Assembly: GCA_963765895.1 (NCBI GenBank)
Contig: CAVXZB010000078.1
Coordinates: 1-64,000 of the forward strand
DNA: 64,000 nt
Reading direction: 5' to 3'
Origin: an uncultured Nitrososphaeraceae archaeon
GTDB lineage: Archaea; Thermoproteota; Nitrososphaeria; Nitrososphaerales; Nitrososphaeraceae
The notes beneath the pieces are model-generated. The model searched no databases and was not told where the DNA came from. It saw only the letters and a list, made by a program, of their open reading frames with translations. The position numbers and the translations under genes are program-made. Within the stretch, counting starts at the first letter, position 1. Each line of letters begins with the position of its first letter. Below are positions 1-64,000 of this stretch, piece by piece.

Positions 1-263
1 GCAATTTCCAGCCGTTCGAACCCATATTTCGCCTTCTGATATTGTTGTAAATTTCGGTTTTGATTCAGAAATAGTTTTTATAATATGTGCCAGCGACACT
101 CGATCTCTATTTACACAGCTAGCTCTTGACGAACCACAATTCATCGAAGTATATTCAATAAAATTAACTAGATATTTTTACCAGAGAGAATCAGAAGCAA
201 TCGACCCCATAATATAGAAGATGTAATGATTAGATTCTTATATGCTACCCACTGAGATTAATT

Positions 264-533
264 ATGAGCGAGCGCGTTGAACCGGTAGCATTAGTCCTAC
301 CCCAAGAAAGTTCCTCGGAAATTTCTGTTGAATATTCTTTTAGAGAGAGATATGCTAAGGAATTGGAAAAGAAGAGGGTACCTGGAATTAATAACTACTA
401 TGGACCGGATGAATTACTAGAAGAGAGAATAAAAGTTAATCAGCAACAGATGAAGACTCCTGGTCGAAGAGGAGAACTCATAAAACAGGAAGAAATTGCC
501 AAGGAGATTATTAGAAGATTATCGATTCAATAA
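264..533 (+). CDS. hypothetical protein
   Basis: 89-aa ATG ORF with natural charged composition and an AT-rich TATA-like upstream region; no recognised motif. Confidence 0.6.
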   Translation: MSERVEPVALVLPQESSSEISVEYSFRERYAKELEKKRVPGINNYYGPDELLEERIKVNQQQMKTPGRRGELIKQEEIAKEIIRRLSIQ

Positions 534-768
534 GATCCACAGTGACTGGAAAAAGTGGAAGAATCTACTGTAATATACGAACCTGAATTGAAGCATTATT
601 TTGTAAATAAGATTTATTACAATATCATTGACAGCTAATCTCTAGTGTTTGTAATAAGACACTCTTCAATGACCCTTTCTTCTTCCCGGATTACATTTGA
701 GGAGACATTATTAAGAAAAATAATCCAATAGTCCACTAGAATAGCAGCATCTCGAGCTTTAGATCAAA

Positions 769-933
769 TCACTTCTTACTCGCTCTATAATATTTCCGGT
801 CTGGAACAAATTTCTTACATTCGCATGCACCAATCATACACTTCATTTTATCTCTACTCGCATTTCTGTCATGATCAATCTTTTGATGTTGACACTTCAA
901 ACACTTTAGAAAAGAATCAGAATCACTATCCAT
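769..933 (-). CDS. small Cys/His zinc-finger microprotein (54 aa, not in ORF track)
   Basis: Hand translation MDSDSDSFLKCLKCQHQKIDHDRNASRDKMKCMIGACECKKFVPDRKYYRASKK; CxxCxH..H..CxxxxCxC pattern. Confidence 0.7.
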   Translation of the reverse strand: MDSDSDSFLKCLKCQHQKIDHDRNASRDKMKCMIGACECKKFVPDRKYYRASKK

Positions 934-1519
934 CTAAAATGTAACTATTTAACCCGTCTATATATTCTTGCATGTATTGTCCTTCTATATATTCAGATAA
1001 AAAATTGTCGGATTTAAATTAGACAAAATAGTTATAGTCCTCTCCAGCAATTGATGCGATTGCCGATAAACCGGGAGCCTATCAGCGCGTGCCAAATACA
1101 CGCTTCTAGCTGATATTCTATCTTATATTCTAGATTAACTGAGGTGAATTGATTATTGGGATGGAAACATGGCTAGAAAAGGCTGTACGAAATGTAAATG
1201 AAATTTCTGCTGTTATCACATTTAATGGATAGTCAAAACATATCGGACTTACCATAAAAACAGTTTAGTACTTTTTGGCTGCTATTCATCGAAAGTTAGC
1301 CTATATTCTACTAGTTCCAAATACAAATAGATCCCACTAGCAGGTTATAATATAGTTCTCTTTTTTTATTCTTATCCTTATGATATACCAAGATGCCGAT
1401 ATGATATCAATAAATTTCCTGCCTAAAATGCGAAGAATTCGATAACTAATAATCACTGTAATTTGGTTCATCTAATAAATAAGTGAATGACATTTAAATG
1501 GCTGTGCAGGTGTTAGTCC

Positions 1520-2251
1520 GTGTCCTTTCTGCCAGTCCATTTATCAGATGGCAGAGTGCTAAATATAGAGATCAAGAAGAGCAAAAGAGCAGGCCGATTT
1601 TGGTTGAAGGCCAATATATCAGAGATTTATATGGTAGCTCCTGCAGATAAATATGAAATCGATCAAGCTACACGATTTTTGGAGAGTAAAAAACCATGGA
1701 TCCTAAAGGCACTACAATTCTATGAAAAAGTACAGGCTGAATGCGGGATAGAAAAACTTCGATCTAGTACAATTTTATTTTTAGGTAAGATATACAATCT
1801 GCAGACAGTTAAAGATACGGGGTTCTCTGTAACCATCTCAACAACCCTGCGCAAAATAACAGTTCATGTAACTAATTTACGTGAATGTAAGAATGAAATT
1901 AAACAGTGGTACTGTACGGAAACTCGTAGAGTTGTGACCGAGCGTCTTGAATTTATTGCTCGAACGAACCCGAACCTACCAGCGTATAACAAGATCTCTA
2001 TAAAGGATCATACTTCTAGGTGGGCTAGCTGTTCTGAAAAAAGGAACCTGAATTTTAGTTTGCTTTTAGCTATGCTACCAATCCAACTAATAGATTACGT
2101 AATCATTCATGAACTAGCACATCTTGTTCAACTTAACCATTCGAAGAGGTTCTGGGACATTGTTATGGAGATGGATCCTGAATTTCAGTCTCATCGCAAA
2201 TTGCTGCACAAATACAACATATTGATAAAATATACACAAATAATATCTTAA
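1520..2251 (+). CDS. YgjP/DUF45 (SprT-like) metal-dependent hydrolase
   Basis: SRWASCS, IDYVIIHELAHLVQLNHSKRFW (HExxH plus NHS motif). Confidence 0.9.
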   Translation: MSFLPVHLSDGRVLNIEIKKSKRAGRFWLKANISEIYMVAPADKYEIDQATRFLESKKPWILKALQFYEKVQAECGIEKLRSSTILFLGKIYNLQTVKDTGFSVTISTTLRKITVHVTNLRECKNEIKQWYCTETRRVVTERLEFIARTNPNLPAYNKISIKDHTSRWASCSEKRNLNFSLLLAMLPIQLIDYVIIHELAHLVQLNHSKRFWDIVMEMDPEFQSHRKLLHKYNILIKYTQIIS

Positions 2252-2836
2252 TTTTTTTCTTTAATGTATCATACTTAAGCACTCCAATTAAGGCCAAGCA
2301 CTTCGACAAAATTGTCCTAGCAATCCACAAAAGGTTAACTGACGCATTTGTACACCAGTACCAATTTCCGGTTCATAAATTCTAAAGAGTGTCTTTCCCA
2401 GACTACCATCTAGCATATATCCGCCGTAAAGTATGTTCAATATCCGAAGCTCTCATGATGGATGAAATCTCTTAGAGTTTTGCTTATTTTTGCAACCTCC
2501 TTTATATTCCTAATGCCTATTTCGATTCCTATTTTCCATCTGTTCTTTCCCTATATACGCACCTGATCACACAGCTTTAATATCCAATAAATAGAGCAAA
2601 TCATTTACAGCATAATGATAGTAAACTCGTTAATTTTATGTTTGTCTGGTCGAGTATACTATTGAGAAGATTCTAGACAAACGATAAAGAAATTCTAAAC
2701 GTATTCCTTTAAATCGAGAGTGATGAAAGCTGGCCTGATTAATAGAACTCATCACTTAAGCCCAGTTAGCGCGGTTATTATATTTAACAAAACATAAAAA
2801 TTTAGGCTAAATAGAAACGGCAACTAGGATTCAGAC

Positions 2837-3652
2837 TTGAAAGGTAGGCTGTCAAGCAGGTTTATACAATTAAAGGAGAGAGGGGAATGTGGGCTTGTCT
2901 GTTATGTCCTAGCCGGATACCCTGATCCTCCAATGTGTAGAAAAATAGTTAGGGCGCTTGTGAGTGGTGGTGCAGATATCATCGAAATTGGCATCCCATT
3001 TTCAGATCCTATTGCGGACGGTCCTAGCCTCCAAAATGCCTCTAGCCTTGCGATTCGCAGAGGGATCACAGCCGAAAATGCAATGGACTTGGCCAGCGAC
3101 ATTCGAAATGATTATTCTGATCTTCCGTTGGTTGCTATGACATATAGCAATATAGTTTTGAGAAGGGGTATGGAGAAGTTTATGAGAGATGCCAAAGCTT
3201 CTGGAATAGACGGCTTTATCTTACCCGATATGCCTATAGAGGAATCACGTCAATATCACAATTATGCCACTAACATCGGCCTGTCGACGGTTTTCCTCGC
3301 GTCTCCTAACAGTTCCGTGCCTCGAGTAAAACAGATTATTGCTATGACTACCGGATTTCTTTACTTAGTTTCTGTATATGGTGTAACCGGCGCACGGGTC
3401 TCGTTCGATAATTACTCAATCAGTGCCCTCAAAAAGGTAAAAAAAATTGCTGGGTCAAAAGTTCCAGTCGGAGTAGGATTCGGAATAAGTAAACCCGAAC
3501 ATGTACAGCTTATGTCAAACTCCGGTGCGGATGCAGTAATCGTTGCTAGCGCAATAATTAATATGATAACCAATTCACCAAAGAAGAGTAACCTCCTGAA
3601 CGAAATCAGGGATTACACCAAATCTTTGAAAATAGCATGCAGAAGATCATGA
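2837..3652 (+). CDS. trpA: tryptophan synthase alpha chain
   Basis: IEIGIPFSDPIADGP, YLVSVYGVTGAR, GFGIS, GADAVIVASA motifs. Confidence 0.97.
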   Translation: MKGRLSSRFIQLKERGECGLVCYVLAGYPDPPMCRKIVRALVSGGADIIEIGIPFSDPIADGPSLQNASSLAIRRGITAENAMDLASDIRNDYSDLPLVAMTYSNIVLRRGMEKFMRDAKASGIDGFILPDMPIEESRQYHNYATNIGLSTVFLASPNSSVPRVKQIIAMTTGFLYLVSVYGVTGARVSFDNYSISALKKVKKIAGSKVPVGVGFGISKPEHVQLMSNSGADAVIVASAIINMITNSPKKSNLLNEIRDYTKSLKIACRRS

Positions 3653-4378
3653 GGACAGAAAATTGAAGTTATTGCTTATAATTATTCTGACAGTAGGTTA
3701 TTGTTACATGTCAGGTCAAAGCAAATTTATATTCTTGCAATTCTGTCAGTTCTGGACTTCTCATGACCAGACTAGTTGTTACAATCATAGTACGCTCCAA
3801 GATTTGTAATCTAAACTTGGATTACATGTCTTATAAATTTCCTGATAAATCATCTTTTTGAATTAATTTTCTCCGACAATCGAGATAAGAGGATTATTTT
3901 TATGGATCTTAATCTTCGTCTGTATAAGAACGGGATCCCAAGGACGGCACGGTGTAGCATCCGATGCAGTGCCTACTGCGAATAAAATTAGATATTACAA
4001 GCTAAATTTAGTCTTCTGAGGATCGAGCTAGCATATTAGGTTGATAGACTTTACGATTATGCTTTACGTCTATTGTTTCCTTAATCGAGTATTAAAAGTA
4101 TTATCTAATAGACACAATTATCAGCTCTGAAGAATCCTAAATTAGATGTGTTCTCAAATAACGAGTAATAAGGACCATTTTATCATTGGCAACCAATAGT
4201 ATTTTGTCAATAAATACCAAACTACTAACTCATATTGTCAACTATATATATTCTAAAATATCTATTGCATACGTGGTTAATCAAGCTCTAGTATTTTTTT
4301 GTATTGATCATGACTCTTTAACTATTCAACTAAACAATTGCAGATTCAAAAAGAAGATCGGGCATTATTAACTACCAA

Positions 4379-5440
4379 TTATAACACAATTTCATCACTT
4401 AAAGGGTAGGTATAGACATTAGCCCTTTCTTTTCCGATTGCAATAGAGTGTAAAAGTATTGCACCTTCCAATTCACTTCCGTCTATGCCCAGTCCTTTCT
4501 TTCCTAATATAGAGGTGGGATCGATTTCTTCACTATACATCATTATCTCATCGCCAGGATAGGGCTCGAGTGTAACTCTCTCTTCGGCCAAGAGACCGGA
4601 ATCTCGTACACCGTTTGACATTTGTCTGCCACCGTCGTTCAACAGTTTCTGTATATGATATTTGTCTCTAAGAATTCGCATAGCCTTATGAAGATCGAAT
4701 TTTTTGCCAGTTATCACATAGTTCAACAAGTCTGACTCGGGCAGGGCGTTATTGGCAAAGCTATATCCATCATCATTGGTTAGGAAAATGACGTGTATAT
4801 CCTTTTTCTTATCTAAAACAGCGATACGATTTTTCTGATACTCCTGTATGATGTTTAGTCTTCTAAATGTCTTATCAGATCTTGCTATTACGACATAAGT
4901 AAGTAGCGGAGGAGGTCCAAATTTTTCCTCCAATTTACATAGATCGTCATAAACACCTGGATTGTTCTCTTTAAAGAAATCACCAAAAAAATGCCAATTC
5001 CAAATATTTCGTTTGTTCAACATTAGGTTGACCGCACTGACCATTATAGCGTCATGGCCTATCAGTATTCTATGTGTTGAAGCAAAGGCATTGTCAATCT
5101 GTTTTCTCCTACCACCAGAAAGTAAAGGTACCCCTCCTGTCTTCCTCCCTCCAATCTTGTAAATAAACGGCCCAATATCAACATTATCTGCTGCGTTGGC
5201 CGCTAGATAGCTTGTAGCTTGATAAGGGACATTCATACTATCTATGTATTCTGCGCTTGCACCAATTACAATCTCAGGCAATATTTTTGCAAGGTTAGTC
5301 AATCCAAAATCTTCAGATGGGGATATTACCTGAATTCCTCTCTTTCGAAAATGCTCAAGTTGACCAGTAGAAATCTTGTTCTCTTCGGCAAGTAGTTTGA
5401 GGCGATTTAAATACATCGTCATAATCCAATGACAAGCCAT
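4379..5440 (-). CDS. RibD_C / DHFR-fold reductase-like protein
   Basis: DAIMVSA and IQKLLNDGGRQM..GLLAEERVTLEP resemble the RibD_C LLVEGG..GLVDE..TIAP motifs; the true start may be a few codons downstream. Confidence 0.65.
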   Translation of the reverse strand: MACHWIMTMYLNRLKLLAEENKISTGQLEHFRKRGIQVISPSEDFGLTNLAKILPEIVIGASAEYIDSMNVPYQATSYLAANAADNVDIGPFIYKIGGRKTGGVPLLSGGRRKQIDNAFASTHRILIGHDAIMVSAVNLMLNKRNIWNWHFFGDFFKENNPGVYDDLCKLEEKFGPPPLLTYVVIARSDKTFRRLNIIQEYQKNRIAVLDKKKDIHVIFLTNDDGYSFANNALPESDLLNYVITGKKFDLHKAMRILRDKYHIQKLLNDGGRQMSNGVRDSGLLAEERVTLEPYPGDEIMMYSEEIDPTSILGKKGLGIDGSELEGAILLHSIAIGKERANVYTYPLSDEIVL

Positions 5441-5613
5441 ATGCCGTGATACTGTTCAAACTGGGAAATAAAAATTAAACTAGTGCTATCAATGGAAACA
5501 ACTTTGGGACCATTTATGTAACCTATCACACGATGTTTAAGTCAGTGGTGAAAATAACAAAATTCGAAAGATGGAGAAAAAATGAATAGGAATTTAGCAC
5601 CGAGTTTATATTA

Positions 5614-5898
5614 CTAGCTTTGTGTCCCAATTATATTTACTGCATTACCGTTTCCTTGAACCTGAGAACCGAGGTTCTGGCAATTGACATGAGAGGCTCC
5701 AAAGCCATTTCCGCAGCTATTTGCCTGTGCCAACGACTGTGAATTATTACTACTTCCGTGACCGTGATGGTTGTGATGATGGTTGTGATGATGGTTGTGA
5801 TGATGGTTGCTAGCAAATACTCCTTGAGCCAATCCGGTTGCAGTAATTAGCAACATCGCCACTGCTGTAACAGCAATAAAACCATGTGACTTATTCAT
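5614..5898 (-). CDS. secreted His-rich, Asn/Gln/Gly-rich protein
   Basis: Signal peptide ending VFA, (HHHN)3-HHGHG tract, then an N/Q/G/S-rich tail with two Cys. Confidence 0.85.
   Translation of the reverse strand: MNKSHGFIAVTAVAMLLITATGLAQGVFASNHHHNHHHNHHHNHHGHGSSNNSQSLAQANSCGNGFGASHVNCQNLGSQVQGNGNAVNIIGTQS
5770..5805 (-). repeat. 12-bp tandem repeat (CATCATCACAAC)x3 encoding HHHN
   Basis: gttgtgatgatg x3 on the + strand. Confidence 0.9.
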
Positions 5899-6367
5899 TG
5901 GCTTGAGGTTATCACTGAATCTATTTGGACTTTTGTTAAGTAGAGAGGGTATTTTTTTCCTATAGTTATTGTCTATAACATTTTTATGCAGATTCTATGA
6001 TACTATAAATCTCTCGAATACAACGCAGATAATTCTCATTTCTAGCTTGGTCTAAATTTGCCGCCTCTATATTCTCTATATCAGTGACACTTTTATAATG
6101 GATGGATGGTATAAGATTGACTTCTAGGTTCCAAGGTATATTTATCCCAGTGGTACCGATATGGAATTTGGAATTTATTAATCAGCTCTCTTAAGGATCG
6201 GTCCCTATGTGCACTAAACATGACCGATAACAATTTGGGATAAGTCATATTTGAAGGAGAACAAAAAGATTTCTTATATTCCATAAATAAATACCACACT
6301 GGAAAAATAGGGATATTTAACACATATACTAATTAGATCGGCTAATTTATCTATAAATGATTCAGCT

Positions 6368-8039
6368 ATGGAAAATGATGATACGGATTTACTCGATCAA
6401 TTGGGTATCGAGCAGGATCCGGTTCGAAAGGGATTATGGGAGCCGATCAAATATCGTTTTAGACATCTACCAGTTCACCTTGCTTTACTACGTACTGGGA
6501 GGGTACTGGCGTTCGGTGGTTCTGGGAACGATGAAACGCGCCTAGATTCACCATATCCCGCTGAGGTATTTGAGCCTAATGGGATACAGGAGATCGATGA
6601 GGACACAGAGTTCAGAGACACTTCCAAAAAAGCTTTTCGAGAGGTAGAAACAATTCGGCACACTCGTGATCGAGTTTATGAGATTCCTACTGAAGTTGAT
6701 GGCGACCTATTCTGTTCTGGACATGCATTTCTACCCGACGGCCAATTAATTGTCGCAGGAGGAACGTCCAAGTACGACGGTAAAATATTTGGATTTCCCA
6801 TTCCGCCATTTAGTGGTCTGGATCATTCATACATTTTTGAACCCATGAATTCACAGTGGAAAAAGGCATCGACGATGAAGAATGCTAGATGGTATCCTAC
6901 GTGCATATCGCTACCAGACGGCCGAGTTATGGCCATGGCTGGATTATCAAAAAGCTTTCCGTGGGCGTTTCTTAATAAACTTGAAGTTTATTCACCCGAC
7001 GATAATGCTGGCCAATGGCAGCAAGTTGTAGGGGCAAATCATTGGGTTCCAATGTATCCACGCTTGCACCTTCTTCCATCTGGTGATATCTTTTATGCTG
7101 GTTCATATAATACACATTATACCTTCCCTTTTTCACTTCGTTCTTTTCCGAGTGCAACTTATAGCATTCGTAACAACAAGTGGACGACAATTGGAAACCC
7201 TAATAATATAAAAAGGGAAGAGGGAACTTCAGTTTTGCTTCCTTTATTACCACCAGATTATGTTGCTCGTGTCCTATTGATAGGAGGAGGAACCCAACCA
7301 GGTACTGAGGCTATAAACGATGTTGAAATGATTGATTTTTCAGAAAGACACCCCAGATATAAATCCATTAAGCCACTTAAACATCCAAGATACTATGTGT
7401 ATTCGGTACTTCTTCCGGATCAGACCGTCCTCGTGTTAGGCGGAAAAACAGGAATCAAAGGACATACAATGAAAGATAGCACGAAAAGAAACAGGCACCT
7501 ATCAAAAATCCATGAGCCAGGAACTGTACCCCATGATCCGCTCGCTGTTCTAGAACCAGAGCTTTACGATCCTTTAGCCAAAAAGTGGTCTTCGATGGCC
7601 CCCATGAGAGTAGATAGATTATATCATGCTAATGCGATTTTGCTTGCAGACGGGAGAGTAATGACTGCAGGGCAGCAATCCAGATAGGAGAGTAAATGAA
7701 CTACGAATCGAATTATATCGTCCTCCTTATTTTTTCAAAGGAGAGCGGCCAACTATCTTCAAAATTCCTAAGATTATTCTATATGGAACGGAGTTTCAGA
7801 TCGAAACTGCTGATACTGAAGAAATTAAATCAGTAGCACTCATACGACCTAGTGTAACGACCCATTGTGTAAATACAGAACAAAGATATATCGGACTGGA
7901 GTTCACGAGAAAGAATTCCAGCTTACTATCATCAAGAGTTACCTTAAATAGAAACATAGCCCCACCTGGCTACTATATGCTTTTTTTGTTGTCGCAAAGT
8001 GACGTTCCTTCTATTAGTCAATTCATTTGTATAAAGTAA
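6368..8039 (+). CDS. galactose/glyoxal oxidase-like copper radical oxidase (Kelch + C-terminal DUF1929), +1 frameshift at ~7670
   Basis: DLFCSG (Cys), RWYP (Tyr), RLYHANA (Tyr/His). Removing one G at 7670-7672 restores MTAGSNP..ELRIELYRPPY..VTTHCVNTEQR..APPGYYMLF, ending TAA 8037-8039. Confidence 0.9.
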
Positions 8040-8245
8040 TGTTACATTAGCTTTATTTAATTATTAAGAGTTATGGCATTTTTCAAGCCAATGATTCAAT
8101 CCGTAGGGCCAGCTTTAGCTGCCTCTTAGTACTCCAATTTAGTTGTCTAATTAGCGCAACTGCCATTCCATTTGAGTATGCCAAGAGTATCTTAAAATTA
8201 TGCCTCTGGTATATCTGTAGCTCCAGAGAGGTTATGATAAGCCTG

Positions 8246-8677
8246 TCAATCTATGTATGTAGATATTTTTGATAATATCTGAGATTTTGAAGCCGCTCCG
8301 ACAAACCCATCTACCATTTTTCCATTTTTGAAGATCGCAATAGTTGGAATGCTTTGGATTCCAAAAGTACTTGAAACAACTGGATTTTCATCTACATTTA
8401 ATTTACCAAAAAGTACCTTTCCAGCCAATTCAGTTGCTAATTGCTCTATTACAGGTGAGACTGCTCTACAAGGCCCGCACCAGGGAGCCCAAAAATCAAC
8501 TACAATTAGGTGACTTTTCTTAATGGTACCTTCAAAGTTGCTATCATTTAATGTAAGAGGTGCAGCCCCCATAGTTGTGTTAACATTATCAGAAAAATTG
8601 TTACCGTTGCCTTTTTTAGCTAGATCTTTCATCTTTTTTTCCATAATTTCGTTCAATTCGTCATTCCAATTTTGCAT
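8246..8677 (-). CDS. trxA: thioredoxin with N-terminal DELxxI extension
   Basis: VDFWAPWCGPC, GIQSIPT; ATG 8677 (MQNWNDELNEI) preferred over the longest ORF start at 8752. Confidence 0.92.
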   Translation of the reverse strand: MQNWNDELNEIMEKKMKDLAKKGNGNNFSDNVNTTMGAAPLTLNDSNFEGTIKKSHLIVVDFWAPWCGPCRAVSPVIEQLATELAGKVLFGKLNVDENPVVSSTFGIQSIPTIAIFKNGKMVDGFVGAASKSQILSKISTYID

Positions 8678-8782
8678 TGCCTGTACAATATCGCCTGAGC
8701 TATTATTAAGTATTATGGCTTTTGCATGCATTGTACAAAACCTTAATAACATTGGAATCAGTAATAGGTTCAGGTAGAATCT

Positions 8783-9190
8783 ATGGTACCGGAAAGAATC
8801 TTGTACTCTTCTATAAGACTCCTTACCAGAGCAGATTGCTCATGCAGTGACGTATTTTCTTGCTTATTTTGTCTATCTCCCCCTGAAATAGACCTCTTGA
8901 ATATCTTATTAAAATCTAACAAGGAATTGACGTTGGAGAATCTGTCAGATAGATTAAGAAGAAATAAAGGTACTGTATTCAGAGCACTACAGAAATTGGT
9001 CAGTCTTAATCTTTGCGATAAGGCAGCCAAGACCAGGGCAGCAGGGGGTTATTATCATGTCTATACGGCGGCAGATATTGATGCAATAGAGACCAGTACT
9101 ACACAGAGGATAGCTGATGTGCAGCGGGCTCTTACTAGGATAAGAAGAAACTTCCGAAAAGACATAATAAAAATGACATTGGCTAGTTAA
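8783..9190 (+). CDS. winged-helix (TrmB-like) regulator with Cys-rich N-terminus
   Basis: LTLENLSDRLRRNKGTVFRALQKLV HTH, GGYYHVY wing, N-terminal CSCxxxxxCxxC. Confidence 0.85.
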   Translation: MVPERILYSSIRLLTRADCSCSDVFSCLFCLSPPEIDLLNILLKSNKELTLENLSDRLRRNKGTVFRALQKLVSLNLCDKAAKTRAAGGYYHVYTAADIDAIETSTTQRIADVQRALTRIRRNFRKDIIKMTLAS

Positions 9191-9726
9191 AAGAGTATAT
9201 CACTAATGACGACGTACCCGATTTAGATCACTTTTTCGCAATTAATTTTGGATGCCTGTTGGATACTTTACATTATTTTACTCAGTCTGATATGAAGCAT
9301 GATATGACTTTACCGTGCAACTTGGTCTCCTAAGCCCCGCGAACTAGGACCATTATCATCCAGTTCTTATTAGTACTCTATTTTTGGTAGAAATTGATGT
9401 GCATCCAAGAAAGTCAAAGCTGATCCAAGCCAAGAATAACGTGTCAGGCAAAGAAAGAGTCAGATTAGATTGCATGACACGAATCTAGAGGTCAAAAATA
9501 GGAAATAAATAGTGTATAGATCACACCCAGATTATAAACTGATGCTGAATTATAAACAAAAGAACATTTGTCTATTATTCTTTCGAATTTCATTCAATAC
9601 CTCGGCCAATACTTTCCAATTTACGGTGTTTGCAAGCAGTCCTTATTAGAATTCAGACAGCATACAGTGTGATTCGGCAAGATCTATCCGTAAATCTTTT
9701 GAACCGGAACCACATATTGAGGTCTA

Positions 9727-10035
9727 GTGTCAAACTTAGACGATGAAAACTCGATGAGTGAAATCCTGCGCGAGTTGGACAGAGAGACAACCAGAATAGT
9801 TATATCGAAACAGATCCGTGGAAAATACAAAAAGATTTCCACTGTAGTAATTGGAATCGCGAGCAAATTGAAGGACTCTGAAATTACGACAATAACAAGT
9901 GAATTAAAATCAAAAATAGGTACTGGGGGGACCTATAAAGAGGGTCAGATCATACTCCAGGGAGATCACCGCGAGATAGTCAAACAGCTATTAGTTAAAA
10001 AGGGGTTTAATGAAGATTCGATAGAAGTATTGTAG
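9727..10035 (+). CDS. sui1: translation initiation factor aIF1 / SUI1 family
   Basis: ELKSKIGTGGTYKEGQIILQGDHR signature. Confidence 0.92.
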   Translation: MSNLDDENSMSEILRELDRETTRIVISKQIRGKYKKISTVVIGIASKLKDSEITTITSELKSKIGTGGTYKEGQIILQGDHREIVKQLLVKKGFNEDSIEVL

Positions 10036-10301
10036 CAAAATTATTTACGTTAGGTTGTATTAAGTAAGGGGAAGTTGAATCAGGACTGCCTATCAAAATC
10101 TTTCAAATTGGAAAAAAATATGCTGGAAGGGATCAAGCAAATTAGGCTGAATTAATTTGATGCAACGTTCAAGCTTTGAACTCAACGGATTAGCATTACA
10201 TGTTATAGTTCGTAGATCCTGTATGCCTAAGTCTAATAATAAATAAGGACTGCGCTATTATCTCTACGAGTTATATGGAATACTGTACGAGCTACTAATA
10301 G

Positions 10302-11339
10302 TTGGCTTCAACTTTATTAATTTGGAAGTCTTGGATAGTCTTTGTATATGCGATTGCGATTTCAGCTGAATCCATTATAATAGAATATTTAACTTCTTCT
10401 TACATCAGTATTTCTCCCCTACTACTCTCTTCGACGAGCATAACTTTGGCTGGTATATTGTTGTTGCTGACTGCAATCTTTGCCTTTAAAAGGAAACGAA
10501 CCATAATGGTTCTGTTCACAGGATCTGCAAAATTACTTATTTTAGCATCGTTGTCACTTGCAATGGGCATACTAACATGGTATGATTCTATAACCAAAAT
10601 CGGTGCATCCAAGGAACTCCTTGTCGCAGGCCCGCTTGAGATAGTAATCATTGTTCTATTAGCAAGATTATTTCTGAATGAAAGACTACAAAAAACACAC
10701 TGTGTTGGGATAAGTCTGGCATTAATAGGTTTTGTATTGGCGCTGCTGAGCGACTCTAATTTGGGCTCTGACAGTAGTATGTACTATACAACGAAATCCA
10801 CAACGTATTCTATAGGGCCAATTGGTATTGGAGATTTTGAAGCGATGATTTCGGCATTTGGATTTGCCCTTGGCGTGCTCTTTCTTAGTAAACTTCTGTC
10901 AAGATATTCCCCAATAGAGGTAGCTGGCACAACTATGTTCATGTCCGGCATTTTACTGTTTGCGATGTTAATGATTGGAATTCTAGCGTATGGTACCAAT
11001 GGTGTTTTGCTGAACGGATCGGCTACTATCTCGTTTGAAAGGCCTATATCAATTACGAATGCTCTCGTCATACTCGTCTTATTTTCGCTGATCCCATTTG
11101 TTGGATCATTATCCTACTCTACCGGTCTGAGTCGAATTGGTGCTTCGCTAACCGCAACGATTGGGTCTTCTAGCATTGTAATCACTGTGTTCCTGCAACT
11201 AATTATTCGAGAATTGGGCTTTAATACCCATCTGCCCGAGAATTTGCTTTTTGCAATTTTAGGCGGCGCAGTAGGGTTTATCGGAATATACATAATCCAC
11301 TTACCAGGATACTTTGTTCCTATCACAAAAAGAAATTAA
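10302..11339 (+). CDS. DMT/EamA family transporter
   Basis: About 10 TM helices in two repeats; LARLFLNERL motif. Confidence 0.85.
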   Translation: MASTLLIWKSWIVFVYAIAISAESIIIEYLTSSYISISPLLLSSTSITLAGILLLLTAIFAFKRKRTIMVLFTGSAKLLILASLSLAMGILTWYDSITKIGASKELLVAGPLEIVIIVLLARLFLNERLQKTHCVGISLALIGFVLALLSDSNLGSDSSMYYTTKSTTYSIGPIGIGDFEAMISAFGFALGVLFLSKLLSRYSPIEVAGTTMFMSGILLFAMLMIGILAYGTNGVLLNGSATISFERPISITNALVILVLFSLIPFVGSLSYSTGLSRIGASLTATIGSSSIVITVFLQLIIRELGFNTHLPENLLFAILGGAVGFIGIYIIHLPGYFVPITKRN

Positions 11340-11631
11340 TATTGAGTTAATTGAACCCCTTCCTTTTGTCTTTCAGCTACTAGTCGATCCGTCTACAGAA
11401 ATTAAATATAAATAAAGTTATCTAAAATTATTTCGCTAGGGATATGAACCCTTGATCTAAATCCAAGCGCGACTGTCTATTGGCTTAGGATAATAGATAA
11501 CCAATCCGAGAATAAAGCATTCGAGGAACTCAAATTTGTTTAATTTTAATAGATCATGTTGCAGATGGCTCTAGCAAGACCTAGTCTAATCTAATTTTCC
11601 CTTATTCCAGACATATGGATAAAACGAATCG

Positions 11632-11673
11632 ATATGGTATCACATATGATATGGTATCATGTGAAATGATACC
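11632..11673. promoter_or_regulatory. candidate operator: GGTATCAT-N5-ATGATACC inverted repeat plus a direct ATATGGTATCA repeat
   Basis: Perfect 8-bp IR at 11653-11673; ATATGGTATCA at 11632 and 11649. Confidence 0.4.
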
Positions 11674-11938
11674 GTATGCGAGTGTACCTAATACAAATGC
11701 ACAAGGATTCATTGAAAGATTGCCTAACCAAGTAATAAGACTCATTAGCTCATGAAAAGTGAGTCATTTGTAAGGAATAAAGTAAACGAGACAAAACAGG
11801 CCACGTCTACTCATATCACGCTCGACGAGATCTAGAATAAGATTTAGTCTCACTTCAATGGATAGATAGATAACAGGGGGCAGATTCTTGATGCACTAGA
11901 GCAAGAGTAAGTCAATATAGAGATTACAAGATCGGTTC

Positions 11939-12226
11939 TCAGAAATTGTCACCAAAGTTGTGGGTACTTTCGTCAACTTGCTCCTGTGGAGTCTTTTTAT
12001 CATGAGGATGCTCCCATTTATGGGTACGATGATCAGCCTTTATTTCATGCTCTTCTCTTACATGATGTAATCTGTCTTTCTCGTGGATAAATTCCATACC
12101 GCAATTATTACATTTCACAATCGGATGATGATGGACGCTTCTTGAATGTTCTATAAGATCGTCATTATTTCCAAACTTTTGACCACATTGGTCACAAATA
12201 TGTTTATCATGATGAAATAGGTTCAT
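11939..12226 (-). CDS. double C2H2 zinc-finger protein
   Basis: CDQC..HSRSVH and CNNC..HVREEH. Confidence 0.88.
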   Translation of the reverse strand: MNLFHHDKHICDQCGQKFGNNDDLIEHSRSVHHHPIVKCNNCGMEFIHEKDRLHHVREEHEIKADHRTHKWEHPHDKKTPQEQVDESTHNFGDNF

Positions 12227-12922
12227 TAAACAAACTCTATCTGAGGTCTACTATTAAAATCATCCGTAGCAAATCTCATGATCCGGTTTGGAAGATGATA
12301 GCAAGATTGTATCGAGAGCAAATCTCCATTAACTCGTATAGCTATTTTGCAAGAATATAGAGACAAATTATTCTAGGTGCTTTCGAACTAACATTAGATA
12401 TACGTGCTTAAGCAAAAACCTTAATATTCAATAGCTATCTGGTTCAAGCTACCAAAAATAAAACTGGTACGATTGGAGTTTTTTCTACTGATCTTATAAT
12501 TGTGCAATTTGAATTCGAATTAGATGGATTAAGTTACCCTTTGAAGACTATGAGAAAGGAAGGTTGCCAGTATGTTCGGAATAATTATTATTAGTTTGAA
12601 TCCAAGAGGAAACAAAATTGCACTAGCATATGTGCGTCATCGAAAGGATGATCCCGATATAATCAAACAATCAGTCAAAATAGGATCTGCCAGACAAATA
12701 GAGAATAATCTCTTAAAATTGTTGTACTTTGCCCGGAGTAAAGAAAAAGACCAGCCCTTGACTCCCCGTCCAGATTTGAATTAATTTTTCTGAATCAGAT
12801 TATGAAATTTATAGCCTACAGCGATTTTGTTAAGCCAATTTCAAAGTAAACCCAAGTGTCAGCATTAAGGGGTTACCTAACATGAATTGAACTGCCTATA
12901 GCTCAATCAATGTAGAAGAACA

Positions 12923-13174
12923 TTACGGCGCGCTTTCCCATTGAAAGTAAACAGTTCCTCCTTTGCATGCTGAGCAAATAGATGATTTGCTATCTTTCAT
13001 AGAGCTCCATACTTCAATTTCACCAAGAATTTTTTCTAATTCCTCTTGCGTGCCAACTCCGTCGTACGACAATAAATTAATAATCTCTTCCTTCGAGTAT
13101 GATGTTGAAGCATTGTCCCTGAGTAAATTCTCCACCCTATTTTGAATATCTCTTCCCTTATTGTTATCCATCAT
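12923..13174 (-). CDS. hypothetical protein (possible small wHTH)
   Basis: 83-aa ATG ORF, helix-rich with C-terminal GGTVYFQW hairpin. Confidence 0.6.
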   Translation of the reverse strand: MMDNNKGRDIQNRVENLLRDNASTSYSKEEIINLLSYDGVGTQEELEKILGEIEVWSSMKDSKSSICSACKGGTVYFQWESAP

Positions 13175-14010
13175 TAATATTCATATGTATGCCCCTCTTC
13201 CAATAATATGCCTTTGGTTTTGCTAGCTTGTTATGACGCCAAATACAACGTAATCTATCAACTTAGGAAACAATTTCCCATTTAATCGAGAATATATGTT
13301 AACAAACTATTAATTAGACATTGGGCCTCCATAATGCGTTACTTGTTTTCAAGCATATCCTGAAGACAGAAAGAAATCATATCAGGTAGAAAATTATCTG
13401 CTACAAATTCGTTACCTGAATCCGACCACTCCAATCTCAAATTTCCCTTACGGATAAGAAAGAGGTTGACTTGTTTAGTATACCTTTGCTATTGAGCAAC
13501 AGGCTCATAAAGATGGTAACTTGACCACGGGGATAAACCTTATAGTAAAGAATATGGAATCGACTTATATCAAATATTTGCAGGATCAATCTTGGCTGCA
13601 TCCACATTCATACTTACGTGTTTTAAGGCACCAGATACACTGCAACACTAGAGAGAAATCTATATAACAAATTACCATTAACGTCTATAACTTACTGTAA
13701 ACTACTGTTGTAACCAATTGATAGGACATAGAAATTTCCTGGTGTCCGGGTCGAGGTGGCAGGACGCATAATTGCCTGTCCTATCTGCAGACTACCTTCG
13801 ACATTAAAGCTTAGCCATTGTTAAAGCCCATCTTGGCCATTACACAAAAATCTGAATAGTTATCAATCAAGAATTGAGAAATAAGAAACACTTCGGGTAG
13901 ATGATGTATAATACGAATAAAAATGGTCAGAAAATCTTGTCATAATATGGTCAATTGCAATTCATCTAAGCCGAGAAATTAAGCCATCGATATAACCTCC
14001 GGGAAATGGG

Positions 14011-14331
14011 CTAACTGAATGTGTAATCTAGGACGGTATACTCGTGTCTTTTTAGTTCGCCATCCATCATTAATTGTATTTTATCTAGAATTGCAGAATA
14101 ACTTACGTCACCTGAATAATATTTGTCCATATATTGTTTATTTTCCCACACGGTAATGTTAGTGGCAATTTCTGAAGTATGAGGGTCGAGCATCAACAGG
14201 AAGCCTTTCAAACCTTTCACCTTTCCTACATTCTCCTTCCAAAATTGTGAGATTATTTTCAATCCCTCATCTTTCCTACCTAATTTGAAACGGCCACTAA
14301 TTTTCTTAGCATAGTACATTGTGAAGTTCAC
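14011..14331 (-). CDS. ABM-like (dimeric alpha-beta barrel) protein
   Basis: KVKGLKGFLLM..ITVWEN pattern. Confidence 0.75.
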   Translation of the reverse strand: MNFTMYYAKKISGRFKLGRKDEGLKIISQFWKENVGKVKGLKGFLLMLDPHTSEIATNITVWENKQYMDKYYSGDVSYSAILDKIQLMMDGELKRHEYTVLDYTFS

Positions 14332-14778
14332 TATCTATCAAATTATTATCTCTTGCCGATCTGCTATGATTCATAGATACGATACTTTTATAAGAATATT
14401 GCCATGACAGTTTTTTATTCCCTATCACAGTTTCAATTTCTATTTGGGATAAAGCAATAAAGTTTTGAATTTTTGATCAGTTGCCTAGATGCAGTACAGA
14501 CCTAAATGGTCAATGCCAAATTACAATATAGCAGTTGTTCCTATGAATTAGATCGTGAAGTTGGGTGTTGCAAAAAGTTTCATGTCAGATTCGATAATAC
14601 GGGCATACGTCGGTTTTGGCCAAATAGGCCCTGCATATCTATGTAAAACTTGGAATTTTGCTGTTAGTCCAACACATACAATAGTTGAATAAGGCTTGAA
14701 TGATACAAGAACACTGTTCCTTACAGAGTTACTATTTCGAAACTGATTGATGTGTTATTAAAAAATGATTTGTTATCG

Positions 14779-14976
14779 CTAATATTTTTTAACGTCCCGA
14801 CATATGGCATCGATCATTTGTTCTCCCTTTAGTTTCCTTATGAGGTGATAATGATTCTTACAGATGAAAAACAGTGTATTGGATCCACTATTCGCACCAA
14901 GATGTAGACAAAAATCAGCATCTTTCGAACAAATATTGCAGCAGTTTAACATTCTGTTTCCATGCATTTTTAACAC
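14779..14976 (-). CDS. small Cys/His zinc-binding protein
   Basis: CNICxxxADFC..ICKNH; paralogous to 21679-21882. Confidence 0.65.
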   Translation of the reverse strand: MLKMHGNRMLNCCNICSKDADFCLHLGANSGSNTLFFICKNHYHLIRKLKGEQMIDAICRDVKKY

Positions 14977-15418
14977 TCGGGTGCTAAATGCTCCTCTGAA
15001 GTAGCCATCAATGGCAATATATCACTATTTGCACATATCACTTGTACCTATTTTAACTTTTCAGAGCGTGATTAGATTACCTAATTTTTTCTGAGTGTTA
15101 TATTCGACTTTCTAATATTTTGACGATACAGATTAGGGTCTACTTTATGGTAGAATTAATGAATGTAACTGAAATATTTTGTAACATCATCTGGTCAAAA
15201 AAAATTTAAAGGCAATTCCGATGCGTTTGATGTAGACATTATTCCTGCTTTGCTTACCTAGTCTTGACTCCTGGCTGATTGATAGATTAGCATATAATCC
15301 CCAATAGTATTCAAAACACGAGTCCTTTAATTGACACAGGTTTCTGAATTAAATAGGTCCATATACATCTGCAAGAGTGACAGACATCTTTATTTAATTC
15401 GCTAGACCTACAGGAGAT

Positions 15419-16177
15419 ATGTTCGAAATCAAGGTTGGAGAATCTAGGATTAATTTAGGCCTAGTAGTTGTCGATATGCAGAACGGATTTGTAGCCAGGG
15501 ATGGATCATACGACAAGCTGGGGATGAACACTCCACTCTACAGAGAGATAGTCCCTAGAGTCAGACAACTCATTGATTCATGTAAATCATTTGGTATACC
15601 AGTTTTCTTTACTGAAGCTGTTCGGGAGGCCACTGGAATTGATCTTCTAACTAAAGTTCATACACTGTTACCAAGGTCTAGAGAGGAGAGATTGAAAGTT
15701 CCTATTTGTGTTAGAGGAACATGGGACGCCCAAACAATTGATGAGCTGAAACCACATGAAGAGGACCATGTGATTATAAAAAGAAGGGATTCCGCATTTC
15801 AAGACACAGAATTAAGAGTATGGCTGCAAAGTGTTGGAATTAATACTTTAATCTTTTGTGGAGTGGACACATCAATATGTGTCGAAACTTCAATAAGAGA
15901 TGCCTTCAATTTAGGTTATGACATTATCCTCATTTCAGATGCTACGGCGTCTGGGATAAAGAGCCATTACGAAACTACACTAGCCAGGGTGCGAGATTAT
16001 TACGGATTGCAGATGAATTACGATAGATTTATGGTCATGATGACTAATTTGAATGAAATGAAAAAAGTGAAGTTGAATCTAATGGATCATAAACAACAAT
16101 TGGATAAATTCATTGAAGAATTTGGTCTTTTAGACTTTCGAGATTTTAGGCAAGCACCCATGCAGACTGCCCAGTAA
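15419..16177 (+). CDS. isochorismatase-family cysteine hydrolase (RutB-like)
   Basis: VVVDMQNGF (Asp), IKRRDSAF (Lys), GVDTSICV (Cys). Confidence 0.93.
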   Translation: MFEIKVGESRINLGLVVVDMQNGFVARDGSYDKLGMNTPLYREIVPRVRQLIDSCKSFGIPVFFTEAVREATGIDLLTKVHTLLPRSREERLKVPICVRGTWDAQTIDELKPHEEDHVIIKRRDSAFQDTELRVWLQSVGINTLIFCGVDTSICVETSIRDAFNLGYDIILISDATASGIKSHYETTLARVRDYYGLQMNYDRFMVMMTNLNEMKKVKLNLMDHKQQLDKFIEEFGLLDFRDFRQAPMQTAQ

Positions 16178-16671
16178 TGCGGAAACCTCTTACGACTGTG
16201 ATTCTCAAATAGAGCTATAAGAATGACGGTCAATCCGAAAATGCAAAGTCTAATGCTTAGTTTCATCTAATACGACATAGTCTTCAAAATTCAGCACAAA
16301 TTAATCTATACGTTCTTTTTTTGATTGGATACTTCAGCTCCCTCTGGCTTACCTTCTATTCTCTTCCAATAACCTAATATTTCATTGAATCGGTTATTTA
16401 GACATCTAATCCAGTAAGCCATGATGCCCTGGGTTACTATGATAAGTTATTCTTTTGTGATCTCCACACAGAGTACCATATAGATCTATTTTTGGACTGT
16501 ATTTTGATTTCTTGAAAGCTCGCTACACATAACCCCTTTGATTGGATAATGGTTCCGACTGTCCTATAACAATCTGAGCTAAACGGTATGTCTTAATTAG
16601 ATGGTGCCCAACTGCAACTTCACGTCAGGAATAGACTTTTAGTCTACCAGGCCCCAAGTCAAGATCGATTT

Positions 16672-17823
16672 ATGAAGTCCGAAGATGGAATAGAAGGATT
16701 TGCAACACATGCTGGTACGCTGGCGTACGTAGCTAATTCAGTCAAGGAAGGCATGCCCTCGGACCACTTTCGGTTTTTTAATAATCTATATTTTTCAAGC
16801 ATAGGTATGGGAACATACCTGGGTCAAACAACTAATATAGATGACAAAGATATGGAAAACGCAGTTTATGATTCTATTAAATCTGGTGCAATAAATGTTA
16901 TCGATACTGCTATAAACTATAGAGCAATGAAATCAGAAAAATCCATAGGACGTGCTTTAGCCCGATTGATAAAAGAGGGAATAGTGAGCAGAGATCGAAT
17001 TTTTATATGCACGAAAAATGGTTATGTAACTAATGACGAAGATTACCCCAGCATTGACTTGAGGGAATACATTAATCGGATGTATATATCGCCAGGCATA
17101 ATAGAACTAAATGACATAAGTTCAGGTTATCATATCCTTAATCCTGCATATATAGCGCGATGTATAGATAAATCACTATGTAACTTGGGTGTTAATACAC
17201 TCGATTTAGTCTATATTCACAATGCATACGAGAGTTGGTTTAATGATGTGTCTCGAGACAAGTTTATGGAAATGCTTCTAGAGACCTTTCGAGTATATGA
17301 GAGATACCGAGCGTACAACAAAATTCGATATTATGGTATGGCTACGTGGACTTGTTTCAGGGTCCCCTCAGAGAGTAGGGAGTATATCTCATTGGAACAG
17401 GTCGTAGATCTTGCTGAAAAGGCCTGCGGGCACAAAGAACATGGATTTCGGTTCGTTCAACTTCCTTATAATTTAATCTATAATGAGGCATTATTCCTAA
17501 GGAATCAGACTGTAGGATCAGAAAATAAATTGACCATCCTGGAAGCGGCGGAGAAATTAAACATTGGAATATTTACTAGTATACCATTGTTCCAAACCAG
17601 ATTGCTAAGAGATGAAGTCCCAGATTACGGGACTGGGCTAGAAAGCAAGGTTGCAAAAGTAGTCCAAATAATTAGATCTACTCCTAATTTAATAGCCCCA
17701 CTCATTGGTCATAAAAAACCTGAACATGTCAAAGAAAATATAAAGATTGCACAGGTATCTCCACTCACTGGAGCCGAATTCAAAGCTGCGGTCGAAATAC
17801 TGTTTAGAAATCAAAACTTATAG
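16672..17823 (+). CDS. aldo/keto reductase
   Basis: SIGMGT, IDTAINY, SEKSIG, LDLVYIH, VQLPYN. Confidence 0.93.
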   Translation: MKSEDGIEGFATHAGTLAYVANSVKEGMPSDHFRFFNNLYFSSIGMGTYLGQTTNIDDKDMENAVYDSIKSGAINVIDTAINYRAMKSEKSIGRALARLIKEGIVSRDRIFICTKNGYVTNDEDYPSIDLREYINRMYISPGIIELNDISSGYHILNPAYIARCIDKSLCNLGVNTLDLVYIHNAYESWFNDVSRDKFMEMLLETFRVYERYRAYNKIRYYGMATWTCFRVPSESREYISLEQVVDLAEKACGHKEHGFRFVQLPYNLIYNEALFLRNQTVGSENKLTILEAAEKLNIGIFTSIPLFQTRLLRDEVPDYGTGLESKVAKVVQIIRSTPNLIAPLIGHKKPEHVKENIKIAQVSPLTGAEFKAAVEILFRNQNL

Positions 17824-18659
17824 TTCATGTATATTTAGAATGATAGCAGGCCTAGAAATATAATATTAGCTAGAATAGATATAACTTGGAAAACTATTGT
17901 CAATGATATTGTTCGGATTCATATTAATCTCCTCCTTATTGCCAAGGTTAGAATATGTTTAGGTTAATGATGCATTTTATTATGTGCTAAATGTGACAAG
18001 CACACGACTCTTACAGACCAAGGTTTACTTTTACAACATGAATCGGAACAGAAGAACATAAGGCTCTTACCAAAAACTAGTATAGCGTATACCCTAACTG
18101 AATTCGACGTAATGTTAGTTATTATTTGCAATCGTATCATTTCTGTAAAGTACGATAAGAAGCATATTTTGTTGTTATAAAACTGTTGCCAGGGCTCCTT
18201 CTTTTGAGGATCCAATATTAAGGATCGTCCATTTACAATGTCTTCATTCAGTTGTTGCCGCCAAGTAAACCTACAGATAGAATCCACTCCTATTGCACGA
18301 TTAATTGCTACGATATAGAGACGTGATAAGGTTTCAATCTCCTGTGCAAGCCAAGATTAGTAATACTAATCTATCAAATTAGGAATGACTACTAGGTTGA
18401 GATCTTATCTCTATTTCTTATACGGTGTTAATTTATTTCATGTCGCATTAGTGAAAGGAAAGAAAGGAAAGGATAGAGCAGACTTTTTGCTATTTTGACT
18501 TAAAATATCAATAGCTACGCTCTAATTGGCGACAAGTGTCAGAAATGCATGCGAAATGATTGAAAATGAGTTATAAAAAAATTACGATTTTAGGAAGGTG
18601 CCAAGCACCATAGTATGTAAGGATACGCTATAGCCTCTTTTATTGCTAATTATATCTTC

Positions 18660-19868
18660 TTATCGTTGTTCCTCGGAAGGGATTGCTTCGACAATGCTCA
18701 AAAAGCTTACATTGTCAGGTGGTTTTGTAATGCTAACAATATTAAACCCACAGGAACTAAGCAATTTGATTAACTCCGCTTCGGTCCTCAGTCTCCCACC
18801 TCGGGTGAGTATAAGCATCAGTATATCCGTAAATTTTCCGAAGAAGGGAGCATTTCCCTCAGGCATGATCGTTTCAATTATTAGCAATTTTGGGTGTGAC
18901 CGTTGTGTACTAGGTCTGTATAAGTTTGTCAAGCTAGTCTTTTTCATAGCATGTAAGCAATTTTTCAGGATCAATGCTGCTGACTCGTCATCCCAGTTCA
19001 GAATTACATTTTTTATTATATTACAATCAGCACCGGAGGGTATTGTCTTGAAGAAATTTCCTTTTACCAGCTTGCAACGTGAATATAGGGAATTATCATG
19101 GTCATCAAATTGCTTAGCTGCAGATGTCCAATACTTTTTTTTGGCACGTTGTATTACTTTAGGCATATCGAACAAAATGCCAAGTTGATTTGGATTTTTC
19201 TTCAAGATGGTCGACAGAAACACTCCTTGTCCTCCGCCGATATCCAGAATGGTCTTAAATTGCGAAAAATCGTACAAAGTGAAAATTGTCGACACGTATG
19301 ATAAGTTAAGGGAGTTCATGGCATTATCAAACGCCTCAGCATCAGTCTCGTTCTGTTTTTGTTGGAAATACTCAAACAAATCCATACCATTTGCATATTT
19401 AAACGAGTTCTCACCAGTTTCTATGGCATGCAAAAGGTTAGTCGTAGCTCTATTAAAGGAGTCTAGTCCAAACAATAATGCAAAGTCTCTAATAGAATTC
19501 GTTGTTTCTGAAAGCAACAAAGACGCCGCTGGTGTTAGGTCGAATCTTCTTACTGTATTTTGTTTATTCTGCTCTCGTCCGGCTCCAACTTTAGTGGTTT
19601 CACGAAAAATGCCTACACTAGCCAGCATTCGTAGCAACCTATAGAGGGCATTAGGACTAGTCTTTGTAATATTAGCCAATTCATCTACGGTCTTTCCGCC
19701 GTCGCTTAAATAATCAGGTATCCTCAGTTTCGCTACTATAAAAATACCCTGGCTGACAAGCTGGCCCCTGGCAAGGATTTCAAATACTGCAAGAACAGAG
19801 TTTTCGGATGGTAAGATCATCTTTGCGGATTTTTTACTTCGTGTCCTATTTGGGTCAGGCTTTGCCAT
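18660..19868 (-). CDS. O-methyltransferase (dimerisation + Methyltransf_2)
   Basis: LYRLLRMLASVGIF, LDIGGGQG, GNFF, VILNWDD (the usual catalytic His is Asn), GGRLRT. Confidence 0.92.
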   Translation of the reverse strand: MAKPDPNRTRSKKSAKMILPSENSVLAVFEILARGQLVSQGIFIVAKLRIPDYLSDGGKTVDELANITKTSPNALYRLLRMLASVGIFRETTKVGAGREQNKQNTVRRFDLTPAASLLLSETTNSIRDFALLFGLDSFNRATTNLLHAIETGENSFKYANGMDLFEYFQQKQNETDAEAFDNAMNSLNLSYVSTIFTLYDFSQFKTILDIGGGQGVFLSTILKKNPNQLGILFDMPKVIQRAKKKYWTSAAKQFDDHDNSLYSRCKLVKGNFFKTIPSGADCNIIKNVILNWDDESAALILKNCLHAMKKTSLTNLYRPSTQRSHPKLLIIETIMPEGNAPFFGKFTDILMLILTRGGRLRTEAELIKLLSSCGFNIVSITKPPDNVSFLSIVEAIPSEEQR

Positions 19869-20285
19869 GGTTAATAATTCGACGTGGTGCCAAAATATAC
19901 TTTTTTGGTTTGGCCCCCTCAGATCTTGTAATAAGTCCTCTTATTAGAGCTGTATTGGTTAGGAAGGCATGGTTCTGTGATAATTGATAACTCTTCGATC
20001 ATGCATCTGTTATGTAAAGATTTGAATAAACATAAACTCGCTTAATCGTGTAAATCCTATATTTTTCAAAGTTAGGATCTAAGCAGTCTTTCTCCCCGTG
20101 GGTAATGATATTTGCGTAGCTGATGATCGATGTCCACATAGTCAACAGATACTCTCATTCACAGCGTGACCAGAACGAACATTATCGTAGCTTAATCAAA
20201 ACTTTCGCAGAAGGTTCATTCTACATTATATTGTTTTGTAAGGGATTTTCTCAATCTCTCATTCGAAATTAACATAGCCAATATC

Positions 20286-21050
20286 CTAATGAAATAAGAT
20301 CCCGCAAGCTACAAGAAATATTAGCAATATATTTCCTTGTGGTTTAATAGTTCGAACAATAAATTTAAGGCCAGTTTCCATATATGGGACTCTATTGAGT
20401 TTTCTAATGAGCCTTTTTCGCTTTAGTTTGTGTACTACTGCTGTACTACCAACATATCCTATGATGCTTACAGGATCTCTAACAAAATAACAAGATCTAT
20501 CCTCGTCGTAATCAGCCTCTGATTTTGCTGTAATGTCCATATTTCTTGAATCATTTTTTTTATTGGTAACTAGTTTTGATATATCTTTTTTTGTCCATCT
20601 TGATTTGTGTGTTTCAAATGTGTTTCCGAAGGCACTTTTTTGATCACTCGGGTCTTTTGGAGTTGAGACCAATATCCCTAAATTTTTTGATAATAACTTC
20701 TCCAACAGAAGTTTTCCATCTGGTGTACTGAGGTGTTCCAAGACGTCTATAAGTAATACCAAGTCGTAGCTATAATCCAGCTTGGCAACCAGTTCTCGCA
20801 TGTCTTCAACATAGAGATTATCATAAACGTAGTTATGTAGCGGAGTAATGTAGGGACTGAAGGCTTCTACACCGTCAATTCTTCTTTTAAAGTCTGAATA
20901 TTGTTGCCTACCATCCCAGAGTTCTAAATACTCTCTACACAAAATTCCATATTTTCCAAAACCTGTCCCTACGTCTAATACAGAATGAGGATCTATAATC
21001 GTAATCAAATCCATAATCTTTGATATGTGATAGTGCTGACTAGATGGCAA
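20286..21050 (-). CDS. class I SAM-dependent methyltransferase
   Basis: VLDVGTGFG, YDLVLLIDVLEHL, STP. Confidence 0.9.
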   Translation of the reverse strand: MPSSQHYHISKIMDLITIIDPHSVLDVGTGFGKYGILCREYLELWDGRQQYSDFKRRIDGVEAFSPYITPLHNYVYDNLYVEDMRELVAKLDYSYDLVLLIDVLEHLSTPDGKLLLEKLLSKNLGILVSTPKDPSDQKSAFGNTFETHKSRWTKKDISKLVTNKKNDSRNMDITAKSEADYDEDRSCYFVRDPVSIIGYVGSTAVVHKLKRKRLIRKLNRVPYMETGLKFIVRTIKPQGNILLIFLVACGILFH

Positions 21051-21678
21051 ATCTATAAAGCATTACCGATCCCCAAATTATATAAATTCTATTGCTATCT
21101 TTACCTTTCCCGAGTGTTTGATAAGTAATGTCAGTACACTTTTTGGCTCTTAACAATTAAAGGCGGGCCAAGAGGATGATTAAATGCACGCTTTCTTGTC
21201 AGAGTTCCTTGGCAGAAGTTTGAATATTTCAGCAGGCGCAGCCACTGATAGGTCAGTTCTGTTCGACCAATAGCAATTACAAAATGCAAATACAATAATC
21301 AACTAGGGATATATAAGATTCCATCACCAAACCCTTTCTTAAACATGACTTTATCTAGTGATAGGGAACGTACTACTACATAAACGGATTTCAGAAAAAA
21401 TAACAGTAGTGCATAATAAGATAGAGATCTATAGTTTAATTGGTAATCGGTGATAGTTAATAAGGTATCTGTGCAAACAACATGTCAATATGGATCTCGT
21501 TATCTTGACAGTTCTACTAAAGGCGACCCAGGATGAGCGATTCTGAAGTCTGCGAATGCAAGCACACAAAGCTATATCATATGTTTACCACAATTAAGAG
21601 TTTGAAAAATGGGGAAGTCACACCAATTGTTTTTTGTCTGGAGTGCGACTGTTCTATATTTAGGAAAGTGGAACAGCA

Positions 21679-21882
21679 TTGAATAGATGCTGTTATTGCG
21701 ATGATTGTAATGGGATTGCAGATTGGTGCTTCGAAACCACAGAGCATATCAAGATGTATGCTTGCGATGAACATGTCATGATATTACGAAAGCTGTTGAA
21801 AGAAGAAAAATTTGTAATACTGACAATATCTGCTACACCACACTTACTAAATCCGGATCCGTCATTGTACGGAGACTGTTAG
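21679..21882 (+). CDS. small Cys/His zinc-binding protein
   Basis: CDDCxxxADWC..ACDEH; paralogous to 14779-14976. Confidence 0.65.
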   Translation: MNRCCYCDDCNGIADWCFETTEHIKMYACDEHVMILRKLLKEEKFVILTISATPHLLNPDPSLYGDC

Positions 21883-22762
21883 AATGTCTAGCAATCTTAC
21901 CGCTGCCATATGGAAAGGGCAAATGTAAACCTTGTTCCGATTCTTCTGAACTTCATAATTAATACATCAATTGATTAATTGACTGAGGTGTAATGAAGAT
22001 TATTCCGCATTTCATGCGAAATATCAACGAATTCAATATTCCTGCTGATAATTCACAGGATTATGAAATGCTCTATTTTGGGGGTAAACCTAATCCTTTT
22101 GATTGACTATAGATTAGCTTTTGATGTGCTCCCGGCTCAGTCGAATTATGAATCGAAGTTTTCATTATGAGTCGAAGAGAAGTTGATAAAGGAAGGATAG
22201 ACATGATGGTTTGGATATCGATGCATTTTATTATAACACCGGTGGACGAATTAATGATATTTTTAAACCGGCACACAGTGATTCGTATGCGTTTAATATA
22301 ACTGATAAAACTCGATACAAGTCACCGTAAATCTAACTCTTGACCAGACCTGGCAAGAAAGGATAAAAGAATCACAAATCTTAGATGAATAGAAAATATA
22401 TCGCTCGAAGAGCTGAATTATATTGATTGAAATAAGCTACGAAGTATTGTTATCTGGTCTAGAAAACGCCGACGGCTATGACTTTAAGGATATAGTCATC
22501 ATATCCCAACCTAATCGTTAACCGAACCACAAACTCAAAAGAATTGTTCACAACGATTTCGAAATCTGACACATCAATTATGTAGTCGAGACTAGATGTC
22601 AATAATCTGAGAGATCATCATTATCGGATGGCATAATTCTAGCCCATGAGTAACTATGTCTTCCAGCCAGCTTCAGTTGACAATATTCGCCTCAAAATTC
22701 TGATGGCTTTCCTCATTCATTACGCTCAAATCTAATCCTCTAAAATGGAAAATGTAAATCGA

Positions 22763-22807
22763 GTAAGATAAGGTAAGGTAAGGTAAGATAAGGTAAGATA
22801 AGATAAG
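22763..22807 (+). repeat. pentanucleotide microsatellite (RTAAG)x9
   Basis: gtaag ataag gtaag gtaag gtaag ataag gtaag ataag ataag. Confidence 0.92.
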
Positions 22808-22966
22808 ATTAAATAAAGTCAAACGTCCCAGATTTTATTCTAGAAAATTTAAATCCGCTTAACATAATTTTTATTTCTATATATAGACTATTAACCATTT
22901 TATCAAATCTATGTGCCAGTAAGTGGGAACAGGTCGCTAAAATTAAGCCGCAGGTATTTTGACTTA

Positions 22967-23569
22967 TTAATTTTCCTTAAAATTAAAAACTTTTGCCACA
23001 AAGATCAAGGACGGTATCATAGTGACTGGGAAAATAACTGCAAGATTAAAGTTGACGAATGCCAAAGCTATGGAAATGATGTAAAGTAATGGAATAACAC
23101 TCAAGCGAGTGTATATCTTTTTCATTATATATTTATCCAATTCCTTACTTTGTAAATCCTTAGATATTTCCAGATACCGCCACAGCGATATCAACAGCAA
23201 CGAATTGACAATTTGTAGGAGCGCTAAGACTGTCACTGCTTGCCATGTTCTATATTGTAACTCTGCGACAGTAGTAATTGGCGTTAGTAGTATCAAAACA
23301 AAGAAGGTTATTGAGACTAATGTTATGGGCTCGCTCGGGGCTTTTAGATAATCAAAAAAGTTCATAGAAAAAATCCAGAAAACTGAAATTACCATAAAAC
23401 TACTTATTAGCCCGTATACATTATAATAAAAATCCTTTAATTCGTCTTGATTAATTTGACCATTCACTATCGTTGGGGGCACTAAGTTATATGCCAATAT
23501 CGTAATGGCAACAAGAAGCACAGAGTCGCTAAAACTCTTTAATCGTTCTGTAGTTAACAGGCTCGACAA
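22967..23569 (-). CDS. TMEM175-family K+ channel
   Basis: ERLKSFSDSVLLVAIT matches the RxxxFSD signature; 6 TM. Confidence 0.88.
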   Translation of the reverse strand: MSSLLTTERLKSFSDSVLLVAITILAYNLVPPTIVNGQINQDELKDFYYNVYGLISSFMVISVFWIFSMNFFDYLKAPSEPITLVSITFFVLILLTPITTVAELQYRTWQAVTVLALLQIVNSLLLISLWRYLEISKDLQSKELDKYIMKKIYTRLSVIPLLYIISIALAFVNFNLAVIFPVTMIPSLIFVAKVFNFKEN

Positions 23570-24111
23570 TAGATGACTGGAATTGATTGCTATAGCAGCT
23601 CGATAATAACATTACCCAATGATTAAATACCATTCTTTCCTGAACTGTGCGAAGAGAGCTCGACTTAAATTAGGGCTGAATTGCTCCCTTAATCTAATAT
23701 ATAGTGTACGACATCTCCTGATGAATTATGTTAATGTCATTCGGTCTTCTGGCTGTGGTATTAAATTGATTTTTACATTGCATTTTTCAAAAATAAATAA
23801 TATTTATTTAAATAGTTCTTTAATACGTCAAACACGGGATTTTATTAAATTTAATAATAAACACCCAGAGACCACATGAATGCGCATGTACGCATATAAT
23901 TACTGTAGTCAGCCGATAATTAGAAAGTTTACCGTCTGATTTGTCCAATTTTAAAATACATTGGCATATAGACAAAATTCATAGAAAGATTATAGATTCT
24001 AGATTATTAAATAGAATACTTTCTTTATAGATTATATCTTGACTGTCGGCTCTTTAGGAGCTGCTATACCTATTCGCTGGATTTAAATATTATAATCCAT
24101 TCAGAAGGATA

Positions 24112-24669
24112 TTGCAGAAATTAGAAGAAAATCCTCCCTGGCTTCGAATGTTGCAAATAGTGCTAGGAGGCATTTGCATAATACTTTCCTTGGTTATAAT
24201 ACTATACATAGGACCCGCCGTTTTTTCTATCATAATTATCCTTTCTATCATACTCCTTGTAATTGGGATTGAACGGATAGCTATCGGGATAATAAACCCA
24301 CGATCTGGTCGATCCCGCTTAGTCAGTATTGGAATTGGTTTGCTAATAATTGGTGTCTCAATAATTCTAATGCAATTTCCAATATTCACCTTAGCGATCC
24401 TAATATTACTTGGTGCTATAGCGCTCTTACTTAGCGGTATTTCGAGAATAGTCCATGGCATCCGCGGTGGGACCACAGGTCGCTCCAAGGCATTGCAGAT
24501 TGGGGTGGGCATCTTAAGCATAGGTATATCTATTCTAGTAATGATTCATCCAGTAAATTTTGGACTGCCGCTGCTAGGTGTCATAATCTCTATTGCATTT
24601 CTAGTAAGCGGGATCGAAATGATGGCAGTTGGAATAACTGGCAGACCTAGGGATAGAATAATCTCCTGA
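24112..24669 (+). CDS. HdeD/DUF308-family membrane protein
   Basis: 6 TM with repeated GIxRI..GI units. Confidence 0.85.
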   Translation: MQKLEENPPWLRMLQIVLGGICIILSLVIILYIGPAVFSIIIILSIILLVIGIERIAIGIINPRSGRSRLVSIGIGLLIIGVSIILMQFPIFTLAILILLGAIALLLSGISRIVHGIRGGTTGRSKALQIGVGILSIGISILVMIHPVNFGLPLLGVIISIAFLVSGIEMMAVGITGRPRDRIIS

Positions 24670-25170
24670 TCTGCGGGCAGGCATGATAGAAATGCCAGAA
24701 CTTTGAATAACGTTTATTCATTTTTTGCCTCGTGATTTTAATTACTTCTAACAAGCTTCGATTCGAATAAAGTCGGTTTGTAGCAAAAAGCGTGTCCCAC
24801 ACCCAAACCTGAAATACCGTTCATTTAGATTGCTAGTACAAATGTCCATCATAGGTATGTTAAAAATACCATCTCCTACGATTGAGTCTATGATATAATG
24901 CTTTTCATTCGATACTAATACAAAATTGCAATCACTTTCCGAGTATAATTAGAAGCCCTTCAATCTAATGGAAAAATTAACGAAAGATGATAGTACTTGC
25001 GTAGCGATTCGATTACTACCGTAACCATATATGAGGCTGATTTGAGACCTTTCTTTACGTACGAAATATGATCTTGATGATTACAATACTAGCTAAGAGT
25101 GAGTGCAGGGTAAGCCACTAGTTTCTAAAGATTTATTATGATCATTGGTTACTCAGGTAATAATCAACCC

Positions 25171-25308
25171 ATGAAAGCAGTTGGAATTATAGGGATAATA
25201 CTTATCGCTGTCTTTGTAATAGTTATGTTAATGACATTCGCTTTCCATCTGATAGTCTTTAAGCTGCCTCCTCATTACGCGAGACATGGCTATATCAAAG
25301 CTAGATAG
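25171..25308 (+). CDS. small single-TM peptide (45 aa, not in ORF track)
   Basis: MKAVGIIGIILIAVFVIVMLMTFAFHLIVFKLPPHYARHGYIKAR. Confidence 0.55.
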   Translation: MKAVGIIGIILIAVFVIVMLMTFAFHLIVFKLPPHYARHGYIKAR

Positions 25309-25955
25309 AAACGAGATTGCTAGTGGTATTTTAGAACAAGCATGGACCATTTAACCGAATTATTCATATTTTGTGTATCTTGTCATAGTACCTATGTGAT
25401 CTTCAAAAACGATGAAACACAAGTCACCGGTAACCCCCCTTCTGTTGTGCATAAATACAACATAACCAATCTCTATACAAACATACAACAATCCTTTATT
25501 AATTAGCTAAATATTGATAACCAATGAGCTCATCTCAAACCCTGTTCAATAATTGGTCGCGTATCCACTATTAAAGATTCAACACTTACGATCACGTAAA
25601 CAGACGAGCCGATTTGCACTTGATAAGTGTATACAGAGGGTACCTATCTAGGATCCGTTACCATATTTTTAAAAGTGGCTTAAAGAAAAGCCCCACTATC
25701 TGAGGGAATCATTATAATGTATATTAGATTCAGCGACATTTTCACACCTTGTTTGTTTATTGGTGGAAGCCTTATTAAGTCGGTCTCTGAGGTCACGGCT
25801 TGTATACAGTTGTTATAGAATTCCCAATTTGCTATTCTAATATAGTAGAACCCTTTTGTATTCATTGGCCATGGCATTCCGGCATGTCGATGTCCATTAT
25901 AAAAAAAGTTGGAAAGTTTTACTTCGCAGTTAGTTTTCTTCCCTGCTTATGAAAT

Positions 25956-26156
25956 CTAGTTGTGGTGATGGTGGTGATGGTGGTGATGGTGGTGATGGTG
26001 GTGATGGTGGTGATGGTGGTGATGGTGGTGATGGTGGTGATGGTTGTTGTCCGAGTGGGCAAATGCATTGCTGGTTATGATAGGCGTTGTTGCGACGAGC
26101 GCTAGCACAACCATGACGGCAGCGACTGCGACAATTAGGGTGATTTGATTCCTCAA
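25956..26156 (-). CDS. secreted poly-histidine peptide
   Basis: Signal peptide ending AFA; mature HSDNN-H27-N. Confidence 0.85.
   Translation of the reverse strand: MRNQITLIVAVAAVMVVLALVATTPIITSNAFAHSDNNHHHHHHHHHHHHHHHHHHHHHHHHHHHN
25962..26042 (-). repeat. 9-bp tandem repeat (CATCACCAC)x9 encoding His27
   Basis: gtggtgatg x9, perfect, on the + strand. Confidence 0.95.
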
Positions 26157-27076
26157 GTCAATATAGTCTGTGTATCAGAGTATATTAGATTAGACTAACA
26201 TCGTGAACTTACAAAGTTAATTCAGAGCTTAACCATTTTTCAGGTTTTGAACATCTGATAGGATCGATATAACAGAATACAAACTTTTCTCTATATTGAA
26301 GTCTCTCTATAATTGGTTGAAATGTTAAATACAGAGAATAGTCAGAATATGTTTTTAAATAGGAATATTCTAATTCAAGGTAACGCGTTTACGTTACGAA
26401 TAGGTGCTGACATTTGAGATCTGTGACTAGATTTCGTAGGCTATGATGTATCGATGAACCGATTTACTCGCTGAAGCTTCGGATAAAATATTACAGCGAT
26501 TAAAAATCCTTTTTAAACGCGCAAATTGCAGAATGCAAAGGGATTAATGCTCATACACTATTGATACTATGGCCGATATTAAGAACTTAGGGGAGTTTCT
26601 GGGATGTCTCAGTCCTTAGGACTAAACTGCTAGCCAGATGCATCTTTCACTGATGGAATTGCGCTCAATGTGTCTACAAAAATTGAGTAAATATCGGAGA
26701 TACGACGGCAACTCATAAGATATACGTTTCGTGATTAATCCAAGAGGCAATTTTTATAACCGGCGCACAGGCAAGTGCCGTTCTCCGTCTCAACAAAGGA
26801 TTGTTTTAACAGTTTGAGTTTGTACCACAAGTGGACCTTCATGATAAGGCCGACTTTTGGATAATAGTTGCGAGGGAAGCTTCCTACAAATGTAAGATGG
26901 TAATAAGTCTATCCAACTTAGTGACATGCCTAGACTAGTGCCCTAATAATGGTTTCAGATCTTCTGTAAGTACAATTGTATGAGATTAAAAATCATATCT
27001 CAAAAAAAGAGAATTCTGTGACCTAACATAATTAAATACAAAGTCTTGTAGTTTAGAGAAGATTAATAAAAGATCA

Positions 27077-27520
27077 GTGGTGTATGATTATATGTCTCTT
27101 GTAGAAAACAAGCGAATAGCTAGGGATTTTATTGACGAGATGTTTAACAAGGGGAATGTCGAAAATGCAAATCGGTTTGTAACGCCAGACTTCATTTATC
27201 ACGCCAGGGGTGAGGATGTAATAGGAGTAGACAACTTTAAGGCCTGCGTAGCAACAGATCACACCACCTTTCGTGACATACATTTCACCTATATAGATGG
27301 CATAGCAGAGGGAAAAAAGGTCGCCACAACTTGGATACTGGAGGGCATTCAACAACAGGAATTCCGAGGCATACCGGCTACGAATAAAAAATTTGAAACG
27401 GTAGGAGTTATCATCTTTCGTTTTGAAGGCCATTTGATTAAGGAGGGCTGGTCTATCGTCGATGGACTTACACCGGCGATAGAGTTGGGACTTGTTAAGA
27501 CAAGCTTTAATCCAACATAA
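27077..27520 (+). CDS. SnoaL-like ester cyclase
   Basis: ENKRIARDF, IAEGKKVA, FRGIPATNKK. Confidence 0.92.
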   Translation: MVYDYMSLVENKRIARDFIDEMFNKGNVENANRFVTPDFIYHARGEDVIGVDNFKACVATDHTTFRDIHFTYIDGIAEGKKVATTWILEGIQQQEFRGIPATNKKFETVGVIIFRFEGHLIKEGWSIVDGLTPAIELGLVKTSFNPT

Positions 27521-27883
27521 CGACAAATGAGCTAACCATTATCAGCTCTACAAACTTGGTACTGATTGTTCACGAATATGGAAAGTTTACTGGTAGTATC
27601 GACGCATGAGATTCAAGTCTATTAAAATAGAGAAAATAGGCAAATACGGTATTGAGCAATTCAACCATATAATATATTTATATTGATCGACGCACAAATC
27701 TAATATAAAATTTGTATAATAGTATAATTATTAAATCAAATTCCAGATGTGTCACCATTAAAAATACTAATTAGGTCTTTCAACTTCTTAAATTATGAAA
27801 AGTATGTAATGAGACATTTAGGTTAACATAGTTAAACTATTTATATTAACCTCAGACGCTTAGTAAGTGTAGGCGGACTCAGG

Positions 27884-28363
27884 TTGTTATCCATAGCATC
27901 GTTAGGAAAAAAAACTAAAAAATCAACTATGTCTCCGTATCGCGACAGAGTCTATATTATCAAAGATATAATACTAAAGTTGGTGGATTATGGCGCCTTG
28001 AATCAAACGTCACTTATCAGTTTCTGTGGGCTTAACTTGAAGAAACACAGATCGATATTATTTGAACTCGAACTAAATGAGCTTGTTACCAAATCAGAAA
28101 CTACTTCTGGTCATAGAACGATTACAGTTTATAGGCCTACGCAGAAGGGTATAGAATTTTGTAATAAGATAATTGGACCCTATGAGAAAATGTTCCCAAG
28201 ACAAAGACATCAACTAAGATCCGAAGACATTAGACCAATAGTGATAGAAAATAGCCAGGAATACCGTGGCATTGCAAATTCAGTAAATGACGATCAGAAT
28301 AGTTTTACAGAAATAGGCCAACCAACAACGGTTACACTGAAGGAGATATCTCCAACCAGATAA
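27884..28363 (+). CDS. winged-helix regulator (archaeal HTH_45-like)
   Basis: YRDRVYIIKDIILKL..LNQTSL..YRPTQKG; start may be ATG 27929. Confidence 0.85.
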   Translation: MLSIASLGKKTKKSTMSPYRDRVYIIKDIILKLVDYGALNQTSLISFCGLNLKKHRSILFELELNELVTKSETTSGHRTITVYRPTQKGIEFCNKIIGPYEKMFPRQRHQLRSEDIRPIVIENSQEYRGIANSVNDDQNSFTEIGQPTTVTLKEISPTR

Positions 28364-28842
28364 ATAGCTAATCGACAGAATGACGTGGTTTGCATATCTT
28401 TGGTTTTAAAATTTGAAAAATGTATTTTTATGAATGGCTCCCAGATCCTGACTGACTAGGCGCAGGTTTATGCCTAAACAAAATTATTATTATTACTAAC
28501 ATTTTACTTTAGCGCTAACTTTCTGATCACAATTCTGTACGCATACGAGGCTTCTTGCCTATTTGGATAATTTGGATATCAAGCCGCTCTAGTTAACTCT
28601 TTCCCACCGCTGAATTAGCATACATGCTTTTGACGGGAATAAAGGGAGAGTCATTATCCATTCGCGGCCTCCATCGTACTTGTTGTTCGGAGTATCCACA
28701 TTATCTTTTGAGCCGGAATAGAAGATAGTTGCTAAGTAATCAAGGTTAACGTGCCGTAACATACAATAACAGAAGATGTAAATACGGAAATAATGTTGTT
28801 AATTTAAATCGTCAGTGAAGATGAACCGCAGGTCTCATCTTA

Positions 28843-29440
28843 CTATTTGCCCGGTGTAACTTCAGGACTATTGATAACTATTCCAGTTTTTGAGATAGTC
28901 AGTTCTCCATTTCTTTCTGCACTTAATACTTCGGATGCAGATTTCAATATCCTGGGGTTTACATTGGCATTCCACTTTACAAAATTTAATGCATATAATG
29001 GACTATACCCTTTTTCTCCAGGTGATGCACTTGAAACACCTAATTGAAATCCCATAGGAGAGCTACTCTGCTTTATGCCATTAATGAAATCATAACCCTG
29101 TTGACGACTAGATTCTGGAGATAATGCTAGAATTGGAGAGAAGTTAACCTTGGACCCTGTGGTATTTGTTATTGATGCTGCAATTTGGGGATCTGAAGCG
29201 TCAGTTGCTATAAAATATTCAATCTTACCGTTAACATAGCCTCTTGAAACGGGTATAGATACGGATTTAATTGCATTAAGCTTAGTAGTAACACCTGCGG
29301 CATGCTCGGGTACTGTTTGCACCTATTTGCTGTGCAAAAGTATTTTGTGATAATAGTTGTGGGCCTGACATAACAATTGTTACTATCGACAACACAACTA
29401 GAGAGGTTGATATTTCAGAAATCTTTAGTTTGATCTTCAT
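28843..29440 (-). pseudogene. secreted protein of the YFIATDASD/GYSPL family, +1 frameshift near 29325-29285
   Basis: Signal peptide from ATG 29440 (MKIKLK..NTFAQ) is one base out of frame with the ORF 28843-29322. Confidence 0.7.
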
Positions 29441-29570
29441 ATTACAACATCTTCCGATAAATCGCTATATATGAAAGTTTTTACACCAGATCTAATCTGG
29501 ACTTTCAAAAAGATTAATATTTCGACGAAAGTCATCTTTGAATTTGAGCTTGTACTGCGGGGCCTTGTGA

Positions 29571-29858
29571 TTGGAATATCCTCCATTGTGGGTTTGGGCC
29601 TTTATCGTAGGCATCATTATTGCAACAAAGCTTGTTTTGAGATGGCAAGCGACAAAACAGACTGTCAACGATGCCTCAGATAGATACATTTCCAACAATG
29701 AGAAAAAGGATTCAACTCTTGATTCGTTAGATAGAAATGCCAGTACTAAAGCTAGAAATATCAAGTCTTACAAATATGGTCCGTTTCACCTGTACAGAGG
29801 CGGTTTTGATACACGGAAAAAACGACTACGAACGACCACCAAAGATCGGCACTACTGA
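29571..29858 (+). CDS. hypothetical protein with N-terminal TM
   Basis: LWVWAFIVGIIIATKLVL TM segment. Confidence 0.45.
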   Translation: MEYPPLWVWAFIVGIIIATKLVLRWQATKQTVNDASDRYISNNEKKDSTLDSLDRNASTKARNIKSYKYGPFHLYRGGFDTRKKRLRTTTKDRHY

Positions 29859-30047
29859 TATGTCTCCGGTTTTGCTTGTCCTGCCAAGATGGTAACCAGG
29901 GTTTTAACATACAATTGATTAATATTCTAAAATTTATCACTAGTCCAAGTTAGATCTCGATTTAAATGATATAATCTGGCTCCGCCGGTATGATTTGTCC
30001 CCTCGGATTAAAGTCGAAGTGTCCGTTATGGAGTTCATTTAATTTCA

Positions 30048-30251
30048 TCAATTCCAATAAGGATTCAGAATAACGCCAATATTGTTCCCGTAAAGTCCAG
30101 TGATCTCTTGCTGTACAGTTGTTGCATAATCTGCGGATAGCGCAATAACAACCATCTGGTCATATCTCCCGGCCTTGTGAAAGAGAGAATTACCTGCAAG
30201 TTCATTAATTATAACCCTGTTATCTATTTGATTATTCCCGGTCGTCTCCAA
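30048..30251 (-). pseudogene. fragment of a MacB/FtsX-like ABC permease
   Basis: NSLFHKAGRYDQMVVIA..VQQEITGLYGNNIGVI resembles the extracytoplasmic segment; no flanking TM parts. Confidence 0.5.
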
Positions 30252-30880
30252 TATACCACTTATTACAAAGCTTTTGGATTGTTGTTCAGTCTTGCCAGTT
30301 TTCGAGTCGACGAATGTATTGCTTTATTTTCTATGAAGAATGAAAATAGTCTAGTCCTAGAGATAGGCTCGACATACACAGACACTCTAATTTAATCTCG
30401 GCCAAGCAATGAATGAAACCAAAAAATGGTCACGGATAGTGGTTAGCTAAAGTAAACCTGATTTCAGGCGGGATTCTTCCTCTAACTAATCCTGAAAAGC
30501 AGCGTTGAGAGTCGAAATAAAAATCTTACGATAAAAAATAGTCAAATGCAATGCAGCAAGTTACATAAAAACTAGAGCAACTAGCTACCAGCATTATAGA
30601 GCACTTCCTGTCTGACTCTAACATGTATATCGATTTTTTAAGTGGAGTGTATCATGTGTCATGTAAACTAACCACCGGAGTGAGAAACCACGGCTAATAC
30701 ACAGGTATGATGCCTTGGCCTATTCATCATCGTTTACAAAGTTCTGGTGCTCAGTTTATTAGTGATTGGTGATATTCTTATGAAATTCATCACTCTATCG
30801 AACTCGAACTTACATTAACATGAGTAAGAGTCCTTCTAGGACTCCAGCTCTTATTGAAGTATACTTGAATCGATGCCTCA

Positions 30881-31114
30881 CTAATTGAGGGGTTCTTTTG
30901 TACTTTCCAACTCAGGTAATTCATTTTCATCTGGTTTTTCCATTGCCTTTCCTTTTCTTTTTCGCAACTTCCTTATATCCCCAAGAATTTCTTTAAACTC
31001 CTCTTGAGAAATCTTGGATATTTTGGAATCCCACTCTATTCCATGTGCTTGCAAAACCTCTTCTGTTACCTCAAGGATGTCCAGTTTAGTATGCTTCTCC
31101 TCAGTCGAAAGCAT
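30881..31114 (-). CDS. hypothetical protein
   Basis: 77-aa ATG ORF with natural composition. Confidence 0.6.
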   Translation of the reverse strand: MLSTEEKHTKLDILEVTEEVLQAHGIEWDSKISKISQEEFKEILGDIRKLRKRKGKAMEKPDENELPELESTKEPLN

Positions 31115-31652
31115 TTTGTGCTTAGAAAACGGAAAAATGCAAATTCACTCATAATCTTATCCCCTACCATGTTACGTCAAAAGGACCTAATAATGTCTTT
31201 GTTACTTTAATCAAATAGTGTATTCAATATGAATAATCTCGTCGGGCTTTTATTCTCGAGTATCTAATTGGAGATGATTAAAGCTCATTGCATAAGCAGT
31301 ATTGTGTTGTATGTCTCACAGTAATTTTATTTAATCTCTCATAAAGTTGAAAAATATTTTGAAGACATAGATGTGTCCCGCGTATAATATTCTCGTAGTC
31401 TATGAGTCCTAGTACTTTTTGAACCGGTACATTATTTCACTAAAATGAAAATTTCCTCATTGTAGCCTTCCTCGTTTTCTTATATTACCTTCTACGGATT
31501 GTGAGCAGAAAGTGTATCGAGCGTTAACAGAGGGATTTCGTTTGGAATAAGGGGCCCGACTAATAATACCGATAGCGATCTAGGCTTCAATTAGGCAACC
31601 TCAGCTGGTAAGACTGATATAGTTTAACGAGAATTATACTATTGAAGACAAT

Positions 31653-31818
31653 ATGGAACAATTGTCGGATAGAGATAGGGTAAAGAGAGGTGTTAATAGG
31701 GGTAGATACAAAACAATCGAATATTCTTGTGGATGTATCTATCAATTTGATCACGCAGATCATATTGAAACATATATGCCCAGAACATGAGACTCATCTC
31801 ATTACTTATCACGGCTGA
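31653..31818 (+). pseudogene. small CGC..CxxH protein with +1 frameshift at ~31773
   Basis: MEQLSD..YSCGCIYQFDHADHIET / ICPEHETHLITYHG after skipping one T. Confidence 0.5.
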
Positions 31819-32100
31819 AATGCAGTCATACATTTAAACTTGTAAAGTACTTGGGAAATGAATAAGCCCGTTATTAGTTTATAGAGTTTATAGAGGTAAA
31901 AGACAAACAGAACTGCGTCCCACTTTTGTTAATTTAGGCTGTGGAGATACTATGAAACAATGTAATCACCCGATATTATCTATCATAAGAGATTTTAAAT
32001 AAACTAATTATGGATTGAGGCCCAAAACCAGTTGTGAACAAATTATTCACGATTAGGAGATCTTCATACTTGAACACCAGAGCACTTGCAGTAGACTAGT

Positions 32101-32289
32101 GTGGTAGTCGCTGTTCTTCTCCTTGCCCTTATATGCATCACGTCGATAAATATAGGGCTATATCTTCAGCAGGAAGCGGAACTATTTACATCTAAACCTG
32201 TGCTGGGAGACAAGGCTGATAGTGAGCATGACAAAAAAATGAACATTCTTCCGTGTGACGCTCAACACGCATGCCAAACTTCAATTTAG
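32101..32289 (+). CDS. small exported/membrane hypothetical protein
   Basis: N-terminal hydrophobic stretch, C-terminal Cys pair. Confidence 0.4.
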   Translation: MVVAVLLLALICITSINIGLYLQQEAELFTSKPVLGDKADSEHDKKMNILPCDAQHACQTSI

Positions 32290-32693
32290 TGATATTTTAT
32301 GCTCATTATTAGTTCCTGAATAGATTAATTTTAATTCGCTACTTTTTGTAACCGATTACAGAAACGGCTGAGGATGGGTTTGATCCTGAGGAGTTATTGT
32401 ACCTGAAACTTACGATGGTAGATATACAAATTGAGGAAAGGCTCTCTAAGAATAGCATACCCAATTTCATATCATATGTTCCCAAGAGAATATTTTTGAT
32501 ATATAAAGTATTTGACTTCAACATAATTACCATTTATGAATTCCAGAAATCCCAAACAATGCACGCTATAGTGGATTACTCCAAATGCCAACACCACAAA
32601 ATCAAGGAATAATCTTTCAAGAATCTGGCTACCACATAACCTAGCACAGTAAGTATAAAGAATAAATCAGGATCTGTTATTAGAAATATAAAA

Positions 32694-33074
32694 ATGACAG
32701 ACAACTTATTTCTCGAACAGCTTGTGGATTACATTGTACTCGCGATAGAGGTTATTGCGATTATATTTATCACTGGCATAATTATATACTTCCTATTTAT
32801 GTTTTCAAAATTATCCGTTGCAAGGATTCTGGGGAAACCAGTTTCAACAAACCTTCGTGAGATGATTTATAGATTTTTAGAGAGGGTTTGCTAATCTCCT
32901 TAGATTTTGTTATTGCAGCTTGATATTTTAAAGACGATCTTTAGCCGTTCAATCGATGAATTAGTTACCCTTGCTATCGTAGTAACAATAAGAATACTGT
33001 TGAGCTGGTCTCTTTCAAAAGATTTTGAATTATACGAGAAGAGGGATAGCGTAGATCCCAAGGCTGCTTTGTGA
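32694..33074 (+). pseudogene. DUF1622 membrane protein with two frameshifts (~32880, ~32921)
   Basis: Reconstructs GLLISLDFVIAADILKTI..LAIVVTIRILLSWSL. Confidence 0.85.
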
Positions 33075-33528
33075 GTAGCAGGTCAGTTAAGAATGAAAAA
33101 TGTTTGTTAACGATCTGAGCCCAACTGAACACGATCCACTCTTCAGTTTATTGCCCACTTCCTTAGCCGAAATTTTGTCCTTTGCACTTGCCAACAGACT
33201 GCAAAAACATCATAGTCTCATGAGAAGTTGGAATTTTAAGGCGCCTTAATTTTATTATAGCAATTTAATTGTTGCACGAGCTAATATAACGATGGAATGA
33301 GTGTATTACATTGTGTTGTACAAATTTCCGAATTGTTACTCGAAGTATAACCTAATCCCCACGAGACTCATAAATTGCGCATAGTTAGTGACATCCACGT
33401 CCAGGCCCAAGTACTCGTGGTAATAGTTTGGCCCTAAGACAGATTATAGAATGTGCGATTATAAATGTAAGAAGACTATAGCAATTGAATGATGAGAGGA
33501 ATCAGCAGAACGCATCTTAATCCGAAGG

Positions 33529-34258
33529 ATGTTGACATACTGAGATAAGGATGGAATTTACAGGATAGCGGGTTTTGTCGGCGAATATGGTATTACGTTT
33601 AATCAATTTTTGATTAATGATACAAAGCCAACTCTAATTCATACCGGGCCACTTGGTATGTATAGTAAGATTGAGGAGAAGGTGAAAGAAGTAATACCTA
33701 TAGAAAAATTATCATACATAGCTTTTTTACATTTTGAGGCTGATGAGTGGGGAGGAATGGAGTTTCTCAAAGCATCTAAGGCGAAATTGATTTTGTAGTG
33801 ACCTTAGTTCCAAATTAAATCTTACCGGATGGAAAATGCCTATAGATCATATCTCATTCTGGGAAAACGAATCATTGAAAATAGGCAGAATGACACTTAG
33901 GTTCCTAATGACGCCTCACGTACATCACTGGGACAGCATGATGATTTTCGAAGCTACCTCAAAGTCTCTTTTCACATCAGATCTATTTATACAACCTGGT
34001 GTTAATGAGCCCGTTGTATCAAACGATCTCTCAGACCAGATGATATCGCTTTACCGAGTTATTGGAATCTTTGCTAATGAGGACCCTGTAAGGAGAACGG
34101 CCAAGCGTCTTGCAAACGTTAAGCCGGAGATGATATATCCCATGCATGGATCTTGTATTGATAAATCAATGTTTTCAGCATATTTTAACGCAATAATGAA
34201 AGATAGGTTCGCATATTCAGGTAAATTACTTGGTCAGCAGTTAGAGTTTTTGACATAA
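33529..34258 (+). pseudogene. MBL-fold diiron protein (FprA/ODP-like), disrupted start and +1 frameshift at 33791-33794
   Basis: DGIYRIAGF..FNQFLI, HFEADEWG, TPHVHHWDS, LFTSDLF, YPMHG. Confidence 0.88.
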
Positions 34259-34508
34259 TCTACCACAACTTTTATAACTACTGGCATTAAGGCTGGTACG
34301 CGCAAAAAACGAATCGCAATTGACCATTTTTCCATTATTTAATATTAACTAGAAACTACTATTTGGTCTCCCAAGTCAGATTCACAACAAATGCCAACAT
34401 CAATTAATCAAGATCATGTATTCTTTCCTATGTGCATAATAGGTATTCCCGTCATCATCAGCCTATTAATATATAGGTGGTGTTCTATCTACAAATATAC
34501 TAATTGCC

Positions 34509-35240
34509 ATGTCAGATGAGAATGAATTCATATCTGGGAATGAAAACGCTGCAAGTTCAAATTCGAACACTGAAGGAGAAGCTACCACCTTTGACGAAGT
34601 AGTCGAAGATAGTCCACAAGTACAAGAAAGCTTTGAAATGATATCGGTAGGACCAGAGAGCCAGGATGTAGACAAAGTGGACGATTCCGATAAGCTCCCG
34701 ATAGAAGAGCGTATGGAGGAGGTGAGAGTAGATAATGAAAATCTCAGTGATGACGAATCACTGGTCGAACCTCCAGTCACGAGAACTAGGAAAAGAAGCA
34801 ATAAAAGAAAGACACGCAAATCGACTGGCACATTAACAGGCAAGAATTCTAAAGAAGGGTATTATACCTCAAAACCAGAGGATAAAGCTATTCAAGCCTT
34901 CCAAACTCAGATTACTGAACGGTTAAATCTAAATGAACAAAAGCTTGACAAAGTTATATCTACAATCCGCCCTATTGAAAAGCACATTCACTCGAGTGAA
35001 AAGCAAGCCCAACTAAGCAAAGAGATTCAAGTTCAGGTTAGGCAATTGCAAAGGCAAGTACGACAAATTGAAAAGATGTCTAAAAACATTTCGACTGAAA
35101 TAATCAAGAAAGTAAATAAGGAGATCTCGTCCAAAATCCAAAGGATGCCAGCAAGAGGCGCTGGTCCAAATAGATCTAAACGAAATGAAAAGGCAAAATC
35201 CAGAAAAAGATCCAAAATAAATAAAAGAAAAAAGACGTAG
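34509..35240 (+). CDS. hypothetical protein: acidic disordered N-terminus, coiled coil, basic tail
   Basis: 243-aa ORF; E/D-rich N-terminus, heptad Q/K/I region, K/R-rich C-terminus. Confidence 0.8.
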   Translation: MSDENEFISGNENAASSNSNTEGEATTFDEVVEDSPQVQESFEMISVGPESQDVDKVDDSDKLPIEERMEEVRVDNENLSDDESLVEPPVTRTRKRSNKRKTRKSTGTLTGKNSKEGYYTSKPEDKAIQAFQTQITERLNLNEQKLDKVISTIRPIEKHIHSSEKQAQLSKEIQVQVRQLQRQVRQIEKMSKNISTEIIKKVNKEISSKIQRMPARGAGPNRSKRNEKAKSRKRSKINKRKKT

Positions 35241-35290
35241 ATAAGTAGTAAGCTGCGATTTGGATTGTCAAGTAAGGCAGTAAACAGAAT

Positions 35291-35635
35291 TTGCAAGTAT
35301 TTAGGATATCTGCGGTAACACTGTTGATCACTGATATGAAAAGGTCTTGCAGTTTTTACTCCAGACTGCCAGGGTTCGTTCTTGTGTACGGTGGTAGCTA
35401 TAACGACCGATTCAGTACCTTCAGGATTGGCGGAATCAAGCCCAGCATGTACCTAAATTTGGAATTAATAGCCTCAAAATCAAAGAGTACAAAATACTTA
35501 AAGCCTACCAAACTAGTAACTAGAATAATTTTTCATACCCAGGATGTTGATAAGCTATATCTATACATGCAAAAAAGCAAAACAATCCCAAAATTAATAA
35601 CTTGTAAGATTCTACAGTACCACAAAATTATTTGA
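35291..35635 (+). pseudogene. C-terminally truncated VOC/glyoxalase protein
   Basis: Aligns with 38213-38683 up to KLIT but lacks WGERYF..DGYQLSFA. Confidence 0.75.
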
Positions 35636-36484
35636 ACGTAATCCTAAATAAAAATTAACTTCGAGAAAGTATTTAAGGTCTAAATCGAGTCTAGAGCAAT
35701 CTAACAGGACAAATGAACACTTTATATAGTTTTATCAATCAAAGAGTTTACTAAATAACGGTCAAAAATGGCAAAAAGTTAGCTGAACTAGTTAACTGCA
35801 TTGACCCTTACTATCACCCACTCTAATTATAGGTTAATGATCGCCTCTGTAAATGTATTCCTCTATAATTTTGTTATAGGTCCTGTCGCTTGAGTTGTGA
35901 CTTTTTTATTTGCTCTTCACACATATAAGTTTCTTTTACTGCTGACAAGACTCCTTTTAAAAATTTGTAAAAACCGGTATCGGATCTTAGTTGTACTGAT
36001 TATTCCGAATATTTTATCGGACATTCCGGGTCTACATATTAGCGCAAAAAGATTCAGAAAGTGCAGAAATATTTCGCAAAATAGAATCCAGCCTGACTTT
36101 TCTCTATATTCCAGACTTGACTTAGACAAGGTGCAGATATATGAAGCAAGGTAAGTAATTAGAGGAAATAAATCAATCCCTAAGAAATCGTGACAAGCTG
36201 AAAGATGATGCTATATCTCAGTGATCAGACAGCGTATAGCACTATCAATAAGGCTCCAGGAAATTGAAAGAAGACAGCGGCTAATGACATAATATTTCAA
36301 CATCACATATATGAGATCTTAACTTTGAAGGATCTTAACTTTAGAATCTATCTTTGCTCATAGAGAAAATTCTTGCCAATAGACCCTCTCTCCCTTTACC
36401 TTAAGTGCTGCTGCTTATTTATCTTGATTAGATTTTCAGCTATTGAAAGAGGGATTTATTCAGAAATCTAGGAATGTCTAAGTA

Positions 36485-38074
36485 ATGCATGATTCTCACA
36501 CTGAAGAAGTTATTCTCGCACAATCTTCTGCAATATCTAAACTAAAGTTCCCATTTCATCTGAAAGCACATCAGCTTGAAGCAGTAGATGCATGGATTTC
36601 AAGTGGCTTGCGGGGTTCCATAATATACAGCAGCGGAACTGGTAAAACAGAGATAGCATTTGAATGTGCGAGAAGAGCAGCAGACATTATCTCAGTTCCT
36701 TCTTCTTCTCCTTCTGACTATCCCATGGCTATCCTCTTATTAGTTCCGCGCATAGTCTTAATTGCCCAGTATCTCAAAAGGTTGTTAAACTATAGCATAC
36801 CAGATGATAAGATAGGAGTATACTTTGGGGAACGAAAAGAGATAAGGGAAATAACAATAAGCACTTATCAAAGTGTAATCTATAACCCTGACCTTGTACG
36901 AAGATCGAAGATTATAATCTTTGATGAGGTGCATCTTGTGAGTGACACATCCAAAGTGCTTAGAAAAGTATTTGATATAGCTGTGGAAGACTCTAGTAAG
37001 GCCCTTTTAGGCCTTACTGCAACAATAGATGAGCAAGATCCAAGATACAATACAATCATCACAATTCTACCTCCTGTTAAAAAATACATGCTAAAAGAGG
37101 CTGTAAAAGAAGGCAGACTAACAAAGCCAGTTGTTATTCCTATGCAAGTGAAATTCACAGACGAAGAGCAGGAACTTTATGATACATATTCTACAAAAAT
37201 TAGGAATATCTCTTCACGGTTCAAAAGGTATGATGCAACATCGATGTCCCTACTTTTAAGAAAAGGTGGGTTTGTAGGAGGACTAGCTAGAGCATGGTTC
37301 CTGAATGTAAGAAAGAGAAGAGTCTTGTTAAGTTGTGCTAAAAACAAAATATCTGAAGCAGTAAATCTGATAGCGAAAAAACATCCGAGTCAGAAGATCA
37401 TGATCTTCAGTGAAACACTTGACTCTATCAACAAGCTGAAGACCAGTTTGGAAGGTGAAGGAATAAAATCTATGGTAATAGACAGTACTATAAATTCCAT
37501 AAAAAGACAGAAAATTCTTTCATCTTGGGGTAAAGACTTCCATGCTTTGTTATCAGTACATACTCTAGAGATAGGCTATGATGTTCCTGAAGTAGGAATA
37601 GAGATAATTTTAGCTACTACCTCAAATATGAATCAAGTGATTCAAAGAATAGGAAGAGTAGTCAGAGTATATCAGGGAAAGCGTAGAGCATTGATCTATG
37701 TAGTGTATATCTCAGAAACTAGAGATGATAGAACTTTGCAAATATTTAGAGAGGCGATCAAATTTGGTGGAAGAACGACTGTGACTGACGAAGTAGAAGG
37801 CGGAACAGGGGAAGAAGAAAAAAGGTGCATAAAGCAAGCTTATAACATACTGGAAGTAAATTCATATGAATCAGTAATTGTAGAAACTGATCGAGAACAA
37901 AAATTATATCAAATAAGAAGCAGTAAAGACAAGAACAAATACTACGAGGTAAATGCAGAAGCAAAAACATGTACTTGTCAGGATTTTAACTTTAGAGGTT
38001 TAAAATGCAAGCATATCACAGCGACAGAAATAATAAAGTCCAGACCAGATGTTCCTCACTTTACGTCTGAATGA
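36485..38074 (+). CDS. SF2 (XPB/Rad25/ResIII-like) helicase with C-terminal SWIM zinc finger
   Basis: SGTGKT, DEVH, GLTAT, GYDVP, QRIGRVVR; CTCQDFNFRGLKCKH. Confidence 0.92.
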   Translation: MHDSHTEEVILAQSSAISKLKFPFHLKAHQLEAVDAWISSGLRGSIIYSSGTGKTEIAFECARRAADIISVPSSSPSDYPMAILLLVPRIVLIAQYLKRLLNYSIPDDKIGVYFGERKEIREITISTYQSVIYNPDLVRRSKIIIFDEVHLVSDTSKVLRKVFDIAVEDSSKALLGLTATIDEQDPRYNTIITILPPVKKYMLKEAVKEGRLTKPVVIPMQVKFTDEEQELYDTYSTKIRNISSRFKRYDATSMSLLLRKGGFVGGLARAWFLNVRKRRVLLSCAKNKISEAVNLIAKKHPSQKIMIFSETLDSINKLKTSLEGEGIKSMVIDSTINSIKRQKILSSWGKDFHALLSVHTLEIGYDVPEVGIEIILATTSNMNQVIQRIGRVVRVYQGKRRALIYVVYISETRDDRTLQIFREAIKFGGRTTVTDEVEGGTGEEEKRCIKQAYNILEVNSYESVIVETDREQKLYQIRSSKDKNKYYEVNAEAKTCTCQDFNFRGLKCKHITATEIIKSRPDVPHFTSE

Positions 38075-38212
38075 AATTACATTCTAATATGAGATTGGTG
38101 ATTCAAGAAAGATTGAGCATAAAATGAAAGACTCAGACGATAATGAAGATCCCACAAATCACGTTATAGAAGAATAAATTAATTGTGATCATATAATCTA
38201 TCCCATCCATTC

Positions 38213-38683
38213 TCATGAGTGTCTCAGTTTATAAATCCCCTTACTACCAGCAATAGGTTCCGCAAATGAAAGCTGATATCCATCTGGTTCTCTTAAATGA
38301 AAATATCTTTCTCCCCATGCAGCATTAGTAGGTTCATTTTCAAACGATATTAAATTTGAAATGCTATCGTTATTCTTAAAATAAGAATATAATCTATCCA
38401 CATCTTCGGTATGAAAGATTATTCGACCAAAGTGTTGTCTTTTCCAGCCATCATCATTCTCTGCTATATGATTAGGAGGCTCACGATTGTTATTGATTCC
38501 CAATTCTAGATTTAGACACATTTTTGATTTATGCTCTTCCTCTTCTTCAATCTCAAAAGTAGTAAAAGTATCATCAGAAGATCCATAAACTAACTTAAAG
38601 CCTGGTACTTGAGAATAAAATCTGCAAGACCTTTCCATATTTTCAACTATCAGCGTTACTGCAGAAATTTTGTATATTTTCAT
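38213..38683 (-). CDS. VOC/glyoxalase family protein
   Basis: ISAVTL..RSCRFY, FHTEDVD, WGERYFHLREPDGYQLSF. Confidence 0.92.
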   Translation of the reverse strand: MKIYKISAVTLIVENMERSCRFYSQVPGFKLVYGSSDDTFTTFEIEEEEEHKSKMCLNLELGINNNREPPNHIAENDDGWKRQHFGRIIFHTEDVDRLYSYFKNNDSISNLISFENEPTNAAWGERYFHLREPDGYQLSFAEPIAGSKGIYKLRHS

Positions 38684-38701
38684 AGCGTTATTAGCACATT
38701 A

Positions 38702-38917
38702 TTAAGACGATACTATTTTAGATCCTTTTAGTTCTGATTCATTAATTAGAAATACAAAGATCTGACCGTTGCACTCAATTACAGATTTTAGAGTATATCC
38801 ACCATTGGCTAAAAGAGCTTCTATTTCAGCCAGCATTTTCTTTAAACTTGCACCATCATCTTTTACAGGATCAGCACTCTTTACGATCATTAGTGGACTT
38901 TCATGCCAGTTTGTCAT
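38702..38917 (-). CDS. hypothetical protein
   Basis: 71-aa ATG ORF co-oriented 18 bp upstream of the VOC gene. Confidence 0.6.
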   Translation of the reverse strand: MTNWHESPLMIVKSADPVKDDGASLKKMLAEIEALLANGGYTLKSVIECNGQIFVFLINESELKGSKIVSS

Positions 38918-39153
38918 TTGTATATTTACAGCTCGACTAAGTTATTAAATGGTCGTCATGAAAACCTTATTTTGTTATTTTGCAAGCTTATCTCGCTCAA
39001 GATGGTTTGTGTATTGATAGTTCAGGATACATCTAAACCTGGTAATATCTGTCTGAATTTTCCTTTGACTAAGACTGCAGAGATGGAATGAAACTCCAAC
39101 ATACATTACAAAGATAATCACTGAAATACTAAAATCGACAGAGCACATCACAG

Positions 39154-39369
39154 ACATTCATTTTTGATTTACCCCAAGATAATGTCTACCAGATGAAGGT
39201 GCCTCTTGTCGGAAAGCAGCCAACTATGAGTGAAAGTTATTATCTCTTCTTCAAACCGCTACCAACAGGACACCATAAGATAGAGCTGGAAGTGATACGG
39301 GACCCATTGGAAGCAAACGCACCAGTCGAACATGACGTTGCCAAGTGGGATATCCAGGTAGTTCATTGA
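39154..39369 (+). pseudogene. C-terminal fragment of a secreted protein family (YxLFxKPLPxGxH motif)
   Basis: TFIFDLPQDNVY..ESYYLFFKPLPTGHHKIELEV..WDIQVVH; upstream part broken by stops. Confidence 0.6.
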
Positions 39370-40303
39370 CCTCATGATGGGGACAGCATATACTCTTTGA
39401 TTTTAGATGATTTAACTTCGAACAAATTGCACATCGAGACCAATTTAACTTTGGTTGTGAAGCAGATAAAGATACTAATACCGACTTTCAGCCAGATGTT
39501 GATATAAAGACATCTGATCGTGAGTAAGTTAGTATTGTTACTGAAATAGCGTATACTAAGTACGCGAACGCGTTCGAGGCGCGGTGGTCGTCAAGCCATG
39601 CATAAAGAGTTTCAAGAGTAATGAAACTCGAATTTGGTTTGAAAGCTGTTATCAGTTAATGTGGGAGACACGCACTTACGAGCTGTAAAGTCTATGAGAA
39701 TTCTATCTATATAATGCAGCATTTGGAACGCCTCATGTTAAGTATGCACTTTAATACATCAAAATGTCACTCTATAAATATAATCTCCCATTTTAGAGAA
39801 TGTTTATAATCTGGCGCGCCGCACATCTACATTAGAAGTGATTTTCCGATATACCTATAGGACATGTCAAAATCCGACATTGTCTGATGTGTTAAAACTT
39901 TGGCTATAGACTGAATTAATATGCTGGTCCACGTCAGCTAACCACTACTATCTATAGATATCAATTTGTAGGATAGACAATGTCGCTTATGGGTGATTAA
40001 GATCACTTCAAGTCCTGAAAGTTTTACTTATTAATCGAATCAGGTAGTCCTGAGTAGGTCTTGGGAATATTTAGCGTTTTTAATAACTCTGATTTATGTG
40101 CCTCAGGATTTTTGTACTTGATATGATGCTTTATGGATTCCAGATGTACGTTCTTTATCTCAGGATGTAACCTGCAGTTAAAATATCCCTGCTTTATAAC
40201 AATTATTATATAACATGAACTCTCTAAATCGTGGTCAGGGAGTCTCGCAGGTGGTAAGTTGGATCATCATAAGAGCCGATAGACTCTGGATGTAAGAAGT
40301 TTA

Positions 40304-41578
40304 TTATCTTGAAATTGTACTTTTAGTTAACTTATGTGTCTTTATGTCAAGCTCAAAATTATCTATTCTTTGGGATGAGGCATTCCATGATTCTTGAGGC
40401 CGTGGTACTGTATAGTATCCTCCTTTAATAAGATTAGATGTTACTTCAATATGCAGAAATCCATGACGATTATCACAATAGTTTTCCAATGTCAGGTTAT
40501 AGCTTGACAAATTTGTTGGAACGTCAAGTCTGTCATCGGGTTCTTGTTGAGTACATTGTAAATTAGGCAAACCACTAGTACGCTGCATACAAGTCAAATT
40601 AGGATAACCGCCAGCACCGGCTACAATATATGGGACTTGATGACCATTTGCTTCGTAAGTGAATCGTTGATAGTTATGAACATGTCCAGAAAGAACCATG
40701 TCTGCCATTCGGCCAGATTTGTTAAATGCATTTTCAAGATTATCCTTAATTGCCACACTTCCAGAAGTGAAATTATCCAGGGAGTATGCCGGATGATGTA
40801 CTGCTACTATTAGTGCTTTGTCAATAGGTGCAGAACCAAGCTCATTGACAAACCAATCAAATTGTTCTTGATTTATTTTTCCGCCTTCAGGAACATTAGA
40901 ATATAGACCAATAATATTTACAAAAGGCGTTTCCAGTGTCCAATAAACATTTGGCTGAGTCATGGCATCTCTATCTACATCAGCTGCTTCAGGAGTGATT
41001 GTGGGAGTCTTGTTGCAAAAATTATTAACAAATGCTTCTAACGATGTGGGACGAATATTTTCAGGAGTTCTATAATTTACGTCACCATCATGATTACCGG
41101 GTACAGCAAAGATCGATGCGGGATAATGAGTGTAAGGCCGATAAAATTGCTCAGAGTAATTGTCTGCCTCACCATAGTAGTACACCACATCTCCTAAATG
41201 ATAAAAAAATGAAGGGCTTGATTGAGAATTGGTTGCATCAAAATCGCTTTCCATATGCATTTCCACAATATGCTGAGGTACTTCGAATCCAATTCCTCCG
41301 GTATCTCCAACAGTATGAAATATGATTCTACCAGTATTCTTAATTTTATCCATGATTTCTGTCGATAAAACGTTATCTAGTTTGAGATGATAAGGCGGGG
41401 ATCCTGATGGTGATGGCAAATTCTGAAATTTTTGATTACCGTGTGATTTTTGAACCTTTGTTGGAACTAGATCAATTGATTGAGCTCTTGGCCGTGGTTG
41501 ATAGATAATTCTGCCTGCCAAACCTTTATGCCTGTCAATTATGGATTGACTTTTCTTATGTTCACTAATATCAATCAT
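40304..41578 (-). CDS. calcineurin-like metallophosphoesterase (purple acid phosphatase-like)
   Basis: GDTGG, GDVVY, GNHD, VHHP, GHVHNYQR. Confidence 0.93.
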   Translation of the reverse strand: MIDISEHKKSQSIIDRHKGLAGRIIYQPRPRAQSIDLVPTKVQKSHGNQKFQNLPSPSGSPPYHLKLDNVLSTEIMDKIKNTGRIIFHTVGDTGGIGFEVPQHIVEMHMESDFDATNSQSSPSFFYHLGDVVYYYGEADNYSEQFYRPYTHYPASIFAVPGNHDGDVNYRTPENIRPTSLEAFVNNFCNKTPTITPEAADVDRDAMTQPNVYWTLETPFVNIIGLYSNVPEGGKINQEQFDWFVNELGSAPIDKALIVAVHHPAYSLDNFTSGSVAIKDNLENAFNKSGRMADMVLSGHVHNYQRFTYEANGHQVPYIVAGAGGYPNLTCMQRTSGLPNLQCTQQEPDDRLDVPTNLSSYNLTLENYCDNRHGFLHIEVTSNLIKGGYYTVPRPQESWNASSQRIDNFELDIKTHKLTKSTISR

Positions 41579-41839
41579 ATGCTAACCAAATATCGAGTGT
41601 CATAATTAGATAATTGTAATACATATTAGACACATTAGACAAAACCTTGCTCCTCGTCCTGCCAAGATCGTGGCGCTTTATAACCGGTATCGAACCCGCA
41701 TACCCACAGGCTTCAAATGAGACACAATAACTTCGATTATATACGCTGGTGTATTACATCCCACTGAACCCGCTATAAATTTATAATTGTTAAAGTTATG
41801 GTATATAAGAATAGAAATTATAAACGCTAGCTTATTGGC

Positions 41840-42360
41840 TCTGGAGACAATGATTATTACTATTAATTTATACTTGAAATCGTATCAACTGGCCTGGATT
41901 GAATGCATAGTAATTTAGAACCATAATTATAGTAACATTAAGATCGCTAGAATTCTTTTGTTTTACTAAGGACAGATCTCAAGATGATGTTGAAGATGTT
42001 ATTATCAGATTTGTGTTATCGCAGAAAGAAAGAATTGTGAAAAAGGAGATAACTGCAGGTACACTTGGAAATTACGTTAAAGCCCTCAAGTTATTCTGCA
42101 GGATGACTCGTATTCAGATAAATTAGGATTAATAGCACATTATCTTCGGAAGGTGAAACAGTATTCTAACGATAGGATACTAACGTCGAAGAGATAAGAA
42201 AACTGATCCAACATCCTGATCGATGCATCAAGCTAATTATATTATTGTCAGTATCGACAGGAATAAGGGTTGGGACACGAGATTATATGAAATGGAAGCA
42301 TATCAAGCCAATAAATGATAAGAAAGGGACATTATTGGGACCAAACTGATCGTATACCCA
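41840..42360 (+). pseudogene. decayed tyrosine integrase (N-terminal half)
   Basis: IIRFVLSQKERIVKKEITAGTLGNYVKALKLFC and EEIRKLIQHPDRCIKLIILLSVSTGIRVG align with integrase 62078-63385; stops and frameshifts present. Confidence 0.88.
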
Positions 42361-42443
42361 GACTAGCCTGTTTGGTTGGGGCTTTGTTTCAGATCGACCG
42401 TAGAGCCACAGTTATATTATATTGATAGTCATATTATTATCAA

Positions 42444-42737
42444 TTAAGATAGCTTTTCAATTATGTTAGCTGCTTCAGCCGTTGAAAATGCCTTGAGTGT
42501 TTCAGTACGTATATTGCCTAGACTTCCAGTGCTGAGTAACACTGATGCTACTGCCTCATCATTTGGAGCCTCGATTACCGATACCATATCATATCTTCCA
42601 ATCGTATAATAAAAGCCAAGAGATTTACAACCTGCTTTTTCTAATGCACTTCCAAAGGATTTAGCTCGTTTTACAGTATCTTTGACATTTTTTATTCCCT
42701 GTTCTGCCCAATTTATAAGTACGACATAATTTCGCAT
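42444..42737 (-). CDS. GYD-domain protein
   Basis: YYTIGRYDMV..GNIRTETLKAF. Confidence 0.92.
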   Translation of the reverse strand: MRNYVVLINWAEQGIKNVKDTVKRAKSFGSALEKAGCKSLGFYYTIGRYDMVSVIEAPNDEAVASVLLSTGSLGNIRTETLKAFSTAEAANIIEKLS

Positions 42738-43084
42738 TGTTATTATTCAATAACCATAGAAGTGCGCATGTATATATAGGTACATAATGCTTGTTATAAT
42801 ATTTTATATACTTTTTAGTGTTTTAGAAATTACAATGGAAGCTTCTAAATTGCGGCACATATTGATTTCATAAAGAATTATTATTAGTTCTCTCATCCAT
42901 GCTTGAAATTAATATTCATTTTGGGCTTTACATCTTCGTTGTTGGCTTGATTCAATTTCTTTGACTGTTCGTTTAACAAGATGTTTTAATTCTATATTAT
43001 TTTATGAATTTAACTTTATTCTAAATTTATGTTCCATTCTTTCTACTTTCTTTTTTCTATTAAACCTGATTCGACATTCTCTCT

Positions 43085-43372
43085 TCAGGTAAAGTAACAA
43101 AAATGTATACCAAATGGAGTAGAGTAAGACTCTTCTCTTTCACCATACCAGGTAGCATAATCACACGGAATCATAAAGTATGCAATTAGAACCTTTAAAT
43201 ATAAATAGAAAATAGAGTTGGGTGTTTCTCCTAACAGGATAACAAGATTTGGAAATTCCACATTTGGACAGTAAGTTTTGGATATAATGATAGCCCAAAA
43301 TTCTAGAGTAATCCTTTCCGGGGATTTGGTCTTCAGGTATCGGCATATGACTAACGCAGCAAATAGGTTCAT
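43085..43372 (-). pseudogene. possible degenerate winged-helix regulator
   Basis: RITLEFWAII..YLKVL..YSTPFG loosely resembles the wHTH at 52697. Confidence 0.3.
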
Positions 43373-43971
43373 CTACATATTGTCTCCACATAATCGCTAA
43401 GTCTTTAGCCAACATTGAATATGTATGATGGATAACAATTTGAAGACTTTCAACTCATTGTCACAATTTCTTATGACTTATTGTAACAGATACTATTCAA
43501 ATATGCCATTGTCGAGGATGACATGGTCTTTGTATACAGTCTTGTTGTATTATTGCAATGAATTAATACTACAATTTCCGTGAATATAATATAGATTAAT
43601 TCGATTTTATACTATATAAAGTAATTTTCCTTGATTTGAAGTTTCGGTTTCTTACTGTTCGTCATAGTCTAACTAGATCGAGCTCATCAATGGCTCCGCC
43701 ACTAGACTATACCAAACAAATAGAATAGACAAACAAAAAATTAAAGGGTTATCTAGATGACCTTTACAGTTTATTGAACCGAATCACCATAATAAGAATG
43801 GGTTCCTATGTCTTCAATGCAGATATTTAAATCAACTAAATCCTGTGGTAGATATTGTTTTGCACCACTATTTTCCTTCAATGTTGCTCGCATAGGCCAT
43901 GTGTCCATCCGCTATACTCCCCGACAGAACCTGAACAAAGCGCTAATACAACTATATATCATTAACCCGCC

Positions 43972-45283
43972 TCATTGTTCGACCTCGGGAGGAAATACCT
44001 TCTTGACGTATTTTGTAAGACCAATATATTGTATGATTAACGAAAGGAGAACCACTCCGAAAGTTAAAGTAGCAATCAGGTTTTTCAGATTGCTGCCTTA
44101 TATCTTCAGCTGGTAAAGTTGCAACTAGTGCCACAGATAGTGCTCCTCTCATTCCTCCAAGTACAACTATGTGTCTCCAAGTCGATGGAATTTTTTCTCG
44201 TGTGAATTTACTAACAATAGACAGTATAGGATATGTAGAGATTACTCTTGCTAAAAATATAATGCCAAATGCTAAAATTATTAATCCGATGTTTTGACCA
44301 ATGCTTAAGACATTCATACTCACGCCTAAATAAAGAAATGCTGCAGAGTTAGCAAGAAAGGCTATGATCTCCCAGAAATTAAACACGGTTGTACGAACTT
44401 TGAGGCTCATATATGCTTCACGCTTGACAGTTATATTTCCAAAATATAGCCCTGCTACTGCTACAGCAACTAACCCCGACACTCCGAGAGAATTCGCAAG
44501 TACGACTGAACCAAATACAGTGGCAATGGTCAAGGCAGTCTCGGAAAAGGGATCATTCATTAATGAATGCAACTTATTTGTTGTTATCGCAATACTCAAA
44601 CCCACAGCCGCTCCGCCTAGAAATACAGTTGCAAAGTGTTCCGATTCACCGATTAGATTCGAAATTCCATCGCCGCTGCCGTTGTTACTGCTCACACCCA
44701 GTACCACTGCAAGAATTGATGAGAATACAATTAAGCCAGTAGCGTCATTGAAGCTAGCCTCAAATTCCATTAATGTCGAAAGACCTTTAGGAACTCTTAA
44801 CTTCTTGAATATCTCTATCACTATAGCTGGATCCGTCGGGGAGATTAGCGCAGCAAAAAGAAACGAGACGGCGAAGCTCAGGCCAGCAACATACATTAGC
44901 AGGAAGCCGGCCACAAACGTGGATACGACTACTCCTGCAGTTGCCAACAGCAGGGCAGATATTCTAACTGTCTTAAATTGTTTATAATTGACTTTCATCA
45001 TCGCTTCAAAAATCAATGGAGGGATTACAAAATTTATTATCAACCGTGGATCTATTCTGAACCCGCTCACATTTACAAAGTCTAAACCTACAAAACTGAG
45101 AAAAGAAAGACCAATTCCAAATATTACGAGAACAATTATGTGAGGAATTCTTGTTCTGGATGATAATAATGCTGCTGCGAATATCATGGCCAAAAATATA
45201 GGGATAAGGTATTGAGATGAGATAAGAATAGCTCCAGAAGTGGATGGATTAATACTAGGAACAAGAGATGAAATCAATAACAT
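43972..45283 (-). CDS. NhaP/CPA1 Na+/H+ antiporter, +1 frameshift near 44100-44080
   Basis: ISPTDP, EASFNDATG, GGMRGALS; the shifted frame gives LIATLTFGVVLLSLIIQYIGL..EVEQ*. Confidence 0.9.
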
Positions 45284-45808
45284 TCCTAGTATTAGATAAT
45301 GCAGTCATAAATACTAGCTCCAAAGATATATCATCGGGCCTCATTAATCGCATGAATACGAAATTGGAAATCATTGTTAGCCTGAAAATGATTTATCTGG
45401 ATCAGCACAACCGAAGGGTTCTATTTATCTGAATCTAATCTGAATATCCAGATCGGCGACAAAATACAGGTACATAAAGCTTCGCTATAATTTTGTGACC
45501 GGTGTAAAGATTCTGGTTGATCTCAGTTATCTTTGCCTACCATCAAAAATGATTTTTTCAAATTATCCTCCAATCCTATACAAAAGATTTGAACACGTTA
45601 GAAACTTATTTGGTATTCGACCAGTGGGTAAGGGTAGAATTTAGAATTTAAGACTCTTGCGAATTGTTGATCTACTATGGATCCTTATGTTATTAAACTG
45701 ATTGGGCATCGCTCTCTAGACTGGGAAATCTATAGGCTGATTTTCCATTACGAATCACAATATCGGATCAATAATCTTTTTAACATATCCGCGGATTCGA
45801 AATATTGA

Positions 45809-46372
45809 ATGAGCAATTATGGTGGAAGAGGAAGAGAATCTTCAGATATTGCTAGGATAAAGACCGAAACTGTTACGTTTAGACTTCCTGTGCCACTTCT
45901 TAACGAGCTAAAAAAAGATGCCAAATTAGAGAAGATGAACTTAAACGCATTTGTTACGAGGATATTTGCCAATCACGTTGAGTGGGAAAGGTACGAAAGA
46001 AAAATGGGTCTGTTGCCAATGACAAAACCATTTCTCAAGGCAGTAATCAATCGATTGAACGATGAGGAAATCGTACACCTAGCAGAAAAAATAGAAAAAC
46101 AAAATTTTAAGAACATATTTACATTTATGAGGGAAAATCACGACGTTAGCGATTTTATAGAAATTCTACGGAGCTGGCTCACAGTATCGTGGATGGATCA
46201 TACTATAGTTAACAGAAATGAATCATATTATCTTAATATACAACATGACCTTGGGATTAAGTGGTCATTGTATGTCAAGACTTTGGTTTCAGAATTATAT
46301 CAAGATATCCTAGGGAAAAGAGTAGCAATTGATATTGCAGAAGGCCTGATTTCATTTATTTTTTCAAAGTAG
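45809..46372 (+). CDS. ribbon-helix-helix regulator with C-terminal effector-like domain
   Basis: TVTFRLPVPLLNELKKDA..LNAFVTRIF RHH; QHDLGIKWS motif. Confidence 0.8.
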   Translation: MSNYGGRGRESSDIARIKTETVTFRLPVPLLNELKKDAKLEKMNLNAFVTRIFANHVEWERYERKMGLLPMTKPFLKAVINRLNDEEIVHLAEKIEKQNFKNIFTFMRENHDVSDFIEILRSWLTVSWMDHTIVNRNESYYLNIQHDLGIKWSLYVKTLVSELYQDILGKRVAIDIAEGLISFIFSK

Positions 46373-47468
46373 TGATTGCATGTAGCAGATTCATATTAGT
46401 AAAAATCAGAGTCATTGCTGGCTGCACATCACCATAATGCCCATATAACTCCGCTAGCTTGGAATTTAGAATAATCCAACTTCTTGATATCTCTAAAATC
46501 CCATTAATTCAATTCTCCCATTGGATTAGATGACACAGTAAAACTGACACCTTTTTATAAATAGTTTACAGAATTTTTAATCTTTTCTCAGAAAAACGAC
46601 ATATTCATTAAAAACTGATTTATCCAGAAATATATATTTATTATTCTACTAGAATTATGTCAAACCTCATGATATAATAGATTAACCGTCATTGCCAATA
46701 AAATACCATTTTACAATTGTTATTTGTCGTCTTAATCTACTTAGATTTCATTTCAGACACTACTTTTTTCTAGGAGGGAATTACCTACAAATTCTACAAA
46801 CAAGGAGCATGACAATTTTCCGGCAGCGCTCCAAATATCATCATCTGGTGTTTTTATGAGTGGGTAGATTATCTAAATATATTTATCTAATCTTTGACCC
46901 ATATTACTATGTCTTACAAAGTAGACGTCCCTCTTAAATCATTTCACCTAGGAATATTTTTCAGATGGCATATATCATCCATGAAATCTACTGTATCTCG
47001 TTTGCTACCATTAAACCAGGATCATCTCTGATCTGGCGGAGTTATACAGTAACCCATGATTTCAAGGTCAGAATTGGAGTTGTAAAACTCGTACGGTTTG
47101 ATTATTCGACAAATGAACTCGCTCAGACATCCAGCTACATTGTGATAAGAGAGAAGATCCTGGTGCCTAAGATAATTTTCCTAGTATTTTTCAGAAAAGA
47201 TATAGGCGTTAATTTTATATATTCTTCGCGACTAAAGTATAAGAAAATCCTAATCAGAGAGGTGTAAGTGATACGTCATACACAGTTGCTAACAAAAAGC
47301 AAGAAATGGCAACAGAAGCCGCTCTTTACAGACATACAAATAGCAGAAGAATCAAATCCTCAGAAAATGGGTATTTCAACGTAAGTGAAAGTTTGTTAAT
47401 ACCAAATTTCCTGCTTTGTAAAGATTGTTTTTGGTCTGCCTCGGAGGTTTATCGGTACTAGAATTAGT

Positions 47469-47564
47469 ATGAGTTCTGCGTGTCCAGCCTGTGGTCATGA
47501 AGGGGTGATATGTATGCCTATTTGTGGAATCGGCGTGATCAAGTTAGGCGATCGGAAAAATTGA
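47469..47564 (+). CDS. CPxCG microprotein (31 aa, not in ORF track)
   Basis: MSSACPACGHEGVICMPICGIGVIKLGDRKN. Confidence 0.4.
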   Translation: MSSACPACGHEGVICMPICGIGVIKLGDRKN

Positions 47565-48184
47565 CATAATTGATTCGCTAGCTAGCCTAGTTTAATAAGT
47601 TAGGAGCCGTGTGTGTTGGAATTCAATCTTTGATACAAAGTTGCCTTATAAGATAGACATTTCTTACTATCTATCTCGGATTGGGTCTTAATTGATACAA
47701 GTATTCAAAGCTAGGTCTTAATAATTATCTCAGACTTACCTACTTAATTCCATGTTTAGCCTTACTATAATACCTAACCAGTTAGCTAGATATTGCCTCA
47801 GCGTCACAGTAGAGACTGATATAAAATTGGCGATTGTGCTAAAATAATGCATAGTCGGCTGCCCTTAAATCTGTGAATCTCCTGAATGACTATCTAATAC
47901 AAAATGCAACATTTAATCAGGTTGCACATAAGACACGAGGTAAAATTCAGATTTAACATTGTCGTTACCCAGATAGGAATTTAGATTAACGAATATTCCT
48001 GTTATATCTAAACATGACTTCGATCCTCTGACTATCTGATGAGTGTTCCTTCTAAAGAATGAGTCGCGCAACTGAAAGAAAACCAGTATAAATGATCAAG
48101 TGATATCGCGCGTAATATTACTTTGTAACACATTGAAAACTTTGAGCTTAATTAAGATTGGCGTTAAAAGATAATAGAAAGTTC

Positions 48185-48322
48185 ATGTCATCAACAACAC
48201 ACAAGAACATTTTATGCCCATATTGTCAGTCAAAATTTAAAGACAAGACCGAATTATCCAAACACATAGACAGAATACATACAGGTTTAGGGTTACTAGA
48301 AGGAGATAGACGTCAGTGTTAA
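48185..48322 (+). CDS. single C2H2 zinc-finger microprotein (45 aa, not in ORF track)
   Basis: MSSTTHKNILCPYCQSKFKDKTELSKHIDRIHTGLGLLEGDRRQC. Confidence 0.8.
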   Translation: MSSTTHKNILCPYCQSKFKDKTELSKHIDRIHTGLGLLEGDRRQC

Positions 48323-48830
48323 ATGTATCACAAGTACTATTCCACAGCTGATTAACAAAAAGATGTGATTCATTCCCCTTCTCCTAGATCTAATAATATT
48401 TTCAAATTGATTTTACTAAATCATGCATGTACTAATCAGTTAAGACATTTTATTGAAATTGAAGCGATACAATAAAAACTAAACTGCCTGCAATCCAAGT
48501 AAATATGTGCATCGCGTACACATCATTGGCGGACCAATTTGGCTAGCCATTTGAAGTTACTAGCTACAAAGTTATTAGATTTTATGTTCTGAAAGCTAGT
48601 ATCAGCATACTTATATCTTATTGACTTGTACTTCATATTCCTGTTGAGTTTTGTCGAGTAATCCAAGCGCTCGATTACAACAAATACTAAATATATTAAA
48701 TAAGATAATAATAGACAAGAAAATTTATTTTATAATAGACTTCAAATCTGGAGTTCAGTTAGACTTCTTAATTACTGAATCAGCAAGGTAGACGAATAAA
48801 TAACCATTGCGATATACATTGGACATAATC

Positions 48831-48863
48831 ATGACAATATTGTTTCCGGTAACCCATTGTCAT
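48831..48863. promoter_or_regulatory. candidate operator ATGACAAT-N17-ATTGTCAT upstream of the proteasome operon
   Basis: Perfect 8-bp inverted repeat about 60 bp before the beta ATG. Confidence 0.4.
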
Positions 48864-48924
48864 TGTCGTGACCATTCTTTTCTAAAAGTGGTCAATAATA
48901 ATAAGTATTTCTATATATTATTAG

Positions 48925-49512
48925 ATGACAACGATAGTTGGGCTCAGAACCAAGTATGGCGTTATACTTGGTTCTGACAGAAGAGCAAGTAAAGGGTTCT
49001 TTATAGGATCCAAAATAACCCAAAAAATAACACGAATGGATGATACACTAGCTGTTGCTGTTGCAGGGCAGCTGTCAGACGCAGAACACATCATCAAAGT
49101 TGCTAAAGGTGAGCGAAAATTGATAGAACTACGTAGGGGATTTCCTCTAACAGTTAAGGAATCCTCAAGGTTGATTGCCAACTTGGCATATTCTGGTCTT
49201 AAGAACTACCAACCATACTTTGTAGAGTTGATAGTCGCAGGAGTTGATAGTGAGGGCGGGCATGTCTATGTGGCCGACATGAGTGGCGCCATAACCAGTG
49301 AGGACTTCGCCGCGTCAGGCTCTGGAGCTCCAGTTGCTTATGGTGTGCTTGAAAATCTATATCAGAGTGAAATGACTAACGAGCAGGCAAAGCAGATTGC
49401 GGAAAAAGCGGTATCTGCTGCAATGGAGAGAGATCCTGGTTCAGGGAACGGAATCGATGCTTTGGTCATTCCAAATGTAATGCAGCTTCCGCAACAGGAG
49501 CATGTGAATTAG
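48925..49512 (+). CDS. psmB: 20S proteasome beta subunit without propeptide
   Basis: M-TTIVG; Thr1, Asp17, Lys33, SGSG and RDPGSG conserved; in-frame TAG directly before ATG. Confidence 0.93.
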   Translation: MTTIVGLRTKYGVILGSDRRASKGFFIGSKITQKITRMDDTLAVAVAGQLSDAEHIIKVAKGERKLIELRRGFPLTVKESSRLIANLAYSGLKNYQPYFVELIVAGVDSEGGHVYVADMSGAITSEDFAASGSGAPVAYGVLENLYQSEMTNEQAKQIAEKAVSAAMERDPGSGNGIDALVIPNVMQLPQQEHVN

Positions 49513-49514
49513 AA

Positions 49515-50201
49515 ATGTCAGAAATTGGTGGCTCAGCAGTTAGTAACAATACCAGATATCCCTACTATTATGGTCCAGAAGGACGACTGGTATTAGTAGA
49601 CAGCGCGTTAGAAGCTGTAAGCAGAGGGTCAACTACCATTGGTATAAAAACACGAGATTTTGCACTGATTTCGAGTCATATTAAACCAACTAAGGCGCTG
49701 GTCGAGCCTGCTGAAAAGATCTTTACCATAGATCAGCATATTGGTGCTACTGGTTCTGGATATATTGGCGATATACTACAATTAATAGATGAGATTAGGA
49801 TAGCAGCCCAAAGGCATCGCCTTTCTTATGAAAGCCCGATAGATATCAATTCCCTTGCAAAGTACCTTAGCTCCTACTTACATAACTATACAATCTACGC
49901 TGTAAGACCACAGGCCGCCTCTATAATAATTTCTGGATTGGATCAAACAGGTATTCAGTTGTACCAAGTTGACCCTAGCGGGACTTATTTTCGTGGATCT
50001 GGCTTTGCTATAGGTCATTACTCTGATATTGCCTTAGATGTGCTCCAACGAGAGTACAATCCCGATTTGAGTATCGATGAAGCAATCGCACTTGGCAATA
50101 AAGCAATGGAAAGAGCATTGGACGAAGGACCGCTTGTAGAAACTGGCATAGTGACTGTTAAGGACGGGGTATTCAGGAAGCTTACTAACACCCAAAGCTA
50201 A
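49515..50201 (+). CDS. psmA: 20S proteasome alpha subunit with divergent gate
   Basis: GPEGRL..EAVSRGSTTIGIK, EKIF, LYQVDPSGTY. Confidence 0.92.
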   Translation: MSEIGGSAVSNNTRYPYYYGPEGRLVLVDSALEAVSRGSTTIGIKTRDFALISSHIKPTKALVEPAEKIFTIDQHIGATGSGYIGDILQLIDEIRIAAQRHRLSYESPIDINSLAKYLSSYLHNYTIYAVRPQAASIIISGLDQTGIQLYQVDPSGTYFRGSGFAIGHYSDIALDVLQREYNPDLSIDEAIALGNKAMERALDEGPLVETGIVTVKDGVFRKLTNTQS

Positions 50202-50686
50202 ATTAGGCAAGCACTGTCCAGTCATGCTGAAAAGAACGTTCATAGAGTAGCAATGCCCTACTGTTTTTTTCGTACCTTTAAAGTAGCTTCTACTATTTGC
50301 TCAGTGATATCTAATTCCGGAGCACTCCAAAAGAGACCAGCATAACCTCGACGTTGATAAAATTTCCAGATTTGTGTTGCCCACACAAATTCGATCTAGC
50401 CTCATAACATGTTTTCTAGAAACTAAAATAGATCTATGTCGTATTGCTCGTTCAATTGTAATAGTAGACCTATTTGCTGGTTAAGGACGCCATTTACTTA
50501 ATTAGTATAAAAAACTCCGATAGCAAAGTTAAGATAAAGACGTGACTTCTTTTCTTAGGCTACACCTTCTAATGTACAGTTCGGCATGCCATTTAAGATA
50601 GCAGGTTCTTCAGAACAATATGTTTTCATGCTAGAAGACAAACGCTTACAATACTTAAAATACTCTCTAAAGCTATATATTTACAT

Positions 50687-51025
50687 ATGAATTTCGGACT
50701 CTATTCAAATAAGGCTAGAGAAATATCTTTTGAAAGTCATTTATCATCTTTGGAGCAGGAACCCAAACAAATACTACTCGAAATCCGCGACTTCGTGAAA
50801 TCACTCGGTAGCAATGTCATCGAAGAGATAAGGCCACACAGAATAGTCTACGCTAAGTCTTTAACCTTCAGGACTTTCTTGGATATCCAACCAAGAAACA
50901 ACGCCTTGGTCATATCGATAAGAAATAGTAGAACCGAACCTGCTTCAGTTAACACTATTCAAAGCCCACTTCAGTCGGCTGATATTAAAACTCAAATTGC
51001 AGTTGCATATAATTCGATTAAGTGA
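50687..51025 (+). CDS. DUF5655-like protein
   Basis: IRDFVKSLGSNVIEEIRPHRIVY..IAVAY pattern. Confidence 0.7.
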   Translation: MNFGLYSNKAREISFESHLSSLEQEPKQILLEIRDFVKSLGSNVIEEIRPHRIVYAKSLTFRTFLDIQPRNNALVISIRNSRTEPASVNTIQSPLQSADIKTQIAVAYNSIK

Positions 51026-51193
51026 CCGATATCTAAGCAATTTGCTTCAGTAATACAGAACAAGTAATTGCTAAACTACTACTGCGGAATTTGACTTATT
51101 TGGAAAATCATAATTGTACTCTATGAAGACTTTGCTGTTGGTGCATTAGGCTCTCTGATAAAGATTCGTAATTTAGTCAAGAAATATGAGAAT

Positions 51194-52162
51194 ATGGTCG
51201 CTTTGGATGAGATTAACCTTGATATTTTTGATAACGAAGTGTTTGGGCTTTTGGGACCTAATGGTGCAGGAAAAACTACTCTCATCCATATTCTTGCCAC
51301 GCTGCTAAAGCCTACGTACGGCACTGCTCTTGTAAATGGCTTCGATACTGTTAAAGATTCTTCAAAAGTTAGGTCAAGTATAGGGATTGTCTTTCAGGCT
51401 CCCAGTAGCGACGACATGCTCACGGCGTACGAGAATCTGAAGTTACATTCTTTGCTCTATGGTGTTCCTCAACACATAAGAGAAAAGAGAATTCTGGAAG
51501 TACTAGAATTGGTAGGGCTTACCGATAGGAAAGACCATCAAGTAAGAAAATACTCGGGTGGTATGAGAAGGAGGTTGGAACTTGCTAGGGGTCTCCTTCA
51601 TAAACCTAAGGTAATGTTTCTTGATGAACCAACATTAGGCCTAGACCCGAAAAGCAGAGGAATAATGTGGGATTATATTAAGGGATTAGTACAATATGAG
51701 AAAATTACATTGGTAATGACTACACACTATATGGAAGAAGCTGACGTACTATGCGACAGAATAGGATTTATCAATAGGGGAAAAATAATTGCACTGGATT
51801 CGCCAGAGAGGCTTAAGGAAAATGTAGGAGGAGAGATTATTGAGATCGAATTAACAGATAAGGGTAGTCAAGACAGAATTATAGAGGATATTAGAAAGAT
51901 ATTGAAACAATTCAGATTTGTACGTAAGGTGGAATTCGACAAGGAGAGTGGGGTGGCCGCTATCCATGTAGATGATGCATCACATAATTTAATCCCGATC
52001 CTTAGAACAGTAATTAAAGACAACGATATTGGACGTGTAGATTTGAGAAGACCAACGTTAAATGATGTCTTCCTCAGGTTCACTGGAAAAAACATCTTGG
52101 AAAATGATTCACCGGAGGGAGGCTTCATGGAAAAATATGCTCGATATACTGAAAATAAGTAG
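51194..52162 (+). CDS. ABC-2 (DrrA-like) ATP-binding protein
   Basis: GPNGAGKTT, YSGGMRRRLE, FLDEPT, TTH; the homology appears to begin upstream (LIKIRNLVKKY). Confidence 0.95.
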   Translation: MVALDEINLDIFDNEVFGLLGPNGAGKTTLIHILATLLKPTYGTALVNGFDTVKDSSKVRSSIGIVFQAPSSDDMLTAYENLKLHSLLYGVPQHIREKRILEVLELVGLTDRKDHQVRKYSGGMRRRLELARGLLHKPKVMFLDEPTLGLDPKSRGIMWDYIKGLVQYEKITLVMTTHYMEEADVLCDRIGFINRGKIIALDSPERLKENVGGEIIEIELTDKGSQDRIIEDIRKILKQFRFVRKVEFDKESGVAAIHVDDASHNLIPILRTVIKDNDIGRVDLRRPTLNDVFLRFTGKNILENDSPEGGFMEKYARYTENK

Positions 52163-52696
52163 GAAATTCTAACAAACGGTAATTGTCATCTGTTTTCCTC
52201 AATTTCACCTAACCCAATTTATCTATGGCTCAAATTAATTTCTGGATTAACATTACTGTTTTAGAGTAAACAGCTGGCGAATATATTATAGCGTTTTTGG
52301 GATTGCGTTAGACGATTCAAACATTTCTTAGTCGTCGCACTATGTTAGGTCATTTTCAGTTGATCCACAACGCTCGAACGGCACAAGAAAAACGAATGTT
52401 CTCAAAATTAGACGCAAAGAGATAAAATAGAAATTCCAAATCTGCAGCCGCCACCATTAGAATCATACGATCAAGGTATTCCCTTCCGAATTTGGAATAT
52501 ATTCTTGGGGAAAAGAATTTAGGATTAAAAAATACGTTACAATTCGCACAAGAAAAGAATGTATAATTTCACTAGTTACTGTATTACTGGGCGGATGTTT
52601 AGTACTTTCCTTTTATAGATTTGCAGAACTAGGTAAATAGTAAAAATCTAGCTTAGAATGTATTAGGATTTGGTATGTTGCACAGTTGGCAAAAAC

Positions 52697-52987
52697 TTAG
52701 GCGCGTGCATTAATAGTTCTCTTGCCAAAGGTGTTTTGAACTACCAACTCTCCCATTCGATTATAAACTTCCAAGTAATGCATTCCTTTGGGAGTTGTCT
52801 TGAAAGACCTTTCACCTTCAATATATTCCAAAAGATCATTTTCAATAAGAATTTTCAAATATTCTCTTAAAAGATTATACGATAAGTATGTCCTGAACTG
52901 AATTTCAGTTATCCTTATGACGTTTCCGTTAGCACATTCCAAAATTGCTCCTATTATCTCTGTCCTGGATCTATGTACAGGTTTCAT
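52697..52987 (-). CDS. winged-helix regulator (HTH_45-like)
   Basis: HRSRTEIIGAILE..LSYNLLREYL..FKTTPKG. Confidence 0.92.
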   Translation of the reverse strand: MKPVHRSRTEIIGAILECANGNVIRITEIQFRTYLSYNLLREYLKILIENDLLEYIEGERSFKTTPKGMHYLEVYNRMGELVVQNTFGKRTINARA

Positions 52988-53671
52988 TTCTAGTTATAAT
53001 AGAGAATAACTTCTCCTTATTTAATTCTAATTCATGTTAAATAGTATAGATTAGATCAAAAGAAACTACTATAACACTTTTATAGAATATTTATCTTGTA
53101 CCTTATATGATTATCTTAATAAAAACGAAGGCTCACATCACACTGTGTACTTGTGAATGTCATTGAATATTTGATATTAGCTACATAAGGTAAACCACCT
53201 GGAATTGACGGTACAATCCAGATCTTGTCGCCTTGCGTATCTTCCCAGAACAGTTAGTCTACAGGACGCCGTGTCCAGCTAATAAGTGCAGGCCAGCATG
53301 CACACGTACGGTTACGGACATACATTAATCGGGTATAGCTTTCTTTTCTTCCTGATAATCAAAATTTGATATGCCTAAAAAATTTGTTTCGCTAATGAAA
53401 TGTATAAGAGCATTCGCTCAGAACACTATTCAATAATTCTTATTAAGAAGATACGACATGATTGCTATTGTTATTCCGTTTCGTGGTAACGTCCAGAAAG
53501 AATTACCTTCAATTCTCCAAGAGATATCTACATCTGGTAACTATAAATGCGGATCCTCAAGGCCAAACTTGGAAGAAGATAGAAAAACTAGAAAAAAATT
53601 GATAACTAATTCTGCCGTTATATCAGAATGAAATAACTGTTTTGAAGAGAAGGGACTGGCATATCCAACTG

Positions 53672-53845
53672 TTAAGGATCGGCATTCGTATCGTATGGGG
53701 TGTCGGTCCCATACCAATGGTCCCAAACATATTTGCAACGTCCGCAATCATTTAACCTACCTTGTTTACGTATCTCGCAATCTAAAAAATGTCGATAATC
53801 TTCATCAATTGGATATTTATATTTCTCTAATCTTGGTATGAACAT
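53672..53845 (-). CDS. small hypothetical protein
   Basis: MFIPRLEKYKYP..HFLDC..CGRCKYVWDHWYG; start uncertain. Confidence 0.45.
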   Translation of the reverse strand: MFIPRLEKYKYPIDEDYRHFLDCEIRKQGRLNDCGRCKYVWDHWYGTDTPYDTNADP

Positions 53846-54469
53846 TAGTCGTAATAATATTCGCAGGACTTTCTTAAAAAATATTGCTTGAATAATCTTA
53901 TCACGTTGCGCCAAAGCCGGACATATCAAGACCGTCACATACGACAGCTTTAAAGATAGAGAAGACTTGCAGCTAGCCCATAAAATTATCATACTAACTA
54001 AATTAAAGTTAGAAAATTTGAAGGCGCATCATCACTATTATTGTTTTATTAATCCTTCCATTCTCGATAACAACTTGAAAGTAGGAAATGATAAAAATAT
54101 GGGTCTGTCCGGTCCGGCCTCTGAATACCAGACGGGTATAAATTCAATTTAAGTCTAAGCGAGGCTCTAATAAAACTCCTGATATTCTATATCTTACAAA
54201 TGATAATTATTTTTAGACCTGAGTCCTATAGTCGCGTATTGTCTTGGTTCTTCACAATTCAATATTAGTTCACGTTACCATTAGTTGAGGTTTTTTCATA
54301 TCCTTCAAGGAAGCAAATTCCAAATTTTTATAAAATTAAAAATATCAAATGGTATCACATAGTACAATTGGAATTTGGAATTTCGAAGCGAAGTCAACCC
54401 TACCTTTAGAATTTAGTGGCGTGAGACTCTGCTCTCCATAGGTATGTCCCAGGTTCTAGCATTTATTAA

Positions 54470-54811
54470 TTGCGTGACTCCAATAATGAAGATAATAATT
54501 TGTACACTATGTCATTTCATGTTATTAGTATCATCGCGATTTTCAGTGCTGCGATAATTCCCTTATATATCAGTATTAGGATTAAGGGCGGTAATAAATA
54601 TGGAATTAGAACTTTAACAATTGTTTTAACACTGTTTATTGTGATACACGGTCTTTATCACCTCGCTGAGCTATTGGGATATCATATGTTAGGAGAGGGA
54701 TTCCTTGAGCCGTTATCCGTCGTGATCCTAATTGTGTTTGGCATCATCATGATACGGATTCTATATCCGAGTTCTATACTTACAAAAAAGCTGAGAGGTG
54801 GATCTAGATAG
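54470..54811 (+). CDS. 3-TM membrane protein
   Basis: Three hydrophobic helices; intramembrane HGLYH. Confidence 0.85.
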   Translation: MRDSNNEDNNLYTMSFHVISIIAIFSAAIIPLYISIRIKGGNKYGIRTLTIVLTLFIVIHGLYHLAELLGYHMLGEGFLEPLSVVILIVFGIIMIRILYPSSILTKKLRGGSR

Positions 54812-55137
54812 TAGCTATCGAATCGGCTGAGGACATTTCAAATAATTTAACCCTTCCCCTTTTAGTTATTGCCCTTGGCATATTTTTCTGGATAGTAATT
54901 AAATCGAGAAGTATTAGGAATTTTCAATCTCAAATTTCGATATTTATTATTATTTGGATTATGGGCGAAATCACGAACGTTTTGCAACAAAACGGTCTGT
55001 TTATTACTCAAAATTTTGAGGAGATCGGGTTGGAAATTCACGTTGCCGCCATGGTTTTTTTTAGCGTCCTTCTATGGTTCAGGTTTTATTACTATTACAA
55101 ATCCCAAAGGCGACTCGCTGATAACTTTGAGATATAA
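54808..55137 (+). CDS. 3-TM membrane protein with apparent ATA start (109 aa, not in ORF track)
   Basis: GAGGTG 7 nt upstream of ATA 54808; VAIESAED..IIIWIMGEI..IGLEIHVAAMVFFSVLLWFRFYY. Confidence 0.8.
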   Translation: MVAIESAEDISNNLTLPLLVIALGIFFWIVIKSRSIRNFQSQISIFIIIWIMGEITNVLQQNGLFITQNFEEIGLEIHVAAMVFFSVLLWFRFYYYYKSQRRLADNFEI

Positions 55138-55179
55138 CAGTTAGCTTTGTAATCTATTTCAACCGCTCAAATTTTTCAT

Positions 55180-55533
55180 TCAATGGAGGGATAGTAATTT
55201 TTCAGTTACATTTTCCATCGGATCAATATTATACTCTGCGTATACGACAATATTATCATATTCATAATTAATTCTAAGTGATTTGAACACACTTCTAAAC
55301 AAAGTGAACTTCTTTCCCTCCTCAGTAATTTCGTTCCTAGTCGATATAAGAAGTCTCTTATCTAGAAGCCACTTAATTTTTCTATAAGCAGTAGTATGAG
55401 GAATATTGCACTCTCTAATCACTTCATTTACTGATCTCTCCCTAACTAACGCGCAATCCAAAATCTTGACAATCTCCCGGTCAGCCAGCGCGGCTAATAC
55501 GGACTGTCTTACTTGGGCACTCAGGAAGCTCAT
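55180..55533 (-). CDS. ArsR-like winged-helix regulator
   Basis: VLAALAD..KIL..SVNEVIRECNIPHTTAYRKIKWL, GKKFTLFRS. Confidence 0.9.
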   Translation of the reverse strand: MSFLSAQVRQSVLAALADREIVKILDCALVRERSVNEVIRECNIPHTTAYRKIKWLLDKRLLISTRNEITEEGKKFTLFRSVFKSLRINYEYDNIVVYAEYNIDPMENVTEKLLSLH

Positions 55534-56008
55534 TCCGTCTCTATAAATGTCTATATTAGAATATCTAACTTATTAACTTAATTATCAAGACTGGCTTAGC
55601 ACATTAAAAATATGATCTGAAAATCTTATAGGAGGACAGTCATCATACTTGATATTACTAAATGCCTGTCAATGATGTCAATAGTATCTGATTGCCTAAG
55701 ATAACACCTGGCGGCGACTTGATTTACAGTTAAAATTAGGAGATGAATTGGTTATGGTGAGGAACCTAAATGCCCGTAATTTAGTATACTCATACAGGTT
55801 GGTGTGTCCAAGGTTTACAAATATGGAATATAGAAAGAGTTCTACTCATTATTGAATTCATCAGACATAATCAATATAAAGCCTATATTTAGTCTCAGAT
55901 GGCAAATTCATAAAGTAGTCACAGCGATCAGGGGCTCTAACCAATGCAGGCGGAATCCTTGAAATTCCTAAATACTCAATTTTCAATTGTCCTCTATAAG
56001 CGATCTAC

Positions 56009-56612
56009 CTACGAATGAACAAATCTAATGCTTTTGTCTCCAGCTTTTCTCAAAAACTTTTTTATATCAACAATTATATCGCAGAATCTCTTCGAGGAAC
56101 CCCCTTGAAATACACTATAATTTCTCAGATGTGGAATTTGTAGTGGTCGGGCAGAAATTAACCAGATGTTATCGATTTCAGGCTGAATCGATTTAAGCTG
56201 TGAAATTTTTTTTATACTCTCAGGCTCGCGGATGATAGCAATAACTACTGCCTTCTGAGGATTTTTCATCAAGCATCGTACATTTGGAATAGCTAAATCG
56301 ATTTTTAGCTTTTTATTAACCTCAATCTTTCTTGCAGAAGGCAAGGTCGAGGCAGTAAGCATGAAATGTAAAAGAGCCTCGCAGAGATCTCAGTACCAAA
56401 TTATCAGCAATTTCGATTTTTGAGGTGTTTCGCAGCCTTGACAGGCAAGTGTCCATAATAATCTGTAGATATTTTCTTGAAGCTTGAAGATCGGAACTTA
56501 CAAGGTCTTTTTGAATATTTTGTTTGCCAAGTTCATCTATTACACTATATAGAGACTGTACAAGATCTACTTTAACTGACATCTTGTCTGGATCTATTGA
56601 TGGTATATTCAC
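56009..56612 (-). CDS. conserved hypothetical protein, +1 frameshift at ~56387
   Basis: Two overlapping ORFs join to give ..LCEALLHFMLTASTLPSARK..IDLAIP. Confidence 0.7.
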
Positions 56613-56815
56613 GCATTAGCATATATGCATTATCCGGAAATATATTGGTAATACGCAGAATCGTTTAATTTAATGCTCATGGGTCACATTTACATAGGCA
56701 GGTTGATGCGACCTATATTGACCAATCGAACAAATATATGGTCTTAAAATTAAGAATGATTATGATTAGGAACCTAACTTTGGGTTATTTTTTGATTGCT
56801 AGGGAACGATAGCTC

Positions 56816-57568
56816 ATGGACATTGTAACCGATGAACTGCCCGCGGGTTCCTTATTCGACCAAATCCGTGCGAGAGTAAGAAAAACATTGAAAAATGGGG
56901 TCCAACTTGACATGTCAACCCAAGAAAGCAGGAAACTGTTGAGAAGACACGTGAACTCGAAAACAAACTTCGTCTTCCTATTTGTAGATATCAATAATTC
57001 AACCCAAATGAGTCTCTCAATGCAAGAAGACAGGTTTGCTCTGTTGATTCAGGTATTCGCTCAAGAGATAAGCGTTGTCGTTTCTGGTTACGGCGGATAT
57101 GTGTTTAAATACGTAGGAGATGCAGTTATAGTGTTATTTCCAGCAGGGCACGATCCAAGTAAGGCTTGCGTCAATGCAATGAGCTGTTCTAAGACTATAC
57201 TTGATATTATTCGAAACATCATATCCCCAATTTTTGAAGAAATGAGTTTACCTGATATTAAGGTAAGAATCGGCATCGATTATGGGGAAGTTTTGGTAGT
57301 TGTATATGGAAAGGATGTTCAAAAAGCGCATATCGACATCTTGGGTTCCGCAATTAACATAGCATCAAAAATTGCTTCTATAACCCAAGCTAATCAAATA
57401 TTAGTGGGCGAGTCAGTTTATAATATATTAGGCCAATCAAAGAATGAGAGAATTTATCTCAATAATGTGGTACCTCTACGTGAGATAACGCTTGATACTG
57501 CTAAATGGAATTACCCTTCTTATCTGAACGTCGGGAGCGTCTACAGGGTGTATGAATATACTTGTTAA
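56816..57568 (+). CDS. class III adenylate/guanylate cyclase
   Basis: FVDINNST, KYVGDAV, RIGIDYG, DILGSAINIASKI. Confidence 0.93.
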   Translation: MDIVTDELPAGSLFDQIRARVRKTLKNGVQLDMSTQESRKLLRRHVNSKTNFVFLFVDINNSTQMSLSMQEDRFALLIQVFAQEISVVVSGYGGYVFKYVGDAVIVLFPAGHDPSKACVNAMSCSKTILDIIRNIISPIFEEMSLPDIKVRIGIDYGEVLVVVYGKDVQKAHIDILGSAINIASKIASITQANQILVGESVYNILGQSKNERIYLNNVVPLREITLDTAKWNYPSYLNVGSVYRVYEYTC

Positions 57569-57712
57569 AAAAAATTAGATGAACTATCCTGATGAAATAT
57601 TGATGACGTATATATGGACAAGCAAAGTCGAGGCAATAATTAGTAGTCCTACAGGAGATCAAATTGGAAAATTCCTGAAAGGTCTTTATAGCGCAGACAT
57701 AGATCTACAACA

Positions 57713-57919
57713 TTGCCAGTTCAGAAGAGCACTATGTTATTTTTAGTTATAATTGCAGGCTCAGCGGGTATATTCGGTTTATTTATGTCATCATTGCACT
57801 CCTCATTTTTTTTCCTTTTATTGTCAGTGCCTAATTTCGTAATTGCCTCCTTTTTTGGCTACAAGTATTACTCATTCAACAAAGCCTCGACGTACAAATC
57901 TACTCATCATGGTAAATAA
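57713..57919 (+). CDS. small 2-TM membrane protein
   Basis: Two hydrophobic helices. Confidence 0.55.
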   Translation: MPVQKSTMLFLVIIAGSAGIFGLFMSSLHSSFFFLLLSVPNFVIASFFGYKYYSFNKASTYKSTHHGK

Positions 57920-58650
57920 TTTTCTTTACCATGGAAACTCGAGCCGATAATCAGGGACTACCTAATAGTCATAATTCTAATCAGCATGATTAATCAACCC
58001 TATCTATGGAATTAGGTTATGGTCGTAAGTAAGCTAGACCAGTCTAGGACAGTCTTTCTATTCATGTCTGGTTGAGAAAAAATTAATTTTAATTATATAT
58101 TCCAGCCCCAGATAGGGGATGCCCAAGCAGGGAGATGAACTCAGACACACCTTACTTCTCTCTTTACGCAATCAGTTCTAGTGTCAGTCTTTAAATTAGG
58201 GGTTTCCAAAAACCTTTGAATATTATGCCTCAACTAGCTCTGAAAATAAAGATCGCTTTATTTTCCATCTATGTCAAACAGAGCTATCTTTGATTTAACG
58301 TTTGTAGATCTGATTAGAATCTCCTCCTAGTTTGCTCTCTAACCAAACCGTTTAGTAACCGTTTCCTAGCAGACAGCTGAGATACTATTTGCGATCATAA
58401 CTCGATACTAGGTATCCAAATCAATAGCCCTTTTATCCCTCCTGTACTGTTATATGATGAGTGAAAGTAATTACTAGGTAGTATTAAACGAGTTATAGTT
58501 GAATGACTCTCATTCTTGCTAACGCGGTCTAAGCCAGGTGGAAAATTTTTCATGGATCCTCTTGACCAGGATCATTTATATATTAGGCGAATTTAAATAA
58601 CAGGAATTTCTAGCCGATACATATTTTCCATTTCAAAAGATACATAGGAT

Positions 58651-58926
58651 TTAGGTTAAAGTAGGAGTCAACTTCTCCTTTCTCGCCATATATAATAAGA
58701 CTAGACCAAATAACAAGAGGACTAGAGCAAGACCTTGGGCCCCGCCATTAGGTATGGTGAGCAGGTAAATGATGGAAAATATAATACTTGCAACGGCCTG
58801 GATAGCGTACTTTAACGATTCAGCCAAATTTATTTTTCTTGCAATATAACCTATCGCAAAGATTACTGCAGTAGGATAAATAGTAAGTAAAATGAATTCA
58901 TCTATATCAATTCCATTGTGTGTCAA
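58651..58926 (-). CDS. small 3-TM membrane protein
   Basis: Hydrophobic helices, PNGGAQGLA loop. Confidence 0.75.
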   Translation of the reverse strand: MTHNGIDIDEFILLTIYPTAVIFAIGYIARKINLAESLKYAIQAVASIIFSIIYLLTIPNGGAQGLALVLLLFGLVLLYMARKEKLTPTLT

Positions 58927-59418
58927 TTTGGTACGAACTAAATAACTAGTCGTATAATAAAATACTTTACTTTGATTAAATAAGTGGTATATGAACCAGC
59001 TTAATTATTTGAATTACTCTATCATAATGATAAACAAAGTCTATTATCCATGTTTCATCAAACAGTAACAAAGGTATCATACGATTTTGTATTCGGCTAA
59101 TTTTTAGAGTTAGGTAAATTCTCGGGATTGTATCATTCTTTACGTATCTGTCAAGGCAGCAAAAAGAGGTAAAATGTTTTATATCGTCGAGCATAATAAC
59201 ACCAACTTAATTCAGTATTTCTGATTTTGTATCGGCCTGACGGTTTTCATGATGTGTAGTACAGCCTTAAAACACAAGTAAATGTAAATATAGATCATAA
59301 TAAGCATTAAATGAATACTCAAGTGAATAATCTCTAAGATTCTATAAAATTTGTTGTAGCAGCTCCTCCCTCCCTCTCTGAAGCGGGTTATATGCTATAA
59401 TAATTAGCAGAATGAACT

Positions 59419-59664
59419 TTGGATATGCAGAGGAAGAAACCCTCGGTATACGTCCGACTTGATACTTTCCAGGTAGAGGGAGTGAATGATATCGAAATGG
59501 AAAGAGGTCCAAGACTGATACACCGCCGGCTACAATGTCCTCGTTGTCATGTTATAATGACCTCATCGTCAGAATTTGATAGATTGGACTATTTATGCAA
59601 ACAATGTAGTTTCTTAGTCCATCTACCCAGAAAATGGGCTGAAAAGTACCTTCGTTTACACTAG
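59419..59664 (+). CDS. small zinc-ribbon protein
   Basis: CPRC..YLCKQC; the start may be later. Confidence 0.6.
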   Translation: MDMQRKKPSVYVRLDTFQVEGVNDIEMERGPRLIHRRLQCPRCHVIMTSSSEFDRLDYLCKQCSFLVHLPRKWAEKYLRLH

Positions 59665-59789
59665 TTTACATAAAAAGCACCACAGGAGAATTCGAAAGTA
59701 CGCTTTAACTCCTCCAAAAGAGGCATATCAAATGATGGCTACAGATTGGTTAGATAATGCAGCATGTTCATTCATCGGTGTAGGCAGTG

Positions 59790-59811
59790 GACATAACCGG
59801 ATGGTTATGTC
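59790..59811. other. perfect 9-bp hairpin/palindrome GACATAACC-GGAT-GGTTATGTC
   Basis: Seen directly; function unknown. Confidence 0.5.
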
Positions 59812-60617
59812 GCTACCTTGTTCTTTCATAAAATAAATGACCCCCGTGTGAAGCGAACAATTTTCTGTATACCATTGTATACATTAACTACGAATTAGTC
59901 ATTTGAGTTGTCGCTATCAGGATTAGGGCACACGGGCTTCACGGCCACGTCAGCTGGTAAAGAATCCTTCTAGAAGTTATATTAGATTTCGAATGATTAG
60001 CCCCATTAGTTCTCGTATTTCCGCATCTTTCAGATATTACTTCACGCATCGATTTGTCTGTTCCCTTTTTGTATCAGTCGTAGCCCGAGCACGGAATCAG
60101 TATAGTGAGGATCCCGTTCGAACAGCTAAATTAAAATGATGAATTAGTATTAAATCAAACGCCTGTATGGGTATGCGCTACTAGGATCCAAACCTGCCCT
60201 GCAGGGATATTCGTTGTTGTGACGTATTGTAATTCTTTAAATTGCGCCAGTAAATTCAATCTAACCTGTTAGATGTATCATCGTACTGCTACTTTCAGTT
60301 GGTGTTACCGCAACTTTCAAACGCATTAACCATAGGAATTTATACTTTGTCATCCCTGGATTAGCAATTTAAAGACAAGACGTAACATAGTAGGATTTCA
60401 TACATCTAACTAATATCTATCAAGTTATTACTTTCACCATATATGGAAACTGTACTGATCTTACAAAATGTGATCTATAACAAATTGCGTAACGATTTGT
60501 ATGCTTTATGCTCATCTCGCTGTATTTCCTACTATAAAGAGACCAATTGGCAAATGTTACAAAAACAAATTATTTAGCTTTATAGATTACATCATAGGGT
60601 ATTAGAATATGCTAAAT

Positions 60618-61193
60618 TCAATACTCAATATCAATTTCTATCGCTATACCAGCCTCAATTAAAGAACGAGCATTTTCAAATGGCAATATTGTCACATCTT
60701 CACCAAGAAATGGCCCATAACGTATCATATCTACTCCCAAGAATTGCCCAAAGGGTTTGACAAATCTTATCGCCACTTTTTTTGAACGTATTTTCTCCGA
60801 CAGCATCTCCATCATCAATGCCCTGCCTTTAAGCATACTTGACAGGATGATATCTTGTCTTTTCTCATATTCGGTTTTTGCATCCAGAATGTATTTCTCC
60901 TCCTCTGTGAGTCTAGAATAGTCTAAAGTATGGGTCAATTTGGATGATGAAACGTTGTTGCTAATAGAGTAAAAAATCTTGTTCCTACGGATATCAAACA
61001 ATAGCTTACCGGCCAAGGAGATGAGTTCAATTAATCTGTCTGTAACATCTTTTTCCAAACCATCAGAAATATTATTCATCAGCCTCGCCAAACTTGTTGC
61101 AATCCTCCTGTAAGTATCGAGAGGAATTGCCTGCAATTCATCAACTTGATGTTCCTTAATTACAAGGCTACAAACATCACCAAGTGTGAGTAG
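60618..61193 (-). CDS. gins51: GINS complex subunit (Gins51/Gins15 type)
   Basis: C-terminal VAIRF..FLGVDMIRYGPF..DVTILPFENARSLI; frame open to 61223, start codon uncertain. Confidence 0.88.
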   Translation of the reverse strand, partial: LLTLGDVCSLVIKEHQVDELQAIPLDTYRRIATSLARLMNNISDGLEKDVTDRLIELISLAGKLLFDIRRNKIFYSISNNVSSSKLTHTLDYSRLTEEEKYILDAKTEYEKRQDIILSSMLKGRALMMEMLSEKIRSKKVAIRFVKPFGQFLGVDMIRYGPFLGEDVTILPFENARSLIEAGIAIEIDIEY

Positions 61194-61935
61194 GACTTCG
61201 CCACCCCCCTTTTCGGTGTTTTGTTATTTGTTAAGTCTAATTTAATTTCTCACCACTTGACTGACTATCTTACCTTTACCCGTAAATGTATATCACCTTA
61301 TTAAAAGATTGAATTGCGAGCAATGTAAGCATGAATAGGCATATCCAAATAGCCTTGAACTAAAAGAAGTCACTCCGCATTCATTTTCATAAGTTATGAG
61401 TCATATATAAGATGGATTCGTGTATATTCGGTAGTCCTAAGAATATATGCGGATCAATATTCTCATTTCTTGACCTCAAGAACCTTCCAGAGAAACTGCC
61501 TATAATTATTTTGCGTTATTATTATTGTTATCATGATCAAAATATGCCATTGTGAGTACATCGTGTGCTTTCCAGGTACTCGCCGTCAAATGACGACATA
61601 TGCCATCGGTCTGTTTAAAAATCTAAGAGTCGGGACTATAGACAAATTTAACCAGTATGTTATGGATTTGGGGGAAAATCAATGTATCTGCGGATATACC
61701 TGTTAATTTCTAGAATTTTCTATCGTTTATATTTTGAACGTTAAGGATTAAAATGAAGGTCGTCTAAATGATTCCTGGTTTCCGAAGTTGAACTGCTAGC
61801 AAGAACCGCAAATTCCAACTCGGGGTGCGATTAATAATTGTTAAGAAAGGGGGCAATTCTAAAGAAGTTATTGCGATTCAAATATTGCTCCGAATTGTGT
61901 ACGTTTAAAAGAGGTATTATGAATTTCCTTATCGA

Positions 61936-62028
61936 GGGGCTATCGTCTAGCTTGGTCAAGGATACCATCTCTATTAGGGTATAGGCCTGGGGCGCTGGCG
62001 GTCGTGGGTTCGAATCCCACTGGCCCCA
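61936..62028 (+). tRNA. tRNA-Pro(GGG) with 17-nt intron at position 29/30 (61968-61984)
   Basis: Acceptor GGGGCTA/TGGCCCC; anticodon stem CCA|GC/GCTGG, loop CTGGGGC; T arm GTGGG-TTCGAAT-CCCAC; TTTAAAA at 61904. Confidence 0.95.
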
Positions 62029-62077
62029 TACCAAACTTGTCATATTATTAGGCACCACTATAATACATTATATAGGG

Positions 62078-63385
62078 ATGGCAGACACAACATTTGCGAA
62101 TTCGGTAGCCCAGTCGCAAAGCGCCATATTAGATTCCTCTTCCAATTATTACTCACTATTCAAGTTTTCTATTAGATCAGAAGTAACACGAAAATATTAT
62201 GAAAGAAGAGTCAGATACTTCCTAGACTTCATCAAATTTGAAGTCGATGAGGCCAATATGGAATATCGTTGTAATTCTTTTGCGCGTAAGGCAAATAATG
62301 AATTAAGATGGGTAATAGAGCATATAATAAAATTCTTGCAATTTCAGAAAACTAGAGTCGAAAATCGCGATATCACTGCTGCAACATTACGCAATTACGT
62401 AAAATCTCTAAAATCATTTTGTGAGATTTGTGAAATGACTATTCCTTGGAAGAAAATAACAAGAGGCTTACCCAGAGGAAGACAGTCATCAACCGACAGG
62501 GCACCCACAATTGATGAAATTCGTAAATTGCTTGACTACCCTGACAGAAGAATAAAACCAATTATTTTCATCATGATCTCTTCGGGTATTCGACTTGGCG
62601 CGTGGGATCTTTTACAGTGGGGAAATGTTGAGCCCATTCTGAACAAAAATGGTGGCATTGAGGGAGCAAAGTTATTGGTCTATGCTGGCGATGTAGAAGA
62701 ATACTATGCCTTTATCACCCCTGAAGCATACGATTCACTAAAGGACTGGATGGATTTTCGTCAAACCTATGGAGAAAAGATAACAACAAAATCGTGGCTA
62801 ATGCGTGATTTATGGCAAACGACAAACATGAATTATGGTGCAAGGTGGGGTCTTGCAACCAACCCAAAAAGACTCAAAAGTAGTGGTATTAAGCGACTTC
62901 TGGAAAGAGCAATATGGGAGGAGGGAATTCGCCAGCCATTAAAAGAGGGCACGAAGCGTCATGAATGGAAAGCAGCGCATGGTTTTCGCAAATTTTATAA
63001 AACTAGAGCAGAGCAAGTTATGAAACCCATTAACGTAGAAATTACTATGGGACATGATATTGGTGTATCGTCTTCCTATTATAAGCCGACTCAAAATGAG
63101 GTCTTAGAAGACTATTTGAAGGTAATTTCTTTACTTACGATAGACAATGGTAATGTGCTTCAAAACCAGATAAAGGAATTAAATGAAAAAAGCAAGGGTA
63201 ATGATTATTTAATCAACGCAAAACTTCAAGAAAAAGATGAACAAATCAAGGTAATCACAGAACAGTTTTCTGAAATTAAGAACCAAATGGAATCGTTATT
63301 ATCATCACTAAGTTCGATGAATGAAACTGAAAAATCCAATTTTGCAAAACAACTGTTTAAGGGCGGACTGTACAGAAGAGACTAA
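62078..63385 (+). CDS. tyrosine recombinase/integrase
   Basis: SSGIRLG (R), HGFRKF (HxxR), MGH, SSYY (Y); starts 49 bp after the tRNA. Confidence 0.95.
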   Translation: MADTTFANSVAQSQSAILDSSSNYYSLFKFSIRSEVTRKYYERRVRYFLDFIKFEVDEANMEYRCNSFARKANNELRWVIEHIIKFLQFQKTRVENRDITAATLRNYVKSLKSFCEICEMTIPWKKITRGLPRGRQSSTDRAPTIDEIRKLLDYPDRRIKPIIFIMISSGIRLGAWDLLQWGNVEPILNKNGGIEGAKLLVYAGDVEEYYAFITPEAYDSLKDWMDFRQTYGEKITTKSWLMRDLWQTTNMNYGARWGLATNPKRLKSSGIKRLLERAIWEEGIRQPLKEGTKRHEWKAAHGFRKFYKTRAEQVMKPINVEITMGHDIGVSSSYYKPTQNEVLEDYLKVISLLTIDNGNVLQNQIKELNEKSKGNDYLINAKLQEKDEQIKVITEQFSEIKNQMESLLSSLSSMNETEKSNFAKQLFKGGLYRRD

Positions 63386-63462
63386 TTAAACAAGATATTT
63401 TCTGAAACTTCTGCTTTAATCTTTGATAACGACAATGAATGCATTCATCAAATTTGCCAAAT

Positions 63463-64000
63463 TTAAAAAATAGTACGCTCTCTCCACTCATGATGACAGT
63501 TTTTGTATAAACTACTATCCCGAGTATTATCTTTTACCCATTCCTTAAAATATTTTTTCTTGTCTTTTTCTAACATTTCAAACAGCCTTGGATAAACATT
63601 CATTAAAGATTCGGATAAATTATTAAGTTCGTTTTTGGCATTTGCCTGCGTGTTAGCATAAGAGGTTCTGAATGACCTTCGAAACTGGTAAAAGATATCC
63701 TGCCAAATGATACCGTGAAATATATTCCTTATTAATTCTTCAGTCTTGGCAAGTTCTATATCTTCGCCATAGGCAATACTACTTTCTATCATGACGTATG
63801 TTATCAACGCCCCTATCACATTAGCAAATCCAAAAAGGGAATTGCCAAGTGGATTTTTATTTTTGAATTTGAAGTCACTCGCGTTGGGTGCTAGGCTTAT
63901 CATAATTTTCTTGCTTCCTATGTATTCTCTTAGGATGGAACCGATATAATCAGGAATGAAGTAACTAAAAACAAAGTCGTCGTCAAATTCTGGGTAGTAC
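63463..64000 (-). CDS. hypothetical cargo protein, 5' end outside the window
   Basis: The frame of ORF 63463-63903 stays open to the window edge. Confidence 0.7.
   Translation of the reverse strand, partial: YYPEFDDDFVFSYFIPDYIGSILREYIGSKKIMISLAPNASDFKFKNKNPLGNSLFGFANVIGALITYVMIESSIAYGEDIELAKTEELIRNIFHGIIWQDIFYQFRRSFRTSYANTQANAKNELNNLSESLMNVYPRLFEMLEKDKKKYFKEWVKDNTRDSSLYKNCHHEWRERTIF

Follow-up and report, generated by a model that had tools for sequence, protein, structure and literature searches.

The window, by which we mean the whole 64-kb stretch of DNA analysed here, carries a proteasome-type beta gene followed closely by an alpha gene, with a candidate operator and promoter in front of them and a short T run behind. 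The features, from 5' to 3', are:

48868..48894, + strand: inverted repeat of 27 bp, a candidate operator (GTGACC-N16-GGTCA, with arms TGACC and GGTCA)
48895..48905, + strand: A/T-rich, TATA-like box, ATAATAATAAG, directly 3' of the operator
48922-48924, + strand: in-frame TAG, immediately 5' of the beta start codon
48925..49512, + strand: pair-type beta gene, 195 aa, starting Met-Thr1 without a propeptide
49515..50201, + strand: pair-type alpha gene, 228 aa, with N-terminus RYPYYYGPEGRL and pocket lysine K68
50264..50270, + strand: T7 run, 63 nt 3' of the alpha stop, a candidate archaeal oligo-T terminator

The reading frames leave a gap of 2 nt between the two genes (49513-49514), as an earlier note on this DNA had stated. 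The 2.5 kb upstream, poor in ORFs, gave no match in Rfam and tRNA scans.

The beta ORF opens with ATG ACA ACG (M-T-T-I-V-G), and the TAG abutting its ATG excludes an N-terminal extension in this genome, so the proposed lack of a propeptide is borne out. A start codon followed at once by Thr-Thr recurs in all 27 other loci (18/18 from ammonia-oxidising archaea (AOA), 5/5 Caldarchaeum-type and 4/4 Methanomethylicia-type). Archaeal betas usually mature by autolytic removal of a propeptide, and the earlier note had called the operon atypical. The absence of a propeptide stands but its uniqueness does not, since a canonical archaeal 20S beta of Pyrobaculum arsenaticum (PSB1_PYRAR) is likewise propeptide-less and starts M-TTTVG. 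That protein belongs to the canonical beta1 clade and shares 37% identity with the window beta; unlike the pair, its gene lies apart from the alpha gene of the same genome, at different coordinates.

The beta protein matches PF00227 with 156.4 bits (E 8.4e-46; gathering score 22.4), and its closest solved relative is the mature beta chain of Archaeoglobus fulgidus, 1j2q_H (E 4.7e-37). Alignment to this chain shows Thr1, Asp17, Arg19, Lys33 and Gly47, together with the GSG serine, the RD aspartate and the SG serine, which supports the claim that the catalytic residues are intact. All eight of these positions show no variation in 22/22 pair-type betas from three lineages. Seven of them (T2, D18, K34, G48, S133, D170 and S173 in precursor numbering) correspond to the residues expected of an active-type subunit, which are Thr1, Asp/Glu17, Lys33, Gly47, Ser129, Asp166 and Ser169 in Thermoplasma numbering. 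The archaeal beta equivalog model TIGR03634 gives 194.6 bits, under its cut-off of 224, as compared with 229.7 for canonical beta1 and 213.7 for beta2.

The alpha ORF contains ...NNTRYPYYYGPEGRLVLVDSALEAV..., with EKI at residues 67-69, and matches PF00227 with 145.9 bits (E 1.5e-42; gathering score 22.4). It falls below the cut-offs of TIGR03633 (167.7 bits against 287.35) and NF003075 (177.8 against 219). The alpha N-terminal signature PF10584 (YDR...FSPxGR..QxEYA) found no match in the window alpha or in P0241, and is present in the canonical alpha of the genome (53.1 bits) and in P0251 of a Methanomethylicia-type pair. The best PDB relatives are archaeal alphas (E about 1e-35 to 1e-38), to which the protein can be aligned only from residue 18 on. 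In the AF2 model (pLDDT 86.8), residues 1-17 score below 50 and helix H0 spans residues 21-37.

The Tyr8/Asp9/Tyr26 cluster of archaeal alphas stabilises the open gate. This alpha had been described as lacking the YDR gate motif, a description that holds for Tyr8 and Asp9, and beyond it the Tyr26 equivalent is gone too; it does not hold for the arginine, which is retained as R14 in at least 90% of 21 pair-type alphas. The activator-pocket lysine, Lys66 in the usual numbering, had been said to be kept, and as K68 of the EKI motif it is invariant in all 21. A complex prediction for alpha with beta scored 0.01 (mark 0.32), which speaks neither for nor against binding.

A catalytic Thr directly behind the start Met is also found in HslV, Anbu and BPH, which form homo-oligomers without an alpha partner, unlike the pair. 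We considered whether the beta might be a homo-oligomeric peptidase of the HslV or Anbu kind working without an alpha ring, the alpha-like protein having some other role. Its M-TTIVG start does resemble HslV-type N-termini, and a propeptide would be unnecessary for assembly-coupled activation. However, HslV kinship is ruled out by scores of about 21 bits (TIGR03692, 21.0 against a cut-off of 157.75; NF003964, 20.7 against 137), the best solved relatives of the beta are 20S betas, and the alpha model is that of a well-folded 20S alpha. The alpha gene is, moreover, strictly linked to the beta gene, and its variation is biased to third codon positions: among the differences listed between the window and soil RNA contigs (16 further ones lie outside that list), 12/12 in beta and 17/21 in alpha are changes at third codon positions, which together with the invariant catalytic positions speaks for selection on the pair. 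We regard such a homo-oligomer as very unlikely.

Five PF00227 genes were found in the genome. Apart from the pair, they comprise a canonical set of one YDR-bearing alpha and two betas with N-terminal extensions, all on other contigs. The pair is therefore an extra set, as the earlier note had supposed, and not the only or canonical proteasome genes of its genome. The same composition of one alpha, two betas and the pair is seen in pair-carrying genomes elsewhere. A search for the ATPase PAN gave no TIGR01242 match above the cut-off of 500 (best 319.9) in this 88%-complete genome and returned many partial double-AAA, Cdc48-like matches.

Some AOA lineages carry the pair, as do relatives of Caldarchaeum and of Methanomethyliaceae/Verstraetearchaeota. 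In the class sample it is present in 24/201 genomes (23/200 without the unpublished genome G132); family f23 of the phylum sample has it in 11/17 genomes, and family f21 in 25/31. Named records of Nitrososphaera and Nitrosocosmicus, cultivated soil ammonia oxidisers, carry it as well. The beta-then-alpha arrangement recurs in 18/18 AOA, 5/5 Caldarchaeum-type and 4/4 Methanomethylicia-type loci and is thus not due to chance.

A comparison with the other psmA/psmB copies had been suggested as a check, and in careful trees pair alphas and pair betas each stand as a separate clade. Pair betas of the AOA, Caldarchaeum and Methanomethylicia types group together (support 93/93) outside beta1 and beta2, and pair alphas group together (99/93) outside the canonical alphas of Thermoproteota; the grouping of beta1 and beta2 apart from the pair betas has weak support (91/57). 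A second alpha carried by most Nitrosopumilaceae, with N-terminus GYDM..., was considered as a counterpart of the pair alpha and rejected, since it arose by recent duplication within the canonical alphas.

A fast-evolved, recent, lineage-specific duplicate, or a bacterial prcB-prcA operon acquired by transfer, would also place an unusual pair beside a canonical set. A first quick tree hinted at duplication, nesting the pair betas within the AOA beta1 clade (SH-aLRT 96). The addition of Caldarchaeum-type and Methanomethylicia-type sequences in the careful tree moved them out of beta1, and an AU test rejected an AOA-internal origin from beta1 (delta lnL 125.7, p 2e-141); together these rule out a recent AOA duplication. 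As for transfer, actinobacterial prcB-prcA shares with the pair the order beta then alpha in a single operon. Bacterial PrcB has a long propeptide and works with the Pup/Mpa system, neither of which is seen at the pair. The bacterial models score far under their cut-offs (TIGR03690, 67.8 bits against 191.9 for the beta; TIGR03691, cut-off 139.05, without a match to the alpha at E <= 0.001), whereas the best NCBIfam models are the archaeal arc_protsome_B and arc_protsome_A; a bacterial origin is ruled out by these scores. Gene order, regulator and operator are, in addition, common to three class-level lineages. Either origin therefore seems extremely unlikely to us. Judged by trees and model scores, the pair is neither a recent duplicate nor bacterial, and the best reading is that it is old within TACK archaea and of archaeal type.

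The earlier note had called the operon stand-alone, which does not agree with its surroundings elsewhere: the pair is part of a conserved module that includes a MarR-like regulator gene and an operator at the promoter. The winged-helix gene, here called c1, stands beside the pair in 27/27 other loci. It lies within 6 kb of the pair, in the fetched stretch, in 18/18 AOA loci, and directly upstream on the same strand in 5/5 Caldarchaeum-type and 4/4 Methanomethylicia-type loci. By tblastn no c1 was found in the 64-kb window, and the c1 homologue of this genome lies unlinked to the pair on contig C88. Across the class sample, c1 is present in 24/24 pair-positive and 8/177 pair-negative genomes, counts in which related genomes are not independent. 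Regulators of MarR type have a winged helix-turn-helix and bind inverted repeats as dimers. One of three c1 proteins passes the PF12802 cut-off of 27 (28.5 bits) and the other two fall below it. In the c1 model, residues 53-137 match a MarR-like winged helix (VIA Z 11.7; rmsd 3.3 over 82 residues). The VIA-wide structure matches stay within residues 49-137, and Foldseek found nothing at E <= 0.001 for the C-terminal domain, in which no fold was recognised.

The operator motif has a single match in the window (0.04 expected; at least one match in 4/100 shuffles). Its consensus, GTGACY-N16-RGTCA, lies within the 90 nt that precede the beta start codon in 88/93 loci from three class-level lineages, with the arms 16 nt apart in 87 loci and 15 nt apart in one. 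In most loci the second arm is followed by an A/T-rich hexamer (ATTAAT, ATAAAT or ATAATA). Among the 88/93 loci, operator and TATA-like box lie only 28-52 nt before the beta start, and at the window locus the beta ATG comes 30 nt beyond the operator end. Measured against the usual archaeal TATA-to-start distance, the A/T-rich box would be a promoter giving a leaderless or near-leaderless mRNA.

The operator also precedes c1 in this genome (C88:120300-120326) and at L008, L009, L010, L016 and L172, a small ORF lying 5' of c1 at L011, L012, L014 and L017, and HtrA-like protease genes in this genome (L209) and at L007, L225 and L034. Transcription factors that regulate themselves usually have their repeat in front of their own gene, and from linkage the c1 product is predicted to bind the operator. 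Genome-wide, the relaxed palindrome TGACY-N16-RGTCA gave 28 matches against 44 for the reversed control, which is no enrichment, and the exact 27-mer gave 7 sites against 3; it is thus conservation between genomes, not site counts within one, that supports the regulon. A stricter scan of this genome, with one mismatch allowed and both a TATA-like box and an ORF demanded, found the beta site alone, and no chaperone or Cdc48 gene behind an operator.

It is conceivable that c1 and the repeat have nothing to do with control of the pair, which would then be constitutive, the repeat being a promoter element or the site of another factor. The c1 homologues in the 8 pair-negative genomes, the separation of c1 from the pair in this genome and the unenriched motif counts are all compatible with this. 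Against it stand the position of c1 directly upstream in 9/9 loci of two distant lineages, its constant proximity in the 18 AOA loci, and the presence of the repeat before c1 in 6 or more genomes, among them the present one, in which c1 is unlinked to the pair. We hold independence of c1 and the pair to be unlikely.

We consider it likely that the pair is a second 20S-type core beside the canonical alpha, beta1 and beta2, with maturation by Met removal, altered gating and a dedicated regulator. In this scheme methionine aminopeptidase would remove the start Met of beta, exposing the nucleophile without autolysis; for Anbu, exposure of Thr1 by this enzyme is described in PMC5666114. The pair alpha and beta would combine into a particle of their own, alpha7-beta7-beta7-alpha7, whose gate may open by rules unlike those of the canonical one. 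The c1 protein is predicted to bind the operator abutting the TATA-like box and so to switch the pair operon, its own gene and, in Nitrososphaeraceae, the HtrA-like protease gene; such control would make these genes a regulated protein-quality-control module. The HtrA link, the one pointer of this kind, suggests a role for the module in stress. This soil ammonia-oxidising archaeon thus probably has a second, separately controlled protein-degrading machine.

Alternatively, the pair subunits might join the canonical alpha and betas in mixed 20S particles, as alternative subunits tuning one proteasome population. Archaea with several alpha or beta paralogues do make mixed particles, as with Haloferax alpha1/alpha2. 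Canonical beta2 of these lineages has Ala in the Thr1 column in 25/25 sequences and Glu17 in 24/25, which indicates that particles already combine unlike betas, and the identity of pair and canonical subunits is still 35-40%. In contrast, alpha and beta are adjacent in 27/27 other loci, the alpha and beta trees give the same three lineage groups, and the pair genes lie under one common promoter and operator, a pattern expected of proteins that work with each other. Mixed assembly is accordingly unlikely in our estimate, though it carries some weight, and a separate second core remains the reading we favour.

A bolder form of the second-core reading, which we put forward as speculative and improbable as a whole, posits two ancestral TACK 20S proteasomes, the second of them inducible, with a gate independent of Tyr8-Asp9-Tyr26 and a winged-helix repressor with possible Rpn4-like feedback. 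Soil ammonia oxidisers, Caldarchaeum relatives and Methanomethyliaceae would have kept this second proteasome, its gate, free of the Tyr8-Asp9-Tyr26 mechanism, would need no HbYX ATPase for opening, and the repressor might itself be a substrate or a sensor of proteotoxic stress. Dedicated control of proteolysis genes is known from yeast Rpn4/PACE and the Pyrococcus heat-shock regulator Phr, in which a specific DNA-binding protein has its site before protease genes and its own gene, a likeness predicted for c1. No sequence relation emerged: PDB sequences gave the c1 profile weak matches to MarR-family chains only (best E 0.0018), and 2p4w_A scored E 0.78.

In the textbook picture an archaeal proteasome is built from one alpha and one or two betas, has a propeptide, and is opened by HbYX ATPases at a YDR gate. 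The pair has the fold and subunit types of canonical PsmA/PsmB (A. fulgidus 1J2Q, T. acidophilum 1PMA, M. jannaschii 3H4P) and shares their catalytic residues and alpha pocket lysine. It differs in falling under the NCBIfam equivalog cut-offs, in its propeptide-less beta, in an alpha without PF10584, Tyr8/Asp9 and the Tyr26 equivalent, and in forming one operon with its own regulator and operator, whereas the canonical genes lie scattered in these genomes. A strongly conserved natural second core would thus depart from three rules, those of maturation, gate residues and gene organisation. It raises the questions of how a 20S gate functions without the Tyr8/Asp9/Tyr26 cluster, whether a propeptide is dispensable for ordered assembly and how archaea control proteasome genes, several of which are made testable by the candidate regulator and the exact definition of the operator. 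The pair is also found in Caldarchaeum, a lineage with a eukaryote-like ubiquitin system, and its presence there and in cultivated ammonia oxidisers brings experiments and evolutionary comparisons within reach. The linkage of c1 to the pair and the conserved inverted repeat are newly noted here; a search of freely accessible full-text literature found no description of the pair, its regulator or its operator.

Contigs from RNA libraries bear on the ends of the transcript. The T7 run is a possible archaeal oligo-T terminator, a weak call since one metatranscriptome contig stops at 50261 and another continues through. At the other end, one contig reaches back to 48832, beyond the proposed promoter, a misfit with a transcript starting at the ATG. 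RNA-library contigs from four studies cover both pair genes at 95–99% likeness, DNA carry-over being possible, and two of them bridge the beta-alpha junction.

The proteasome genes of the window form an adjoining beta-alpha pair preceded by a 27-bp inverted repeat, hereafter the operator. The features concerned are:

45809-46372, + strand: weakly CopG-like protein (weak match)
48868-48894, + strand: operator, inverted repeat G-TGAC(C/T)-N16-(A/G)GTC(A), the sole match in the window (0.04 expected)
48922-48924, + strand: in-frame TAG directly 5' of the beta start codon
48925-49512, + strand: pair-type beta, ORF of 195 aa starting ATG-ACA-ACG (M-T-T-I-V-G)
49515-50201, + strand: pair-type alpha, ORF of 228 aa, two bases 3' of beta
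52697-52987, - strand: HTH_45 winged-helix protein (E 2e-14)

Both proteins match PF00227 in Pfam (beta, E 8.4e-46; alpha, E 1.5e-42). Among NCBIfam models they score best against the archaeal equivalogs for beta and alpha, respectively, whose curated cut-offs they miss (194.6 vs 224 for beta, 167.7 vs 287.35 for alpha), and bacterial 20S and HslV models score far lower. An alignment with 1j2q_H, the mature beta chain of A. fulgidus (E 4.7e-37), shows Thr1, Asp17, Arg19, Lys33 and Gly47 in the beta, together with the GSG serine, RD aspartate and SG serine, which are Ser129, Asp166 and Ser169 in Thermoplasma numbering. The alignment of the alpha to solved archaeal alphas begins only at residue 18; Pfam finds no PF10584 (the alpha N-terminal signature) in it, and the lysine of E-K-I is retained (K68). 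Its AF2 model is confident (pLDDT 86.8), places helix H0 at 21-37 and leaves residues 1-17 unmodelled. The ORFs, the 1j2q_H alignment, the missing PF10584 and K68 thus bear out every element of what the earlier note had observed: a propeptide-less beta with intact catalytic residues directly after a stop codon, and, 2 bp on, an alpha that keeps its pocket lysine and lacks the YDR gate. The last point needs one refinement from an alignment of 21 pair-type alphas, as the window alpha lacks the Tyr and Asp but retains the Arg, as R14.

These features are conserved. Beta is directly followed by alpha, and Thr-Thr comes right after the beta start codon, in 18/18 loci of ammonia-oxidising archaea (AOA), 5/5 of the Caldarchaeum type and 4/4 of the Methanomethylicia type; the start codon is ATG, with GTG in L171 and TTG in L184. 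The eight catalytic positions of the beta are unchanged in 22/22 sequences, as is K68 across the 21 alphas, at least 90% of which retain R14. The Tyr and Asp of YDR are missing in all AOA alphas, all Caldarchaeum-type alphas and the pair-type representative P0241, and the position corresponding to Tyr26 has Ser in AOA, Arg in the Caldarchaeum type and Phe in P0241. Three loci of one genus even have Gln in place of Pro17. Because two of the three aligned Methanomethylicia-type alphas still have GYDR...MYTPDGRLLQVEYA, and one alpha of this type, P0251, carries PF10584, loss of the gate cluster is derived within the pair-alpha family. In two Nitrososphaeraceae MAG contigs (L039:2501-3327 and L040:2501-3402) the first ~27 pair-alpha codons are present twice, the short copy lying in another frame 90–180 nt 5' of the full gene.

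The Tyr8/Asp9/Tyr26 cluster underlies the gate mechanism of proteasomes. The best-supported reading is that the pair encodes a second 20S-type core with maturation by Met removal, an altered gate and a dedicated regulator. The sequences themselves, how they are conserved, their phylogeny, the gene linkage and the motif are direct observations; assembly, processing, gating and DNA binding, and any stress role, we infer. The beta would mature by loss of its initiator Met, and the gate would no longer rely on the Tyr8/Asp9/Tyr26 cluster. According to PMC5666114, methionine aminopeptidase exposes Thr1 in Anbu. A propeptide-less beta is not unique to the pair, since the canonical beta1-type protein of Pyrobaculum arsenaticum likewise starts M-TTTVG.

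This genome (4.9 Mb, 88 contigs, 88% complete) has five PF00227 genes. A canonical alpha with YDR and PF10584, a beta1-type gene with a ~20-residue N-terminal extension ahead of TTT and a beta2-type gene lie on other contigs, so the pair is an additional set, as the earlier note had proposed, and not the only or canonical psm genes. The window subunits are 35% (beta1), 28% (beta2) and 40% (alpha) identical to these. Pair-bearing genomes have one canonical alpha and two canonical betas besides the pair, and the main alternative to a separate core is that pair subunits form mixed particles together with canonical ones. No PAN-type ATPase scored over the cut-off in this 88% complete genome, which has several Cdc48-like genes.

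A frameshift near codon 190 splits the canonical alpha of this genome (L002, G000:C19:264754-268227; locus coordinates ~1338-2064, minus strand): residues 1-192 of a relative's alpha align in frame -1, and its residues 189-242 in frame -2. Either the assembly is wrong here or the lesion is real, in which case the cell would be without an intact canonical alpha. Canonical beta2-type subunits (e.g. L003:1480-2076 and 24 others) have Ala in the Thr1 column in 25/25 sampled Thermoproteota sequences and Glu at position 17 in 24/25; they may have no activity, or their processing may use a different register. Most Nitrosopumilaceae-type genomes (L107, L111, L116, L120, L124; family f2, pair-negative) have a second alpha with the N-terminus GYDMTPTMYSPDGR. 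It falls inside the canonical alpha clade in the trees, as a recent duplicate, and is absent from the two pair-carrying f2 genera.

The earlier note had also called for a phylogeny against the other psmA/psmB copies. In a quick tree, the pair betas nested, with a very long stem, among the beta1 sequences of AOA. A careful tree, with Caldarchaeum-type and Methanomethylicia-type sequences added, and with near-duplicate rows and the long-branched, compositionally odd genome G007 removed, placed them in a single clade (93/93) beside Thermoproteota beta1+beta2, the node uniting beta1 with beta2 being weak (91/57). The pair alphas likewise form a single clade (99/93, starred), outside the canonical alphas. 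Grouping of AOA pair betas with AOA beta1 was rejected by an AU test (delta lnL 125.7, p 2e-141), the constrained group having been chosen after the trees had been seen. Because of these separate clades and this rejection, we read the pair as an old couple of alpha and beta paralogues in TACK archaea that has been lost many times or, in some cases, transferred. A recent duplicate or a bacterial import is ruled out by the careful trees, the AU test and the low bacterial-model scores.

Alpha orthologues (65–72% identity, E below 1e-94) were found in 24 of the 201 class-sample genomes (23/200 without the unpublished G132), the remainder having alpha matches of 43% identity or less. Within the ammonia-oxidiser order the pair is patchy, occurring in the window's genus, three more genera of its family, two f2 genera and family f5, and in none of the 47 class-sample genomes of genus g9. 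With P0241 (60% identical) as query, 401 phylum genomes added family f23 (11/17), whose proteins carry the name Candidatus Caldarchaeum subterraneum. A Pfam search of 31 phylum genomes revealed a further adjoining beta-alpha pair in family f21 (4/4; proteins named Methanosuratincola, Methanomethyliaceae or Verstraetearchaeota), and sampling of that class showed the pair-type beta in 25/31 f21 genomes and 0/30 of other families. Named records with the pair alpha include Nitrososphaera, Nitrosocosmicus and Nitrosopolaris, and a metagenome protein collection holds >1000 close relatives of each protein, labelled only "proteasome alpha/beta subunit". The sole genus g21 genome without pair alpha, G199, carries a PF00227 fragment of 60 residues, interrupted by a TAG (C7:50445-50624), beside a homologue (C7:52086-52667) of the linked gene c1; the fragment resembles what would be left of a pair after its loss. 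We found no description of pair, regulator or operator in the full-text literature (subscription journals and supplements aside), including passages of the Caldiarchaeum genome paper (PMC3082918) and of the proteasome-homologue surveys on Anbu and Connectase.

ORF clustering identified c1 as the one further gene common to 18/18 AOA loci; in the loci of the Caldarchaeum and Methanomethylicia types (9/9) it immediately precedes beta, in the same orientation. The c1 of this genome is on another contig (C88, 46% identity). All 24 pair-positive class-sample genomes have c1 and 8/177 pair-negative ones a weaker homologue, a co-occurrence that is not a statistical test because the genomes are relatives. 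The protein (185–300 aa) has a predicted MarR/ArsR-like winged helix and a conserved C-terminal part with the motif GKWF.NLRW. Its AF2 model (pLDDT 75.8) matched MarR-family winged helices (Z 11.7); structure searches and a profile search of PDB sequences gave no match for the alpha/beta C-terminal domain and long helix. The final residue is Asn in 15/20 aligned sequences, though the C-terminal tails vary greatly; the tail of one genus ends ...(L/Q)YN.

Of 108 loci examined, 93 had a script-recognised beta start preceded by 90 nt or more of sequence. The operator was found in 88 of these 93, its arms 16 nt apart in 87 and 15 nt apart in one. Three of the other five are cut by the 90-nt limit, one has Ns and one has CGTCA. 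The operator ends 28–52 nt before the beta start codon and is directly followed by an A/T-rich hexamer. We propose that a dedicated winged-helix factor, probably autoregulated, has a site that overlaps the pair promoter and that, in Nitrososphaeraceae, also lies ahead of an HtrA-like protease gene. The exact 27-mer has 7 sites in this genome vs 3 for the reversed control: upstream of beta, ~110 nt before c1, ~120 nt before the homologous start of an HtrA-like Trypsin_2+PDZ gene, two within ORFs and two in intergenic DNA. Elsewhere, it precedes c1, or a small ORF then c1, in 9 loci, a c1 paralogue (L231), and HtrA-like genes (L007, L225, L034). This genome shows no enrichment of the relaxed palindrome and a stricter scan returned the beta site alone, so the case for a regulon rests on cross-genome conservation.

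The HtrA-like gene of this genome (L209, G000:C87:91390-94416; 1602-2588) is open from 1602 with no ATG/GTG/TTG before 1908, and its homologous N-terminus begins near a CTG at 1650; the start could be non-canonical or damaged, or there could be a sequencing error here. An operator copy also lies 48 nt ahead of a conserved ~65-aa protein in two genomes from different genera (L211:1256-1453, minus strand; L233:1575-1778, plus strand; MKFYIEF.PC.ECKD...) with no Pfam match.

The ~2.4 kb of the window immediately 5' of the operon (46373-48806) contains no ORF >100 aa, and scans gave neither an Rfam match (E <= 0.1) nor a tRNA; in relatives this position is often occupied by c1 or an HtrA-like gene. 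The HTH_45 and CopG-like proteins of the window, small DNA-binding proteins encoded on either side of the region, show no kinship to c1.

Contigs from four soil/rhizosphere RNA libraries (four studies) span both pair genes at 95–99% likeness, with starts and strand not readable and DNA carry-over possible. Two bridge the beta-alpha junction, and one begins at 48832, upstream of the proposed promoter. Third codon positions account for 12/12 listed beta differences and 17/21 listed alpha differences (16 further ones unlisted), a bias that fits purifying selection on the pair genes.
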